The notes below the pieces were generated by a model. That model searched no databases. It saw nothing but the letters and a program-made list of their open reading frames with translations, and was not told the origin of the DNA. 64,000 nucleotides of DNA, taken from contig CALRFU010000002.1 in the NCBI GenBank assembly GCA_943356775.1, positions 48,524 to 112,523 of the forward strand, given 5' to 3'. Shown here one piece after another: positions 1 through 64,000 of this stretch (positions are counted from its first letter, which is position 1; each line of letters opens with the position of its first letter). The position numbers were made by a program, and so were the translations under genes. This stretch comes from Candidatus Nomurabacteria bacterium. Lineage in GTDB: Bacteria > Patescibacteriota > Minisyncoccia > Phycocordibacterales > UBA2100.

Positions 1-765
1 TACCCCCCAAGAAAAAATGATGCGCCCCAATCGTGCACGTGTAACCCAAGTGTCAATGCCGAACGCAAGTAATGCAGCAACACAGAGCACAGCCCATACA
101 TCAAAGAAATTGGCTATAACCATAAATACGAGCGACAGTACAGATACGGCGTAGAAGAGGTACTTCCACAATCCATCCGCTGCAGTAGTAGTACGGATGG
201 CGAGAGCGAGTAGTACAAAAAGACCGAGAATGATTGCGAATTCATGCCAATTGCCGAAAGTATTTCCTGTTTGCAACGCAATGACACCGCCGAGACTCAG
301 ACTGGGGACCGCGAAGTGAAGGACTTCGGTTCCGAGGAGTAGGAAGGCGCCGACAAAAAAACCACGGAGGGCATTCACGCCATTGTTTTGGGCTCCTGAA
401 AAAATAAGTGCGCAGAGCGCAAGTGCCGCATACAGAATACATGCAAATGCGAGTGTGTCTTGCTCGACACCACTTCCTACGAGAGATATTTGTGCGGCCC
501 CGGAAAATGCGACGGAGCATACATACGCGAGTGGAATAAAAAGTCCGCCGACAAGAAGGGGGCTCGCTGGTACACGCACGCCCCCTTCAATAAACCGAGC
601 AGAAACCCAGGCTACCGCGGCGACCAAGAGAAGACACACGATGAGAATCATTTTTGCTTGTGCCATCGTTACCCATACGATGGGGATGAAGAAAACGGGA
701 AGCAACGAAATGAGGAGTGTCATGCTCCACTGCGCGATTTTGTCGAATAGACCGAAGTTCATCAT
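1..765 (-). CDS. polytopic membrane protein, 5' part only (runs off the left window edge); possibly O-antigen ligase/Wzy-like
   Basis: Hand translation of the minus strand from ATGATG at 760-765 gives over 250 codons with no stop (MMNFGLFDKIAQWSMTLLISLLPVFFIPIVW...) and many hydrophobic helices. Not in the ORF track, presumably because the stop lies outside the window. The product family is a guess. Confidence 0.45.
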   Translation of the reverse strand, partial: MMNFGLFDKIAQWSMTLLISLLPVFFIPIVWVTMAQAKMILIVCLLLVAAVAWVSARFIEGGVRVPASPLLVGGLFIPLAYVCSVAFSGAAQISLVGSGVEQDTLAFACILYAALALCALIFSGAQNNGVNALRGFFVGAFLLLGTEVLHFAVPSLSLGGVIALQTGNTFGNWHEFAIILGLFVLLALAIRTTTAADGLWKYLFYAVSVLSLVFMVIANFFDVWAVLCVAALLAFGIDTWVTRARLGRIIFSWGV

Positions 766-778
766 TGTCCGATGGTAT

Positions 779-810
779 CACAAATTACAAAACCCGCCGT
801 GAGGCGGGTT
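779..810 (-). terminator. rho-independent terminator downstream of rnpB
   Basis: Stem aacccgcc/ggcgggtt at 791-810. On the minus strand it is followed by UUUGUAAUUUGU. Confidence 0.5.
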
Positions 811-889
811 GTGCACTGCATCATATGGGGTACCGTATCGATTTGTTTGCTCGGAAGCAGAAAAGCGAAGCATTTCTGCTTCGCTCACT

Positions 890-1248
890 GCACTGCATCG
901 ATAAGCCGGATTCTGTCGAGGACAACCATGTATCTGGGATGAGTGTCGCCACTCACCTCAAGCGGCTCTCTCAGTCACGCCGCGCTGTATTCGTATTCCA
1001 AATACAATGCGGCGCGACCAAGCACGGCCTTGCACGCGGGTAGGATTTTTGCCGTTGCACCTTCATGTTTCCATGAAGCTACTCCTGATCGGAGCCCTAG
1101 CCTCTCGGCGTCGGCGTCTCTGTTCGCATCCCTAGGATTACCCCGGCGGGCGTTACCCGCTACCCTGCTCCACCTTTTTTGCAAAACGTGGGCGTGTCCG
1201 GACTTTCCTCTAGTAGCTTGCGCCACCAGCGGCTGCCTAATGCAGAAA
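890..1248 (-). ncRNA. rnpB: RNase P RNA, bacterial type A
   Basis: The minus strand carries GAGGAAAGUCCGGAC (P4 5' strand; plus 1197-1210). It also carries AGCAGGGUAGCGGGUAACGCCCGC (P8/P9 region, compare E. coli CAGGGUGCCAGGUAACGCCUGG). UGCGAACAGAGA matches the P10/11 region. Near the 3' end is ACAGAAUCCGGCUUAUCG (E. coli ACAGAACCCGGCUUAUCGG). The ends are approximate; P1 is taken as CUGCAU/AUGCAG. Confidence 0.8.
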
Positions 1249-1300
1249 CTAAATATATCATATTTGACGTAAAACTCAAATGATGGTATTAAAGTACCTG

Positions 1301-1342
1301 CTCAAAACGAAAGACTGCCGGTTGAAAAGCCTGCAGTCTTTC
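1301..1342 (-). terminator. rho-independent terminator of nrdJ
   Basis: On the minus strand: GAAAGACUGCAGG...CCGGCAGUCUUUC, a 10-bp stem, followed by GUUUUGAG. It sits immediately 3' of the nrdJ stop. Confidence 0.6.
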
Positions 1343-1354
1343 GTTTGTAACTCT

Positions 1355-3718
1355 CTAAATGATTTCGCACGTACCGCCCACACACGCCAATTCTTTTTTC
1401 AGGTCGGTCTCGTCGGTTCTCTCGTAGATGATAAGCTTGGAGTAATCAATCTTCGGGAAAGTCGCCGCGAGACGCTCATAGGTCTTCTTGTCGATGGATT
1501 CGTACGGAGCAAGACGGTACACATGATTCTCGCGCGGCAAGAATGACAAACCGCCGATAATATCCCAATTGTCGGAAATCCAGGCGACGACCGCTACCCA
1601 CTCTTCGTCCCCTACCGAAATCGTAGCCGAGGGATTGTGTTCGGTGTAATTGAGCTTCACCATTTTCCAATATTCGAGTTGCTGCATCGCGGTAAGGTCG
1701 TTCTTGAAGACGGAACCATGCGGTGCCTTGACTGGAAACTCCAAGACAAAGGTGGTCGCCTCGTTTGCATTCTGTCCGACCTCAGGATACGCGACGACGC
1801 CCTGGTCTCGCATCATCTTGAAGAGTGAGTCGGTCGCAGAGATGCGGACGCGGCGGATGTAATACTGGGAGTGACGGGGATGGATACCGGAAGAGCAGTC
1901 GAAGGTTTGTGACACGGTACCGGATGGCTTCACACAGGTAATCGATTTTGATGCGGGGATACCGAAACGCTTTGCGTACATATCGTTTGCCTTGATAGTC
2001 GCGGTGCGCATCTTGCGCATGACCTTGGCATCGCGAACCACCGGAGAATCCCACTGCCCCGTGATGGAGACACCGAGCAAACGCTCCGCCTCACAATTCT
2101 CCGTCCACTCCTTCGAGATGTAATTGAATTTTGTGAGTGTTGATTGGTAGGTGCCGAGCAATGTCGCAAGTCTCGCTTTGCGGAGCAGGGTCTTTTCTGT
2201 ATCTTCGGCACGGGCAATCACCTCGGAGAGGTTACAGAATTCTTTGGACTGCAAGATGATCTCGCCGCAGGGATTAGTGCCCACCTGACCGATGAACGCG
2301 TTTTTCTTGCTGTGCTTCTTCTGGAGGTACTTGAGGCGACGGTCCGGCATAGTTTTCTCGAGAGATCCACGGTTGAAAATACCGCGTTCACCCGTGCCAC
2401 TTTTCATGAGAGCCACCCATTCATCCATCAATTCCGCATTCGACGGCTTGGTCTCGTAGACCGCGGAGTTATTGGCGACGCTCCGGTACGGGTCCGTAAG
2501 GAAGAACTGACCTTTTTTGGCGTCGCGGATTTCCACGTCGTCGAGGTCGGAGAGGCTGATCATTGCGGTGCGACGCACGCCGCCCGCGACTACACACTCC
2601 CCTATTTTGCAGATGATGTCGTGCGCGTCGATATTGCGGAGACGACGACCCTGACGCTTCAAGATGCGCTCACGGGCAAATCCGAGCAACGAGCGAAGCG
2701 GCTCAGGGCCCGAGGCCTTACCGCCCATCGTCTTCAGGCGTGCACCGGCGGGGCGTATCATCGAGTAATCGAATTCGACGTCCTTGCCTCCGTACCATGC
2801 GCGGAGACCGAGCGTGAGCGCATCACACCAGCCTTCTTTGGTATCGGAAACGACATGGGTTGTGAGCTTCTCGCCTATTTGTTTTTCTATCTGAGGAAGC
2901 TGTTGAACGTTTTGGCTTTCTACCGCATAGCCTACGCCGCATCCCTGCATCGACAAATACATAATTTCGCCGAAGTCCTCGAGCTTAACGGGAGCCGTGT
3001 AGGAACAATTATAGAAGCAGGTGTTGCACTTCCGTGCGGGACCGCCTGCGAATTGCATCGCACGCATGCTCGGCATAACCTCTTGAGAAAGAATCGCCTC
3101 GCGCACTTCCGCGTACTCACGCTTTGTGAGTTTGTCGCCAATATTTTCTTTCATGAATCCGACGTATCTGTCGACGGTCTCAATCCATGTCTCGCGACGC
3201 TGTTCGCTTTCTATCCAACGCGCATACGTACGGAGATATATGAACTCGCCGAGCAGATTGTTTTTGAAATATTTCTTGGATTCTTCCGCGAGCTTCTTTA
3301 CGTGCTCGGGTACTTCGCCCTGCTCCTTGCGGATTTTGCTCCTTTCGGCCCGATACAAGATGTATGCCTTCGCCGTAGCCACGTAATCGCTCAAAATGAG
3401 CTGCCGTTCCACCTCATCTTGGCAGCCTTCGACTGTCGGGAGGAAGTTTTTGTAGGTTTTTGCTATGCGCATCATTTCGCCGGCGACTTTGTGTGCAACA
3501 ACAGCCGCCTCGTCCTCCGAACCTTCGTTGGATGCGGTCATCGACTTGTAAATCACATTCACGAGCTTCTGAAATTCAAACGGCACAACGCGTCCGTCTC
3601 GTTTCTGAATATTGGAAAGATATTTTTTGTACACGCGTATAGACGCAGTATCACCCGGAGGTACTACGGCGACTCTTTCTCTACCCACACTTCTGGCGGT
3701 CCTTGTTGTCATGCGCAT
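1355..3718 (-). CDS. nrdJ: adenosylcobalamin-dependent (class II) ribonucleotide reductase with N-terminal ATP-cone
   Basis: 787 aa. ATP-cone signature IQKRDGRVVPFEFQKL. The RNR active-site region includes TNPCGEI. The C-terminal redox pair is CVGGTCEII. Size and motifs match monomeric class II RNR. Confidence 0.85.
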   Translation of the reverse strand: MRMTTRTARSVGRERVAVVPPGDTASIRVYKKYLSNIQKRDGRVVPFEFQKLVNVIYKSMTASNEGSEDEAAVVAHKVAGEMMRIAKTYKNFLPTVEGCQDEVERQLILSDYVATAKAYILYRAERSKIRKEQGEVPEHVKKLAEESKKYFKNNLLGEFIYLRTYARWIESEQRRETWIETVDRYVGFMKENIGDKLTKREYAEVREAILSQEVMPSMRAMQFAGGPARKCNTCFYNCSYTAPVKLEDFGEIMYLSMQGCGVGYAVESQNVQQLPQIEKQIGEKLTTHVVSDTKEGWCDALTLGLRAWYGGKDVEFDYSMIRPAGARLKTMGGKASGPEPLRSLLGFARERILKRQGRRLRNIDAHDIICKIGECVVAGGVRRTAMISLSDLDDVEIRDAKKGQFFLTDPYRSVANNSAVYETKPSNAELMDEWVALMKSGTGERGIFNRGSLEKTMPDRRLKYLQKKHSKKNAFIGQVGTNPCGEIILQSKEFCNLSEVIARAEDTEKTLLRKARLATLLGTYQSTLTKFNYISKEWTENCEAERLLGVSITGQWDSPVVRDAKVMRKMRTATIKANDMYAKRFGIPASKSITCVKPSGTVSQTFDCSSGIHPRHSQYYIRRVRISATDSLFKMMRDQGVVAYPEVGQNANEATTFVLEFPVKAPHGSVFKNDLTAMQQLEYWKMVKLNYTEHNPSATISVGDEEWVAVVAWISDNWDIIGGLSFLPRENHVYRLAPYESIDKKTYERLAATFPKIDYSKLIIYERTDETDLKKELACVGGTCEII

Positions 3719-3820
3719 TTTCTCTACTCTGCTAAGATCCCCTCACTTGGAGATTCATTGTATCGCCGATGGAGTCCGACGCCAGCGATTCCAAAAGTGG
3801 ATAACTCCCCTTTCGAGGTC

Positions 3821-4306
3821 TTAGAGTCGCACAATATCTCCAAGAACGATACCGTGCGCTACCGCGTAGCCTGCGGGGAGCTCCAAGACGTATCGAGCGG
3901 ACTTTGCGGGCACAAAATCATGAGGGTAGGTGTCGGGAGAGACGTTTTGAGCCATATATACGATGCTGCCATTAGATGAGAGCCAGAGAATGTCGATGGA
4001 AAAACGCATATCCTTCATCCAAAACGCGTACTCTCCGTCTTTGGGGAACACAAAAAGCATTCCTTCATCGGCAGCAAGTCCTGGATGCCCACTCAGACCC
4101 TGCCGCCGGGTTTCTTCAGTGTCTGCAACTGATACATAGATGGCCTGCCCCTTAAGTTGCAGGGTCCGCCATTCCAGAGTTTGCTCGGGAGCAGTCACCT
4201 CAAGCGGAGGATAGAAAAGAGGGCCTCCTTGAACTACCAAAAGAAGAATCGCGATGAGGGCGATTACTGCGAAAACGCCCTTCTTCATATAAAAGGGCTT
4301 ACTCAC
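3821..4306 (-). CDS. DUF192-family protein with an N-terminal membrane anchor
   Basis: 161 aa with a TM helix, then ADTEETRRQGLSG...MLFVFP...FWMKDMRFSIDILWL, typical of DUF192 (COG1430). Confidence 0.6.
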   Translation of the reverse strand: MSKPFYMKKGVFAVIALIAILLLVVQGGPLFYPPLEVTAPEQTLEWRTLQLKGQAIYVSVADTEETRRQGLSGHPGLAADEGMLFVFPKDGEYAFWMKDMRFSIDILWLSSNGSIVYMAQNVSPDTYPHDFVPAKSARYVLELPAGYAVAHGIVLGDIVRL

Positions 4307-4781
4307 CCAAATGCAGCTCTGTTGTATCCCCTTGGACGTCGTAGTCGTAAGAATAAGGAGTGAGCGCTTGTGAACCGACCACGAGAATGAGCGCCATCGC
4401 TATAAAAGCGACCAGCCAGTAGAAAACATTGATGAGATAAAGCTTGAGTGGCCGTTGCTCCGATAAGACCATGCCGAGAGAAGTCGGCACAACGAAACCA
4501 AGCCAGCACCAGAGTGCGAGCTCAAATATTGCACCCACCCAATCAAAGATATGGAATGCGATGCCGACATAATTCATCACGTACGCGACGAGCATGCTCC
4601 CGCACAGGCTCAGGATAACAGAGAGCGGCATCATTTTCTTGCCTCGCTCGGCCATCTCAGGCGTCACATTCGCAAGTCGCATCCATGTGGTACCGAAAAC
4701 GCGCGGATGATACCAAATCCATCCGATGAGGATCGAGGAGACACCGGCAGCGAGGATTGGCCAAAGAGTAACAGCAACCAT
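4299..4781 (-). CDS. DUF1761-like integral membrane protein
   Basis: 160 aa with 4 predicted TM helices and a WYHPRVFGTTW motif. Overlaps the next gene by 8 nt, suggesting an operon. Confidence 0.5.
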   Translation of the reverse strand: MVAVTLWPILAAGVSSILIGWIWYHPRVFGTTWMRLANVTPEMAERGKKMMPLSVILSLCGSMLVAYVMNYVGIAFHIFDWVGAIFELALWCWLGFVVPTSLGMVLSEQRPLKLYLINVFYWLVAFIAMALILVVGSQALTPYSYDYDVQGDTTELHLGE

Positions 4782-4857
4782 ATAAGGATAATCATAGCCC
4801 GCGCAGAAAGCGTGTCTAGTTTGTGGTGTGTATAGAAAAACGAAAGCTTTTCATTAC

Positions 4858-5178
4858 TCAGTACAGTATCGCGCCGACAAATACGACGGTGTTGCAAACG
4901 AACCATAACGTATAGGTAACGACGATTGGCCACTCTTTGTGCGCGAGGCCATACAATATCCATGGAATATCGAGAAGAGCCCACATGAACCATGATTCAG
5001 GCGCGACTCCAGATGCGTCACGGCCACCGTAGATGAGAAGGATTTGCGGGATAGTCATTACCGGGCCGATAATTCCGACGCCGTAAACCATCTTGTCGAG
5101 CAATCGCTTCAAGGCCGTGCGGGCCGGATAAGGTTCAAGGTTTTTTGTTATTCGCTTGCGCAAATGAAGATGTCGCAT
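4858..5178 (-). CDS. SemiSWEET / PQ-loop family small transporter (3 TM)
   Basis: The 173-aa ORF is trimmed to the internal start MRHLHL (ATG at 5176-5178), giving 106 aa. There are three TM helices. TM1 carries the PQ motif (GPVMTIPQILLIY). The longer upstream extension overlaps the tRNA terminator and the repeat. Confidence 0.45.
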   Translation of the reverse strand: MRHLHLRKRITKNLEPYPARTALKRLLDKMVYGVGIIGPVMTIPQILLIYGGRDASGVAPESWFMWALLDIPWILYGLAHKEWPIVVTYTLWFVCNTVVFVGAILY

Positions 5179-5197
5179 TGTCGTACAGTATAAACTA

Positions 5198-5218
5198 TGC
5201 GGAGGGTGAGGGATTCGG
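5198..5218 (-). repeat. 21-bp direct repeat duplicating the 3' end of tRNA-Ser (possible att-site remnant)
   Basis: atgcggagggtgagggattcg at 5198-5218 is identical to 5337-5357. That stretch is the tRNA-Ser T-loop through acceptor 3' end plus 3 flanking nt. Confidence 0.6.
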
Positions 5219-5303
5219 TCACGGATAATTTTCTGTTGAAAATTTCCGCTACCCCGCCTCGTCTGCCTACGCAGACTCCGACCTTCGAATCCCGTCCTCC
5301 TGA

Positions 5304-5326
5304 CGCAAAAAGCGCCCAAGGGCGCC
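5304..5326 (-). terminator. terminator of tRNA-Ser
   Basis: Minus strand GGCGCCCUUGGGCGCU followed by UUUUUG, 14 nt after the tRNA 3' end. Confidence 0.5.
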
Positions 5327-5339
5327 TTTGCATCAGATG

Positions 5340-5424
5340 CGGAGGGTGAGGGATTCGAACCCTCGGTGCCTTTCGGCACACACGCTTTCCAAGCGTGCGC
5401 ACTAGACCACTATGCGAACCCTCC
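5340..5424 (-). tRNA. tRNA-Ser (anticodon GGA), class II with long variable arm
   Basis: Reverse complement reads GGAGGGT-TC-GCA-TAGTGGTCTAG-TGC-G-CACGC-TTGGAAA-GCGTG-TGTGCCGAAAGGCACC-GAGGG-TTCGAAT-CCCTC-ACCCTCC-G. The 7-bp acceptor stem, 3-bp D stem, U33 and A37 are all present. The anticodon is GGA. CCA is not encoded. An extended -10 (TGATATAAA) lies just upstream at about 5436-5444. Confidence 0.85.
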
Positions 5425-5509
5425 GTGCAAATGATTTATATCACGCCCCTGCTGCACTCGCACCTTTCCAAACACTATCGATGATTTAATCTTTTGAGAC
5501 TGGCTGATA

Positions 5510-6010
5510 TCAAGGCTTCTGCGTGGGCGTACGGTGACGACTCATTGCTTCACGAATACGTATCCGGCGCTCTCTGAGACGCGCCCGTTGAGCAACAAAC
5601 CGGGCGCGCAACCTGTGTTCAAATTCTTCTGCTTTGTGTGAAGCAAACCAGCCGATGGCCGCCAGCATTACGTTGATCGAGAGGACGAGACCGAATACGA
5701 GTACGAAATCTAATTCCGATACTCCTTGCACCAAAAGAAATGTCGGGATGAAACTCGCCATGCCGACGACGACATCCATAAAGCGGTTCTGTGGTGTCTC
5801 TTCAATTTTTACCATCGCTTCCCAGAGCTCGTAGGCCACAAAGAGCAGGAATGCAATAAGCGCTGATGCCTGAAAACCGAAACCAAGCCACGCGATTGCA
5901 AAAGCAGTAGAAGAACCTGAAAGAAAATGTACGACGCTCCAGAGGTCAACCCATTTCCCCTCCCGCCAGATATCGGTACGCTGAAACCTCCTGTCGGGCG
6001 TCAGGTGCAT
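5510..6010 (-). CDS. hypothetical membrane protein
   Basis: 166 aa with 3-4 TM segments and an Arg-rich C-terminal tail. No family recognised. Confidence 0.5.
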   Translation of the reverse strand: MHLTPDRRFQRTDIWREGKWVDLWSVVHFLSGSSTAFAIAWLGFGFQASALIAFLLFVAYELWEAMVKIEETPQNRFMDVVVGMASFIPTFLLVQGVSELDFVLVFGLVLSINVMLAAIGWFASHKAEEFEHRLRARFVAQRARLRERRIRIREAMSRHRTPTQKP

Positions 6011-6016
6011 AGCGGC

Positions 6017-6910
6017 CTATACACGCATTCCTTGCAGTGCGGAAATTCTTTCTTGCATGGGTGGATGCGTGCTGAAGAGCTTCGCAACGAATGCCCCCGC
6101 TTTCTGTGCTCCAAACGGATTCGAGATGAAAAGGTGCGCGGTCGCATTGCTCGCCCGCTGCATGGGAGCCGGATAGGAGGAGATTTTCTGGAGTGCGGAC
6201 GCAAGTCCGTCTGGATAGCGTGTGAGGAGTGCGCCGGATGCGTCGGCGAGGAATTCACGTTTGCGGGATATCGCGAGCTGGATGAGTTGGGCTGCGATAG
6301 GAGCAAGAATCATGGCTGCTATAACCGCGACCATCATAATCGGATTCTTGTTGTCTCTGTCTCTATCTCCGCCGAACATGCTCATGCGCAGTGCAATATC
6401 CGAAATGATGGCAAGGAAACCTACAAGTACGACGGCGACGGTCATGACGAGAATGTCGCGATTACCGACGTGCGAGAGCTCGTGCGCGAGAACTCCTTCA
6501 AGCTCCGAACGGTCCAGCGTCGCGAGGAGTCCTGTCGTCACCGCAATGACCGCATGCTTGGCATCGCGGCCGGATGCAAATGCGTTCGGCGCGGCATCAT
6601 TGATGATGTAGACGCGCGGCTTGGGGAGCCCCGCGGTGATGGCGAGATTCTCGATGATACGGTGCAATTCGATATATTCTTTTTCATCGGCGGGCTTGGC
6701 GCCGGCGGAAGCGATTGCCACTTTATCGGAGAACCAAAACGCACTCACATTCATGACAAGCGAAAATGCGACTGCGATGTAGAGAATCCCAGGATTGCCG
6801 TAATATTGCGACATGACAAATCCCACCCCCATGACGAGCGCAAGAAAGATACCCATGAGCATCCATGTGCGGAATACGTTTTTACCCTGCTGAGTGTAGA
6901 GTGATGCCAT
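6017..6910 (-). CDS. htpX: zinc metalloprotease HtpX (M48 family)
   Basis: 297 aa. HELSH zinc motif and multiple TM helices. Typical HtpX length, paired with the downstream lemA. Confidence 0.85.
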   Translation of the reverse strand: MASLYTQQGKNVFRTWMLMGIFLALVMGVGFVMSQYYGNPGILYIAVAFSLVMNVSAFWFSDKVAIASAGAKPADEKEYIELHRIIENLAITAGLPKPRVYIINDAAPNAFASGRDAKHAVIAVTTGLLATLDRSELEGVLAHELSHVGNRDILVMTVAVVLVGFLAIISDIALRMSMFGGDRDRDNKNPIMMVAVIAAMILAPIAAQLIQLAISRKREFLADASGALLTRYPDGLASALQKISSYPAPMQRASNATAHLFISNPFGAQKAGAFVAKLFSTHPPMQERISALQGMRV

Positions 6911-6934
6911 AAATCTGCGGCATGAACCGCGATG

Positions 6935-7504
6935 TTAGAAACTTACCTTCACCGGTTGACGCGCAGCTTCTTCACCTTCAGCAAGCTGGAAGAATTCGCG
7001 CGTCTTGAAGCCGAAGGCTTTGCCGATCATATTCGATGGGAATTGTTCTATAGCATTCTGGAGTTCCTGTACGACGGAATTGTAGAAACGACGTGCTGCT
7101 TGGATTTTGTTTTCGGTGTCGGATAGCTCACGTTGAAGCTCGACGAAATTTGAATTCGCCTTGAGGTCCGGATACGCTTCGGAGACAGCGAAGAGTGACT
7201 TGAGCGCGCCCGTGAGCATATTTTCCGCAGCAGCATGTTCGGCGACGGTCGAGGCGCCCATTGCCGCAGTGCGCGCGTCGGTGACTTTCTGCAGCGTGCC
7301 CGCTTCGTGGGCGGCATACCCTTTTACCGTCTCGACGAGATTCGGAATGAGGTCATAGCGCCTCTTGAGCTGCACATCGATATCGGACCACGCTTCTTCG
7401 GTACGATTGGTAAGTCTGACGAAATTATTGTAAGCCCAGACAAGCCATACGGCGGCAACTGCGACAACCCCCAATAGAATGTAGGTGATGTTCATATGTC
7501 GCAA
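6935..7504 (-). CDS. lemA: LemA family protein
   Basis: 189 aa. N-terminal TM, then a LemA-type sequence (KRRYDLIPNLVETVKGYAAHE...ARRFYN). Classic lemA-htpX pairing. Confidence 0.8.
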   Translation of the reverse strand: MRHMNITYILLGVVAVAAVWLVWAYNNFVRLTNRTEEAWSDIDVQLKRRYDLIPNLVETVKGYAAHEAGTLQKVTDARTAAMGASTVAEHAAAENMLTGALKSLFAVSEAYPDLKANSNFVELQRELSDTENKIQAARRFYNSVVQELQNAIEQFPSNMIGKAFGFKTREFFQLAEGEEAARQPVKVSF

Positions 7505-7523
7505 TTATATCATATGTGCCGAA

Positions 7524-10500
7524 TTATTGTACCGTCACGATAGCTTGTGCCGATGTGGTCGCGCCGGAGGGCGCACTACAATCGAGCACAAAGCGCGTCG
7601 TCGTGGCAAGCGCGAGCGTAGAGGTCGAACCGCGCGTTCCTGTCGCCATTGAGATATCCCCCGGCGCAAAGAGCTCGCAGCTCGACGTGTTGACACTCGA
7701 CCACGTGAGCAGTGACTTCCGTCCAGACAAGAGGCTGGTCGGATTCGCTATCAGCGTGACATATGGCTTCGGAGGTGTGGGCGTCACGACGGGCGGATTC
7801 GTTGGCTGCGTCGTAGGCGGAGTTGTTGGAGTAGTTTGTGGTGCTTGAGACCCTCCAAACAATTTACTCAATGCGCCGATGAGTCCGCTCAGCATACCTC
7901 CCAAGCCACCACCTCCCTGACCCGGGGTTTGTCCACCCTCAGGAACATTTATATCGGATGGCCCGCGCGTCACGACTGGTGGGACATAGGGAGGAGCCTT
8001 CTTCTCTGGAGGCGGGACGACAACGGGCGGATCTTTAGGGGGCACAACGGGAACTACTGGTGGCGGAGTTCCAGCACCTGGTGGTGGAATAACCACTGGT
8101 GGCGGAGTCCCGCCCGAACCATCTTTGAATGTAAAGTGAGCGATAGGAAGCGCCGCAACGACACCTCCCGCTATGGTCTTCTTTGGGTTCTCCGCCACCC
8201 AACTACCGACACTCTGAAGCCACGAGGGTTGCTCCGCCGCAGTAGGAGGAATAAGCGCATTGAATTCTGCTTCGGTAAACTTTATCCCAGTTAGGACTTC
8301 TAGTTGCTCTCGCGAAAGAGGAGCAGCTTCTGGTTGTGCGGCGGCGGTTCCTGTATTTCTCGGTTCTGGAACCACTTTCGGTTCGACTTCGAATACACCC
8401 GTCACCGGATTTTGTCTTGTCTCAACAATATCAGCGGGATTTAGTGGACGCTGCGCAACTCCCGCAGAGGGAGGTACGGCTGTTTCTTCGACAACTAATG
8501 GTCTCGAAGGTCCAACTTCGTTGGCTGCTGTACGGACGGTAGGAACGGACTCAGGCACTGTGGCTGCTGGCGGCTCTGGAACTTGTTCGTATCTCCCCGT
8601 TTTTGGATTTAGGTAAAAGTTGTCGAGATTTGTGCTGCCGCTCGGTACTGGTTCACCGGGCGTCAGACGCTCCACGACAGGTGCGGCGGTCGGAGTCTCA
8701 TTGACCGTTCGACCCCAGAGATTACTCCACGCGTCGGACGCAGAATTTTTGAGATCGTTCCACGCAAGCTGTATGTTATCTCCCGTGCGCGAGAAAAATG
8801 ATTTTTGCTCAAGAGGTACATCGAATATTGTGTTTGAGCCGGGTATCTGCTTAAGGGGTCTTACTTCACCCGCGAGTCCGTCGGCAGCATTCCGCATACG
8901 GTCTGCGAGTTCTTGTTGTCCTTTTTGCGCCACGAGGTCTGCATTTTGGCGCAGTGCCGCAAGACGCTCTGATGACCATACTTCCGCATTTCCCGCTCGC
9001 ACTTCTTGCGCGCCAGTCTCAAGCGTTTTGACAAGGTCGTCGAGCGCTTTTACTTGTGGACTCACGTTTGTAGGAAGTCCCGCATTGATATTCGCAGCAA
9101 CATCTTCCAGTGCCTTCACACCCACATTTGGTTCGGAACGAGAAGCGATATTGACATCGTCAACCGCCCGCGCGAGGTCTCTTTCAAGATTTTGAAGTCC
9201 TTGATTCGTGATGTCCCGTGGCGCCTGCTGAGTCGTCGCTGCTCCAATGCGCTCTGCTTCCGGAGCCACTCTTGGAGCTGGTTGCGCGCTGGCGCGTGCC
9301 GCCTGTGCGTCAATGAGTGCGATATCGTCGTTGACTACCCTTCCTGGCACAGCAAAGTCGTCCGCCCATTGTTGTATTTTCACTCCAGGCAATTGTGTAT
9401 TCGTTGGAATCACCCCTGGTACAGAAGTAGGCGTCTCAAGAGGGCGAACGCCACGATTGATGTCCGCAAGCGCATTCGCAAGGCGTTCTTCCGAACTGAG
9501 AATAGGCGAGGGCGTTACCCCAGCAGCAGGAGGCGGAACCTCGCTAGGGATTATCGGCGACCTCTCTGAAGCTGCACGGACTTCAGCGATGGCATCTTGT
9601 ATTTTCTGAACTTCTGGACTGACCGTCGGTGGTGCTTCAGTAGGAGGTACGGCCGGTCTCTCTGAGGCCGCCGCGCGAGTCTCGACGGCGATTCGGTCTA
9701 TCGTCTGCTGCAATTCGGCTGTCGGAGGCACTGGTCGCGCCGCCCCCGCATCTCCAGCCAATTCCCTACCCACTGCTTCAATACCAATTTCGCTCGGGTT
9801 CCGCGGAGCGACGATATTGGTGACCGGCAGATTATCTCCCACCTCACCTACTCTTACCCCGGGTAGTCGAGCCTCAGCGACGGCTACTGCAGGCACGTCG
9901 GCGACCTGCGCGAGTTCGGAACCCGCGCGCGGGAATACCGACTCCGAAAAACGACCAGGCAGAGAAAGAAGCTTCGGGGTTACTTGGGCGAGGTCTTTTG
10001 CAATCCATGCCGCCCCTATTACGTTTACCCCATGTCCAACCGCCTCGATTGTGCAAGTCGTTTGCCCGACAGCGCCGCAGCGCGCAGCCTCAAGCGTCGT
10101 TGGATTGAATCCGAGAGATTCTGGCGCAAAGCGCTCCGCAACGATTTTAGTTTCTTCGGCTAAACCACCCCAAATGAGATTTCCCGCTGCGGGAACCGCT
10201 CGCCACGATTCGAGTGCAACTCCTCCCCAATCCCCCTTTTGGTAGCTTTCCGATATGGGCGTCCACCAGTTTCCCGCGGCTTGGAGATACGGTTTTGCGT
10301 AAGCGTCGAACGTTGCGGAAGTAGGGCCTTGACCTTTTTCCATTGTGCCCAGCGCTTGTTGGAGGTTAGGGCTTAGTTCGCCGCCTCTTTTGTACGCCTG
10401 CAAATCGTTATAATTTTTCCATATCTGGTCGTATTTTGCTTGCTCTGTCTGAACACCAATGTTATATGACTGATACGTCCGACAAGACCTCCCGGAAGGA

Positions 10501-13500
10501 GCGCTCGCACAGGCTGCTACCCCCCTGTCGATTGCTTCCTCTCCCCAGGTATCGCGCATATTCTGTAACGCCGTGTACTGTTCGCCGAGCTTGTTGAGTA
10601 TCACCTCCTCCTGCTTACTAACGGTTTCTGACTTGAAGGATACTCTGTCGGCAGGCACTCCCGTTGCTAGGGGTATTTCTGCGGCTGGTTGCGGCGTAAC
10701 TACCGGCGCCTCAGGAGCATCGACTTTTGGAACTTCTGCCTGCACAACTATTGTCTGTTCCGTCGGAGGCACCCCAGGAACTGCCGAAAATTCCGGAACC
10801 GGGAGATCGGAAGCGGCAACCGTACGCACTACCGGAGGCTCCCACTTCCCTACTGCCTGGTCGGGAACGGTGACGGCGGCGACTTGTGTCGCTTCAGCCT
10901 GTACGCCTCTCGCATACTGGTCCGCGCGACTCGCCGTCATGCGAGCCTCGTGTGCGTCCCAGCCGACGCTGGTGGCTTCCCCTCGTAGAGCAGTCGCGGC
11001 AGACTGAAGTGACGTGTATTCCTTCTGAAGTACGGCCGGTGAGTCTTCGCCCGTGATAGGCGCTTGACCGGTTGCGATAATACCTCGAGCCGCGACAGCC
11101 GCATTGTCGGCCAAGGCAAGGCCGCCTGCATCTAAATTAGCGATAGCAGCCGTCAAACCAGCTTTGTAAGATTGCACTTGGGCAATCTGTGTATTAATAG
11201 ATGCTCTGTCTTCGGCATCGAGCAGAGGATTCTTGGCAAGCGCCTGAGCGTTGGTAATTACTGCGCCGAGCTGGTCCACAGCCGCGTTTGCCGGCACAAG
11301 CGCAGCCACAGTCGCGCCCATACCCTCAGCCTTTGCCTTTAGGGCAAGCGCTGAATTTAATGAACTCCTTACTTTTTGCACATCAGCGGCGAGCTTATTC
11401 GCTTCAGCCAGCTCCTGCTTTTTTTCGTCTGCCACCCTTTGCGCTTCGGCGGCTTTTGCGCGGGTTTCTCGTTCTTGCTGACTCAGGTTGTCTGCATTCT
11501 CTCGTGCTGCAATCCGGAGCGCTTCGGCATCCGCAATCTTTTTCCGCTGTTCTTCTGCTGCCGCACGCTGCTCCTCCGCAGTTTCGGAGACGGGCGCCCC
11601 TGAGGCATCGGCGATTCTCTTTGCTTCCTCTGCCTTCGCTATCTCGCGAAGTCTTTCTGATTCTGCGTCGAGTGACTTTTGTATCTCTTCCGGCGTAAGT
11701 GCGATGCTTTGAGTCTGTCTCTCTATATCCTGGATGCCTTGCTCCAGTCGCTGCTGATACGCGGCGGTTTCCTGGTCAGCTTGTGCAAGTCGAGCTTCAA
11801 GTTGCGCCCTCTCAGCAGCTTGTATTTCTGGGGACGGTGCCTCGACGGTTTGCGGCGCCTCAAACGTTACCGTTGGCACCTCTCGAGTTGCGCTCGGTTG
11901 CGGTTCATCGGCTGGCACCTCTGCGAAAGTCGGCGCTTCAGGCTCGGGAGTCGTACCGAATAATGACGCGACTTTCTCGGAGCCCCAGTTCCATATGCTT
12001 TTGCCCGCATCCGCCACCGCATTAGCGGCATTACTGAGAGTAGTCAGAGCGGAAGGCGCGGGAGCAGCGGGCGCTGGCGGCTCTGGTGAGGCAAGCCTGC
12101 GCTCTTCCGCAAGCTGCGCTGTCCTCTGGTCGAACTCGATGCCTTGCACGGCGCTATCACGCGCGAGCTGCTGACTCAGCGGTGTCATTTTGTCGTATTG
12201 GTCGAGCGGAATACTTTGTGCGATACGCTCTCGTATTTGAGCCTCAGGTATTTGTGGTGTATCAACCTTCGGAACTTCAACAGACGCCACGGGGACATCT
12301 GGCGTATTCACACCCCCCACAGGAGGTGGCGGCGCAATCTCTGGTGTCACGCTGACTTCCGGTTGCGCATCAGGGACAAAGACCAAAGGGTTCGAGATGA
12401 CGCGGTCTTGATCTTTCGGCATATCCGCTACCTGATTCTGTACGGACTGCACCATTTCGGTAAACGTCAAAGCTTGCGCCACGTCGGCGGGGATAGTCTT
12501 TACATATGACGTTTCGTTTGCCGTATTGATAGTCACTTTCACCGAACCATCCGGATTGACCTGCGCAGTATTTTCACCTACTCGCACGGTCGCGCCCGTT
12601 ACTTGATTCGTCTCAGGAGGCTCGACTGCAGCAAACTGTGGCGACTGGCTCGATGCGACATTGGCGGGTTCTCCCGCAAGAGCGATGCTACGCGTATTCG
12701 TATCGTTCAAGAACTGCTGCGTGATAGCCGCTGAACTCGGAAGATCTGTGTTGGCAACAGAAGCAATATTTCCACCACTACGGAAAGGGTTGTCACGCGG
12801 CAATGGCACATCTGCGTTTGAGGCAACGTTCGTCTGGGGTGTAGCAGTGTTGTCACTTGGCTGATAAGCAGCATAGGCACCGGTATTTTGTTCCACTGCA
12901 GCGAGCGCATCCGATGGCGAGTAGCCACCGGTTCGCGCTTGCACGTACGAGTTTGCGGCTTTCGCGGCGGCTGTATCGGCATACCACCCATCACCAGCGA
13001 CTTTTCCTTGTATTACGGCTTCGGGTGTAAATCGTACGTCAAATACACCGTCCCGAACATATTTGATACCGGTCTCTACTTGCACTTCAGCAACTGTTGA
13101 TCGTGGGAGGTCGGCGCCGACACCCGGCCCGAGATTCCCCCAATCATTCACATACATCTGCCTTGTAGCTACGACGTTGCCATCTTTATCGAGAAATTCC
13201 ATCGTGCCAGCGGTCCCGATGGGATAGAGTGACGAAGCAAAACCGCTCCCGTTGAATTTTTCACCCGAACCTGTGCCTTGAGCAGTGTAGAAAGTTGCCT
13301 TGAATTCCGCGGGGCCATCCAATCCCGTTACCCTATCGGCGTCCGCGCGACTGGGCGGTCCTTGCGCCTCAGTTAAGCGAGCATCCGAGGGAAGGTAGTA
13401 CCCTCCTTTGCCATCCGGAACGAGAGCGGAAAACGGCTTACGCGTTGTCTTCTGAGCCGCCTCCTCAAGGGCTTCGCCATACGCGCTGCTTACTCTTTCT

Positions 13501-14249
13501 TGCATACAGCTCCACCAACTATCGCAGGCCGACGTTTGAGATGTTTCTTGTTCTTGGTTTCCTGCAAATGTGGAATCTGAGTTGGTCATTGTATTCTGCG
13601 GGCCGACATCTTGTGATATCAGATTTCCATTCTGGTCACGCGGCTGAAGCTGGAACGATTGCTGATTTGGATTGAGTGGCGTCGGTGAGAAAAAGCTTCC
13701 TATCTCTTCGCGGACTTTGCCACCCAGCCCTGGATTCGCATCTATCTGTTTCAAAAGTTCCCCGACAGAATTCGCCGACGGCGACAATTCAGTCTTTTGC
13801 TGAGAGAGTGGTGTCGAGTCAAACATCATCTGCTCCAAGAGCGACCGATTGGTCGGCGTCGGCTGTTGCGTTTGCGTCGCTGGAGGCTGACCTCCTGTTA
13901 CATCTCCGGCATCAGAAATCGACGGCGGTGGGACAGTGGGCAAAGCGCATGGCTTGCCGCCACAGAATGCGGCTCGGCACACACGAGCTTCGACACAGAT
14001 ACCGTTCGCGGCTACTTGTTTGCCCTCTATGTCCTTACAGATGGTTCCGTACAAGTTGAAGAATTTCTTTCCATTTTCTTCGAATTCTGCGAGCTTCGGC
14101 CTATCGCTTCTATACACATTCGTGGCGGTGGCGAGCGGACACATGTCATCCGCTTCATCGGGATTTACTTCTGCAAAAGCGGGATTGAGAAAGGAAAAAA
14201 GCGCGAGAAAAATTAATACAACAAGAGATGCCCGCAAGGCGGTCGACAT
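7524..14249 (-). CDS. giant secreted/surface protein (2241 aa) with an RlpA/3D-like double-psi beta-barrel domain, a long coiled coil, proline-rich linkers and a C-terminal Ig-like domain
   Basis: Signal peptide MSTALRASLVVLIFLALFSFLNPAFA, then a Cys-rich N-terminal module. The segment FKATFYTAQGTGSGEKFNGSG...PIGTAGTMEF...VNDWGNLGPGVGADLPRS resembles RlpA/3D-domain proteins (ATAYTA...VNDRGP...DLS). About 250 aa are A/E/Q/K-rich coiled coil. There are PPPVV proline tracts, then a C-terminal beta-rich domain ending TVQ. The ORF is uninterrupted. Confidence 0.8.
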   Translation of the reverse strand: MSTALRASLVVLIFLALFSFLNPAFAEVNPDEADDMCPLATATNVYRSDRPKLAEFEENGKKFFNLYGTICKDIEGKQVAANGICVEARVCRAAFCGGKPCALPTVPPPSISDAGDVTGGQPPATQTQQPTPTNRSLLEQMMFDSTPLSQQKTELSPSANSVGELLKQIDANPGLGGKVREEIGSFFSPTPLNPNQQSFQLQPRDQNGNLISQDVGPQNTMTNSDSTFAGNQEQETSQTSACDSWWSCMQERVSSAYGEALEEAAQKTTRKPFSALVPDGKGGYYLPSDARLTEAQGPPSRADADRVTGLDGPAEFKATFYTAQGTGSGEKFNGSGFASSLYPIGTAGTMEFLDKDGNVVATRQMYVNDWGNLGPGVGADLPRSTVAEVQVETGIKYVRDGVFDVRFTPEAVIQGKVAGDGWYADTAAAKAANSYVQARTGGYSPSDALAAVEQNTGAYAAYQPSDNTATPQTNVASNADVPLPRDNPFRSGGNIASVANTDLPSSAAITQQFLNDTNTRSIALAGEPANVASSQSPQFAAVEPPETNQVTGATVRVGENTAQVNPDGSVKVTINTANETSYVKTIPADVAQALTFTEMVQSVQNQVADMPKDQDRVISNPLVFVPDAQPEVSVTPEIAPPPPVGGVNTPDVPVASVEVPKVDTPQIPEAQIRERIAQSIPLDQYDKMTPLSQQLARDSAVQGIEFDQRTAQLAEERRLASPEPPAPAAPAPSALTTLSNAANAVADAGKSIWNWGSEKVASLFGTTPEPEAPTFAEVPADEPQPSATREVPTVTFEAPQTVEAPSPEIQAAERAQLEARLAQADQETAAYQQRLEQGIQDIERQTQSIALTPEEIQKSLDAESERLREIAKAEEAKRIADASGAPVSETAEEQRAAAEEQRKKIADAEALRIAARENADNLSQQERETRAKAAEAQRVADEKKQELAEANKLAADVQKVRSSLNSALALKAKAEGMGATVAALVPANAAVDQLGAVITNAQALAKNPLLDAEDRASINTQIAQVQSYKAGLTAAIANLDAGGLALADNAAVAARGIIATGQAPITGEDSPAVLQKEYTSLQSAATALRGEATSVGWDAHEARMTASRADQYARGVQAEATQVAAVTVPDQAVGKWEPPVVRTVAASDLPVPEFSAVPGVPPTEQTIVVQAEVPKVDAPEAPVVTPQPAAEIPLATGVPADRVSFKSETVSKQEEVILNKLGEQYTALQNMRDTWGEEAIDRGVAACASAPSGRSCRTYQSYNIGVQTEQAKYDQIWKNYNDLQAYKRGGELSPNLQQALGTMEKGQGPTSATFDAYAKPYLQAAGNWWTPISESYQKGDWGGVALESWRAVPAAGNLIWGGLAEETKIVAERFAPESLGFNPTTLEAARCGAVGQTTCTIEAVGHGVNVIGAAWIAKDLAQVTPKLLSLPGRFSESVFPRAGSELAQVADVPAVAVAEARLPGVRVGEVGDNLPVTNIVAPRNPSEIGIEAVGRELAGDAGAARPVPPTAELQQTIDRIAVETRAAASERPAVPPTEAPPTVSPEVQKIQDAIAEVRAASERSPIIPSEVPPPAAGVTPSPILSSEERLANALADINRGVRPLETPTSVPGVIPTNTQLPGVKIQQWADDFAVPGRVVNDDIALIDAQAARASAQPAPRVAPEAERIGAATTQQAPRDITNQGLQNLERDLARAVDDVNIASRSEPNVGVKALEDVAANINAGLPTNVSPQVKALDDLVKTLETGAQEVRAGNAEVWSSERLAALRQNADLVAQKGQQELADRMRNAADGLAGEVRPLKQIPGSNTIFDVPLEQKSFFSRTGDNIQLAWNDLKNSASDAWSNLWGRTVNETPTAAPVVERLTPGEPVPSGSTNLDNFYLNPKTGRYEQVPEPPAATVPESVPTVRTAANEVGPSRPLVVEETAVPPSAGVAQRPLNPADIVETRQNPVTGVFEVEPKVVPEPRNTGTAAAQPEAAPLSREQLEVLTGIKFTEAEFNALIPPTAAEQPSWLQSVGSWVAENPKKTIAGGVVAALPIAHFTFKDGSGGTPPPVVIPPPGAGTPPPVVPVVPPKDPPVVVPPPEKKAPPYVPPVVTRGPSDINVPEGGQTPGQGGGGLGGMLSGLIGALSKLFGGSQAPQTTPTTPPTTQPTNPPVVTPTPPKPYVTLIANPTSLLSGRKSLLTWSSVNTSSCELFAPGDISMATGTRGSTSTLALATTTRFVLDCSAPSGATTSAQAIVTVQ

Positions 14250-14331
14250 CTCTACATCATAACAGCGCGGCGGCTCAATGAGCCGCCGCGCTGTTGATTA
14301 AGCATAATCACCTACTGGGTGACCTCTTCAT

Positions 14332-15987
14332 TTAATAGTCTCCGCTCATTCCTCCACCCATGTCGCCGCCAGCTGGTGCAGCTTTCTTTTCTTCGGGAAT
14401 ATCAGCGACAGCGGCTTCGGTCGTGAGAAGCACCGCTGCTGCGGAAGCCGCATTCTCCACACAGCTTCTCGTCACCTTGACCGGGTCAAGAATTCCCGCT
14501 TCATACATGTCTACGATTGATTCATCATCTGATTCGGCGGAAGCATTGAAGCCGAAAGCCGGGCCTTTCTTGATAACCTCCTGAAGCACCACGGCAGCAT
14601 CTTCGCGCCCAGCATTGCGAGCAATCTGCAAGAGTGGCGCCGAGAGCGCAGAAAGAAGGATGCGGTAGCCGACGGTGTATTCATCATGAGCTTTTGCATC
14701 GATTTTCTTGCCGAGTTTCTCGCCGACTTTTGCGAGAGCCGCACCGCCGCCGGGGACGATACCCTCAGCGATAGCGGCCTTGGTCGCATTGACCGCATCT
14801 TCAATTTTGTCTTTGAGATACTTCATTTCTGTCTCGGTCGCAGCTCCGACGCGAATGACCGCGACGCCGCCGGAAAGTTTTGCAATCCGCTCTTCCAGTT
14901 TCTCCTTATCGAATTTCGAATCGGTATTCTCCAACTGCTTGCGGAGTTGTGAGACGCGAGCTTCAATATCTGATTTCTTTCCCTTGCCGCCGACGATGAT
15001 GGTCGAGTCTTTTGTCGCAACGACGCGATTTGCCTTTCCGAGCATCGAGAGCTCCGCTTTTTCGAGCGAGATTCCGAGGTCATCGGTAATAACCGTAGCG
15101 CCGACGGTGATAGCAATGTCAGCCAGCATTTCTTTTTTGCGGTCGCCGTAGCCCGGAGCTTTGACGGCAAGCACGCTGAATATGCCACGGAGTTTGTTTA
15201 CGACGAATGTTGCGAGCGCTTCCCCGTCCACATCTTCGGCGATGATGACGAGCTCTTTCTTACCGCTTTGCGCCACCTTTTCGAGCAGCGGAAGTATATC
15301 TTTGACCGTGGAGATTTTCTTGTCGGTGATGAGTATGGCCGCGTCTTTCGTTTCAGCTTCCATGCGCTCCGCATTCGTTATCATGTAGGCGGAGACATAC
15401 CCTTTATCAAATTCCATACCATCGACAAAGTCAGATTCGATGCCGAATGACTGCGATTCTTCTACCGTAACGACACCGTCTTTGCCGACTTTCTCTACCG
15501 TGTCTGCGATTATCTTGCCCAGCTCTTCCGACTCCGCGGAAATTGTCGCCACTTGGCGGATGTCACTTTTGCCTTTGACCTCACGTGCCATCTTCTTCAA
15601 CTCCTCAACCGCATCTTTGGCTGCCGCCTCGATACCACGACGAACCATCATCGCATTCGCGCCGAGCGCGGTGCGCTTCAAACCCTCGTGAATGATTGCC
15701 TGCGTGAGGACAACGGCTGTCGTTGTGCCGTCTCCCGCCTTGTCGTTGGTCTTGGTCGCGACTTCTTTCACGATCGATGCCCCCATGTTTTCAAACTTAT
15801 CCGCGAGCGTAATTTCTTTGGCGATAGAAACTCCGTCGTTCGTGATAGTCGGTCCGCCCCACGATTTATCAAGAGCGACGTTGCGCCCCTTTGGCCCGAG
15901 TGTGACCTTGACCGCTGCTGCGACTATATCCACGCCGCGCTTCAAAGCGCTGCGTACCTGTTCATCGAAAATAACTTGTTTTGCCAT
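14332..15987 (-). CDS. groL: chaperonin GroEL
   Basis: 551 aa: MAKQVIFDEQVRSALKRGVDIVAAAVKVTLGPKGRNV...AGDGTTTA... with a C-terminal GGM-type tail. Confidence 0.95.
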   Translation of the reverse strand: MAKQVIFDEQVRSALKRGVDIVAAAVKVTLGPKGRNVALDKSWGGPTITNDGVSIAKEITLADKFENMGASIVKEVATKTNDKAGDGTTTAVVLTQAIIHEGLKRTALGANAMMVRRGIEAAAKDAVEELKKMAREVKGKSDIRQVATISAESEELGKIIADTVEKVGKDGVVTVEESQSFGIESDFVDGMEFDKGYVSAYMITNAERMEAETKDAAILITDKKISTVKDILPLLEKVAQSGKKELVIIAEDVDGEALATFVVNKLRGIFSVLAVKAPGYGDRKKEMLADIAITVGATVITDDLGISLEKAELSMLGKANRVVATKDSTIIVGGKGKKSDIEARVSQLRKQLENTDSKFDKEKLEERIAKLSGGVAVIRVGAATETEMKYLKDKIEDAVNATKAAIAEGIVPGGGAALAKVGEKLGKKIDAKAHDEYTVGYRILLSALSAPLLQIARNAGREDAAVVLQEVIKKGPAFGFNASAESDDESIVDMYEAGILDPVKVTRSCVENAASAAAVLLTTEAAVADIPEEKKAAPAGGDMGGGMSGDY

Positions 15988-16017
15988 AGTGAGATATGTT
16001 TAGTGAAGATGAATAAT

Positions 16018-16335
16018 TTAGAATGTTCCCAGAATGCTTGATTCGGACACGATGTAATATTCCTCATCGCCCAACTTCACTTCGTCAAAACCGTACTTTG
16101 AGAACATCACTTCGTCCCCTACTTTGACTGCTACAGGAACAATCTCGTTGTCGTCCCCCCGCTTGCCCGGACCGACTGCGACGACGATGCCTCGCTCTGG
16201 TTTTTCCTTGTGTGCAGTATCCGGAATGATGATGCCCGACGGAGACTTCTCGTCTGCTGAGTCGTATGGTTTTACCAAAATCCGGTCGCCGGAGGGTTTA
16301 AATTTTAGAGTGGTCTTTTTGGTCTCTTTTTTCAT
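16018..16335 (-). CDS. groS: co-chaperonin GroES
   Basis: 105 aa: LKPSGDRILVKP...GIIIPDTAKEKP..GIVVAVGPG. Sits directly upstream of groL. Confidence 0.95.
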   Translation of the reverse strand: MKKETKKTTLKFKPSGDRILVKPYDSADEKSPSGIIIPDTAHKEKPERGIVVAVGPGKRGDDNEIVPVAVKVGDEVMFSKYGFDEVKLGDEEYYIVSESSILGTF

Positions 16336-16468
16336 ATGAGTATTTTGTACTTTATAAATCCGATAATGTAGTTGCGCGGAATCCCGCGATGGAGACTTAA
16401 TATAATGAAGATAGCCTCTTGGGTCAAGCGCGCCGACTATCTTGCGTTTCTGCCATATGTAGGATACT

Positions 16469-16711
16469 ATGCCCGCGATGGTTTTGCTCCAAACAGCGCT
16501 TCCTTATATACAGATAGGCCTCTCGGTCGCCCTCATCGTTGCCATATTATTGCAGCGCACGGGGGCCTCGCTTGGGGGAGCATTCGGGGCAGACAACTTT
16601 TCGTCCGGTTTTCATACCCGCCGCGGCTTGGAGCGGACACTGTTCCATGCTACTATCGCACTTAGTATCCTCTTCGCACTCTCGGCCCTCGTCAATTTAA
16701 TCATAAGCTAG
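16469..16711 (+). CDS. secG: preprotein translocase subunit SecG
   Basis: 80 aa, two TM helices, LLQRTGASLGGAFGADNFSSG similar to the SecG core (LLQQGKGADMGASFGAGAS). Confidence 0.7.
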   Translation: MPAMVLLQTALPYIQIGLSVALIVAILLQRTGASLGGAFGADNFSSGFHTRRGLERTLFHATIALSILFALSALVNLIIS

Positions 16712-16776
16712 GCCTCAGCGCCTTTGCGCGCTATGGACCCCGTTAGAAATAGCGGGCTTCCGAAGAAGAATACTCC

Positions 16777-18654
16777 TTGAGTCAGACATCTATGAACAAC
16801 GGTTCCGACCTTTTTCCGAATAAAGACAAACGCCCTATTTCTAACGGGGTGGATTTCAATCACGACTCCCCCACCGACACAACTCAGAATTTAAAGAAGA
16901 CGCTCGTCGAGAAGCGTTCTTTGTGGCGTGTGCGGGGTATTGAAGCCTTGCTTCGTGCACTCTCTCCAAGCGAACGACTCCTCCTGTACGGACTCAGCAT
17001 TCTTCTGGGTATTTCGGCCCTGGCTTTGCTCGCAGGTTTGAATTCTTCGGTCTCCGTCACGGTGCCCGCAATAGGCGGAGAGCTCATTGAAGGACAGGTC
17101 GGATCTGCGCGGTTCATTAATCCGATACTGACTATTTCGCAGGCCGACGAAGATCTTTCAAAGTTGGTGTACGCAGGTCTCACGCGCACACTTCCGAGCG
17201 GCATCGTCCCCGATCTCGCGGAAAGTTACTCTATCTCCGAAGACGGTATGACCTACACCTTTACTTTGCGCCCCGACGCCACGTTCCACGACGGAACCCC
17301 TGTCACCGCAGACGACGTACTCTTTACGGTCGCCTCCGCTCAGAATCCTGATATCAAAAGCCCTCAGCGCGCAAACTGGGAAGGCGTCCAGGTATCCTCA
17401 CCGGATTCCCGTACTGTCATCTTCAAGCTCACGCACGCATATGCCCCTTTCATCGAAAACACTTCGCTCGGTATTTTACCGAAACACATCTGGCAAAGTG
17501 TACCGGCTGAAGAATTCCCTTTTAGCCCGGTAAATACGCATCCGGTCGGTAGTGGTCCTTTTCTTGTTAAAAATGTCTCGGTTGATACGACGGGTACCGC
17601 GACGCGATACGAACTCGTCCCGTTTGCAGATTTCACGCTCGGAAAGCCATACCTTAAACGCATCACTTTCATTTTCTACCCTAACCAGGAAGCGATGCTG
17701 AAAGCGTTTGACGCGAAAAAGATAGATGCAATTACCGGAGTGACGCCCGCAAATCTCGCCGCTCTCAAGCGTCCTGGTTTCGATTTCGTCCACGTGCCGC
17801 TGCCCCGGGTATTCGGTGTGTTTTTCAATCAGAGCCGTACGCCGGTACTGGCCGACGCATCGGTACGTGCGGCGCTTGAAGCCGCCGTAGACAAGCAAAA
17901 CATCGTAGACTCGATACTGGGAGGATATGGCGCGGTTCTTGAAGGCCCTATTCCCCCGGGCGTCATCGGCACATCCGTACCCGCCACTCCGACTCCTTAC
18001 AAGGTAACGTCGGAAACACCCGCAGCAACCCTTTCAACCTCCACCGCTAATGCCGCGAACGCAATTCTTACACGTGGAGGATGGACATTCGACGAAGCAA
18101 ACGGCGTATGGATGAAAAAGAAACTGGAACTCTCATTTACCATCTCAACCGCCGATGAACCGGGATTGGTGGCCACGGTAAATGCCCTCGCGGAAGCGTG
18201 GCGGGCCGCCGGCATCAAAGTTACCGTACAGATATATTCTCTTTCGGAGCTGAATACGAACGTCATCCGCCCCCGCTCGTATGACGCGATACTTTTTGGA
18301 GAAGTGGTCGGCCGTACCGCGGATATTTTCGCCTTCTGGCATTCTTCCCAGCGCAACGACCCGGGGCTCAATCTCGCCCTCTATACAAACTCGCGCGTCG
18401 ATTCACTCCTTACCGAGGCACGCGCGACAAGTAACGCGCAAGAACGCGAGAAACTCTACACCCAATTCACCACCGCCATCTCGAAGGATAATCCCGCACT
18501 CTTTCTCTATGCGCCCGAGTTCCTGTATGTTGTCCCGCAGGAGATGCGCGGTATCGCTCTCGGCGCGCTTACGACACCTTCCGAGCGGTTCCTGAACGTA
18601 TACGAATGGTATACAGACACGGAAGAAGTGTGGAGCATCTTTTCACGTAACTAA
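16777..18654 (+). CDS. membrane-anchored ABC-transporter substrate-binding protein, family 5 (peptide/nickel type); orphan, no permease genes nearby
   Basis: 625 aa. N-terminal TM, then an SBP_bac_5-like fold (..LVYAGLTRT.., ..YTFTLRPDATFHDGTPVTADDV..). No adjacent ABC permease or ATPase genes. Confidence 0.75.
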   Translation: MSQTSMNNGSDLFPNKDKRPISNGVDFNHDSPTDTTQNLKKTLVEKRSLWRVRGIEALLRALSPSERLLLYGLSILLGISALALLAGLNSSVSVTVPAIGGELIEGQVGSARFINPILTISQADEDLSKLVYAGLTRTLPSGIVPDLAESYSISEDGMTYTFTLRPDATFHDGTPVTADDVLFTVASAQNPDIKSPQRANWEGVQVSSPDSRTVIFKLTHAYAPFIENTSLGILPKHIWQSVPAEEFPFSPVNTHPVGSGPFLVKNVSVDTTGTATRYELVPFADFTLGKPYLKRITFIFYPNQEAMLKAFDAKKIDAITGVTPANLAALKRPGFDFVHVPLPRVFGVFFNQSRTPVLADASVRAALEAAVDKQNIVDSILGGYGAVLEGPIPPGVIGTSVPATPTPYKVTSETPAATLSTSTANAANAILTRGGWTFDEANGVWMKKKLELSFTISTADEPGLVATVNALAEAWRAAGIKVTVQIYSLSELNTNVIRPRSYDAILFGEVVGRTADIFAFWHSSQRNDPGLNLALYTNSRVDSLLTEARATSNAQEREKLYTQFTTAISKDNPALFLYAPEFLYVVPQEMRGIALGALTTPSERFLNVYEWYTDTEEVWSIFSRN

Positions 18655-18704
18655 TTTATTAGAACATTATTAACAAACGCTTTAACAGACCACTCTTTAT
18701 ATTT

Positions 18705-20645
18705 ATGGAACCACAACCTGCATCAAACGAACCGCGTCCGAACACAGGCGCTTCGGGCGGCGCCCCGCGCCAAACGACACCGGCCACTCGCCCGCATTAC
18801 GTCCGTCCGGGGACGCGCCCAGGCTCCCGACCGGCGGGAAAACCGGGGGCACGCACAGGCAGACCGGCCAGACATTTTGGCCGCCCCAGCCACCCGCCGC
18901 GCCGTGGAAAAGCCCGTGTCGAACATCAGGCGACACCTCAACGCAAACAGGTAAGCACCCCCATTCCTCCACCCGCACCGGATACCGTCCGCATCATTCC
19001 TTTGGGCGGAGTCGAAGAAATCGGCCGCAACATGACCGCCGTGGAAGTCGGTGACGACATTTTCATCCTCGACTGCGGGTTTGCATTCTCCGAAGGAGAA
19101 ACACCGGGCATCGATTACATCCTTCCCAACACGGGCTACCTCGAAGAGCGTCGCGATAAAATCCGCGGACTCCTCATTTCGCACGGACACCTCGACCACA
19201 TCGGCGGCATCCCCTACATCATCGACCGCATCGGGAACCCCACTATCTACACCCGCAAACTGACGGGCATGATGATAAAGAAACGCCAGGAAGAATTTAC
19301 TCAGACGTCACCGGTCAACATCCGCGAAGTGGAAAAGGACGAGGTCATCAAACTCGGCGCCGCGACGATACGTTTCTTCGGCGTCACACATACCGTACCT
19401 GATTCAATGGGTATCATCATCGAGACCCCCTGGGGCGATGTCGTATTCACCGGCGACATTAAGCTCAACCACCTCGACGGCGAACCGTCGGACGAGGAGA
19501 AACGCGAATTTGGAATATTCAAGGACCGCAAAGTTCTTGCTCTCCTCATGGACTCAACCAACGTTTGGCAACCGGGGTTCTCGATTCCTGAATCAATTGT
19601 CTACACTACCCTCGAAAAGATAATCAAAGATTCAAAAGGCCGACTCGTCGTCGCGATGTTTGCTTCGCACCTGGAGAGACTTATCCGCGTCGTACACTTC
19701 GCCGAAGAAAACGGAAAGAAAATAGTCATCGACGGACGCAGTATGCGCACCAATATCGAGATAGCGAGAGAAATCGGCCTCATCAAATACAAAGATGACA
19801 CCGTCGTCGCCGTCGAAAATATGGGACAGTACCCGCCGGAAAGAATAATCATTCTAGCGACAGGCGCACAAGGTGATGAATTCGCCTCACTCGCTCGCAT
19901 CGGCAACAAAACCCACAAATACATCCGCCTCCAACCTTCAGACACCGTAGTGCTCTCGTCTTCGGTCATCCCCGGCAACGAACGCGCAGTACAAAAACTC
20001 AAAGACAACCTCTCACGCCAGGGAGCGCATATCATCACCTATCACGCCTCTGACGTGCACGCCTCGGGCCACGGCAACCGCGAAGAAGCGGCATGGATAC
20101 ACAAACAGATAAAGCCGAAATTCTTTATCCCCGTCCACGGCTACCACTACATGCTCCGTGTGCACGGTGACCTCGCCGTCGAAATGGGAGTGAAGCCGGA
20201 AAATGTCTGCATTCCCGACAACAGCTCACTTGTCGACATAAAGAACGGCGAGAGCATCGCAAAACATTCTCTAAAGGCTCCGGCAGAATTGCGCGTCGTC
20301 GAAGGTCACACCGTTTCGGAACTTTCTGACGTCTTGATGCGCGACCGCAAAGCGCTCGGCCAAGAAGGATTCTGCGTCGTCGTCGCAACCGTAGACCGCC
20401 GTTCAGGCAAGCTCCACAAATCCCCCGACATCATTTCCCGCGGATTCGTCTATCTCCGCGACAACAAAGATCTGATGGACCAGACGCGTCTCATCATCCG
20501 CAAATCAGTCGAGACATCGCTCCGCAATCCACGCGCAACCGACCTCGATGTAGCACGCGAAGATCTTGCCGACGCAGTCTCCCAATTCCTCCTCCAGCGC
20601 ACGATGAAGCGCCCGATAGTGATACCTGTCATAGTTAGCGTATAA
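18705..20645 (+). CDS. rnj: ribonuclease J (metallo-beta-lactamase/beta-CASP) with a roughly 95-aa Arg/Pro-rich N-terminal extension
   Basis: IIPLGGVEEIGRNMTAV...ISHGHLDHIGGIPY (HxHxDH motif), beta-CASP, then the RNase J C-terminal domain. The first ~95 aa are low-complexity P/R/G-rich. An internal start near VRIIPLGG is possible. Confidence 0.9.
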   Translation: MEPQPASNEPRPNTGASGGAPRQTTPATRPHYVRPGTRPGSRPAGKPGARTGRPARHFGRPSHPPRRGKARVEHQATPQRKQVSTPIPPPAPDTVRIIPLGGVEEIGRNMTAVEVGDDIFILDCGFAFSEGETPGIDYILPNTGYLEERRDKIRGLLISHGHLDHIGGIPYIIDRIGNPTIYTRKLTGMMIKKRQEEFTQTSPVNIREVEKDEVIKLGAATIRFFGVTHTVPDSMGIIIETPWGDVVFTGDIKLNHLDGEPSDEEKREFGIFKDRKVLALLMDSTNVWQPGFSIPESIVYTTLEKIIKDSKGRLVVAMFASHLERLIRVVHFAEENGKKIVIDGRSMRTNIEIAREIGLIKYKDDTVVAVENMGQYPPERIIILATGAQGDEFASLARIGNKTHKYIRLQPSDTVVLSSSVIPGNERAVQKLKDNLSRQGAHIITYHASDVHASGHGNREEAAWIHKQIKPKFFIPVHGYHYMLRVHGDLAVEMGVKPENVCIPDNSSLVDIKNGESIAKHSLKAPAELRVVEGHTVSELSDVLMRDRKALGQEGFCVVVATVDRRSGKLHKSPDIISRGFVYLRDNKDLMDQTRLIIRKSVETSLRNPRATDLDVAREDLADAVSQFLLQRTMKRPIVIPVIVSV

Positions 20646-20661
20646 GGGTGATTCCGGCCTG

Positions 20662-20694
20662 CCCCGTTAGGACGGCGAAGCCTGTCTAACGGGG
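20662..20694 (+). terminator. hairpin, putative rnj terminator
   Basis: A 9-bp stem ccccgttag...ctaacgggg lies 17 nt after the rnj stop. The U-tract is weak. Confidence 0.4.
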
Positions 20695-20747
20695 TGATTG
20701 TGAGTGTCTAGCGAGACGGAAAAGGAATATCGTGCAAGAATACTTGC

Positions 20748-20999
20748 ATGTACGTTATTGCCGCCATAGGAGACCTGCTCGGACCGATTCCAATTGTAAA
20801 TTGGATTAGTACCCCGATGGCAATCCTCGCTCTGGGTATTGCAGGCTCTCACACGGGGGTGAGCCTGTATTCAAGCAAGAGGATTGCCGGGACGCTCGCC
20901 ATGATGGTGGTTGAAGTGATTCCTTTTGTGAAAATTGCGCCCACGTTCTTGATACGCGTGTATTTTGCAAAAAAGGACGCACAGGAAGCCGAAAATTAA
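20748..20999 (+). CDS. small hypothetical membrane protein
   Basis: 83 aa with 2-3 hydrophobic helices. No family recognised. Confidence 0.35.
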   Translation: MYVIAAIGDLLGPIPIVNWISTPMAILALGIAGSHTGVSLYSSKRIAGTLAMMVVEVIPFVKIAPTFLIRVYFAKKDAQEAEN

Positions 21000-21066
21000 G
21001 CCGGTTGTAGCCCCTACCGTCTCCTCTTTTTGCCGCGACATGAGGTCGAGCGTATACTGACCCCAC

Positions 21067-22167
21067 ATGTCACCCTTGCGTTGGTCTATCCTCGTCACTG
21101 TTTTACTTTCCTTTTTCGTTCTGTCCGCACTTGTCTCAAACACAGAATCCAACGTTCGAGAGCGCATCGCGCTGTCACCATGCTTACTTGCGACCAGTGA
21201 CAATGCGAAGAGGGAGTGCGCTTTTTCAATCATTCGAAACACGCTTACCCAAGACGGGGCCGCGGAGGCACTTCATACATTTGTGGCGGCAAATAAAATG
21301 TTCCCTGGGCTTGATATCGACTGCCACGCCGGCATTCACCGTGTCGGTGACATGATGTATTACTCGATATATTCCGCCGATCAATTGGATGTTTCTCCTG
21401 ATGATTTTCCTCCTGAAGCTCTTATGTGCAATCTCGGCTTTTATCATGGAGTATTTGAGCACCTGTTCCAAGATTACCTCGATCCGAAATTGATCAGTAA
21501 TGTGTGTCACCGGTTCTCATCGACTAGCGACAGGCAAACTGGAGTCATCAGACATACCTGCTTTCATGCTGCGGGTCACGGACTCCTCAGGGCTCAAAGC
21601 GAGAAAATATCCCGCAAAGATTGGGGTAATCCAACGGCATTCGTGACCGCCCCGATTGCACAATGTAATTCTCTGCCAAATTCAACCGAGAAAGAGCGTT
21701 TCAATTGTGTGACCGGGGTTGAAAGTATATTCATTCAGACGAGCATGCTTAAAGAGTACGGCCTATCAGATCCGGACAACGGAAATGGATTCACTATATG
21801 TAATCAATTAGATTCAACGCTTCACCCTACCTGCTACTTCGTTCGCTCGTTGATGATGTCTCAAATGAGCAACTCCTATCTCCCGGTACTCCGCAACTGT
21901 TCCAGTGCGTCGGAGCCGCTATTTAGAGAGTGCTTGAGAGGCGCTATAGCGGGGCTCACCGTCAACGGCCTCCATGAGGAATCGCTCAATCGTTCTCTTT
22001 CGCTCTGCCGTCGGCCGGAGGTACTCAGGAGAGATGGTACCGATGCATGTTTCCAACAAGTCATCAATCAGATTGAGCTCGAATATCTTGGAGACTATGC
22101 CCCGCAATGCGATTTATTTCCCGACACATTCCGTTCTGCATGTAGGCATGCGAGCCTCCAATCGTAA
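21067..22167 (+). CDS. hypothetical Cys/His-rich secreted or membrane-anchored protein
   Basis: 366 aa with an N-terminal signal/TM. There are about 16 Cys and several His-containing motifs (CHAGIHRVGD, HTCFHAAGHG). No family recognised. Confidence 0.6.
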   Translation: MSPLRWSILVTVLLSFFVLSALVSNTESNVRERIALSPCLLATSDNAKRECAFSIIRNTLTQDGAAEALHTFVAANKMFPGLDIDCHAGIHRVGDMMYYSIYSADQLDVSPDDFPPEALMCNLGFYHGVFEHLFQDYLDPKLISNVCHRFSSTSDRQTGVIRHTCFHAAGHGLLRAQSEKISRKDWGNPTAFVTAPIAQCNSLPNSTEKERFNCVTGVESIFIQTSMLKEYGLSDPDNGNGFTICNQLDSTLHPTCYFVRSLMMSQMSNSYLPVLRNCSSASEPLFRECLRGAIAGLTVNGLHEESLNRSLSLCRRPEVLRRDGTDACFQQVINQIELEYLGDYAPQCDLFPDTFRSACRHASLQS

Positions 22168-22174
22168 GGAGGCC

Positions 22175-22963
22175 TCACGCAATCCGCCACTTCCCTTTCT
22201 CTTTCACGATAAGCTCGTCGCGCGCAAGCCCCTTCAGTGCAAGTCGTGACTTGGAGGCGTCCCCTCTTGGCTGCTTGCCTTCCTGTAGTTGCCGTAAAAT
22301 CGCGCCGCGGACTTGGCGCAGGCTGCCTTCAAATTTTGATTGTTTCGTATAGTGCGCACTGCGACTGTTGTTTCGGATGCCCGACGCCTTCAGATGCGCC
22401 CCGTAGTCAAAGAGCGCAGAGTGCCACCCTCGAGGATCTTGCCCCACCGCCGCTTGAGCAGCAAGTTTCTCTATTTCGAAATCTTCGACGTCTTGTTTTC
22501 CTTGCAAAAAATAGTTGATTACAGCCGTGCGCACATTAGTTTCCATGAGCACCTCCGGTTCGTTGTACGCAAAGACGCGTACGGCATTGGCTGTGTATTG
22601 CCCAATGCCAGGTATAGAACGCAAGCTTGGGTACTCTCTCGGAAAGACACCGTCGTGTTCATTGACTATCATGATCGCCGCATCACGCAAGTACTTCCCC
22701 CGCCTGTTGTACCCAAGGCCGCTCCATACCCCGAGGACATCTCCCAAAGATGCTCGTGCAAGTGCGCGGACAGTTGGAAACTCTTTTAAAAACTCCTTAT
22801 ATTTTTCGAGCACACGCGAGACCTGTGTCTGCTGCAGCATTATTTCAGAAACGAGAATGCGATAGGGGTCTTTCGTCTTTCTCCAAGGCAAACTATGCCG
22901 ACCATGTTTTTTGTAATATCCCCAAACAGTTCGTCGGAATTTCAGAATCTGACTAGAGTTCAT
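22175..22963 (-). CDS. HhH-GPD DNA glycosylase, MutY-like adenine glycosylase lacking the 4Fe-4S Cys cluster
   Basis: LPWRKTKDPYRILVSEIMLQQTQVSRV...GLGYNRRGKYL...LPGIGQYTANAV aligns to the MutY N-terminal domain. There is no C-x6-C-x2-C-x5-C after the HhH motif. Start set to M9 (MNSSQ...) by homology to E. coli MutY and to avoid overlap with the next gene. Confidence 0.7.
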   Translation of the reverse strand: MNSSQILKFRRTVWGYYKKHGRHSLPWRKTKDPYRILVSEIMLQQTQVSRVLEKYKEFLKEFPTVRALARASLGDVLGVWSGLGYNRRGKYLRDAAIMIVNEHDGVFPREYPSLRSIPGIGQYTANAVRVFAYNEPEVLMETNVRTAVINYFLQGKQDVEDFEIEKLAAQAAVGQDPRGWHSALFDYGAHLKASGIRNNSRSAHYTKQSKFEGSLRQVRGAILRQLQEGKQPRGDASKSRLALKGLARDELIVKEKGKWRIA

Positions 22964-23645
22964 AGACCACGTCTTTTCTCTCAACAACCACGTCCCATTT
23001 CATCCTCTTCGCATAACGGTACAACTTTGAATTCGGGTTGAAACATACCGGTTTCGCCACCATTTCGAGAAAAGAAATGTCGGATTCGGTGTCCCCCACT
23101 CCTATTGAATGTGCGAGTGTGAGATTCTCTTTTTCAATAGCACGACGCACAATGCTTGCCTTGTTGAGTATCAAATGTTCTTCGATGATATTTCCCGTGA
23201 AGCATTCTTGCGGCCCTATTTCGTAGAGCATGCCGTACGTCTTATCAAAACCCAACCGCGGGCAGAATTTGTCGAGTACTGTCTTCGGAGAGTGCGACAC
23301 CGCGAGAAGAAAATATCCGCGCTTCTTGAGATCTTTCAAGAGGTCCCGTGTATACCGGTACACGCGCTTTGATTGCTCGTCGACGACCTCTTCTGCCGCG
23401 TCGGCAAGCGCGCTGTAATGCACGCCCTTCAAGTGTTTGACGAACGCTTTCACGACGGCGCTGATGTACTCGTCGTAGTCACCTTCGCGATTGAGCCAAC
23501 GTTCGTATTCACGTTCGTACACGCGTCGCGTCGAGGGCGGGAAAACCTCTTTTTCGATAAGACGATTGACTACTTGGATAAGAAGACTTGAGCGGAATAT
23601 CGTCCCATCCACGTCGAATATCGCCACACGCCGTTTTTCCTTCAT
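22953..23645 (-). CDS. HAD-superfamily hydrolase, subfamily IB (phosphoserine-phosphatase-like)
   Basis: Motif I (VAIFDVDGTIF), motif II (LLAVSHSP) and motif III/IV (GVGDTESDISFLE). Confidence 0.75.
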   Translation of the reverse strand: MKEKRRVAIFDVDGTIFRSSLLIQVVNRLIEKEVFPPSTRRVYEREYERWLNREGDYDEYISAVVKAFVKHLKGVHYSALADAAEEVVDEQSKRVYRYTRDLLKDLKKRGYFLLAVSHSPKTVLDKFCPRLGFDKTYGMLYEIGPQECFTGNIIEEHLILNKASIVRRAIEKENLTLAHSIGVGDTESDISFLEMVAKPVCFNPNSKLYRYAKRMKWDVVVERKDVVYEL

Positions 23646-23736
23646 GTGCCAATACTACCGCCCCCCGCTCTATAGCGCGAGCGGAGAAGAAATCTTTGTA
23701 TCCAAAAACGGTTTAATCTAGTATTCTAGGCCTACA

Positions 23737-24999
23737 ATGATGCAGAATTTGAAGTTGGCCCTCTATTTCACAGTTGCTCGATATTTCAGGTTTTTTGCGC
23801 GTATTCGACTTCATAGCTGGAACCCGCGAGTGGTCTTGATTACGGGCTCAAATGGCAAAACAACGGCGCTGCACCTCACCGCACTACAACTCGGGTCGGC
23901 AGCAAAATGCTCATTCAAGGCGAATAGCGCGTTTGGCATACCCTTCGATATTCTTGGTCTTAAGCGCACAAGCTACTCCGTCTTTGAGTGGCCATGGCTT
24001 TTCCTCATGGCACCGCTCTACGCCCTCAAAGGTGCGCACCCAGAGAAATTATACGTCGTTGAAGTCGATGGCGACCGTCCCGGAGACGGAGATTTTTTCG
24101 GACCGTTTTTGAAGCCTGAAGTGTGCGTTTGGCTCAGTTCTGCCCGCACACACAGCATGCTCTTTGAACATAGCGTAGGAGCGGGTGGATTTGCGAGCGT
24201 AGATGAAGCAATCGCGCACGGATTTGGCCGCTTCCTTGCATACACGTCGAAGCTCGCGATTATCAACGCCGATAATCCACTCATCGTGGAACATGCACGC
24301 CAAACGAACATTCCCCTGTACGAAATTAAGGAACGGGAATTTCTCAATTCGTACACCGTGAACACTTCAGGAAGCGAGTTTACGATTTCCAACATCACCT
24401 ACAGACTCCCCTACGTACTTCCCAAAGAAATATTCTATGCGATTGTTTCCTCTTTGAAAATCGCTGAATATTTTGGCATCCAATCGACTACTGATTTGTC
24501 GGGACTCGTCATACCACCAGGGCGAAGCTCTGTCTTTCGAGGCTTCAAAGGCACGACCCTGCTCGATAGCAGCTACAATGCGGACCTCGAATCGGTCGAG
24601 GTAATCATACGTATGGCAGAAATGTTGCCGGGCGAAAAGTGGATCGTGCTTGGAGACCTCATCGAGCAAGGGAGATTCGAACAAGAAGAACATGAGCGAC
24701 TCGGTCATATCCTTACAAAATGCGATTTCAAACGCACCGTCTTGGTGGGCCCCCGAATGCAAAAGCATGTCAAACCTATCCTGGAAGCGAGCGGTAAGAC
24801 GGTCGAATCATTCATCGGCCCAAAAGAGGCTCTCGACTATCTGCTATCTGCGGTGGGCGGCGGTGAGATTCTAGTTTTCAAAGGTGCCCGATTTTTAGAG
24901 GGTATTATTGAACATCTACTCGAAGACAAAGCCGATATAACAAAACTATGCCGACGCGAAGTGGTGTGGCAACAACGTCGCAAAAAATGGGGGCTATAA
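23737..24999 (+). CDS. Mur ligase family protein, MurF-like but lacking the N-terminal domain
   Basis: P-loop ITGSNGKTT. LLDSSYNADLESV aligns to MurF IDDSYNANPDSM. VLGDLIEQGRFEQEEH aligns to MurF VLGDMAELGE. At 420 aa it is shorter than canonical MurF (about 450 aa). Confidence 0.7.
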   Translation: MMQNLKLALYFTVARYFRFFARIRLHSWNPRVVLITGSNGKTTALHLTALQLGSAAKCSFKANSAFGIPFDILGLKRTSYSVFEWPWLFLMAPLYALKGAHPEKLYVVEVDGDRPGDGDFFGPFLKPEVCVWLSSARTHSMLFEHSVGAGGFASVDEAIAHGFGRFLAYTSKLAIINADNPLIVEHARQTNIPLYEIKEREFLNSYTVNTSGSEFTISNITYRLPYVLPKEIFYAIVSSLKIAEYFGIQSTTDLSGLVIPPGRSSVFRGFKGTTLLDSSYNADLESVEVIIRMAEMLPGEKWIVLGDLIEQGRFEQEEHERLGHILTKCDFKRTVLVGPRMQKHVKPILEASGKTVESFIGPKEALDYLLSAVGGGEILVFKGARFLEGIIEHLLEDKADITKLCRREVVWQQRRKKWGL

Positions 25000-25003
25000 A
25001 ATT

Positions 25004-25693
25004 ATGACAAAACTATTTATTTTGCATGGATGGACGTATCAGACCGAGACATGGAAGCCGCTCCTCGGTATGCTCTCTACGCGCGGCATCGACTACGAAT
25101 TTCTCCTCATTCCTGGCCTCACCGATGGAACTGATCCTGTGTGGACGCTGGACGATTACGTACGATGGCTCGAAGAAAAGACCGCTGAATATGACAAAGT
25201 CATCCTGTATGGACATTCCAACGGCGGACGCATTTCGCTCGCCTACACTGCAAAGCATCCGGAAAAAGTTGAGCGTCTTATCCTCGAAGACAGCGCGGGT
25301 ATTCCCGCGCGGGGATTGCGTCGTTTAAAGAAAGATATTTTTAAGGCAATCTCACGAGTGGGAAAAATATTTATAGGCTCGGAGAGAGTTCGAAACATTT
25401 TATATAAGGTCATAGGAGTAAACGACTATCACGACGCTTCTCCGAACATGAAAAAAACTATGGCAAATCTTATCACCGCTGATCTCTCGCTCGTCCTAAA
25501 CAAGATACATTGTCCCACGCTCATTATCTGGGGTGCGAACGATGCGACAACGTTGCTCGTGGACGGCAAACGGATACACGGGGGCATCCGAGGATCCCGC
25601 ATGATTGTTATCCCCGATGCCCGACACTCGCCGCACATTACGCATCCAGAGAAAATGACTGAGCTCATCAAAAACGAACTCGCAACACCATGA
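25004..25693 (+). CDS. alpha/beta-fold hydrolase
   Basis: Nucleophile elbow GHSNGG (YGHSNGGRISLAY). Downstream Asp/His consistent with a catalytic triad. Confidence 0.75.
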   Translation: MTKLFILHGWTYQTETWKPLLGMLSTRGIDYEFLLIPGLTDGTDPVWTLDDYVRWLEEKTAEYDKVILYGHSNGGRISLAYTAKHPEKVERLILEDSAGIPARGLRRLKKDIFKAISRVGKIFIGSERVRNILYKVIGVNDYHDASPNMKKTMANLITADLSLVLNKIHCPTLIIWGANDATTLLVDGKRIHGGIRGSRMIVIPDARHSPHITHPEKMTELIKNELATP

Positions 25694-34425: not shown

Positions 34426-35775
34426 CTACTCGGAAGGGCTTAAGCTCCAGTCTTGAAAAGCGGTAGCGTTATTTGTCACGTTAAGCGTCTCGCCAGTTGC
34501 CGCATCGAATGTTTCGTAATTCTTCACGTTACCTTGGACAAATTCAACCACGCCAATACACTTACTCAAAGATGGGCTGTAAAACAATGCTTGCGATACT
34601 GATCCTCCGCTTTTTGAGTATTCCGTCGCTGCAGCAGTAACGACGGCAGCGTACCGCGCCTCACAGTCAGCATTTTGAGATACTGTCGCGGCAATACCTC
34701 CAGGGTTCACGTCACTTACATTCTTCTCGGTAGCCGCCGGACGCGGTGTATAGTTTTCGGGAGGCGGATCATATGCCGTGTTATTTTTTAGAGCCGAAAG
34801 GTATTCGGCAAACGTCGTACCCCGGTCATTAACACATTCCGTGGGTGATGCTGGCAGAGCGCGCCCATCAACGAGCCGATGATCCGCAGATGGTAGAGAG
34901 ATATAAAGATTGATGTTTGTGCGATTGGGCTCATATAATTTCCCATCGAAACCAATCACGGCAACTTGCTTGTCATTCAGAAGAGGAAATCCGGACTCGT
35001 CTATTTTCTCGGCCGGCTCTCCCGACGCGAGCGCGAAAAGACTTTCGCCGGACGTTCTGTATGTATATCCGTTGGAGCATGAGTATACTTGTCCTCCTCC
35101 TGGAAGATCGCCCGGTGCGTACGAAGCGGTTTCGTCGACGAGTGCGAGCCAACTGAGGGGGCCACTGCTGTTGTGCAATTCCCCAAATACGTCCTGTAAT
35201 TCGAAGCGATGATCAAGAATACACTTCGATGCGGTTATAAATTCTGATGGCGTGAGTCCTGATTTTGTGGATATTTGAAATCCTGGCTTATATGCACTGT
35301 CGCCAAATTCTTCTTGCTCGGCAGGCGGCATCACGACATCTGGGACTGCTACAGCAGCGACGATAGGATGCCCTGCGGGAAATGTTTGGTGTATCGCGTA
35401 AAACGGTTCGTCGATACCGTTATAAAGATCTTCCCATGACTTGAAGTCTCTACAATCTGTAAAATTTGCAACTGAAAAGACCTTCGATCCATTTTTATTA
35501 AGTTCGACTTGCGCATACACGCACGTACGAGATTCGATTTGTCCACCATATGTTTCGCTCATTGAGTTTCCGGTCGTGACATTCCAAGACAGGTTTTCTC
35601 CACATGAGAATGCAGCAGCCTTAGATTCTTCAGGTCTTGACCAAAAGTATGTGAGAAGTCCGACAGCAACGATGAGACCGACGATGACAAGTCCTGCAAG
35701 AGCATATTTTGACGTACCATGATCGGGTGCAACGATCGGCGCTGGTATCGTTTGCAGTTCGGAGGCAGGAGGCAT
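34426..35775 (-). CDS. hypothetical membrane-anchored extracytoplasmic protein
   Basis: 449 aa with one N-terminal TM, many N-x-S/T sequons and several Cys. No family recognised. Confidence 0.55.
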   Translation of the reverse strand: MPPASELQTIPAPIVAPDHGTSKYALAGLVIVGLIVAVGLLTYFWSRPEESKAAAFSCGENLSWNVTTGNSMSETYGGQIESRTCVYAQVELNKNGSKVFSVANFTDCRDFKSWEDLYNGIDEPFYAIHQTFPAGHPIVAAVAVPDVVMPPAEQEEFGDSAYKPGFQISTKSGLTPSEFITASKCILDHRFELQDVFGELHNSSGPLSWLALVDETASYAPGDLPGGGQVYSCSNGYTYRTSGESLFALASGEPAEKIDESGFPLLNDKQVAVIGFDGKLYEPNRTNINLYISLPSADHRLVDGRALPASPTECVNDRGTTFAEYLSALKNNTAYDPPPENYTPRPAATEKNVSDVNPGGIAATVSQNADCEARYAAVVTAAATEYSKSGGSVSQALFYSPSLSKCIGVVEFVQGNVKNYETFDAATGETLNVTNNATAFQDWSLSPSE

Positions 35776-35813
35776 AGTCGTTTAATTATACCAGCTTTAA
35801 ATTGCGAGTTGCC

Positions 35814-37580
35814 CTACCGAATCAAGTCTCTAATCCTCGCTCTGATTTTATCAAGCTGAAAATTGAATCTTTCCGCGGCAGGCTTTAGTTGCTCAAAATA
35901 GGCTCGATCCATTCCCTCACTAATCCGATTCATCCACCTCCCCATTTCATCAACGACCTGATTGTATATCGTGTCTTTTGTTGCGGCAGCTTTAAAATCA
36001 CCCGATGCCATTTCGGCAAGTGTATTTGAAATGTGCTCACTCTCAGATTTTGCGCTGTATATACTAAGCATGCCTGGTGGTGCTGACTCAAGTTTTTCCC
36101 ACCCCGTATATGTATATGGCGCATTATTGCCGTATAAAGTTGTTGACCAGTAGTCACTATTAACGCCCATAAAATTTGGATCTAAACTCATCGGATTTTT
36201 TCTTGTGTTATTTAAAAAATGCCCCACCTCGTGCACTCCGGTGAAAAATACATCGGCGTTTGACCTCTCCGGTGCTTCCGATATGTTCAATGTGTTCACA
36301 AAGTTGAAAGGAGATCCTAAGCTGCTGCTGTCGAGTGTAATTCCGAGATTATTTCCATTACTACCTAATAACGATATGTAAATATTCTGGGGTAACTTTT
36401 CGAAAACGGCGGAATTGAAAGTCTCTCGGAGACCCCGCGTCCACACATCTGCACGATCCGCCCAATCTTGCATTGGCAAGAGATTTGGAGTTGCGCCTGT
36501 CCCACCACCTTTTGCGTCAGCGACCCCCAAGCCTACCGCAGTTTGTATATCTGTTTGCGTAAAGCCAGTAAATGAACTGAGCGAGGGTGAAGGCACAAAA
36601 GTCATCCGATTGCCGGTGGTATCTCGAAGCTGCTGGTCATAGTTTGGTATATTATATGCTTCTGCACCCATAGATCTAAATTCTTGCAACCTATTGAGGG
36701 AAATGTCCTGTGCGATGCCTGATGTTTTCACAAGTCCATCTTGATTTTGCAGTAAGCGCAATTGTTCTTGAGCGTCAATCTGCGATGTTAGACTTTTTAG
36801 TTCAGGATTGTCCGCGATTCCTTTTGCCAATGACGAAAGGTCAACATTTCTCCCCAAGTATGCATCTTCGAGTGCCGCATATCTGGCGCGAGGATCGCCC
36901 TCGTTGATCCACTCGCGAAGTGATTCGATAGGAGTGTTTCTATCTACGGTCGTTTCCTGTCCATCTGCTCCTCGCAGAGTAATTGTTTTACCATCGAGAG
37001 TATCGTTGATTCGCAATATCTCGTTTCCTGTAAAGGCGTTATAGTAGCTATAGTCAAATTTCAAGAAATACCGTGTCTCGTCCAAATCCAGCGGACTTCC
37101 AGCTTTGCCACGAAGTTGGGCACGAACATCTTCGGTTGCATAATAATCGAGTTCTTTTCCATAGTTGCTGATAATATCTTGCCACTCTTTGCGACATGCG
37201 CCTCCCCCCATCTCGGGATTACAAGGTGCTTGCGATTTTTCGGAGATCGCTTTGCACGTACCTTCTTTATCGCAGATTCGCTCCACCTTACATGAGCCTT
37301 CTTTTGTGCAGTGCCCCTTGAGTGTATCGCCACTCGATTCTTTATCCGAACATTGCACCTTCGTAATATCTTCGAGTTTGCCGAGTTGATTCTTGCAAAA
37401 CTCGTTTGCGGATTTGCTTCCGGACGATGCCTGCGTTTCTGGTTCAGCCGCAGCACCAGCCGCAAATAAAGTATCTTTTTGTGGTTTGAAATCCATCAAG
37501 GCGATTGCAAACGAAATGAATACGACGAGAGCCGCGATTGTCAAAATCGGTAGAATCCCCCCCCCTGACTTCTCAACCAT
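35814..37580 (-). CDS. putative membrane-anchored zinc metallopeptidase (HExxH)
   Basis: 588 aa. N-terminal TM, Cys-rich region, and a single HEVGHF motif. A TATAAT box lies 10 nt upstream of the ATG, suggesting a leaderless mRNA. Confidence 0.55.
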   Translation of the reverse strand: MVEKSGGGILPILTIAALVVFISFAIALMDFKPQKDTLFAAGAAAEPETQASSGSKSANEFCKNQLGKLEDITKVQCSDKESSGDTLKGHCTKEGSCKVERICDKEGTCKAISEKSQAPCNPEMGGGACRKEWQDIISNYGKELDYYATEDVRAQLRGKAGSPLDLDETRYFLKFDYSYYNAFTGNEILRINDTLDGKTITLRGADGQETTVDRNTPIESLREWINEGDPRARYAALEDAYLGRNVDLSSLAKGIADNPELKSLTSQIDAQEQLRLLQNQDGLVKTSGIAQDISLNRLQEFRSMGAEAYNIPNYDQQLRDTTGNRMTFVPSPSLSSFTGFTQTDIQTAVGLGVADAKGGGTGATPNLLPMQDWADRADVWTRGLRETFNSAVFEKLPQNIYISLLGSNGNNLGITLDSSSLGSPFNFVNTLNISEAPERSNADVFFTGVHEVGHFLNNTRKNPMSLDPNFMGVNSDYWSTTLYGNNAPYTYTGWEKLESAPPGMLSIYSAKSESEHISNTLAEMASGDFKAAATKDTIYNQVVDEMGRWMNRISEGMDRAYFEQLKPAAERFNFQLDKIRARIRDLIR

Positions 37581-37712
37581 CGCGCATGATTATACACCCG
37601 CGAGAACATCCTTTCCCTACACCCATTGACAATTCACATAGATTCGATATTGTTCAAGATACAAATGGCCATCTAGGCCCCCGAGAAGCCCGCCGCAAGG
37701 CGGGTTTCGATT

Positions 37713-38114
37713 TTATGTTCTTGGGAAAAACTGTTGCACAAGGCGTATGATCTGTTTGAACTGCCCCTGCGGCAACTTATGCATATACCTTTGTAAACGC
37801 TTACTGCTTATGAGTCGCAATTGAGAGAGGATGACTGCCGAATTTGAATCGCCGACGGTGATTGGAACATAATAACGGTTCTCTTTACTGGAACGCGTGA
37901 GTGGCAAAACCCACAGGACGTCCCGATTGAATTTCTTTATGACTAGCATAGGGCGCTCGAAAAGCTCATTCGTACCATCCTGCTCGAATCCGATATTAAC
38001 ACCAAGCGAACACCACCAAATCTCACGCTCGTGAAAAAACACCTCGCCTTCTCGAGCATGGATTTTTTTCTTTTGTTCGTTCCACCGATCAAAATTCTTT
38101 GGTTGCATGCGCAC
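37713..38114 (-). CDS. PemK/MazF-family endoribonuclease toxin, solitary
   Basis: GFEQDGTNELFERPMLVIKK and SAVILSQLRLISSKRL align to the MazF/EndoA core (GSEQGGVRPVLVIQN, DSVILLEQIRTIDKQRL). The start overlaps or abuts the stop of the upstream serine hydrolase (TAGTG). No antitoxin-sized ORF lies on either side. Confidence 0.65.
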   Translation of the reverse strand: MRMQPKNFDRWNEQKKKIHAREGEVFFHEREIWWCSLGVNIGFEQDGTNELFERPMLVIKKFNRDVLWVLPLTRSSKENRYYVPITVGDSNSAVILSQLRLISSKRLQRYMHKLPQGQFKQIIRLVQQFFPRT

Positions 38115-39112
38115 TATTGTACCAGGAGAATATCTGCGATATCGGTGCGGAAGGTATTGATTGCGGAGTGAATTGAAGAAGCGTCAGGCGGGCGCTTGGG
38201 GTAGGTGCGATTTGAAAGAATGACAAACGCGATGCCGCGCTCGATGTCGCATACAACGGAGGTGCCCGTAAACCCGGTTTTGCCAAACACGCTCGCTCCA
38301 GCATGAGAACCTGCAAACCAAGGTTCAGCGCGCTGCCAACCGAGACCTCTTTGTGCCCCCTCGACAACACTGGGATATTTTCCTTGCAAAAGCGCTTCGA
38401 GAATATTCAAAATGTCGGGCGCATTCGAAAATAATCCTGCATGCCCCACGGCGCGTCCAGCTTTTGCGAATACACGCGCACTTTCGTCGTGCACGATGCC
38501 ACGCACTTCTCCGTAGACATCAACCTCCGTCGGGGAAATGTTCGACTTCGTAAGTCGAACATTTGGGAAGAAGGTGGTGTGCGACATCTTGAGTGGATCG
38601 AAAAAATATTTCTGTGCAAGCGCATCAAGCGACTCTCCTAGGGCGCGCTCGACAACGAGTCCAAGTAAAAACCCTGGAAGATTAGTGTATTCGGACTTCC
38701 CCGGCGGAGCATCGAACCCATGGGCAAAAATGTACGCTGATATTTCCTCAGGTTTTTTATCCTTTAGTGTCGACATTTGCACCCCGCGCACTCGATACAT
38801 AAGCAGGTCTTCAATCGTTGCCCCATGGTCGTTCTGTAATTCAGGTATGAACTTCTTAACTCCGTCCGAGAGTTCGAACTTCTCTTTATTCAGAAAATTC
38901 AATGCGAGTGATGCTGTGGGAATAGACTTGGTTACCGAAGCAAGATCATAGATTGTGTCCTCGCGAACAGCAGGCGCGTCCGTGTCATAGGTGAGATTGC
39001 CGAACGACCTAACCTCCCGTTCACCTGATTTTTTTACGACACCGACGACACACCCCGGAAATACTTTTTCCGCGATGGCTTTTTCCGCTCGAGCCTTGAC
39101 GTCGCTAGGCAT
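38114..39112 (-). CDS. serine hydrolase, beta-lactamase/PBP4*-like (class C fold)
   Basis: S-x-x-K motif ASVTKS. Start trimmed to MPSDVKARAEK (39112), which leaves a 6-nt gap to the upstream gene. Confidence 0.75.
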   Translation of the reverse strand: MPSDVKARAEKAIAEKVFPGCVVGVVKKSGEREVRSFGNLTYDTDAPAVREDTIYDLASVTKSIPTASLALNFLNKEKFELSDGVKKFIPELQNDHGATIEDLLMYRVRGVQMSTLKDKKPEEISAYIFAHGFDAPPGKSEYTNLPGFLLGLVVERALGESLDALAQKYFFDPLKMSHTTFFPNVRLTKSNISPTEVDVYGEVRGIVHDESARVFAKAGRAVGHAGLFSNAPDILNILEALLQGKYPSVVEGAQRGLGWQRAEPWFAGSHAGASVFGKTGFTGTSVVCDIERGIAFVILSNRTYPKRPPDASSIHSAINTFRTDIADILLVQ

Positions 39113-40178
39113 TTGGATAGGCCTCTTTAATTTCCTTCGCCAAGTACGGATTCCACATGGCGCCGGTTGCAGACATGACGACATCGGCGCCGGCATCGCG
39201 ATATTCTTTGAAGTCTGTGGGCACCGTAACGCCACCGCTTCCGATAATCGCGTATTTCATGCCGAATTCTTCGCGTAGCGACTTAAGGCGACGCACCATA
39301 TCGAGCCCCGCCCACTTGACCGCATGTCCGCAGATACCGCTCCTCACGCGATGAGCGCCAGGAAGCGCTTGCGTGCCGTCGGGGTTTATTACGGGTGCCG
39401 GGATGGTGTTGATAGCCGCAAAGCCATCCACTACGGTGCCGACTTCTTTTACTAATTCTCGAAGTGACGGCTCATCAAAATACGCAATCTTGATGACGAG
39501 GGGTGTATCACCTATTTTGTTTTTTATCCTTTCAGAAACGATTCTTACTTTTGGCACATCGAAACACAAGAGCTGGGCTGCGCCTTCGTTCGGACAACTA
39601 AAATTTGCCTCAACAACTTTCACGCCGGAATCCTTCAACATCTGCATACCGTTTGTCCAATCATTGATGTAATCTTCGGTCGTAAAATTCTCTTCCCATT
39701 TCGTACCTTCGAAACTGCACATCACAAGCTGTCCCGGTTTTGCGTACGCGATACACTCGCGCAGATCTTTTTGCCAGACCCCTGGCAAATACGAGGGATT
39801 TCCGAATGAATTCGTTATTGAGAGCGGCTCTTTGTATTCGTTGCGAACGACAATCGGATTGTTCGCTTTTTCGAGGGTAAGGTCGCCATCAATGTCGGCA
39901 CCAAGAACGTTGGGCCATTCGTTAGACTCACGTATGCGGCTGCGAACCGTTTTGTGCACGGGCACATCGAAACCTTTGTCGAGCGCAGCCTTCACGAATT
40001 TTGCATTGAGAAGTGGCCCAGCGGGAATCCCGAGAGGATATGAAAGCTTTGTCCCGAGGAAATCAAACCGGGGCTCTCCTTGCGGAAGGACAACTCCATC
40101 TGCAAATCCATTAAAAGGTCCTTCCTCCCAATTTTCGGAGTAGGTCTTATTGGGGTCGAAGAAGGGAGGCTGCAACAT
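39105..40178 (-). CDS. dihydroorotate dehydrogenase family protein (class 1-like TIM barrel with catalytic Cys)
   Basis: GIPAGPLLNAKF... and the class-1A-type NFSCPN motif. Start trimmed to MLQPPFF to avoid a 31-nt overlap with the HD-domain gene. The N-terminal extension is unusual. Confidence 0.7.
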   Translation of the reverse strand: MLQPPFFDPNKTYSENWEEGPFNGFADGVVLPQGEPRFDFLGTKLSYPLGIPAGPLLNAKFVKAALDKGFDVPVHKTVRSRIRESNEWPNVLGADIDGDLTLEKANNPIVVRNEYKEPLSITNSFGNPSYLPGVWQKDLRECIAYAKPGQLVMCSFEGTKWEENFTTEDYINDWTNGMQMLKDSGVKVVEANFSCPNEGAAQLLCFDVPKVRIVSERIKNKIGDTPLVIKIAYFDEPSLRELVKEVGTVVDGFAAINTIPAPVINPDGTQALPGAHRVRSGICGHAVKWAGLDMVRRLKSLREEFGMKYAIIGSGGVTVPTDFKEYRDAGADVVMSATGAMWNPYLAKEIKEAYPNA

Positions 40179-40198
40179 ACATTCAGGATACCATAATC

Positions 40199-40810
40199 TT
40201 ACTTCCCAGCGCTCGGTATCTTCTTCCACTTATTCGCATCCATATGCCATTGCGCCACATTTGCCTTTTGTAGTTCGTCCCAGAGTGCCTTTGCGGTCTT
40301 TGTATACAATTTCTTGTCACGCACGAATTTCCGCATCCCTTTCCATTTTGCCGGAAGTTTGTGGCCCTGCTCCTCAAACTCTTTGAGCTCAAGGTCGATG
40401 TCGAGATTGTCGGCATCCTTCACTATTTTCGCTTCTATCGTGTCGCGTTTTTCGTACCGCGTATGGATGTCTTCAAAATCCGTGAACGAAGTCCCTGCAA
40501 AAAGGTCACGTGCCGCGTTCGTGTCATTAGTCTTTGAATACACCTTGTGGACGTACGCGAGGTCCGCGGTGCGCGTCTCGGGAAGGTCGTGCGCAAGCGC
40601 CATCTTGATAATAGTGTCCTCATCAATCATATTCCTTTTTTTGCCCTCTTTGCGGGCAATAAGGAGCGCGAGGAAAATCACACGCATCGTGTGTTCTAAA
40701 TTGCTCGCGCATGGCACACCGAGGTGCTGTATCCACGCCCGCGGGATATTACGGAGCGATCCTATCTCAAAAAGAAATTCCAAATCGCGGCTTTTCATCA
40801 GCCGCAGCAT
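40199..40810 (-). CDS. HD-domain phosphohydrolase (YfbR-like 5'-deoxynucleotidase)
   Basis: H...HD...D metal-binding pattern (NLEHTMRV..., ALAHDLPETRTAD). Confidence 0.75.
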   Translation of the reverse strand: MLRLMKSRDLEFLFEIGSLRNIPRAWIQHLGVPCASNLEHTMRVIFLALLIARKEGKKRNMIDEDTIIKMALAHDLPETRTADLAYVHKVYSKTNDTNAARDLFAGTSFTDFEDIHTRYEKRDTIEAKIVKDADNLDIDLELKEFEEQGHKLPAKWKGMRKFVRDKKLYTKTAKALWDELQKANVAQWHMDANKWKKIPSAGK

Positions 40811-40865
40811 ATCAAAGCGAGTGCATCTCCGCTACGGACAACCCTACGTACGTCCTCTATCTGCC

Positions 40866-41282
40866 TTAAGAGGTCATCTTGCGCACCACCTTCTTTGCTT
40901 TCTTCACCGCTCCTTTAGCTTGCTTCACGACTGATGCGCCGGTCGTATTCAACTCCTTGGCTATCTTCTGCCAGTTTTTCTTGAGTTCTTTGGCGGCACG
41001 CTCTATCTCGCTACGATTAAGATCTCGGGCGCCCTTAAGTGCGCGCGTAGACTGCTCAACGATAGCGGCAACGGCGGCACGGTCCACATTTTTGAGCGCC
41101 TTTGCGCGCTTAACCACATCTTTCTTCAATTCCCCCGCCCATTTGGCCGCTATCTGGCGATTCTCTTTTGCATCTTTACTTGCATAAAAGTAGTACCCTG
41201 CGGCGGCCAAGGCGGCTGCCGCAACCACTCCCGCCCCCACCTTTCCAACCTTGCCCGAATTTCCCTTCTTTGCAGTAACCAT
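40866..41282 (-). CDS. hypothetical Lys/Ala-rich protein with N-terminal TM
   Basis: 138 aa, helical low-complexity K/A-rich sequence. Confidence 0.5.
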   Translation of the reverse strand: MVTAKKGNSGKVGKVGAGVVAAAALAAAGYYFYASKDAKENRQIAAKWAGELKKDVVKRAKALKNVDRAAVAAIVEQSTRALKGARDLNRSEIERAAKELKKNWQKIAKELNTTGASVVKQAKGAVKKAKKVVRKMTS

Positions 41283-41320
41283 ATATTTTTCGTGAACGTA
41301 TAAAGTGTCCCTATTCTACC

Positions 41321-41599
41321 CTACTCCTTCCTCTTCTTTCCCCAGAACCGGGCAACCCTGCTCGAAAAGAGGCCCGCCAAGTGGGAAAATTTAAACCCTT
41401 CGCTCTTAATGCGAGCCCGCATCTCGGCGACATCATTACGCAGGAGAGCACTTTCTTCAGAGAGCTCCCGCGATATATCTTCCACATATCCTAAAACACG
41501 CCAGACGCGAAACAGGATAAGCATAACGACACTACCGAGCATAACAACCGCAAGTGTGGTTACGATGAAGAAGATGTCCATTTTTATAAAATCATTCAT
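41321..41599 (-). CDS. hypothetical small membrane protein
   Basis: 92 aa with one TM and a charged C-terminal helix. Confidence 0.45.
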   Translation of the reverse strand: MNDFIKMDIFFIVTTLAVVMLGSVVMLILFRVWRVLGYVEDISRELSEESALLRNDVAEMRARIKSEGFKFSHLAGLFSSRVARFWGKKRKE

Positions 41600-41650
41600 A
41601 GGCGTGAGGCTTGCAGGCGCATTGTACTCGAAAAAACCGGGTGCGCATCC

Positions 41651-41821
41651 CTACTTCATTTTAACGCCTTTGAATGCCCGACCCTTTTTCGCCAGTTGGT
41701 CCATAAAACGACCGGTTTTTGAATCTACTTTGGTCCAGCGTTTATTGCGCCCACTCAACACCTGAGAACGCTTTTTTACCTCTCCTTTGCGGCCATGACC
41801 CTTGGGACCATTCTTTGCCAT
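41651..41821 (-). CDS. small basic protein (56 aa), not in the ORF track
   Basis: Hand translation: MAKNGPKGHGRKGEVKKRSQVLSGRNKRWTKVDSKTGRFMDQLAKKGRAFKGVKMK, with start at 41821 and stop at 41651-41653. pI is very high. Identity unknown. Confidence 0.3.
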   Translation of the reverse strand: MAKNGPKGHGRKGEVKKRSQVLSGRNKRWTKVDSKTGRFMDQLAKKGRAFKGVKMK

Positions 41822-41980
41822 ACGTCAATTGTACAATGAACGAAAGAAAAGCAACTGATTATCCCCCTGCTTGCCACGCGGCTATGGACGGGAGTAGCGT
41901 ATAAGCGCCTGTACAGATATAAGCCCAACCATGATGAGGAGATACTTCCGTGAAAGCCATTGGTGCATATCAGAATAGTA

Positions 41981-42514
41981 TCAAGAAAAAGTGACGAGTG
42001 TGTTGCGTAGTTCTTTGCGAACCATTTTATGGTCTGGAATTGTCTTTGCGACAAGAGCCCAAAATCTGCTCGAGTGATTCATTTCGGCGAGATGGCAGAG
42101 TTCGTGGATGATAATGTAATCCGCGATGTGCGTTGGAAGTGTTGCGATTTTGTAATTGAAACTCAGATTCCCCGCACGCGAACAACTTCCCCAACGAGAT
42201 TTCTGCGCACGGACGCTTATTTTGTTGTATGTGAATCCATAGTGATTCGCAAAATGTGTGCAACGCGCGCTCGCGAGTGTGAGCGCCTGCTTTTTTAGGA
42301 TAAGTATCTCGCCCTTCTTAATCGGTATCACTTTCCGTCCGGCGGTTTTTGCGACTTTACGACGAATCCAACCGGAATGTTTCGTTATGAACTGCTCGAT
42401 AAGCCGTGCGCCAAAAGATGCCGGAGCCGTCACAACCACCCGTGCATCTGGATACACTACGAGCCGCATCGTCCGCGCCCGTGCACTTCGTTTGAGCAGA
42501 TATGAAATAGCCAT
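41981..42514 (-). CDS. YgjP-like metal-dependent hydrolase (M48/WLM-like, HExxH)
   Basis: HELCHLAEMNHS motif typical of the DUF45/YgjP family. Confidence 0.7.
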   Translation of the reverse strand: MAISYLLKRSARARTMRLVVYPDARVVVTAPASFGARLIEQFITKHSGWIRRKVAKTAGRKVIPIKKGEILILKKQALTLASARCTHFANHYGFTYNKISVRAQKSRWGSCSRAGNLSFNYKIATLPTHIADYIIIHELCHLAEMNHSSRFWALVAKTIPDHKMVRKELRNTLVTFS

Positions 42515-42517
42515 GAT

Positions 42518-43471
42518 TTAAAAGGGGCTTGACGCACACCGAGCGTCCAGAGCGGCTACATCGTCCTTTGTAAGCGATAGACCGTTGCCCTGATTACGTT
42601 TGTACATGATTGCTTCTTCATCGGCCACATGCCCCAGACCGAGTGCGTGCCCGAACTCGTGTGCGAGCACACGCACAAGCTCAGTCCGGTTCGAGTACTC
42701 ATAAATATCGATGCGCTGGGAGCCTGCTTCGCTCACATATTCACCCTCTTCAAATTCCCCTCCCGTGGAGGCACCCGCCTGATTATATTTTTCCACGCTG
42801 AGGTTGAGTTCCCCGATAAGCTTATTGAGCGACGTTCCTATCGCGTTCAGCGTTTCGATGTCGGCATTCAATGTGCTCTCCGTCGATGCGATCCTCTGTG
42901 CATCCGTGCCAAGCGCGGCTTTTTCCGCCTGCAAGCGGTCATATTCGACCGGTGATGCTCCTCCCTGCCGGTTCCATTTCGCGACTTCAGCATTGTACGT
43001 TTTCTGCCTTGATTCGTACGCGACAACGCTTGCGTCGAGCCTCACTTCTTCTGAAGCGATACGGACGGAACGACTGTCATGCTGCGCCTTCAGGGCATCG
43101 AAAGAGGCCTTGCTCTTGTCTATCTGTATGCCGGAAGACGCCATTTTATCAGTTGCTTGTTGGCGGTAGTCGTAGACGAAGTTGACGAGGACATCACCGT
43201 TCTCACTTTTATAGTCGAAAAGATTCTTACCCGAAGACTTCTCCCAAATTGCTTCAGCCTCTTTGAGGTCTGCAACGAGAACTGCTTTTGATATGCCGAA
43301 GCGTGCGTCAACAGAGCCGAGCGAATAGGTGATGGCCCGCTGACAAGGTAAAAATTTTGCCTCTATCTGCCGTATTATCCGTATCGCCAAGTCACGATGT
43401 GTGAGAGTAGCGTAGCCCGCTCCCCCTATTACCGCGATCAGAATAAGTACATTGATTACACGCCTCATCAT
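42518..43471 (-). CDS. membrane-anchored metzincin-type zinc protease (matrixin-like) with a central coiled coil
   Basis: C-terminal HEFGHALGLGH (HExxHxxGxxH), an N-terminal TM, and about 120 aa of coiled-coil-like sequence between them. Confidence 0.65.
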   Translation of the reverse strand: MMRRVINVLILIAVIGGAGYATLTHRDLAIRIIRQIEAKFLPCQRAITYSLGSVDARFGISKAVLVADLKEAEAIWEKSSGKNLFDYKSENGDVLVNFVYDYRQQATDKMASSGIQIDKSKASFDALKAQHDSRSVRIASEEVRLDASVVAYESRQKTYNAEVAKWNRQGGASPVEYDRLQAEKAALGTDAQRIASTESTLNADIETLNAIGTSLNKLIGELNLSVEKYNQAGASTGGEFEEGEYVSEAGSQRIDIYEYSNRTELVRVLAHEFGHALGLGHVADEEAIMYKRNQGNGLSLTKDDVAALDARCASSPF

Positions 43472-43477
43472 CTTTTT

Positions 43478-43714
43478 CTAGCGCATGAGCGTTCCTCCCG
43501 TCTCAAACGCGGAACGAATCCAGGAAATCTTTGCAAACCACGGCCCGAGCACGCCGAGCGCAACAGTCGCAAGGATAGCGGAACCGACAAAGAATCCGAT
43601 TCCGTAAATAATCCCGACCACAAACATACGGCCCAGTGAATTTTGCCGGGCCACCTGCCTGTTGAGCAAATCCAGGTGTTGAATTATTTTTTCGTGCTGG
43701 TCTTCGATTGCCAT
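43478..43714 (-). CDS. small hypothetical membrane protein
   Basis: 78 aa with one or two TM helices. Confidence 0.4.
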   Translation of the reverse strand: MAIEDQHEKIIQHLDLLNRQVARQNSLGRMFVVGIIYGIGFFVGSAILATVALGVLGPWFAKISWIRSAFETGGTLMR

Positions 43715-44072
43715 TGTCCTCCAGTATACCGCGCAGATACACGGTGTCAGGTGTATAAAATTGAACTACGGCGCGCAAGCACGCCGTGGTCTTTTGTCGG
43801 GGAATTTCCTCTTTCCCGGACGGGAGCCTAGTCTCCGCCGGACTGCTTCACCCGGTCCAAGTCCCGGCGTTTCTCTTTTTCCTTCTCCGCCCGCCGGCGC
43901 AGAACCTTACCGTGCCCTGCTACCTGCTGGGCAATTTTGAGAATCTCATTGTCGCCGCTTTGCTTTTGCCGCTACACTGGTAGATATTCCCTTTCTCTTG
44001 TACGCATCCTCTCGACTCCAAAGCGAAGAGAAAACCCTCTGGGGGTGTGATGGCGTCGATATCAAAATATCA

Positions 44073-44828
44073 TCATGCTTCCGATTCAATACGCTTGAAA
44101 TCATCCGGAAGTGTCGCTGTAAAGATTTCTCGACTTCCTTTCATGATAAACGAGATGTTATATGCGTGAAGCGCGGGGCGCTTGAAGCCTAGGACAGGAG
44201 TGCTATAAGCGGCGTAAAGATGGTCGGCAACGACGGGATGACCGATAGAGGCTAGGTGGACGCGAATTTGATGGGTCCGCCCTGTCTTCGGCTGCACCTC
44301 AATATACGAAGCAAGCTCGCCCGTTTCGGTGTCCGCCAGGTGCATCAAGAGGCGCCAATCGGTAATAGCTGCGCGGTTGTCGTTCTCTACGCACGGCCTG
44401 GCCGACGGGTCGTTGGTCGGCACCTGTGGACGGCAATACCATCGCCTGGGCGGCTCAGAGCTGCGCATAATTTCCGCCACTATTTTTCCCTCTCCTGTTT
44501 CCATATGTCCATACACGAAAGCTCGATAGACCTTTTCCACTCGCCGCTCTTTGAATTCATTCTTTAGATATGTGTACATCTCCGGCGTCTTTGCGATAAG
44601 CATGACACCGCTTGTCGTCCTATCGAGCCGGTGCACGATTCCGGGCAAAAGGATGCTCTCTCCCTGCGGAGAAATCCACGGCTCCCCCACGCCCGCAAGC
44701 GCCGGATATTCTTTTAGAATCCAATCCGCAAGAGATGGCTCGCTCGTACGACCATCGCTATGCACGATGAGCCCAGCTGGTTTGTCGACCACTACTATTT
44801 CATCGGTCTCCGCAATTATCCTCGGCAC
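44073..44828 (-). CDS. RluA-family pseudouridine synthase
   Basis: HRLDRTTSG catalytic motif. VVDKPAGL.VH. Confidence 0.85.
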   Translation of the reverse strand: MPRIIAETDEIVVVDKPAGLIVHSDGRTSEPSLADWILKEYPALAGVGEPWISPQGESILLPGIVHRLDRTTSGVMLIAKTPEMYTYLKNEFKERRVEKVYRAFVYGHMETGEGKIVAEIMRSSEPPRRWYCRPQVPTNDPSARPCVENDNRAAITDWRLLMHLADTETGELASYIEVQPKTGRTHQIRVHLASIGHPVVADHLYAAYSTPVLGFKRPALHAYNISFIMKGSREIFTATLPDDFKRIESEA

Positions 44829-44834
44829 AAATAT

Positions 44835-45128
44835 CTACGTGAGCATCTGTTTGCTCTGCTCCTCAATCATTTTCTCAATTTTGCTCTCAAACATCCGCAT
44901 CATAAAGGGTAGCTTGGCATTGAGTTCGTATTCCTTGTCTTTAACTTCGAGCTGTCCGGAGATGCTTTGGCCCTGAGTCGTAAACGCAAAATGGAGTACA
45001 TCCCCTTCCCAACGCTCTTCTCCTATTGCGACCTTTTCGGCAAGTTTAGGCTTCGCCTCAATGAGTAACCTCTGGACTCTCGCGACCGCTTCGTGTCGTG
45101 AGAAAGAATGCGGGATTTTCAATTGCAT
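44835..45128 (-). CDS. small protein resembling the putative polyhydroxyalkanoic-acid-system family
   Basis: Start trimmed to MQLKIPHSFS. MQLKIPHSFSRHEAVARV...WEGDVLHF...GQSISGQLEV follows the pattern R.H.L...A......W.GD.L.F...G..G.L.V. Family assignment is tentative. Confidence 0.4.
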   Translation of the reverse strand: MQLKIPHSFSRHEAVARVQRLLIEAKPKLAEKVAIGEERWEGDVLHFAFTTQGQSISGQLEVKDKEYELNAKLPFMMRMFESKIEKMIEEQSKQMLT

Positions 45129-45130
45129 AG

Positions 45131-45409
45131 TTATACTTTTCCCCCTTCGTCTTTTTGCCCGCCCATAATGTCCTTGGTCTGAATTGGACTTTGGATGCCC
45201 GGCTTCCATTCTGCGTGTATCTCTCCAAACTGCTTTTCGTAATCCTCAATCTGGTGCGCAAGATACTGTGCAAGGCGCTTCATATGCTGTGGTGTAAGCG
45301 CGTAGGCGATACCGTTCTCCCCCGTAATCATTCCCATAATAAAGAATTCCTGTGAGAAAGCGGCGGAGATATTCTCACAAAACTGCTTCGGTACTTTCGA
45401 GAGATCCAT
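45131..45409 (-). CDS. DUF3467 domain protein
   Basis: The C-terminus ...TPQHMKRLAQYLAHQIEDYEKQFGEI matches the DUF3467 C-terminal signature (..L...i..YE..fGeI). Confidence 0.5.
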   Translation of the reverse strand: MDLSKVPKQFCENISAAFSQEFFIMGMITGENGIAYALTPQHMKRLAQYLAHQIEDYEKQFGEIHAEWKPGIQSPIQTKDIMGGQKDEGGKV

Positions 45410-45421
45410 GGGGTTATTGTA

Positions 45422-45847
45422 TCAGTTCTCCTTAAGATCCAAGCATACGGAGTTTATACAATATCTCTTACCGGTCGGCGTGGGACCATCGTCGAAGACG
45501 TGCCCCAAGTGGGAGCCGCAGCGCGCGCAGGTAATCTCGGTACGTGACATCCCAAGAGTGCCGTCGTTGTGGGTTTCGATAGCGCCGGGGAGTGCTGTAT
45601 CAAAAGACGGCCAGCCGGTACCTGAATCAAATTTTGCATCAGATGAGAAGAGTGGATTGCCACAAGCTTTGCATTCGTAGGTACCATCAGCCTTCTCATG
45701 TACATACTCGCCGGAAAAAGGTGCTTCCGTCCCCTTCTCGCGGAGAACAGCGTACTCTTCGGGCGAGAGCATTTCTTTGAAACCCTCTTCATCTTGTGGC
45801 ATGGATTTCTTCATCTGATTTTGCGAAATCATGCCGCGTACCGTCAA
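45422..45847 (-). CDS. msrB: peptide-methionine (R)-S-oxide reductase
   Basis: Two CxxC zinc pairs ([19 protein letters not shown]) and the catalytic RYCINS. Confidence 0.9.
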
Positions 45848-45914
45848 CTTTTACGCGGCCTGAGACGAAGTCTCAGTATACCAAACTACCCCCGTCGACG
45901 GGAGCGCCTAAAAT

Positions 45915-47699
45915 TTAGCGGCGGGATTTGACGCGGTCATTCTCAGTGAGAAATTGTTTACGGAGACGCACCGACAGTGGAGTGATTTCGAGGTACTCAT
46001 CTTCGCCCATCACTTCGAGCCCGCGCTCAATCGTAAGTTCAAACGGAGGAATGAGATTGATTGCTTCGTCGGCGCCACTTGAGCGCATGTTGGTGAGCTG
46101 TTTGCCTTTGGTCGGATTCACCATCATCTCCTCGCCTTTGGATGTGTTTCCGATGACCATGCCTTCGTAGACTTCGACAGCAGGACCGATGTACAAGACA
46201 CCGCGCTCCTGAAGATTCCACAGTGAGAATCCGAGTGCCTTGCCGCTCGCCATCGATATCATCGAGCCCACCTGTTTCTTCTTGATTTCTCCCGCGTGTG
46301 CCTTGAATCCAAGAACGCGGCTCGAAAGAATTCCCTCGCCCTTAGTATCGAGCACGAACTGATTCTTGTAGCCGAGAAGTCCGCGTGTCGGACCTTCGAA
46401 GATGAGGCGGACGCTGTTGTCGTGCACTTTCATGTCTTTCATGATGAATTTGCGCGTCCCAAGGCGTTCGATGATTGAACCCTGATATACACTCGGCGTG
46501 TCGACGATGACCTCCTCGTACGGCTCCATTTTTTGGCCACTTTCCTCGCGGATGATGACCTGAGGCTGTGACACTTGTAGTTCAAATCCTTCGCGGCGCA
46601 TATTCTCGATAAGGATTGCAATATGGAGTTCGCCCCGGCCGGATACCTTGAAGGTGTCCCCTCCGGAGAAGTCGACGCGTAGCCCCACGTTGATCTCGAG
46701 CTCTTTCTCGAGTCGGTCGCGAATTTGGCGCGTGGTGACAAATTTTCCTTCGCGTCCACCGAACGGCGAACTGTTGACGAGAAAATTAAGGGTGATGGTC
46801 GGCTCATCAATCGCAATCGCCGGAAGCGGTTCGACGCTCTGGTCATTGGTAATGGTTTCGCCGATGAAGATATCGGAGAGTCCTGCGATGAGGACGATGT
46901 CCCCCGGCTGTACTTCCGTCACCTCCTCCTTTTTAAGTCCGCGGAACGTGTACATCTTGGTGATTTTGCCCGGGCGGGTCTCGCCGGAAGGCTTCTTCAC
47001 AAACACCGTGTCGCCCATTTTCAGCGTACCGTCATAAATACGGGTGATTGCGAGACGACCGAGAAAGTTGTCGTACCCGAGGTTGAACGGCTGCGCGCGA
47101 AGCGGCTCCGTCGGACTATGGCCCTCCGACGCCGGCTTCACATGCTCGAGTACCACGTCGAGAAGCGGGGAGAGATCTCTTGATTCGTCTTCGAGAAGTC
47201 GTTTGGCGATACCCTGCTTGCCGATCGCATAGACAACGGGAAATTCCGCCTGAAGGTCGGACGCACCGAGCTCAAGGAAGAGTTCGAGGACCTGCTCTTC
47301 AGCGCGCTTGGGATCGGCCGCCGGTTTGTCGATCTTGTTGATGACGACGATGGGGCGGAGTCCGAGCTCGAGTGACTTCTTGAGCACGAATCGGGTCTGA
47401 GGCATAGGCCCTTCTTGTGCGTCAACGACAAGCAACACTGAGTCAATCGAGCGGAGCACGCGCTCAACCTCCGAACCGAAGTCGGCATGGCCTGGCGTAT
47501 CGACGATATTGATCTTGGTATCTTTGTAGAAAATAGCGGCGTTCTTGGAATATATAGTGATGCCGCGCTCGAGTTCAAGCGCGTTTGAGTCCATCGACAC
47601 CCCCTCTTCGCCGACGCCAGTCTGTTTCAAGATAGCATCGGTGAGAGTCGTCTTCCCGTGGTCGACGTGGGCAATAATAGCTATGTTGCGGATTTCCAT
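45915..47699 (-). CDS. typA: translational GTPase TypA/BipA
   Basis: [18 protein letters not shown]1 motif, EF-G-like domains, 594 aa after trimming to MEIRNIAII. The longer ORF adds 28 aa of non-homologous leader. Confidence 0.9.
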
Positions 47700-47754
47700 A
47701 AAGTGATGATATCTCCTGCTTTGCCAAGGCTTCGCAGGATGCTTTCGCATCGTG

Positions 47755-47790
47755 AAAGCAAAAATGCCTCGTTGCCGAGGCACCGAGGCT
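47755..47790 (-). terminator. rho-independent terminator after the DsbA-like gene, upstream of typA
   Basis: Minus strand GCCUCG-GCAA-CGAGGC followed by AUUUUUGCUUU. Confidence 0.5.
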
Positions 47791-47831
47791 CCATTGTGCC
47801 TTATTCTGGGGTTTGCGTCAAGAAACCGCTA

Positions 47832-48608
47832 TTACAACTGCGGGTCAATAGCACCCTTAAAGCTCGCGATTTCTGCAGCACCGGGAATCATTGTTTTGCC
47901 CGTAATGAACCCGGGTGTTCCGTTGATGCCGAGTGTCCCGCCCTCTGCACGATCCGCATCTATCGCAGCCTGGTACTTCTCGCGATTGGCCGCGACATCC
48001 GCTTTTACTTTCGCTGAATCCATTCCGGAGATGCTCTTGATGAGAGTAACGATGCTTGCTTCGTTGCCGAATCCGCCATGCTCCTCGTCTTGCGCCTCAA
48101 ACATGCCCTCCCGCCATTCGTAGTACTTTGCGGGATAGAGAGCCCAGACAGCCCGGCCGTAGAGTGCTGCGGTAGTCGAATCTTCGCTCAAAAATGCGAA
48201 ATCCTTAAATACAATCTTGAGCTTGCCCGTGTCCACGTAATCCCTGATAAGAATCGGGAACGCAGGCTCAATCGGTATTTGTGGTATGCCGCCGACATCA
48301 ACCGCCTTGCAGTACGGGCACTGGAAATCAGACCAGTATGCGAGCACGACCTTCGCATCCGCCTTGCCTATGTAGGGAGAGCCCTCAATCTTCACGTCCT
48401 TAATATCTACCGATACGGTCGGCTGCGTACCACCTTGCGCAGCGGAGCCGCCGCTCTTGGAAAGTCCGAAATAGAGCCCCCCGCCGACGAGGACACCGGC
48501 AATAACGATAGCGGTAGGAAGGAAGAGTGCCGAGTTGTCACGAGTTGTATTTACTGGGGGCATATGTGGGTACATTCTACACCATTCAGGAATATTGCAA
48601 CTGTGCAT
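47832..48608 (-). CDS. membrane-anchored DsbA-like thiol:disulfide oxidoreductase
   Basis: Thioredoxin-fold CPYC active site (WSDFQCPYCKA) with an N-terminal TM. The exact start is uncertain (MYPHM or MPPVN). Confidence 0.7.
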   Translation of the reverse strand: MHSCNIPEWCRMYPHMPPVNTTRDNSALFLPTAIVIAGVLVGGGLYFGLSKSGGSAAQGGTQPTVSVDIKDVKIEGSPYIGKADAKVVLAYWSDFQCPYCKAVDVGGIPQIPIEPAFPILIRDYVDTGKLKIVFKDFAFLSEDSTTAALYGRAVWALYPAKYYEWREGMFEAQDEEHGGFGNEASIVTLIKSISGMDSAKVKADVAANREKYQAAIDADRAEGGTLGINGTPGFITGKTMIPGAAEIASFKGAIDPQL

Positions 48609-49813
48609 TACTTTTTCACTCCCTGAAGCACATTCCAGATATTGGGGTCTTGCCCGCCATCAAGCTTGAATATAGAGATGCCACGTACTCCTAGCTTTTT
48701 TGCAAGGTCTATCTTCTGCTGCATTGATTGCGCATCAGGCCAATCCATAAGACGGAAATCTAGATGCGATTTATGGGTATCGGCATATGTCGTAGCAGCG
48801 AGTGCCGCAAGGAGTGCCGAAGTTGCACCGAGAGAGACGGGTGTCGTGCTAGTAGGCGCATTCGCGACGTATGTGAAATGCATCTCCCCTGCACTATTGC
48901 GACTAGGAGTGATGCCGTACTGTGAAGCGATGTCTGTTGCGTAACGTGGATTGAAAGGCCAGAGAATATCGTACACATACTCCTTACCTTCGTATGCAGT
49001 TACAGCATATTCATACCCGTAGGTAGGTACCCCGATGAGTATCTTGCTCTTCGCAATGTCCTTCATCATGAATGTGATGCTCTTCTCCACCCAGGCAGGG
49101 TCAGCGACAGGCGCGTAGAGTTGCGAAGAAGAAGCCGCCGTAGCCACAAGCTTCTGATCTATCCCCTGTTGATCGTACGTCATAATGCGCACGCGATCGC
49201 AGTATTTATTTATCTGCTTCAAATCGTTTGCATACACGCCAGCGCCTTTCGGCGGCTTAGAACCATAGTACTGGTCTCCTAGTGGTGTGCGCGATTCGAT
49301 GGTACACATGAGCATTGAGCTTTTGGGCAAACGTAAGACGAGCCCCTTTAAAAAAGTTGAAAAGTAATCTTTATCTTTTGCATACTTGCCTTCGAAATCG
49401 ATGTCGATGCCGTCGTAGCCTTTATCTTTCACAAGCGCGACGATACGGTCTTCGAGCGCGATGCGCATCTTTTTATTACTCAATATCTTATGCAAGGCTT
49501 CTCCTCCGCTCGACATGATGGTCGGAATAATACGAACCTTTTTTGCTTTGGCCTCGGCAATGAATGAAAGCCATGGCTCTTTATCCATGGCACCGTTATC
49601 ACGCAAAGTGCCATCGGTGCGGATGGTATAGACAAACGGATTAACTTCGGTGAGCTTGTCCAAATGGGGCAAGGTGTCCGTAGTGCCGGTCGCTACGCGC
49701 CAATACGGGATCCAGCCGGTCACTTCAAATTTCGTAACTGTTGCAGCAGAAGTCGAGAGCGGTAGTGTGAAAAAAAGCGCACACAAAAGTGCCAAAGAAT
49801 ATCTCATGCTCAT
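48608..49813 (-). CDS. secreted glycoside hydrolase family 18 (chitinase/YaaH-like) protein
   Basis: Signal peptide plus the GH18 catalytic motif DGIDIDFE (DxxDxDxE). Confidence 0.75.
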   Translation of the reverse strand: MSMRYSLALLCALFFTLPLSTSAATVTKFEVTGWIPYWRVATGTTDTLPHLDKLTEVNPFVYTIRTDGTLRDNGAMDKEPWLSFIAEAKAKKVRIIPTIMSSGGEALHKILSNKKMRIALEDRIVALVKDKGYDGIDIDFEGKYAKDKDYFSTFLKGLVLRLPKSSMLMCTIESRTPLGDQYYGSKPPKGAGVYANDLKQINKYCDRVRIMTYDQQGIDQKLVATAASSSQLYAPVADPAWVEKSITFMMKDIAKSKILIGVPTYGYEYAVTAYEGKEYVYDILWPFNPRYATDIASQYGITPSRNSAGEMHFTYVANAPTSTTPVSLGATSALLAALAATTYADTHKSHLDFRLMDWPDAQSMQQKIDLAKKLGVRGISIFKLDGGQDPNIWNVLQGVKK

Positions 49814-49858
49814 ATGACGTCTCAGTGTAGCAAACGTTACAGACGACGGAACGCAAAT

Positions 49859-50512
49859 TTAATACCACGTCTCCTCACCATCACCTGAAAGCGGAATCGT
49901 CGGTCCCAGATATTTCGGTTGACGGTCAAAAAGCACATCAAAAAATGCCTTGATAGATGCCGGTATCTCGCGGACGTAGTCATACGGCGAACGCTCTCCC
50001 CCTTTTGCGACAATGCCGTATGCATCAATCCCCAGACTCCGCGCTATCCAAAGCGCACGCGGGAGATGAAAATCCTGAGTCACAATAGTGAGCGAACGTA
50101 CGAGAAACACCTCCCGGGCACGGTACATGCTGCTGTATGTGTCGAACCCCGCATGGTCGAGAAAGATATCTTGCGGTGCGACTCCTGCGTCGAGTAAATA
50201 CTTACGCACCGGAGTGACCTCATCATGAGTGAGCGCGCCGTTGTCGCCCGTGACAAGAATCTTCGAGACCTTGTGTGCTTTGTAGAGTGCTATTGCTGTG
50301 TCTGCTCGCTCCGCGAGTATAGGAGATGGGCTGCCGCGATAGACCGACGCGCCCAATACGAGCGCGCCTTCCGTATGGGGAACATCATTGGTAGAAGACG
50401 CTATGTATGAATCGACCACGACACGCGTGAGTATCGGCACCATCATCGCGAGCGCGATAAGCCCGAGCAGAGCGACAAAGCCGAGTCTATAGTATCTGCG
50501 AACGAAGTGCAT
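49859..50512 (-). CDS. SanA/YdcF (DUF218) family protein
   Basis: N-terminal TM, ALVLGASV...ILVTGDNG pattern of DUF218. Confidence 0.75.
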   Translation of the reverse strand: MHFVRRYYRLGFVALLGLIALAMMVPILTRVVVDSYIASSTNDVPHTEGALVLGASVYRGSPSPILAERADTAIALYKAHKVSKILVTGDNGALTHDEVTPVRKYLLDAGVAPQDIFLDHAGFDTYSSMYRAREVFLVRSLTIVTQDFHLPRALWIARSLGIDAYGIVAKGGERSPYDYVREIPASIKAFFDVLFDRQPKYLGPTIPLSGDGEETWY

Positions 50513-50555
50513 AAGAGAACAGTATGCACTCTTTCCCTAGTTTTGATGAAGGGGG

Positions 50556-51980
50556 TTACAGTACCTGAAACAGCAAGGCCTGGCTCGTGCCGGCAGTATT
50601 CGTCACATAGAGTTGTACGGGGCCCGGGAGTATCTGCTGGGCATTTTGCGCACATACCGTGTTGTTGCCAGGAATCACAATGTCACACGGCGAGACGTAT
50701 GCCGGAATCGTGTAGTAGATGGTTGTGCCGTTGTTGAAGGAAGGCACGTGGAGCGTACCGCCCTGGCCGAAACGCACGGTGTTATCGAGTGCGTTCCATC
50801 CTGTTCCCTGCAACATCACCTGTGTCCCGACGCGACCGGAGGTCGGCGTGAGGTACGAGAGCGAGACGTTGCCGTAGGAGCCACCGGTCGAGGTCACGTA
50901 GAACGAGATGCTGTTACTTGTGTAGCCTGAGAAATTCGAGACCGACACATTGTAGGTGCCGACGGTGACGAACGTCGTGGACGGTCCCGCGAGCTGAGAC
51001 GGGATGATGAACGTAAGCGAACGACCATCGGGCGAGTTGATGCCCGTGATGACACCGCCGCCGAAGTGTATGGTGTTGCCCGTCGGGCTGAAGCCTGAGC
51101 CATATACGGTGACGGTGGAACCAACAGCACCAGACGTAGGATTAAGGTATGCGATGTATGGAGTGTTTACGTTTGGCGGGCAGTACCTGGTGTTGTACGG
51201 GTTGTAAGAACCGTAGGTGTACGTGTTGTTGCAGGCAGAGTAGCTCGCAATGACGTTGAAGGTGAGCGTGTTGCTCGTGCCACGAGAATTGGTGACATAG
51301 ACACCAGCGCCACCGGGAGTGATACCGCCTGGTACCGTCACCGTGAGAGATGTGCCGTTGGCCGATGGCACGCTTGCAACTGGTTGGCTACCGAAGTAGA
51401 TGGTGTTGTTTACGTAATCGAGATTCGTTCCGTAGATGGTGAGGCTCGTACCTGGCTCACCAGAAACTGGTGAGAGCGATGTCAGCGCGACACCGTATCC
51501 ATAGCTGTACGAATTATTATTGCAGGTGTATGGGTACGTGTAGTAACAATTCGTATTTATATTGTTGTTGTAGTTGTAATTATTATTGTTGTACACCGAA
51601 CCATTGCAGCTCACGCGTGCGATAGCGGCACGTGTCGCCGCATCGACGGCTCCTGTCTGCGGCATCCCCTGCTCCATCTGGAAATTCTTTACCGCCGCGA
51701 GTGTGGCTGCGCGGAAGCTGCCAGTAATCATCCAGTTACCACCGCCTGGGTAATTGCGGGTGACTAGGAAAGTCTGAAGTTGAGAGACCTGCGACCCGCG
51801 CGAACCGTAGGAGAGGTCTGTCGCGAGGCTTACACACGTGCCTGCGTACGGCTGCGCATAGGTAGTGCCGTAATTACCTGCCTGCGCAGGCAGGTAGGTG
51901 GGGTAATAGCTTTGAGCCGAAGCAACATTGGCTCCGAATGCGACGACGACCACGAGCGAGGAAACGATGATTTTATTCAT
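50556..51980 (-). CDS. secreted protein with a peptidoglycan-binding domain (PG_binding_1) and tandem IPT/TIG-like repeats
   Basis: Signal peptide. LQTFLVTRNYPGG...FRAATLAAVKNFQMEQGMPQTGAVDAATRAAI matches PG_binding_1. At least three repeats of SLSPVSG..G..LTIYG.N......TI.FG are TIG-like. A low-complexity N/Y-rich linker separates them. Confidence 0.65.
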   Translation of the reverse strand: MNKIIVSSLVVVVAFGANVASAQSYYPTYLPAQAGNYGTTYAQPYAGTCVSLATDLSYGSRGSQVSQLQTFLVTRNYPGGGNWMITGSFRAATLAAVKNFQMEQGMPQTGAVDAATRAAIARVSCNGSVYNNNNYNYNNNINTNCYYTYPYTCNNNSYSYGYGVALTSLSPVSGEPGTSLTIYGTNLDYVNNTIYFGSQPVASVPSANGTSLTVTVPGGITPGGAGVYVTNSRGTSNTLTFNVIASYSACNNTYTYGSYNPYNTRYCPPNVNTPYIAYLNPTSGAVGSTVTVYGSGFSPTGNTIHFGGGVITGINSPDGRSLTFIIPSQLAGPSTTFVTVGTYNVSVSNFSGYTSNSISFYVTSTGGSYGNVSLSYLTPTSGRVGTQVMLQGTGWNALDNTVRFGQGGTLHVPSFNNGTTIYYTIPAYVSPCDIVIPGNNTVCAQNAQQILPGPVQLYVTNTAGTSQALLFQVL

Positions 51981-52099
51981 AAGTTGATGGTTAAATAAGG
52001 GCTTAAAAGCTTGACGACCTGATAATATCGGGTGCTAATGCGCCCACTATGCAACAAGTCTCTTCTTTATGCAAGCCTTCGCCTTTCTGTAAGATTTCG

Positions 52100-53419
52100 T
52101 TAGCGAGAGAATCGGCGTGGGCCGCGGGACGGCGCGCGCGATGATGAAGAGCGCGAGGAAGAAGTTCCGCGTGGGCGGCTTCCAAAACCAGAACCTCCGC
52201 GTGGAGTAAACCCTCCCGGCTGCGGGCGGGAAAATCTGCGTGGTCGGTCGTCATCGACGTACGGCTGCGCTGCGCGTGCAGGCGGTAATGCGGGAAGTAC
52301 TGAAATTGGCACGGTCTTCCGGATGAGATGCTCAATATCGCGTATCTCGCGCTTCTGATGCGGCTCGGCGAAGGATATTGCATGACCCTCGGCACCGGCG
52401 CGCGCGGTGCGGCCGATGCGATGTACGTAATCGGAGGTATCCATCGGAAGGTCGTAATTGATGACGAGCTCAATCCCCTTCACATCGATACCGCGTGAAG
52501 CGATATCCGTGGCGACCAGGACGCGATATTTACCGTTCTTAAATCCGTCCAAAGCTTCGCGCCGCTGCGAGAGCGAACGGTTGCCGTGAATCTCCGCCGC
52601 AGTGTGCCCCATGGATGCGACCGTGCGCATGATGCGCTTCGCGCCGTGCTTGGTGCGGGAGAACACAAGAGTAGAGCCGGCGTAGTCGCCAAGAATTTTC
52701 TCAAGTAAGCGTCCCTTATCTTCTTTGCGTACGATAAAGAATTCCTGCGTTACTTTTGCCACCGTCGTCCCCGCGGGAGCGACTTCGATGCGCAGCGGCA
52801 GCTTCATATGCTGTGTCGCGAGCTGCATGATTTCTTTTGAGAGCGTCGCGGAAAAAAGCATCGTCTGACGCTTTGAGGGGGCTGCGGCGATAATCTTTTT
52901 CACTTGCGGCCAGAAGCCCATATCGAGCATGCGGTCCGCTTCGTCGAGAATGAGGACTTCCACCATATCGAGCTTGAGGGTCTTTTGGGCGAGGTGGTCG
53001 AGCAAACGGCCGGGAGTGGCGATAATCACGTGCGGGTCACGGCGGAGAGAAGAAATTTGCATGCCCATTGATGCCCCACCGATGAATACGGTGGTGCGCA
53101 TACCAAGGGGTCGAGCGACCTTCGAGAGGGTCTCTTCTACCTGCAATGCAAGCTCGCGCGTAGGGACGAGGATGAGCCCGCGACCTTCCCCTGCCGCCAA
53201 TCGCTGCAAGAGGGGTATACCAAACGCGAGGGTCTTTCCTGTGCCTGTCTGAGCGACGCCGACGACGTCTTTGCCCGCGACTCCTTCAGGAATAGCACGA
53301 TATTGGATAGGTGTCGGCGTGGTGAAATTAAGTTTGCCGAGTATGTCTAAGATGTTCGGTGAAATGCCGAGACCATTGAATGTATGCTCAGGCGTAGCCG
53401 GAGTGGGTGTTGGAGTCAT
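52100..53419 (-). CDS. DEAD-box ATP-dependent RNA helicase with an RG/S-rich C-terminal tail
   Basis: Q-motif, AQTGTGKT (motif I), DEAD, SAT and HRIGRTAR motifs. Confidence 0.9.
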   Translation of the reverse strand: MTPTPTPATPEHTFNGLGISPNILDILGKLNFTTPTPIQYRAIPEGVAGKDVVGVAQTGTGKTLAFGIPLLQRLAAGEGRGLILVPTRELALQVEETLSKVARPLGMRTTVFIGGASMGMQISSLRRDPHVIIATPGRLLDHLAQKTLKLDMVEVLILDEADRMLDMGFWPQVKKIIAAAPSKRQTMLFSATLSKEIMQLATQHMKLPLRIEVAPAGTTVAKVTQEFFIVRKEDKGRLLEKILGDYAGSTLVFSRTKHGAKRIMRTVASMGHTAAEIHGNRSLSQRREALDGFKNGKYRVLVATDIASRGIDVKGIELVINYDLPMDTSDYVHRIGRTARAGAEGHAISFAEPHQKREIRDIEHLIRKTVPISVLPALPPARAAQPYVDDDRPRRFSRPQPGGFTPRGGSGFGSRPRGTSSSRSSSSRAPSRGPRRFSR

Positions 53420-53939
53420 TGGAATATGTCTAGAAACGTCAATTAAGTGACCATGATACCATGAAAATCACATAAGTGCAAACCTCTGCCGGATGAGGCC
53501 GAAAGCATCGGAGGGACACCCCCTATCACGACCTGTAGTGCCGCATGTTATCGAGCGCCCAGGTGTACTCGATAATCAGAACGGCTATCCATTGCGGCTC
53601 GTTGTGCAGGAGAAAAAAGATTGTTCCGAAGATAACGGCTAAGGTATTGATAAAAAAAGGCGATATCAAAACTTTCTTCGTGACGCGACACCTCCTCGTT
53701 GTTCGTAACGTACCGCAACCATCCTATTATGTTCATATTTTTTCGGGTGCCGTCTTCTCGATATTTGTTACGTAGCCTTTCATACTTGTTTCGGTTTTTT
53801 TACCTTTCTTATTCCGCGGTTCTTCACCTTTCCCTCCAGGCGGTGCGCTTGCCAACGCTTCGTGGTTTCTCCTTTGAGAACCTTCTGACTTGGCTTCTTC
53901 CCCCCATCGCACTCCCATTCGATGAAGTTTGCCTGAACG

Positions 53940-54320
53940 CTACTCAAACCGTATCTGGAAGTTATACATTCCCATCGAGCACAGGCCCTGCATCGTGCCT
54001 TGCGCCTCATCCGGAGAGATGACGACTTCTTCCGTCCCCGACGGCTGGAGGAACTTTTGATATGAAAGCTTTGGAATGACCAGGCCGGATGAACAGTCGA
54101 ACGTCCCGCTCGTCTTGACGCGCAATATGGTCGGCATGCCTGCTGTCGCCGTAATGATATGCGGGCTATATCCCCCCTTGGCGGTCACGTCGATGAATTG
54201 CGTGCCGTCTACGACCGTCGCGACACCGGGCGCACCCCCTAGAGATTGACTCCCTAGCCAGAGAGCTCCCCCGATGATAATGAGACTGATGCCGACAGAG
54301 AAAATAATTGATTTATTCAT
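53940..54320 (-). CDS. cupredoxin-like domain protein (Cupredoxin_1-type), membrane-anchored
   Basis: 126 aa with an N-terminal TM and beta-rich sequence with C..S..GMY. Sits in the copper gene cluster. Family assignment by context and pattern only. Confidence 0.5.
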   Translation of the reverse strand: MNKSIIFSVGISLIIIGGALWLGSQSLGGAPGVATVVDGTQFIDVTAKGGYSPHIITATAGMPTILRVKTSGTFDCSSGLVIPKLSYQKFLQPSGTEEVVISPDEAQGTMQGLCSMGMYNFQIRFE

Positions 54321-54325
54321 ATTGA

Positions 54326-55351
54326 TTAGAGGTTAAAAAACGGACTAATGATCCCCGCCGTAGCGAGCGCGTTTGTGAGATTGAGGAGAGCCAACACAAT
54401 AACGATGATACCTGCCGTCTTGAAAAAGATTCCCTTCCACGGTTTGTGCGCGATATTGAGTGAGCCGAACGAGAGAAGCGCGAGTACGGGGAAAGTGCCG
54501 AGCGCAAAGACAAACATCGTCATGGCACCCTGCATGAAGCTTCCCGTCGAGAGCGCGTAGAGCTGCATAGATTGGGTAAATCCGCACGGGAGAAAGAACG
54601 TGCCGATGCCGACGAGGACCGGCGCCAGATAGTGGTCATACCTGCTCCCGCGCACGACGTGCCGCGAAGCCCACGCGGGCATCGTGAGTTGAAGTCGCTT
54701 TGTGAAATGAAATACATCGAGCAGATTCACACCGAGAATGAACATCACGAGCGCGACGACTATGCCGAGTACCACATTGGCGGTAAGCCCGAGATGGAAG
54801 GAGCTCCCAATCATCCCAATAACGCCACCGAGTACGAAGAAACCACCGAGTCTGCCCACGTGGAAGAGTGTCTGCGTCCGCCACGTGCCGCCTTCTTTTG
54901 CAGAACTTGCAGAGAGTGACAGGACAAGCCCGCCGACGATTGCAAGACATGAGGAAACAGACGCGATGAGTCCGATGACGAACGCCGTCCCGTAACTCAC
55001 GTTTGAGCTCGTGATGAGATTAGTCAGCCCCGCTTTTTGCAGTGCGACAAACCCGGCGATAAACACGAGGGCAATGGGCAATGCGTATACAAAATCTCCC
55101 CACCCCGCACGTATCTCCGTTTTCTCTACCGAAATCGTGTAGCCGTGGCTTTTGACCAGCTTTGTAAGATTTTCTGCGATTGTCTCGGGCGAGTCCGTAA
55201 AATCTCCCGTCACACTCACCTGATGATTCCCGAGCGACGCTTTCACGTCAGTGACGTCCGGCAACTCGTTGAATGTTTCCTCGATAAGAAGCGTACATGC
55301 GGCACAGTGCATACCGGACACATGAAATACGTACGTTGTTTTGTTGCTCAT
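54326..55351 (-). CDS. heavy-metal-associated (HMA) domain fused to a polytopic membrane domain (CcdA/DsbD_2- or TauE-like) with two conserved Cys
   Basis: N-terminal [13 protein letters not shown] (MxCxxC), then about 8 TM helices with [10 protein letters not shown] and [10 protein letters not shown] motifs. Overlaps the copA stop by 4 nt. Confidence 0.6.
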
Positions 55352-57663
55352 ATTCTTTTTGATTTAAGCCGGAGCGAGTTTCCCACGACTGAGACGCTCG
55401 AGAATGCCATGGCGAATCCCGCAAACACGGGGCTCAAAAGCCAGCCAAAGAGCGGGTAGAATAATCCGCCGGCAAGCGGGATGCCTATGATGTTGTAGAA
55501 GAACGCCCAAAAGAGATTCTGTTTGATGCCGCGCATCGTCATTTTCGACAATCGTACCGCCATCACCAACTTTGAGATATCGCCATGAAGCAGCGTGATG
55601 CCGGCGGATTCAATAGCCACATCGGTCCCCGTTGCCATCGCGATTCCGATGTCCGCCTGTGCGAGTGCGGGTGCGTCGTTCACCCCATCTCCCGCCATCG
55701 CGACGATATTCCCTTGTTTCTGGAGTTCTTGTATCTTGTTCAACTTGTCCTCCGGCAATACTTCCGCAATCACCTCATCAATACCTACCGAGTCTGCAAT
55801 GAACCGGGCCGTATTTTTGTCATCACCGGTTAACATCACGACTTTTATTCCAAGCGCGTGCAAATCTCTCACCGCAGTAGCGGCCTCGGGCTTGACCTGA
55901 TCAGCCACCATGACCACGGCGAGTGTTTTCCCGTCTTGCGCAAGAATAACGGGTGTTTTCCCTTCAGACGTTTCTTTTTCAAATGACGCAAAAGACGCGC
56001 CGAGTTCGCCCGCAAGCTTTGCACTTCCCACATGATATGCGACGCCGCCTACGGTACCGGCAAGCCCCTTGCCTTTTATCATCTCAAATTGTTCGACGGG
56101 CAGGAGTGTAATATCTTTCTCTTTCGCGTACGAGACAACGGCGTGCGCAATCGGGTGCTCCGATTTATTTTCGAGCGACGCAAGAATCGCGATGACATCG
56201 GCATCGCTCTTGGTGGATAGATTCTTGACGGATACAAGCTCGGGCTTGCCCTTGGTTATCGTACCCGTCTTATCAACAACAATGACGTTCACTTTGTGCA
56301 ATTTCTCCAGCGTCGCCGCGTCTTTGATTAGAATGCCTTCTTTGGCTCCCTTGCCTACACCCACAATAATCGCCGTCGGCGTCGCGAGACCAAGCGCACA
56401 TGGGCACGCAATCACGAGGATGCCGACGAATGATGTGAGTCCGTACGCGAGCGCCTGCGCGAAACCTAGGTATTGCGAGCCGACCACAAGCCAAGTACCG
56501 AGCGCGAGGAACGCGATGACAAGCACGATGGGGACGAAGACGGACGAGATTTTGTCGGCGAGCGCCTGGATTGGAGCGCGACTTCCCTGTGCGTCTTCTA
56601 CCATTTTGACAATGCGTGCGAGCATCGTTTCGGAGCCGACCTTCGTCGCTTTGAATGTGAACGCCCCGCCTGTATTGAGCGTCCCCCCGACCACCGTATC
56701 CCCCACCGACTTTTTTACCGGCATCGGCTCTCCCGTAATCATTGACTCATCAACATACGATGAACCTTCGACAAGCACGCCGTCAACGGAGATTTTTCCT
56801 GCGGGCTTGATGATGATTAAATCACCCTGTACAACATCAGCGATTGGCACCTCTATTTCTTTGCCATCGCGCACGATGAGTGCCGTTTTCGCCTGGAGAT
56901 TCAAAAGCTTCTCTATGGCATCGCCCGTTTTTACCTTCGCCTGCGCTTCGAGATATTTCCCGAGCGTGATAAACATAATGACGATGATGGTGACATCGAA
57001 ATACGTGCTGCCCACATTGATGAACGGCCTCAGGGCATCTTCAAATGAAATAACGGCCACGCTGTATATAAATGCCGCGAGCGTACCCATCCCGATGAGC
57101 GTGTCCATGTTGGCTGCTCCGTATCGGAGAAAACGGTAGAAGCCGAGCAGGTAGGGCTTGCCGACGACGAAGAGCATATAGGTCGCCATCAAAGGAAGGA
57201 GATGGTGAAAAAATTCCTTCCATATGAAAGGAATGGCTGGGAGAATGCCGAACTGAGCAAAAATTTCCCACCCCATCACGAACACGCTGAAAATAGCCAG
57301 GGGAACGGCTGATACCACTTTTGCACGCATATCTGCGATTTCCGCGAGCTTCTCGGTCTTTGACTGATTGAGACCTAGATGCCCCGCGTGTTCGCTCTCC
57401 GACATCCCCACCCGCCCTGAGCTTGTCGAATGGGTAGACGCGGCGGTGGGTGCCGGTGCTGCAAATGAATATCCGAGGGGTTGTATCTTTTCCGACAAAT
57501 GCTGATGGCCGGTCTTTGTTTCGTCATACGTCACCCTCGCTGTCTCGGTGCCGTAATTCACCTCGACATTTTGTACGCCATCAACTTTCTTGAGCGTCTT
57601 CTCGATGATACTCGCGCACGACGCGCAATGCATGCCTTTTACTCTGTACGTATCGTGCGCCAT
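55348..57663 (-). CDS. copA: copper-translocating P1B-type ATPase
   Basis: N-terminal HMA (GMHCASCAS), CPC motif ([11 protein letters not shown]), [16 protein letters not shown]. 771 aa. Confidence 0.95.
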
Positions 57664-57664
57664 A

Positions 57665-57940
57665 CTACTTTCTCTTGAGCTTGTAGACCTTGAGCACTTC
57701 GCCGACCGCCTTCTTTGCGTTGCCGCTTTGTATCTGCTTCACTACACAGGTCGCAAGGTGGTTCTCCAGTATCATATTCTCCACGTTTGAAAGCCCCTGC
57801 TTTACCGCCGATGTCTGTGTGATGACATCGATGCAGTACGTATCTTTCTCAATCAGGTCTTGAAGCCCCCTCATCTGGCCCTCAAGAATCTTGAGCCGCC
57901 GGACGATTGTTCCCGTATTCGCACCATGCGCATGTGCCAT
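57665..57940 (-). CDS. csoR: CsoR/RcnR-family copper-sensing transcriptional repressor
   Basis: 91 aa from [24 protein letters not shown]...YCIDVITQ..A matches the CsoR metal-site pattern. The start is supported by the operator palindrome immediately upstream. The longer ORF to 58015 would read through the operator. Confidence 0.8.
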
Positions 57941-57948
57941 ATGCTCAC

Positions 57949-57972
57949 AGCGTATACCCCCTAGGGGGTATA
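57949..57972. promoter_or_regulatory. perfect 24-bp palindrome CGTATACCCCCTAGGGGGTATACG, putative CsoR operator overlapping the csoR-copA promoter
   Basis: Read directly from the sequence. The palindrome is flanked by TTGACG (-35-like) and TATACG (-10-like) on the minus strand. The ATG follows 8 nt downstream. It resembles the GC-rich CsoR operators of the TACCC..GGGTA type. Confidence 0.7.
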
Positions 57973-58002
57973 CGTCAAGTGTCCGGGGAGTGGATAAGTC
58001 CG

Positions 58003-58392
58003 CTACTGCAGACAACTTTGTGCCTTGAGAAAATCTTTCGCCGTTGGAGAATCTCCGTTCTTAATCTGAAGCGCCCGCTCCGCGCCAAGTTTCACCTCAA
58101 AGCATGCAATCATCGTTGGGGTAATCGCCGAAGGGAGTGCGGCCGGGTCTATACCCATTGCCTCAAGGGCCCTCTCTTGAGGTGCGGAAAGCAGAGGGTT
58201 CTTATCGACGGTGCCGCCTGTAGTACCTGCCGCCTCGGAGTAGGACGAGGGAGCATTGGTTAGAAGCGTCCTCATACCGAAGGAATCGCTTACGAACAAA
58301 TAACCGAGAACAATGAGGATTAAAAAGAATATGGCACACCCAGAGAAACGAAGAAGATATTGAGAGATGATTTCATACAAAGACTCTACCAC
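58003..58392 (-). CDS. hypothetical membrane-anchored protein
   Basis: 129 aa with an N-terminal TM. No family recognised. In the copper cluster. Confidence 0.45.
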   Translation of the reverse strand: MVESLYEIISQYLLRFSGCAIFFLILIVLGYLFVSDSFGMRTLLTNAPSSYSEAAGTTGGTVDKNPLLSAPQERALEAMGIDPAALPSAITPTMIACFEVKLGAERALQIKNGDSPTAKDFLKAQSCLQ

Positions 58393-58437
58393 ACTACCCC
58401 GTTTGTGGCGGGGTAGTGTGGTGAGTAGTAGCGATAC

Positions 58438-58821
58438 TTACTGCCCGTACCAGGTCTTGAGCCATCCGCGCATCATCCCTATCTCTTTGGTTTGAGCGGC
58501 GATAATGTCGGTGCCGAGCTTTTGCAGCTCGGGGCGAGTTGTGTTCTTGAGGAGCATTTGCGCCATGCTGACTGCGCCCTCATGATGCACAATCATCTCT
58601 TTGAGGAATGCGCGGTCAAATTCGTCGCCGCTCTTACCCTCGAGTCCGATCGTCATCGCTTTCATTGAGCTCGTCTTGCTCGTCGATTCCCCTTGCATAG
58701 TGGTTCCGTCCCCCATCATATGATTGCCGGCCACTGAAGCGGCATCGCCACCGAACGAGTAACCAATTCCCAACCCGACGACGAGCGTGAGAAATCCGAT
58801 AAGTATTGTATTTCTTTCCAT
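58438..58821 (-). CDS. DUF305 family protein (periplasmic, metal-associated four-helix bundle)
   Basis: FDRAFLKEMIVHHEGAVSMAQ, typical of DUF305. Confidence 0.7.
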   Translation of the reverse strand: MERNTILIGFLTLVVGLGIGYSFGGDAASVAGNHMMGDGTTMQGESTSKTSSMKAMTIGLEGKSGDEFDRAFLKEMIVHHEGAVSMAQMLLKNTTRPELQKLGTDIIAAQTKEIGMMRGWLKTWYGQ

Positions 58822-58860
58822 AATTTCTTTTTTGCTTGTTAATTTTTAATTGCACGACTG

Positions 58861-59301
58861 CTAATCATATCTCAGCTCTATCTTGTCACCGTCGTGCATG
58901 ACGTACTGTTCGTACTCAGTATTTTCTTTTCCGTTTACCGTCATTCGTACGTTGACTCCCAACGAACGCATGTCACGATTCCAGCTCTTGAAGAATTCCC
59001 GCAGTGTCACATCATTCTTCCGCACGACGCCGCCAAATTCGAGATGAACAACGGGCACGTCATCATGCGTGTGTATGGGTAGGTGCGTGGCACCAAGTCC
59101 GATATCTTTTGGAATTTCTATTTTCTCTCCTTTCACATAGATGACGAGCAAGGGATGCCAGTGCAAACCAGCCCGAGAAAGCACGTCTGGATTACTCTCC
59201 TGGAGAGAGCGCGACAGCCACGTACTACCTATCAAGAGAAAGACAACGACACTTCCGACAATAATTACCAAGCGCAGCGGGGTATATGCTCGAAGACTCA
59301 T
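58861..59301 (-). CDS. hypothetical membrane-anchored His-rich protein
   Basis: 146 aa with a TM. HWHPLLVIYVKG...PIHTHDD..VVHLEF motifs suggest metal binding. First gene of the minus-strand copper cluster. Confidence 0.5.
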   Translation of the reverse strand: MSLRAYTPLRLVIIVGSVVVFLLIGSTWLSRSLQESNPDVLSRAGLHWHPLLVIYVKGEKIEIPKDIGLGATHLPIHTHDDVPVVHLEFGGVVRKNDVTLREFFKSWNRDMRSLGVNVRMTVNGKENTEYEQYVMHDGDKIELRYD

Positions 59302-59348
59302 TGATCCACTTTATACCCGCCCGCTTCAAACGCAACACGTAAAGTCCC

Positions 59349-60392
59349 CTAACCCCGCCGCGAGACATCCGCGTATATCGAGAGAAGTGCAAAAAGGAGG
59401 CTCAAAGACAGGGGTCCGAGGAAAATGCCGATAGGTCCGAAAAACATGAGGCCTCCGAGAACCGAGAGAAGCACGAGGAGCGGGTGGAGATGCATCCCAC
59501 TGCCGATGAGCTTCGGAGAAAGAAAGTTGTCGATGAGGCCGACGGCAAGCGTACCCCACGCAAGAAGCCCGAGCGCCTGTGGTGTTGCTCCTGTGAAAAA
59601 GAGGAAAGCGACAGCGGGAATAAAAACAAGAGCTGTCCCGATTCCGGGAATGAGAGCAGCGACCGCCGCGACCGTGCCCCAGAGTATGGCACTCGGCACC
59701 CCGAAGAGGGTGAATCCAATCATCGTGAGCACTCCCTGCACGAGCGCAATCGTGAGATTGCCTTTGATGACAGAATTGACGGCATGTTCAAGCCTGTCGA
59801 AAACACCCTCATCATCCTTGTCGTTTAATGGAGAGAGTTCAATAAGCATTTGCCGGACGCGTTTGCCGTCGCGCAAGAGATAGTAGAGCGCGATAAAGAA
59901 GATAAAGGATGAGAGGAGGAGCGAAGAGATGCTCGAAAAGATATCCCCCGCATGTCCCGTAATCCATTGCAGAGCTTCTCTGGTGTACGTGTCGACATTG
60001 GCAGAAGCGTCACGCGCAAAATCTCCCAGCCCCGGAATCCTGCCACCAAAAGATTCATCGATTCGGAGAAATGCCTGAGAAATGGTGCTGCGCCCGTTGC
60101 CCTGTTCAAGTGAGAAATAGACTTCTTTCGCCTCATTCCCTACAAGCACTGCGACGAGAGAAAGTGGGAGAAGTATGAGTAAGACGCTAACAATCACAGT
60201 GAGCAAAGCGGCAATACTCGGCCAACCGCCGAGCAGCTTGGAAATTCTTCTGTAAAGCCCCTGAAGCACGACGGCAAATACCGCAGCAAGGGCTAATGGC
60301 TTCAAAAATGGCGAGAATATCAGTGCGGTAAGAACTATCGCCACCCCGAGTACAATCATCAAGAAATAGGGACGGAGCTTCTCGCTTTGCAT
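59349..60392 (-). CDS. AI-2E family transporter (UPF0118)
   Basis: Eight TM helices with the AI-2E-type arrangement. Start set to MQSEKLRPYF. Confidence 0.8.
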   Translation of the reverse strand: MQSEKLRPYFLMIVLGVAIVLTALIFSPFLKPLALAAVFAVVLQGLYRRISKLLGGWPSIAALLTVIVSVLLILLPLSLVAVLVGNEAKEVYFSLEQGNGRSTISQAFLRIDESFGGRIPGLGDFARDASANVDTYTREALQWITGHAGDIFSSISSLLLSSFIFFIALYYLLRDGKRVRQMLIELSPLNDKDDEGVFDRLEHAVNSVIKGNLTIALVQGVLTMIGFTLFGVPSAILWGTVAAVAALIPGIGTALVFIPAVAFLFFTGATPQALGLLAWGTLAVGLIDNFLSPKLIGSGMHLHPLLVLLSVLGGLMFFGPIGIFLGPLSLSLLFALLSIYADVSRRG

Positions 60393-60518
60393 ATGGGGAG
60401 AGTATACCCCATGAGAAAAAGGACTCCACCTCACGGCGGTGCAACAAGGATACCGCCTTGTTTGAGGCCTTCATCTTGCCCTCATTATTCAGGGTGTACA
60501 GTCAATCCAAATGAATCC

Positions 60519-60986
60519 GTGAAAAAAATACCGCTCGATGTCCCCGATGTATCGAGCATCACATCCCGCGAAGACAAACTCCGTTTGATGTTGGAATCGG
60601 CAAAGATTCTTTCGATGAAAGTTGATTACGACAAAAAACAGGAGGAGCTCAGAGACAAGCAGTACAATCTCAATATTGAGCGAGAGGAGCATACACGTGG
60701 TGACCACCAGTATCATATCCACGAGGCCACAGTGTGTAATCTCTCGCGGAGGATGGGAAAGATATTCAAAAGTTCTGAACCCGAGGAAAAACGGGTGATT
60801 TTGAATTTTCTCCTTCAGAACGCGACGGCAACGGGGAAAACACCAATCTATACAATGAAAAACCCGTTCGAGGCGATACTCGTGTTAGCTCATCGACCGA
60901 CTGATCTGCGTGGCTTGTACTCCGTTAGAACCTCTTTAATGACCCTTTCGGACTACTCACGGTTCGCAGTAGTGAGGAGTTGGTAA
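60519..60986 (+). CDS. hypothetical protein (about 155 aa from a GTG start), possibly a gene fragment
   Basis: The open frame 60387-60986 overlaps the AI-2E start on the other strand. Plausible starts are GTG 60519 or the later Met at MLESAKILSM. A degenerate Walker-A-like stretch NATATGKT is present. No confident family. Confidence 0.3.
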   Translation: MKKIPLDVPDVSSITSREDKLRLMLESAKILSMKVDYDKKQEELRDKQYNLNIEREEHTRGDHQYHIHEATVCNLSRRMGKIFKSSEPEEKRVILNFLLQNATATGKTPIYTMKNPFEAILVLAHRPTDLRGLYSVRTSLMTLSDYSRFAVVRSW

Positions 60987-61079
60987 GTATGCACCGGCGG
61001 TAAAACTCGCGCCACAGGCGGCCACAGCGAGCCGTGGGGGGTGTGGCAATGACGCCTCTGGGGCTGGTAGAATAGGCCT

Positions 61080-61247
61080 ATGCAAAAGGATCAGCAATCC
61101 GGAAAAGAGTTGTACGAGGAATGGGATAAGCACGATAAGAGCGGCGTGCTGGGCGCAGCGAGACATTTCACCCAATCGTTATCGCCTGAGGAACGGCAAC
61201 GACTATTCGAGTATGACCATCAGCGGCAGAAAGGGGTGGTCGCGTGA
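61080..61247 (+). CDS. small ORF (55 aa) followed by a strong terminator, not in the ORF track
   Basis: MQKDQQSGKELYEEWDKHDKSGVLGAARHFTQSLSPEERQRLFEYDHQRQKGVVA. A terminator lies immediately downstream. Confidence 0.35.
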   Translation: MQKDQQSGKELYEEWDKHDKSGVLGAARHFTQSLSPEERQRLFEYDHQRQKGVVA

Positions 61248-61263
61248 TCACGAAACACACTGA

Positions 61264-61292
61264 GGGCCGCGCGGTGGCGGCCCTCTTTTTTT
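61264..61292 (+). terminator. rho-independent terminator
   Basis: GGGCCGC-GCGGUG-GCGGCCC followed by UCUUUUUUUU. Confidence 0.7.
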
Positions 61293-61357
61293 AAAGATGG
61301 TAGGGTGTCGGGACCGGTCGGGGGTACTGTCCCTATCCACAGCGCTTTCTTGCTTCA

Positions 61358-61385
61358 TTGACTATTCACCCCAAAAGTATATATT
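61358..61385 (+). promoter_or_regulatory. sigma70-like promoter for the NYN-domain gene
   Basis: TTGACT, a 16-nt spacer, then TATATT. GGAG lies 5 nt before the ATG at 61460. Confidence 0.3.
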
Positions 61386-61459
61386 GTACTCATACACGCC
61401 CCAGCCGACCGCAAGGTTCGCTGGGGTTTTTCGTTGCCTATTGCTACAATGCGGAGCAA

Positions 61460-62077
61460 ATGCAAACGATCCTGCTCATAGACGGAGAGAACATTAAGGG
61501 CAAAATCCGGTCCGTCTTCAAGGATGCCAGTAAGGCAAAGCCGGTTTGGCACGAATACGATTTCCGAGGACTTTTGGATAAGGTTCTGGAGGGCATCAAA
61601 ATAGACCGGAAGGTATTTTATTTTGCGCGTATCAAAGAGCACGAGCAGAGTAAAGAGAAATCAAAACAACTCATCGAGGACCAGCGACAGTTCAAGACGC
61701 ATTTGGAGAAGCAGGGCTTCGAGGTGATCTTGAGCGGACGAGTGCGCGGGCAGTTGGAAGACGGGCAGGGCGGTAAAAAGATGCTGGTCTTCAAAGAGAA
61801 GGGCGTGGACGTGAAGATCGCCGTTGATATGGTCAGCTTATCGTGCGACAAGAAGGTCAAAGAGATAATCCTCGGCAGTTCCGACAGCGATCTTCAACCG
61901 GCGATCAAAGAAGTACGGGATCGGCAGGTCAGTTGCGTATATCTTGGGTTTGAAGCGCAACCGAACAAGGGAATGACGTTTACGACGAACAGGACTATTT
62001 TGATACGAAACTCCGAACTATTTGAGTTTGAAAAAATACAGCCAACACTCATTTCGACTGATCCGCCTCGCCATTAG
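61460..62077 (+). CDS. NYN-domain (LabA-like, PIN-like) protein
   Basis: MQTILLIDGENIKGK... and GVDVKIAVDMVSL...IILGSSDSDLQPAIKEV match NYN/LabA acidic-residue motifs. The 3' end overlaps the RT 3' end by 29 nt on the opposite strand. Confidence 0.75.
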   Translation: MQTILLIDGENIKGKIRSVFKDASKAKPVWHEYDFRGLLDKVLEGIKIDRKVFYFARIKEHEQSKEKSKQLIEDQRQFKTHLEKQGFEVILSGRVRGQLEDGQGGKKMLVFKEKGVDVKIAVDMVSLSCDKKVKEIILGSSDSDLQPAIKEVRDRQVSCVYLGFEAQPNKGMTFTTNRTILIRNSELFEFEKIQPTLISTDPPRH

Positions 62078-63083
62078 GTTCCCGCATCCTTTCTACCTCA
62101 TCCTCGACAACCTGTCGCAGCTTTTTGGTATTCCCATGGCTCATCAATCCAAAGTAGGATTGCACCGTTTCTTCCTTACCCTGTCGCGCTTTGATACCGC
62201 GAAACATTCTGTTTTTCGTAGTTGTACGCAAAACTCGATGGTCGAGAAAATGCACCCAGCCCAGAAAATCCACGCCTGACGCAAGGGTGCGCAGAGAAAT
62301 CTTTTGTGGGTGGAGCGTTAGTCGCAACTCGTCCCGTAAAAAATCTCCCATACGCGACAACACCTCTTGTAGCCATTTTCTATCAGTCGAGAGCAACACG
62401 AAATCATCGGCGTAGCGGACGTAATGCTTTACTCGAAGCTGTTGCTTCACAAAATGGTCAAACTCGTTCATATACACATTGACCAAGAGCTGGGAGGTGA
62501 GGTTGCCGAGAGGGAGCCCTACACTTCTTTCGCTTGAGTGGAAGCTCTCGATGATTTGGGATAGAAGCCAGAGAATGTCGTCATTTTGGATATAGCGTCG
62601 CAGTATCTCCATCAAACGGGCGTGGTCTACCGAGGCAAAGAACTTCCGTATGTCGCATTTGAGCACCCAAACCGTGCGCGTGTGATTATGAGATACCTGA
62701 TAGGCAAAGGAGCGAAAGCAATTTACCGCCTTGTGCCCGCCTTTATTTCTTCTGCACGAGTAAGAGTGGGCAATGAAAGTCCTATCAAAAAATGGGTAGA
62801 GCTTGCGGTAGAGCGCGTGATGCAGCAAACGGTCTCTCACGCTCGCCTTATGTATGTTCCGTGGCTTTGGGTCGGAAATGTTGAACGCCTCATACGGAGA
62901 ATGTTTGTATGTTTTGGCAGCAAGGTCTCGATGGAGTGAAAGAATGTGGTACATCAGATTGTGCTCGAACTTTTGGACATCGGTACGGGACCGCTTGCCC
63001 CGCACAAACTCTTTCCATGCCTCAAGCAGATTTTCGACGGAAATGATACTCTCGTAGGTATGAACGAGTTGGATGCGGGCCAT
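62049..63083 (-). CDS. diversity-generating retroelement (DGR) reverse transcriptase
   Basis: RT motifs 1-7 are present (PRNIHKASVRDRLLHHALY, KCDIRKFFASVDHARL, YADD in VRYADDFVLL). Motif 4 reads LPLGNLTSQLLVNVYMNEFD, the DGR-diagnostic GxxxSQ, in place of the group II/retron QGxxxSP. 344 aa with no maturase or endonuclease domains. Start MARIQLVHTY; ATG at 63081-63083 verified. Confidence 0.85.
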   Translation of the reverse strand: MARIQLVHTYESIISVENLLEAWKEFVRGKRSRTDVQKFEHNLMYHILSLHRDLAAKTYKHSPYEAFNISDPKPRNIHKASVRDRLLHHALYRKLYPFFDRTFIAHSYSCRRNKGGHKAVNCFRSFAYQVSHNHTRTVWVLKCDIRKFFASVDHARLMEILRRYIQNDDILWLLSQIIESFHSSERSVGLPLGNLTSQLLVNVYMNEFDHFVKQQLRVKHYVRYADDFVLLSTDRKWLQEVLSRMGDFLRDELRLTLHPQKISLRTLASGVDFLGWVHFLDHRVLRTTTKNRMFRGIKARQGKEETVQSYFGLMSHGNTKKLRQVVEDEVERMREPNGEADQSK

Positions 63084-63096
63084 ATCATTGAAGCGT

Positions 63097-63110
63097 CCCC
63101 CCCCCCCCCC
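63097..63110. repeat. C14 homopolymer (G14 on the RT strand) between the divergent RT and avd starts
   Basis: Read directly. 14 consecutive C lie 14 nt upstream of the RT start codon on the minus strand and 12 nt upstream of the annotated avd TTG on the plus strand. Confidence 0.9.
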
Positions 63111-63121
63111 GACTTCTGCCT

Positions 63122-63478
63122 TTGTTACAGAAGGTAAAAAATGCGTACCTGTTGTGGTACGGCTACTATCAGGCCATTCCGAAAGTCCACAGGCATTCTC
63201 TTGGTCAGCGAGTTGATACATTGTTTGTTGAGATCATGGAAACGATAGCGGCGGCGAGTTTTCTTGTACGGGAAGAAAAACGACCTTACGTGCGTCTCGC
63301 CATCAGAAAAACAGATACCTTGAAAGTGCTTTTGATGCTGCTGTGGGAAACGAAGTCATTGGACAACAAAAAGTATGCCGCACTTTCGGTGAAAGTAGAA
63401 GAAATCGGCAAGATGCTCGGCGGCTGGAATGGACAGCTTACAAAACTCGACCCCGCCAAGAAGCGGGGTGAGAAGTGA
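63122..63478 (+). CDS. avd: Avd-like accessory variability determinant (four-helix-bundle / 23S rRNA-IVS protein family)
   Basis: WYGYYQAIPKVHRH aligns to bAvd YLYPIAQSIPRKHG. KVEEIGKMLGGWNGQLTKL aligns to IAEVGRILGSWIARVNRK. The start is uncertain: TTG at 63122, with about 15 aa missing relative to bAvd. It is on the opposite strand to RT and TR. Confidence 0.75.
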   Translation: MLQKVKNAYLLWYGYYQAIPKVHRHSLGQRVDTLFVEIMETIAAASFLVREEKRPYVRLAIRKTDTLKVLLMLLWETKSLDNKKYAALSVKVEEIGKMLGGWNGQLTKLDPAKKRGEK

Positions 63479-63484
63479 AGCGAG

Positions 63485-63620
63485 TTGCGAAGCGAGCCGC
63501 AGGGTTGTTGTCGTTCCAGTCGTTGTCGAGCCAGTTCCAGTTCACCACCACCTCGCCACCGTTCTCGATGAGGTACGGGACGTTGAGGTTGCCGTCGCGG
63601 TTCTGCACGATTGTACAAAA
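63485..63620 (-). repeat. DGR template repeat (TR), adenines on the minus strand; the 3' end carries an IMH*-like GC-rich element
   Basis: Plus 63485-63538 matches plus 63947-64000 at 45 of 54 positions. Eight of the 9 mismatches are T in this copy on the plus strand (A on the minus strand) against A/G/C in the other copy. On the minus strand the TR reads GTG AAC TGG AAC TGG CTC GAC AAC GAC TGG AAC GAC AAC AAC CCT GCG GCT CGC TTC GCA, rich in AAC codons. The far (5') boundary is not determinable because the VR is cut by the window edge. Confidence 0.65.
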
Positions 63621-63842
63621 TGCCGTCCGTTGCACTGCCCATTGAATACTCGCCGAGCTGTATCGTATTCGGCATCGGTAAATGCCATAGCACTTTGTAC
63701 CAAGTATCTTCAACTTTTTGTGAGCTTCGCATATGCCACTCCATCTCAAACCGTGGTCGGAGATGCTCTCGGCGTATGGACGCTGGGTTCGGTAGCGGGA
63801 AACCGTAATCGCCCGCGTATTCACCTACTTCCGCTTCGCATT

Positions 63843-63888
63843 GTATCAAAACAAAACCCCGCGCTGCCATATTTCAGACAACGCGGGG
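63843..63888 (-). terminator. rho-independent terminator of the DGR target gene
   Basis: Minus strand CCCCGCG-N18-CGCGGGG followed by UUUUGUUUUG, about 55 nt after the target stop. Confidence 0.6.
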
Positions 63889-63941
63889 CAAAGGGCAAGG
63901 TGCAAAGGGTCAAACAAGACCCAAGGCACCAAGCACCGAGT

Positions 63942-64000
63942 TCAACTTGCGAAGCGAGCCGCAGGGTAGTAAGCGAACCAGTCGTAGGCGAGCCAGTCCC
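63942..64000 (-). CDS. DGR target (variable) protein, C-terminal end only; the gene continues beyond the window edge
   Basis: The minus strand reads ...D W L A Y D W F A Y Y P A A R F A S stop (TGA at 63942-63944). This is in frame with the TR-encoded N W L D N D W N D N N P A A R F A. Codon changes N->D/Y/F and D->A all arise from A->N substitutions at first/second positions of AAC/GAC codons. Confidence 0.65.
   Translation of the reverse strand, partial: DWLAYDWFAYYPAARFAS
63947..64000 (-). repeat. DGR variable repeat (VR), partial, with IMH-like 20-mer CCCTGCGGCTCGCTTCGCAA at its 3' end
   Basis: See the TR entry. The 20-nt GC-rich block is identical in TR and VR. Flanking sequence diverges immediately 3' of it. 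Confidence 0.65.

Follow-up and report, generated by a model that had tools for sequence, protein, structure and literature searches.

To our knowledge, everything that is known about the mechanism of cDNA priming in diversity-generating retroelements (DGRs) comes from one phage element, in which a spacer lies between the template repeat (TR) and the reverse transcriptase (RT) gene. A very large part of the DGRs found in nature belongs to CPR bacteria. The DGR RNA of Bordetella phage BPP-1, which is represented in Rfam as RF03022 (Phage_DGR), is reportedly the RT-10 motif of Weinberg et al. 2017. The order and roles of the elements of the BPP-1 RNA are taken here from the cryo-EM work of Handa et al. 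(bioRxiv 10.1101/2023.10.23.563531), a preprint which also reports putative stop duplexes for CPR elements, drawn from the 40 nt before TR and the 100 nt after it, in a pairing scheme that differs from the one described below. Among the DGR architectures catalogued by Wu et al. (NAR 2018, PMC5758913), B3, in which a reverse-strand avd stands between TR and RT (TR-(avd)-RT), accounts for 90% of their CPR DGRs, and Roux et al. 2021 (PMC8144416) described their DGR clade 2 as restricted to Patescibacteria. In what follows we describe a locus with this gene order at the end of the window (the whole 64,000-nucleotide stretch of DNA that was analysed), together with its relatives in genome and metagenome collections.

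Gene content and prevalence of the layout

The features of the locus are listed in Table 1. The RT is 32% identical to the BPP-1 enzyme (bRT) over 307 aa (E 2e-52), contains the (I/L)GxxxSQ motif by which DGR-clade reverse transcriptases are recognised, and keeps the DGR motif (I/L)GxLTSQL as PLGNLTSQL (PIGSLTSQL in bRT). Its start, MARIQLVHTYE, is at 63083, a small correction to the 63084 given originally. With 44.4 bits the Avd protein passes the gathering score (40) of Pfam PF22296 (bAvd), as expected of a DGR accessory protein; its best and sole NCBIfam match is DivGenRetAVD (NF033474) at 59.7 bits, below the cut-off of 80, and its BLASTP match to bAvd is weak (E 0.002) and limited to the C-terminus. 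TR ends 6 nt from the avd stop codon (63476-63478), and the interval from TR to RT is 401 nt. The VR is cut by the window end and its remainder was taken from contig L081, whose RT is identical to that of the window; over the completed 129-nt alignment, 23 of the 24 mismatches between TR and VR are at TR adenines, as are 8 of the 9 differences in the partial VR inside the window (63947-64000). The target gene, complete in L081, is a 194-aa ORF in which VR ends 3 nt ahead of the stop codon, and a Pfam search of its protein returned no domain. On its RT, its TR/VR pair, its target and its Avd, the locus qualifies as a DGR, with mutagenic retrohoming as its putative activity.

Table 1. Features of the DGR locus (positions in the window; arrows give the RNA-sense direction)
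Feature	Position	Strand	Details and basis
Terminator-like hairpin and T-run at RT stop codon	62039..62060	-	Pattern scan; putative
DGR reverse transcriptase gene	62049..63083	-	344 aa; Pfam RVT_1 2.3e-24
Homopolymer tract, C14 (+) / G14 (RT-sense)	63097..63110		In 38-nt divergent avd-RT intergenic region
avd (accessory variability determinant)	63122..63478	+	118 aa, TTG start; convergent with TR, divergent from RT
GC hairpin ACCCCGC-UUCUUG-GCGGGGU, then CGAGUUUUGU	63440..63469	-	Pattern scan; terminator-like
Junction strand CUUCACUU	63473..63480	-	Immediately 3' of TR; includes complement of avd stop codon; complementarity to leader motif
Template repeat (TR)	63485..63613	-	129 nt, sense 63613->63485; mismatches to VR adenine-specific
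Conserved structured non-coding leader RNA	63614..63833	-	About 230 nt, abuts TR 5' end; comparative folding, covariance model
Hairpin H7	63658->63637	-	RNAalifold
Hairpin H6	63686->63671	-	RNAalifold
Helix H5, 12 bp	63700->63689 with 63624->63613	-	RNAalifold
Leader single-stranded motif AAAAAGUUGAAGAUACUUGG	63719->63700	-	Leader alignment
Leader helices H3/H4	63778->63730	-	RNAalifold
Leader helices H1/H2	63825->63791	-	RNAalifold
Extended -10-like box TGATACAAT	63840..63848	-	Candidate promoter of leader-TR RNA; alignment
Intrinsic-terminator-like hairpin (13 pairs) and UUUGUUUUGA, 3' of target gene	63846..63889	-	Pattern scan; position kept in related loci
Target gene 3' end	63942..64000	-	Stop codon 63944->63942; VR from 63947 upward, cut by window end; gene continues beyond it

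Coordinates and strands bear out the original prediction that TR, RT and target are co-oriented on the minus strand with avd on the plus strand between TR and RT. Its description of this layout as atypical holds relative to the Bordetella phage only: the core order TR-(avd)-RT with a reverse-strand avd, and the association with CPR/Patescibacteria, are those of B3, so that the comparison with published cassette classes that it called for finds the inverted avd already reported (PMC5758913). From 536 relatives seen in the genome collection 80 loci were fetched, with RTs 58-78% identical to that of the window (best tblastn segment), and 74 of them have upstream sequence. In 73 of these 74 avd points away from RT and meets TR tail to tail, with a median distance of 37.5 nt between avd and RT and of 8 nt between the TR end and the avd stop. 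The same layout is present in 30 metagenome loci that were picked solely by the leader motif described below. Most of the 80 genome loci are assigned to named CPR lineages, four to uncultured Gammaproteobacteria and several only to "bacterium". More than 8000 RT homologues exist, and among the 120 matches listed those with a named source belong to Paceibacterota, Parcubacteria or Patescibacteria lineages. A better Avd-like ORF on the minus strand, which the original prediction named as evidence against itself, was sought with Pfam and NCBIfam and none was found; the 128-aa ORF at 63438-63824 matches no family in either and was rejected. The inverted avd between TR and RT is a real, standard and already catalogued CPR layout; it is not new, and the window locus is one more instance of the CPR norm.

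RNA structure on both sides of the template repeat

The leader that abuts the 5' end of TR was folded by RNAalifold on 40 loci, which gave 54 pairs, 48 of them with compensatory changes. Cells of the alignment were paired in 95.2% of cases, against 36-50% when the partners were slid, and compensatory cells numbered 456, against 71-120 with slid partners and 127 in shuffled alignments (0/500). A covariance model, R1, has one match in the window (63607-63723, minus strand, 106 bits, E 9e-21) and one per related locus, loci outside its seed included; the leader has no Rfam match. This signal came from comparative analysis only and not from single-sequence folding, in which the putative 394-nt RNA 63833->63440 folded no better than its shuffles (z = -0.85). 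Because the median open length upstream of TR is short (106 nt), indels are frequent and the changes are compensatory, we rejected the leader as an ORF. Upstream of it, a TAnAAT block is kept in the spacer alignment and TGnTAnnnT occurs 200-300 nt upstream of TR in 40/60 loci; a generic sigma-70 scan of 61900-64000 that required both hexamers found no site.

The conserved leader motif (consensus AAAUGAAGA) forms a covarying long-range duplex with the 9 nt just 3' of TR. Mean complementarity between cognate leader and junction was 7.1, compared with 5.9 ± 0.14 for permuted partners (z = 8.1; 0/3000), and three control regions gave z values of -1.6, -0.8 and 0.7. The window's own duplex is imperfect, with 5 bp in an unbroken run, or 8 bp if one bulged U is allowed. 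The 5' strand of H5 begins 6 nt after the motif and its 3' strand abuts the 5' end of TR, and one leader strand pairs in this way with both TR flanks, with the junction 3' of TR and then, through H5, at the TR 5' side. Both duplexes of a BPP-1-type clamp strand are present and covarying, on a strand that lies 5' of TR and not 3' of it, and their roles in priming and stopping are putative.

On the other side of TR, the hairpin 63469->63450 can be extended to about 10 bp with one bulge and coincides, on the opposite strand, with the final ~13 codons of avd. A strict hairpin with a T-run no more than 85 nt from the TR end was found in 49/60 loci on the TR strand, in 0/60 on the avd strand and in 13/300 control windows, and in most loci the hairpin and U-tract are located 16-45 nt past TR. 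A GC-rich hairpin followed by a U-tract, as at 63469->63440, is the make-up of a Rho-independent terminator, and terminator function is putative here. The hairpin is also a stem-loop of the ~9-11 bp type found immediately 3' of TR in BPP-1; it resembles the Avd-binding stem-loop, and Avd may bind it. Termination there may be incomplete, and transcripts that pass the hairpin might still serve for the translation of RT. By eye, the 3' stem strand seemed able to pair with the TR end (AACUCUC:GAGAGUU), a possibility that was set aside, since a CUCUC duplication accounts for this complementarity.

Some related modules consist of target, leader, TR, junction and hairpin, and neither avd nor RT is present in their available flanks. 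The mismatches between TR and VR in these modules are specific to adenines (21/21 in L147, 17/19 in L136/L146), and the modules extend 0-65 nt past the U-tract. In another locus, L078, the whole TR module is inverted relative to RT and the tail-to-tail arrangement of TR and avd is still kept. A metagenome scan with a 17-mer from the leader yielded no transcript-sized contigs that would reveal the RNA ends, all contigs being longer than 1 kb. Among its matches with enough flank, about half lacked a neighbouring avd or RT; the covariance model did not match most of this half, which is what 17-mers matched by chance would show.

A proposed autonomous template RNA and its alternatives

We consider it rather probable that the locus is a standard CPR (Paceibacterota-type) B3 DGR with an autonomous template RNA, in which an upstream leader supplies the functions of the spacer. 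Of the two explanations that the original prediction offered, a priming spacer very different from the characterised one and a regulatory coupling by antisense pairing, the former is the better supported, with spacer-like elements that seem to lie 5' of TR. The template RNA would be a transcript of ~395 nt that starts from a promoter just past the target's terminator, at about 63833, ends at the U-tract, at about 63440, and acts in trans with RT and Avd; expression of these two proteins would be separate and driven from the 38-nt divergent region in which the homopolymer tract lies. The leader would take over the functions of the 140-nt spacer of the Bordetella phage: one continuous strand may clamp the 3' flank of TR (as an analogue of the primer strand) and then its 5' flank (as an analogue of the cDNA stop), looping TR out, and only the Avd-binding-type hairpin would stay 3' of TR. 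An adenosine near 63707 is a candidate for priming, which is a guess. The DGR RNA would be a circular permutation of that of the phage, and a convergent avd could sit right after TR because the helper RNA would then lie upstream of TR.

The tract differs in length between close relatives, with 13 nt in L081 and 14 in the window in sequences that are otherwise identical over 2198 nt. At the same site in the related loci, poly-G of at least 7 occurs in 62/74 and another simple repeat in 8/74, which makes a tract in 70/74; all of seven contigs of another lineage with an identical RT have G10. Promoters around the tract were assigned by eye and by a regular-expression count; it is also possible that the tract is a 5'-UTR or RNA element.

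It is quite possible, and we put it forward tentatively, that a Patescibacteria DGR lineage as a whole uses an autonomous, terminator-bounded template RNA of ~400 nt in which the spacer functions (primer strand, cDNA-stop duplex and RT-contacting hairpins) have moved 5' of TR as a circular permutation. A homopolymer prone to slippage, in the 38-nt promoter region that RT and avd share, may in addition gate their expression. A permuted RNA would, if true, explain both the inverted-avd (B3) architecture and solo TR modules that are served in trans, and also how several targets or solo TR modules can share one RT-Avd pair. The consequence at the RNA level could matter, as the CPR layout leaves no room for a TR-RT spacer of the phage type. 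A leader that clamps both TR ends and a hairpin inside avd are a concrete model for the priming and stopping of cDNA, and they define a minimal RNA for reconstitution or engineering, window 63833->63440.

An alternative is that avd and TR are transcribed convergently, so that the avd mRNA and the TR RNA overlap, and that antisense pairing or transcriptional interference couples the supply of Avd to that of the template. The original suggestion that avd transcripts could run antisense into TR agrees with the sequence, which has no obvious stop for them: across TR and leader, the avd-sense strand has terminator-like motifs no more often than background, and avd transcripts would therefore run antisense to the template RNA. 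The overlap with avd would be at least 39 nt if the TR RNA ends at 63440, and TR and avd are tail-to-tail with a gap of 0-25 nt in nearly all loci, the flipped L078 included. However, solo modules still have the hairpin and U-tract although their avd has been lost, and the element is therefore not there for the sake of avd; proximity is weak evidence, tight gene packing being usual in small CPR genomes. We regard coupling as an unlikely explanation, and it could coexist with the leader-based autonomous RNA.

Far more doubtful is the original proposal that TR and RT are co-transcribed and that the ~400 nt of antisense-avd between them form a functional spacer, which binds RT-Avd and gives the priming adenosine. 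TR and RT are co-oriented with only avd between them, and RNA-level constraint acts on the first ~45-70 nt 3' of TR, a stretch that includes the Avd-binding-type hairpin. Handa et al. (bioRxiv 10.1101/2023.10.23.563531) predict spacer-like elements no more than 100 nt downstream of TR in many DGRs, those of CPR included. The ~140-nt non-coding, RNA-constrained spacer of BPP-1 is nevertheless absent here, where the interval is the avd gene, and a terminator-like hairpin and U-tract follow TR in most loci. In avd codons 1-98 codon identity equals expectation, with no excess synonymous conservation, and the excess is limited to the last ~20 codons, where the 3' hairpin overlaps. The solo modules stop shortly past the U-tract and yet have diversified VRs, and the TR module of L078 is flipped relative to RT. 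Rfam gave no match to the window at 61000-64000 at E<=1, RF03022 included, and RF03022 gave none in 7 related CPR loci at E<=0.1, whereas the TR-brt spacer of BPP-1 (2750-2882), the positive control, scores 104.7 bits. When every pair of alignment columns was scanned for covarying helices that join the leader or TR flank to the distal antisense-avd, only one weak candidate emerged, a wobble-rich 6-bp GGGCAG:CUGUCC, which was not adopted because helix H7 competes with it and its position is past the U-tract.

That the inversion is an assembly artefact or an invertible segment in the population, as the original prediction had allowed, is scarcely conceivable: it has the general possibility alone in its favour, the sole assembly-level difference seen being the homopolymer length of 14 or 13, but 73/74 related loci from independent assemblies, the 30 metagenome loci and an independent contig with an identical RT have the same orientation, which makes a re-assembly with avd the other way round very unlikely, and a whole-window repeat search (seed 10, minimum length 30) found no inverted-repeat pair near avd.

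Comparison with known systems

Literature searches returned no published description of an upstream or permuted DGR RNA, and an earlier description of the leader may exist; the CPR-DGR literature examined does not describe the leader, the hairpin inside avd, the leader-junction duplex or the simple-sequence tract in the intergenic region. In gene architecture the window locus does not differ from the CPR B3 DGRs and clade 2, with which it shares gene order, orientation, one adjacent target with a 3' VR, adenine-specific TR/VR differences and a target without a recognisable domain.

In Neisseria, Haemophilus and Bordetella, homopolymer or dinucleotide contingency tracts lie between the promoter elements of phase-variable surface genes. 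The tract of the present locus is likewise a short tandem repeat, whose position is fixed within a short intergenic region between divergent genes, and its length, and even its repeat unit, differs between lineages. A phase-variable tract would vary in length within a population and so change expression; the seven contigs of the other lineage all have G10.

The BPP-1 element (mtd-avd-TR-brt) has a homologous RT, an Avd-family protein and the same signature of adenine mutagenesis. In both systems a stem-loop stands immediately 3' of TR. As in the phage, a single RNA strand here is predicted to pair with the 3' end of TR and then, within a few nt, with the stretch directly 5' of it; after this strand come a short hairpin, conserved adenosines (GAA...), conserved single-stranded sequence and a second hairpin. 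Between the two clamp segments the linker measures 2 nt in the phage and 6 nt here. In the phage avd precedes TR, whereas here it is inverted and follows it; the phage has a non-coding spacer between TR and RT, and the present locus has none and no RF03022 match. A U-tract follows the 3' hairpin here, and nothing in the phage corresponds to the extra 5' domain (H1-H4). The position of the clamp strand with its hairpins, 3' of TR in the phage but 5' of it here, looks like a circular permutation.

Organization of the retroelement and its relatives

The core of a diversity-generating retroelement (DGR) is complete in this region (see table). The RT is 32% identical to that of the Bordetella phage (bRT) over 307 aligned residues (E 2e-52) and keeps the DGR hallmark as PLGNLTSQL (PIGSLTSQL in bRT), and the sole NCBIfam match of avd, DivGenRetAVD, scores 59.7 bits, under the cut-off of 80. 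The variable repeat (VR) is cut by the window edge, and the full VR and target were taken from L081, a contig with an identical RT. The template repeat (TR) and this VR differ at 24 positions, 23 of them at TR adenines. The target has 194 aa, the VR ends 3 nt ahead of its stop codon, and a Pfam search of the protein found no domain.

Coordinates of DGR features and neighboring elements in the window
Feature	Position	Strand	Remarks
RT	63083->62049	-	N-terminus MARIQLVHTYE; Pfam RVT_1 2.3e-24
avd	63122-63478	+	Pfam PF22296 (bAvd) 44.4 bits, gathering score 40
TR	63613->63485	-	Repeat search and L081 comparison
Direct repeat, 54 nt	63485-63538 vs 63947-64000		Second copy at window edge
Homopolymer tract	63097-63110		C14/G14; longest tract seen
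TGnTAnAAT-like box	63848->63840	-	Conserved in 59-locus alignment
Single-stranded leader motif	63716->63707	-	AAGUUGAAGA; consensus AAAUGAAGA, highly conserved
H5, 5' strand	63700->63689		Lies 110 nt upstream
H5, 3' strand	63624->63613		Adjoins first TR nucleotide
R1 match	63607-63723	-	106 bits, E 9e-21
Junction, 9 nt past TR	63480->63473	-	CUUCACUU; consensus UCUUCAUUU; complementary to leader motif
GC hairpin after TR	63469->63450	-	Followed by CGAGUUUUGU
Hairpin + T-run after target gene	63889->63856
Hairpin + T-run after RT	62060->62039
Second terminator-like hairpin + T-run	63144-63161	-	CGUACCACAACAGGUACG CAUUUUUUAC; inside avd 5' end
CTTKG-like repeat block	63890-63941	-	GAACUCGGUGCUUGGUGCCUUGGGUCUUGUUUGACCCUUUGCACCUUGCCCUUUGCC; non-coding
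NYN-domain gene	61460-62077	+	PF01936, 1e-15

The coordinates confirmed the original prediction that TR, RT and target all read on the minus strand while avd, placed between the first two, reads on the plus strand, as well as the 6 nt from the avd stop codon to the TR end; Pfam and NCBIfam family searches found no Avd candidate on the minus strand. A gene with an NYN domain is convergent with RT, and their 3' ends overlap by 29 nt (62049-62077).

More than 8000 RT homologues were found at E<1e-20; the best 120 of these are 65-93% identical, and every one with a named source bears the name of a Patescibacteria or candidate phyla radiation (CPR) lineage. From species-representative genomes we drew 80 related loci, 6 of which have no sequence upstream of RT, leaving 74. 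In 73 of the 74, avd is the gene directly upstream of RT and has the reverse orientation, an agreement that excludes mis-assembly of the avd orientation for practical purposes. The related loci carry TR on the RT strand; its end and the avd stop are separated by 8 nt in the median (mode 6), and the VR precedes TR by a median of 340 nt. The same arrangement was defined by Wu et al. (PMC5758913) as architecture B3, 'TR-(avd)-RT', and the DGR tree of Roux et al. (PMC8144416) holds an RT clade restricted to Patescibacteria (clade 2). The layout, at first taken to be atypical, is therefore already known and the norm in CPR, where cassette classifications report the inverted avd between TR and RT as the rule.

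The RT and avd start codons are 38 nt apart (median 37.5 nt in relatives), and the interval carries a simple-sequence tract in 70 of 74 loci; read on the RT-sense strand, 62 of these tracts are poly-G of 7-14, and the other 8, identically placed, are (GA)n, (CT)n, (TTCG)n or (GGCT)n. L081 has a tract of 13 and is otherwise identical to the window across 2198 nt, and all seven contigs of another lineage have G10. In related locus L056 a run of Ns follows straight after the poly-G, an assembly break consistent with a tract that is hard to sequence or heterogeneous. Slippage in the tract, as a promoter spacer or 5'-UTR element, could make it a phase-variable DGR switch. Hexamers resembling TGG(C/T)AA and TAnnnT flank it in 28 loci, with spacers clustering at 16-18 nt, and in 17 of them 7 nt separate the end of the -10-like box from the RT start codon; the window's own promoter-like hexamers are poor. 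That the RT mRNA is leaderless, with the tract as its promoter spacer, is speculative. The avd start codon is itself uncertain: the window has TTG at 63122, many relatives have CTT TTA CCA at this position, with neither a canonical start codon nor a Shine-Dalgarno sequence, and the conserved TGG(C/T)AAAA(G/T) on the strand opposite the avd start may represent a promoter element instead of coding sequence.

A structured leader upstream of TR

Alignment of 59 loci across the VR-TR interval of ~340 nt revealed ordered conserved elements, namely CTTKG-like repeats past the target stop, the target terminator, a TGnTAnAAT-like box and a leader, with strongly conserved sequence of ~230 nt running up to TR. 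RNAalifold predicted 54 pairs in seven helices (H1-H7, 5' to 3') from 40 loci, and 48 of the pairs have compensatory changes. In the leader alignment 95.2% of cells are paired, a share that drops to 36-50% once partners are displaced by 1-3 columns; compensatory cells number 456, against 71-120 when slid and 127 when shuffled (0/500), and the covariation score is 0.69, against at most 0.19 in slid controls. A covariance model (R1) of the 3' half of the conserved region has exactly one match in the 64-kb window and one per related locus, always on the TR strand just upstream of TR; the matched loci include over ten that were not in the seed, as well as the exceptional locus L078 on its flipped strand. 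The leader was ruled out as an open reading frame, since the sequence upstream of TR stays open for a median of 106 nt.

The CTTKG-like block lies between target stop and target terminator, with sub-blocks 80-90% conserved over ~59 loci and a weak 7-nt period (TRF, 63886-63914); lying beside VR, it may serve retrohoming or target recognition.

The helix H5 has 12 bp, with hairpins H6 and H7 between its strands, and the single-stranded leader motif sits 6 nt upstream of its 5' strand. This motif is complementary to the junction directly 3' of TR, a stretch in which the avd stop codon lies on the opposite strand. Cognate motif/junction duplexes have a mean length of 7.1, against 5.9+-0.14 for permuted pairs (z = 8.1; 0/3000), and three control segments gave no cognate advantage (z = -1.6, -0.8, 0.7). 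Compensatory pairs occur in related loci L044 (AAAUAAACA/UGUUUAUUU), L075 (AAAGAUGAAA/UUUCAUCUUU), L071 (UCAUGAAGA/UCUUCAUGA), L038 (AACGAAGA/UCUUCGUU) and L003 (AAAUGAAGC/GCUUCAUUU). With H5, this duplex would thus let one continuous leader strand pair with both flanks of TR, the 3' flank first and the 5' flank second, TR being looped out.

The antisense-avd segment and the template RNA

The antisense of avd had been proposed as the cDNA-priming spacer. On the TR strand, however, a GC hairpin and then a U-run set in ~12-16 nt past the TR end. A strict hairpin with a T-run no more than 85 nt from the TR end was found in 49 of 60 loci on the TR strand, in 0 of 60 on the avd strand, and in 13 of 300 control windows inside RT. 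Since like motifs follow the target gene and RT, the host apparently uses them as terminators. The conserved C-terminal tail of Avd, KQNSPxKxGEK*, is the complement of hairpin and U-run, and lineages that read this stretch in another frame keep the hairpin and not the peptide. Across 62 avd genes codon identity equals expectation in codons 1-98 and is in excess only in the last ~20, with a peak at the complement of the U-tract. In L078, the sole exception among the 74, the entire target-leader-TR-(avd) module is flipped relative to RT, and TR therefore need not share a transcript with RT. Rfam model RF03022 (Phage_DGR) had no match in the window or seven related loci; the BPP-1 TR-brt spacer, as positive control, scored 104.7 bits.

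A metagenome scan with a leader 17-mer yielded 30 additional B3 cassettes and some ten true leader matches (67-117 bits) whose stored flanks contain neither avd nor RT. These solo modules keep leader, TR, junction, hairpin and U-tract, and diverge 0-65 nt further on. Their TR/VR differences are adenine-specific where the VR is in view (21/21 in L147, 17/19 in L136/L146), which suggests that a distant RT-Avd pair acts in trans on their template RNAs. Solo modules with target, leader, TR, junction, hairpin and U-tract are L112, L126, L136, L146 (10457-10700, orientation by leader), L147, L152 and L163; L146 has two leader-TR units ~1.8 kb apart.

Hairpin and U-run, codon data, solo modules and L078 all speak against antisense-avd as the priming spacer. 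The antisense part of the original prediction fared better: no recognisable avd terminator was found, so avd transcripts would run into TR, and antisense coupling with the TR RNA is a possibility. The second terminator-like hairpin, ~60 nt upstream of the RT start, is probably fortuitous, as avd codons 1-20 show no excess identity across relatives. From these comparisons, the likeliest mechanism would be an autonomous leader-TR-hairpin RNA with the spacer functions 5' of TR, a new and testable lead.

Comparison with the DGR RNA of phage BPP-1

The DGR literature searched assumes a structured RNA trailing TR on its 3' side, and in searchable literature we found no description of an upstream one (Paul et al. 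2017 lay outside that search). For the BPP-1 arrangement we drew on the cryo-EM study by Handa et al. (bioRxiv 10.1101/2023.10.23.563531) and on the BPP-1 sequence. There the Avd-binding hairpin (Sp3-33, in spacer numbering) stands directly past TR, TR117-129 is paired with Sp47-56, whose last nucleotide is the priming A56, and two nt on Sp59-70 pairs with a segment just upstream of TR to form the cPRT Stop, after which come a short hairpin, A80/A81, a single-stranded 'thumb ring' and the bRT-binding hairpin (Handa et al.).

The CPR RNA has a like order of elements, with clamp strand 1, clamp strand 2 (H5), H6, a conserved GAAUACGAUACA stretch and H7. Unlike in BPP-1, the clamp strands and H6/H7 precede TR, leaving just the hairpin on its 3' side, and H1-H4 have no counterpart in the phage RNA. 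If the ends of the phage RNA were joined and the circle opened between the Avd-binding hairpin and the primer strand, the CPR arrangement would result. From topology and covariation we infer that the CPR DGR RNA may be a circular permutation of the phage DGR RNA.
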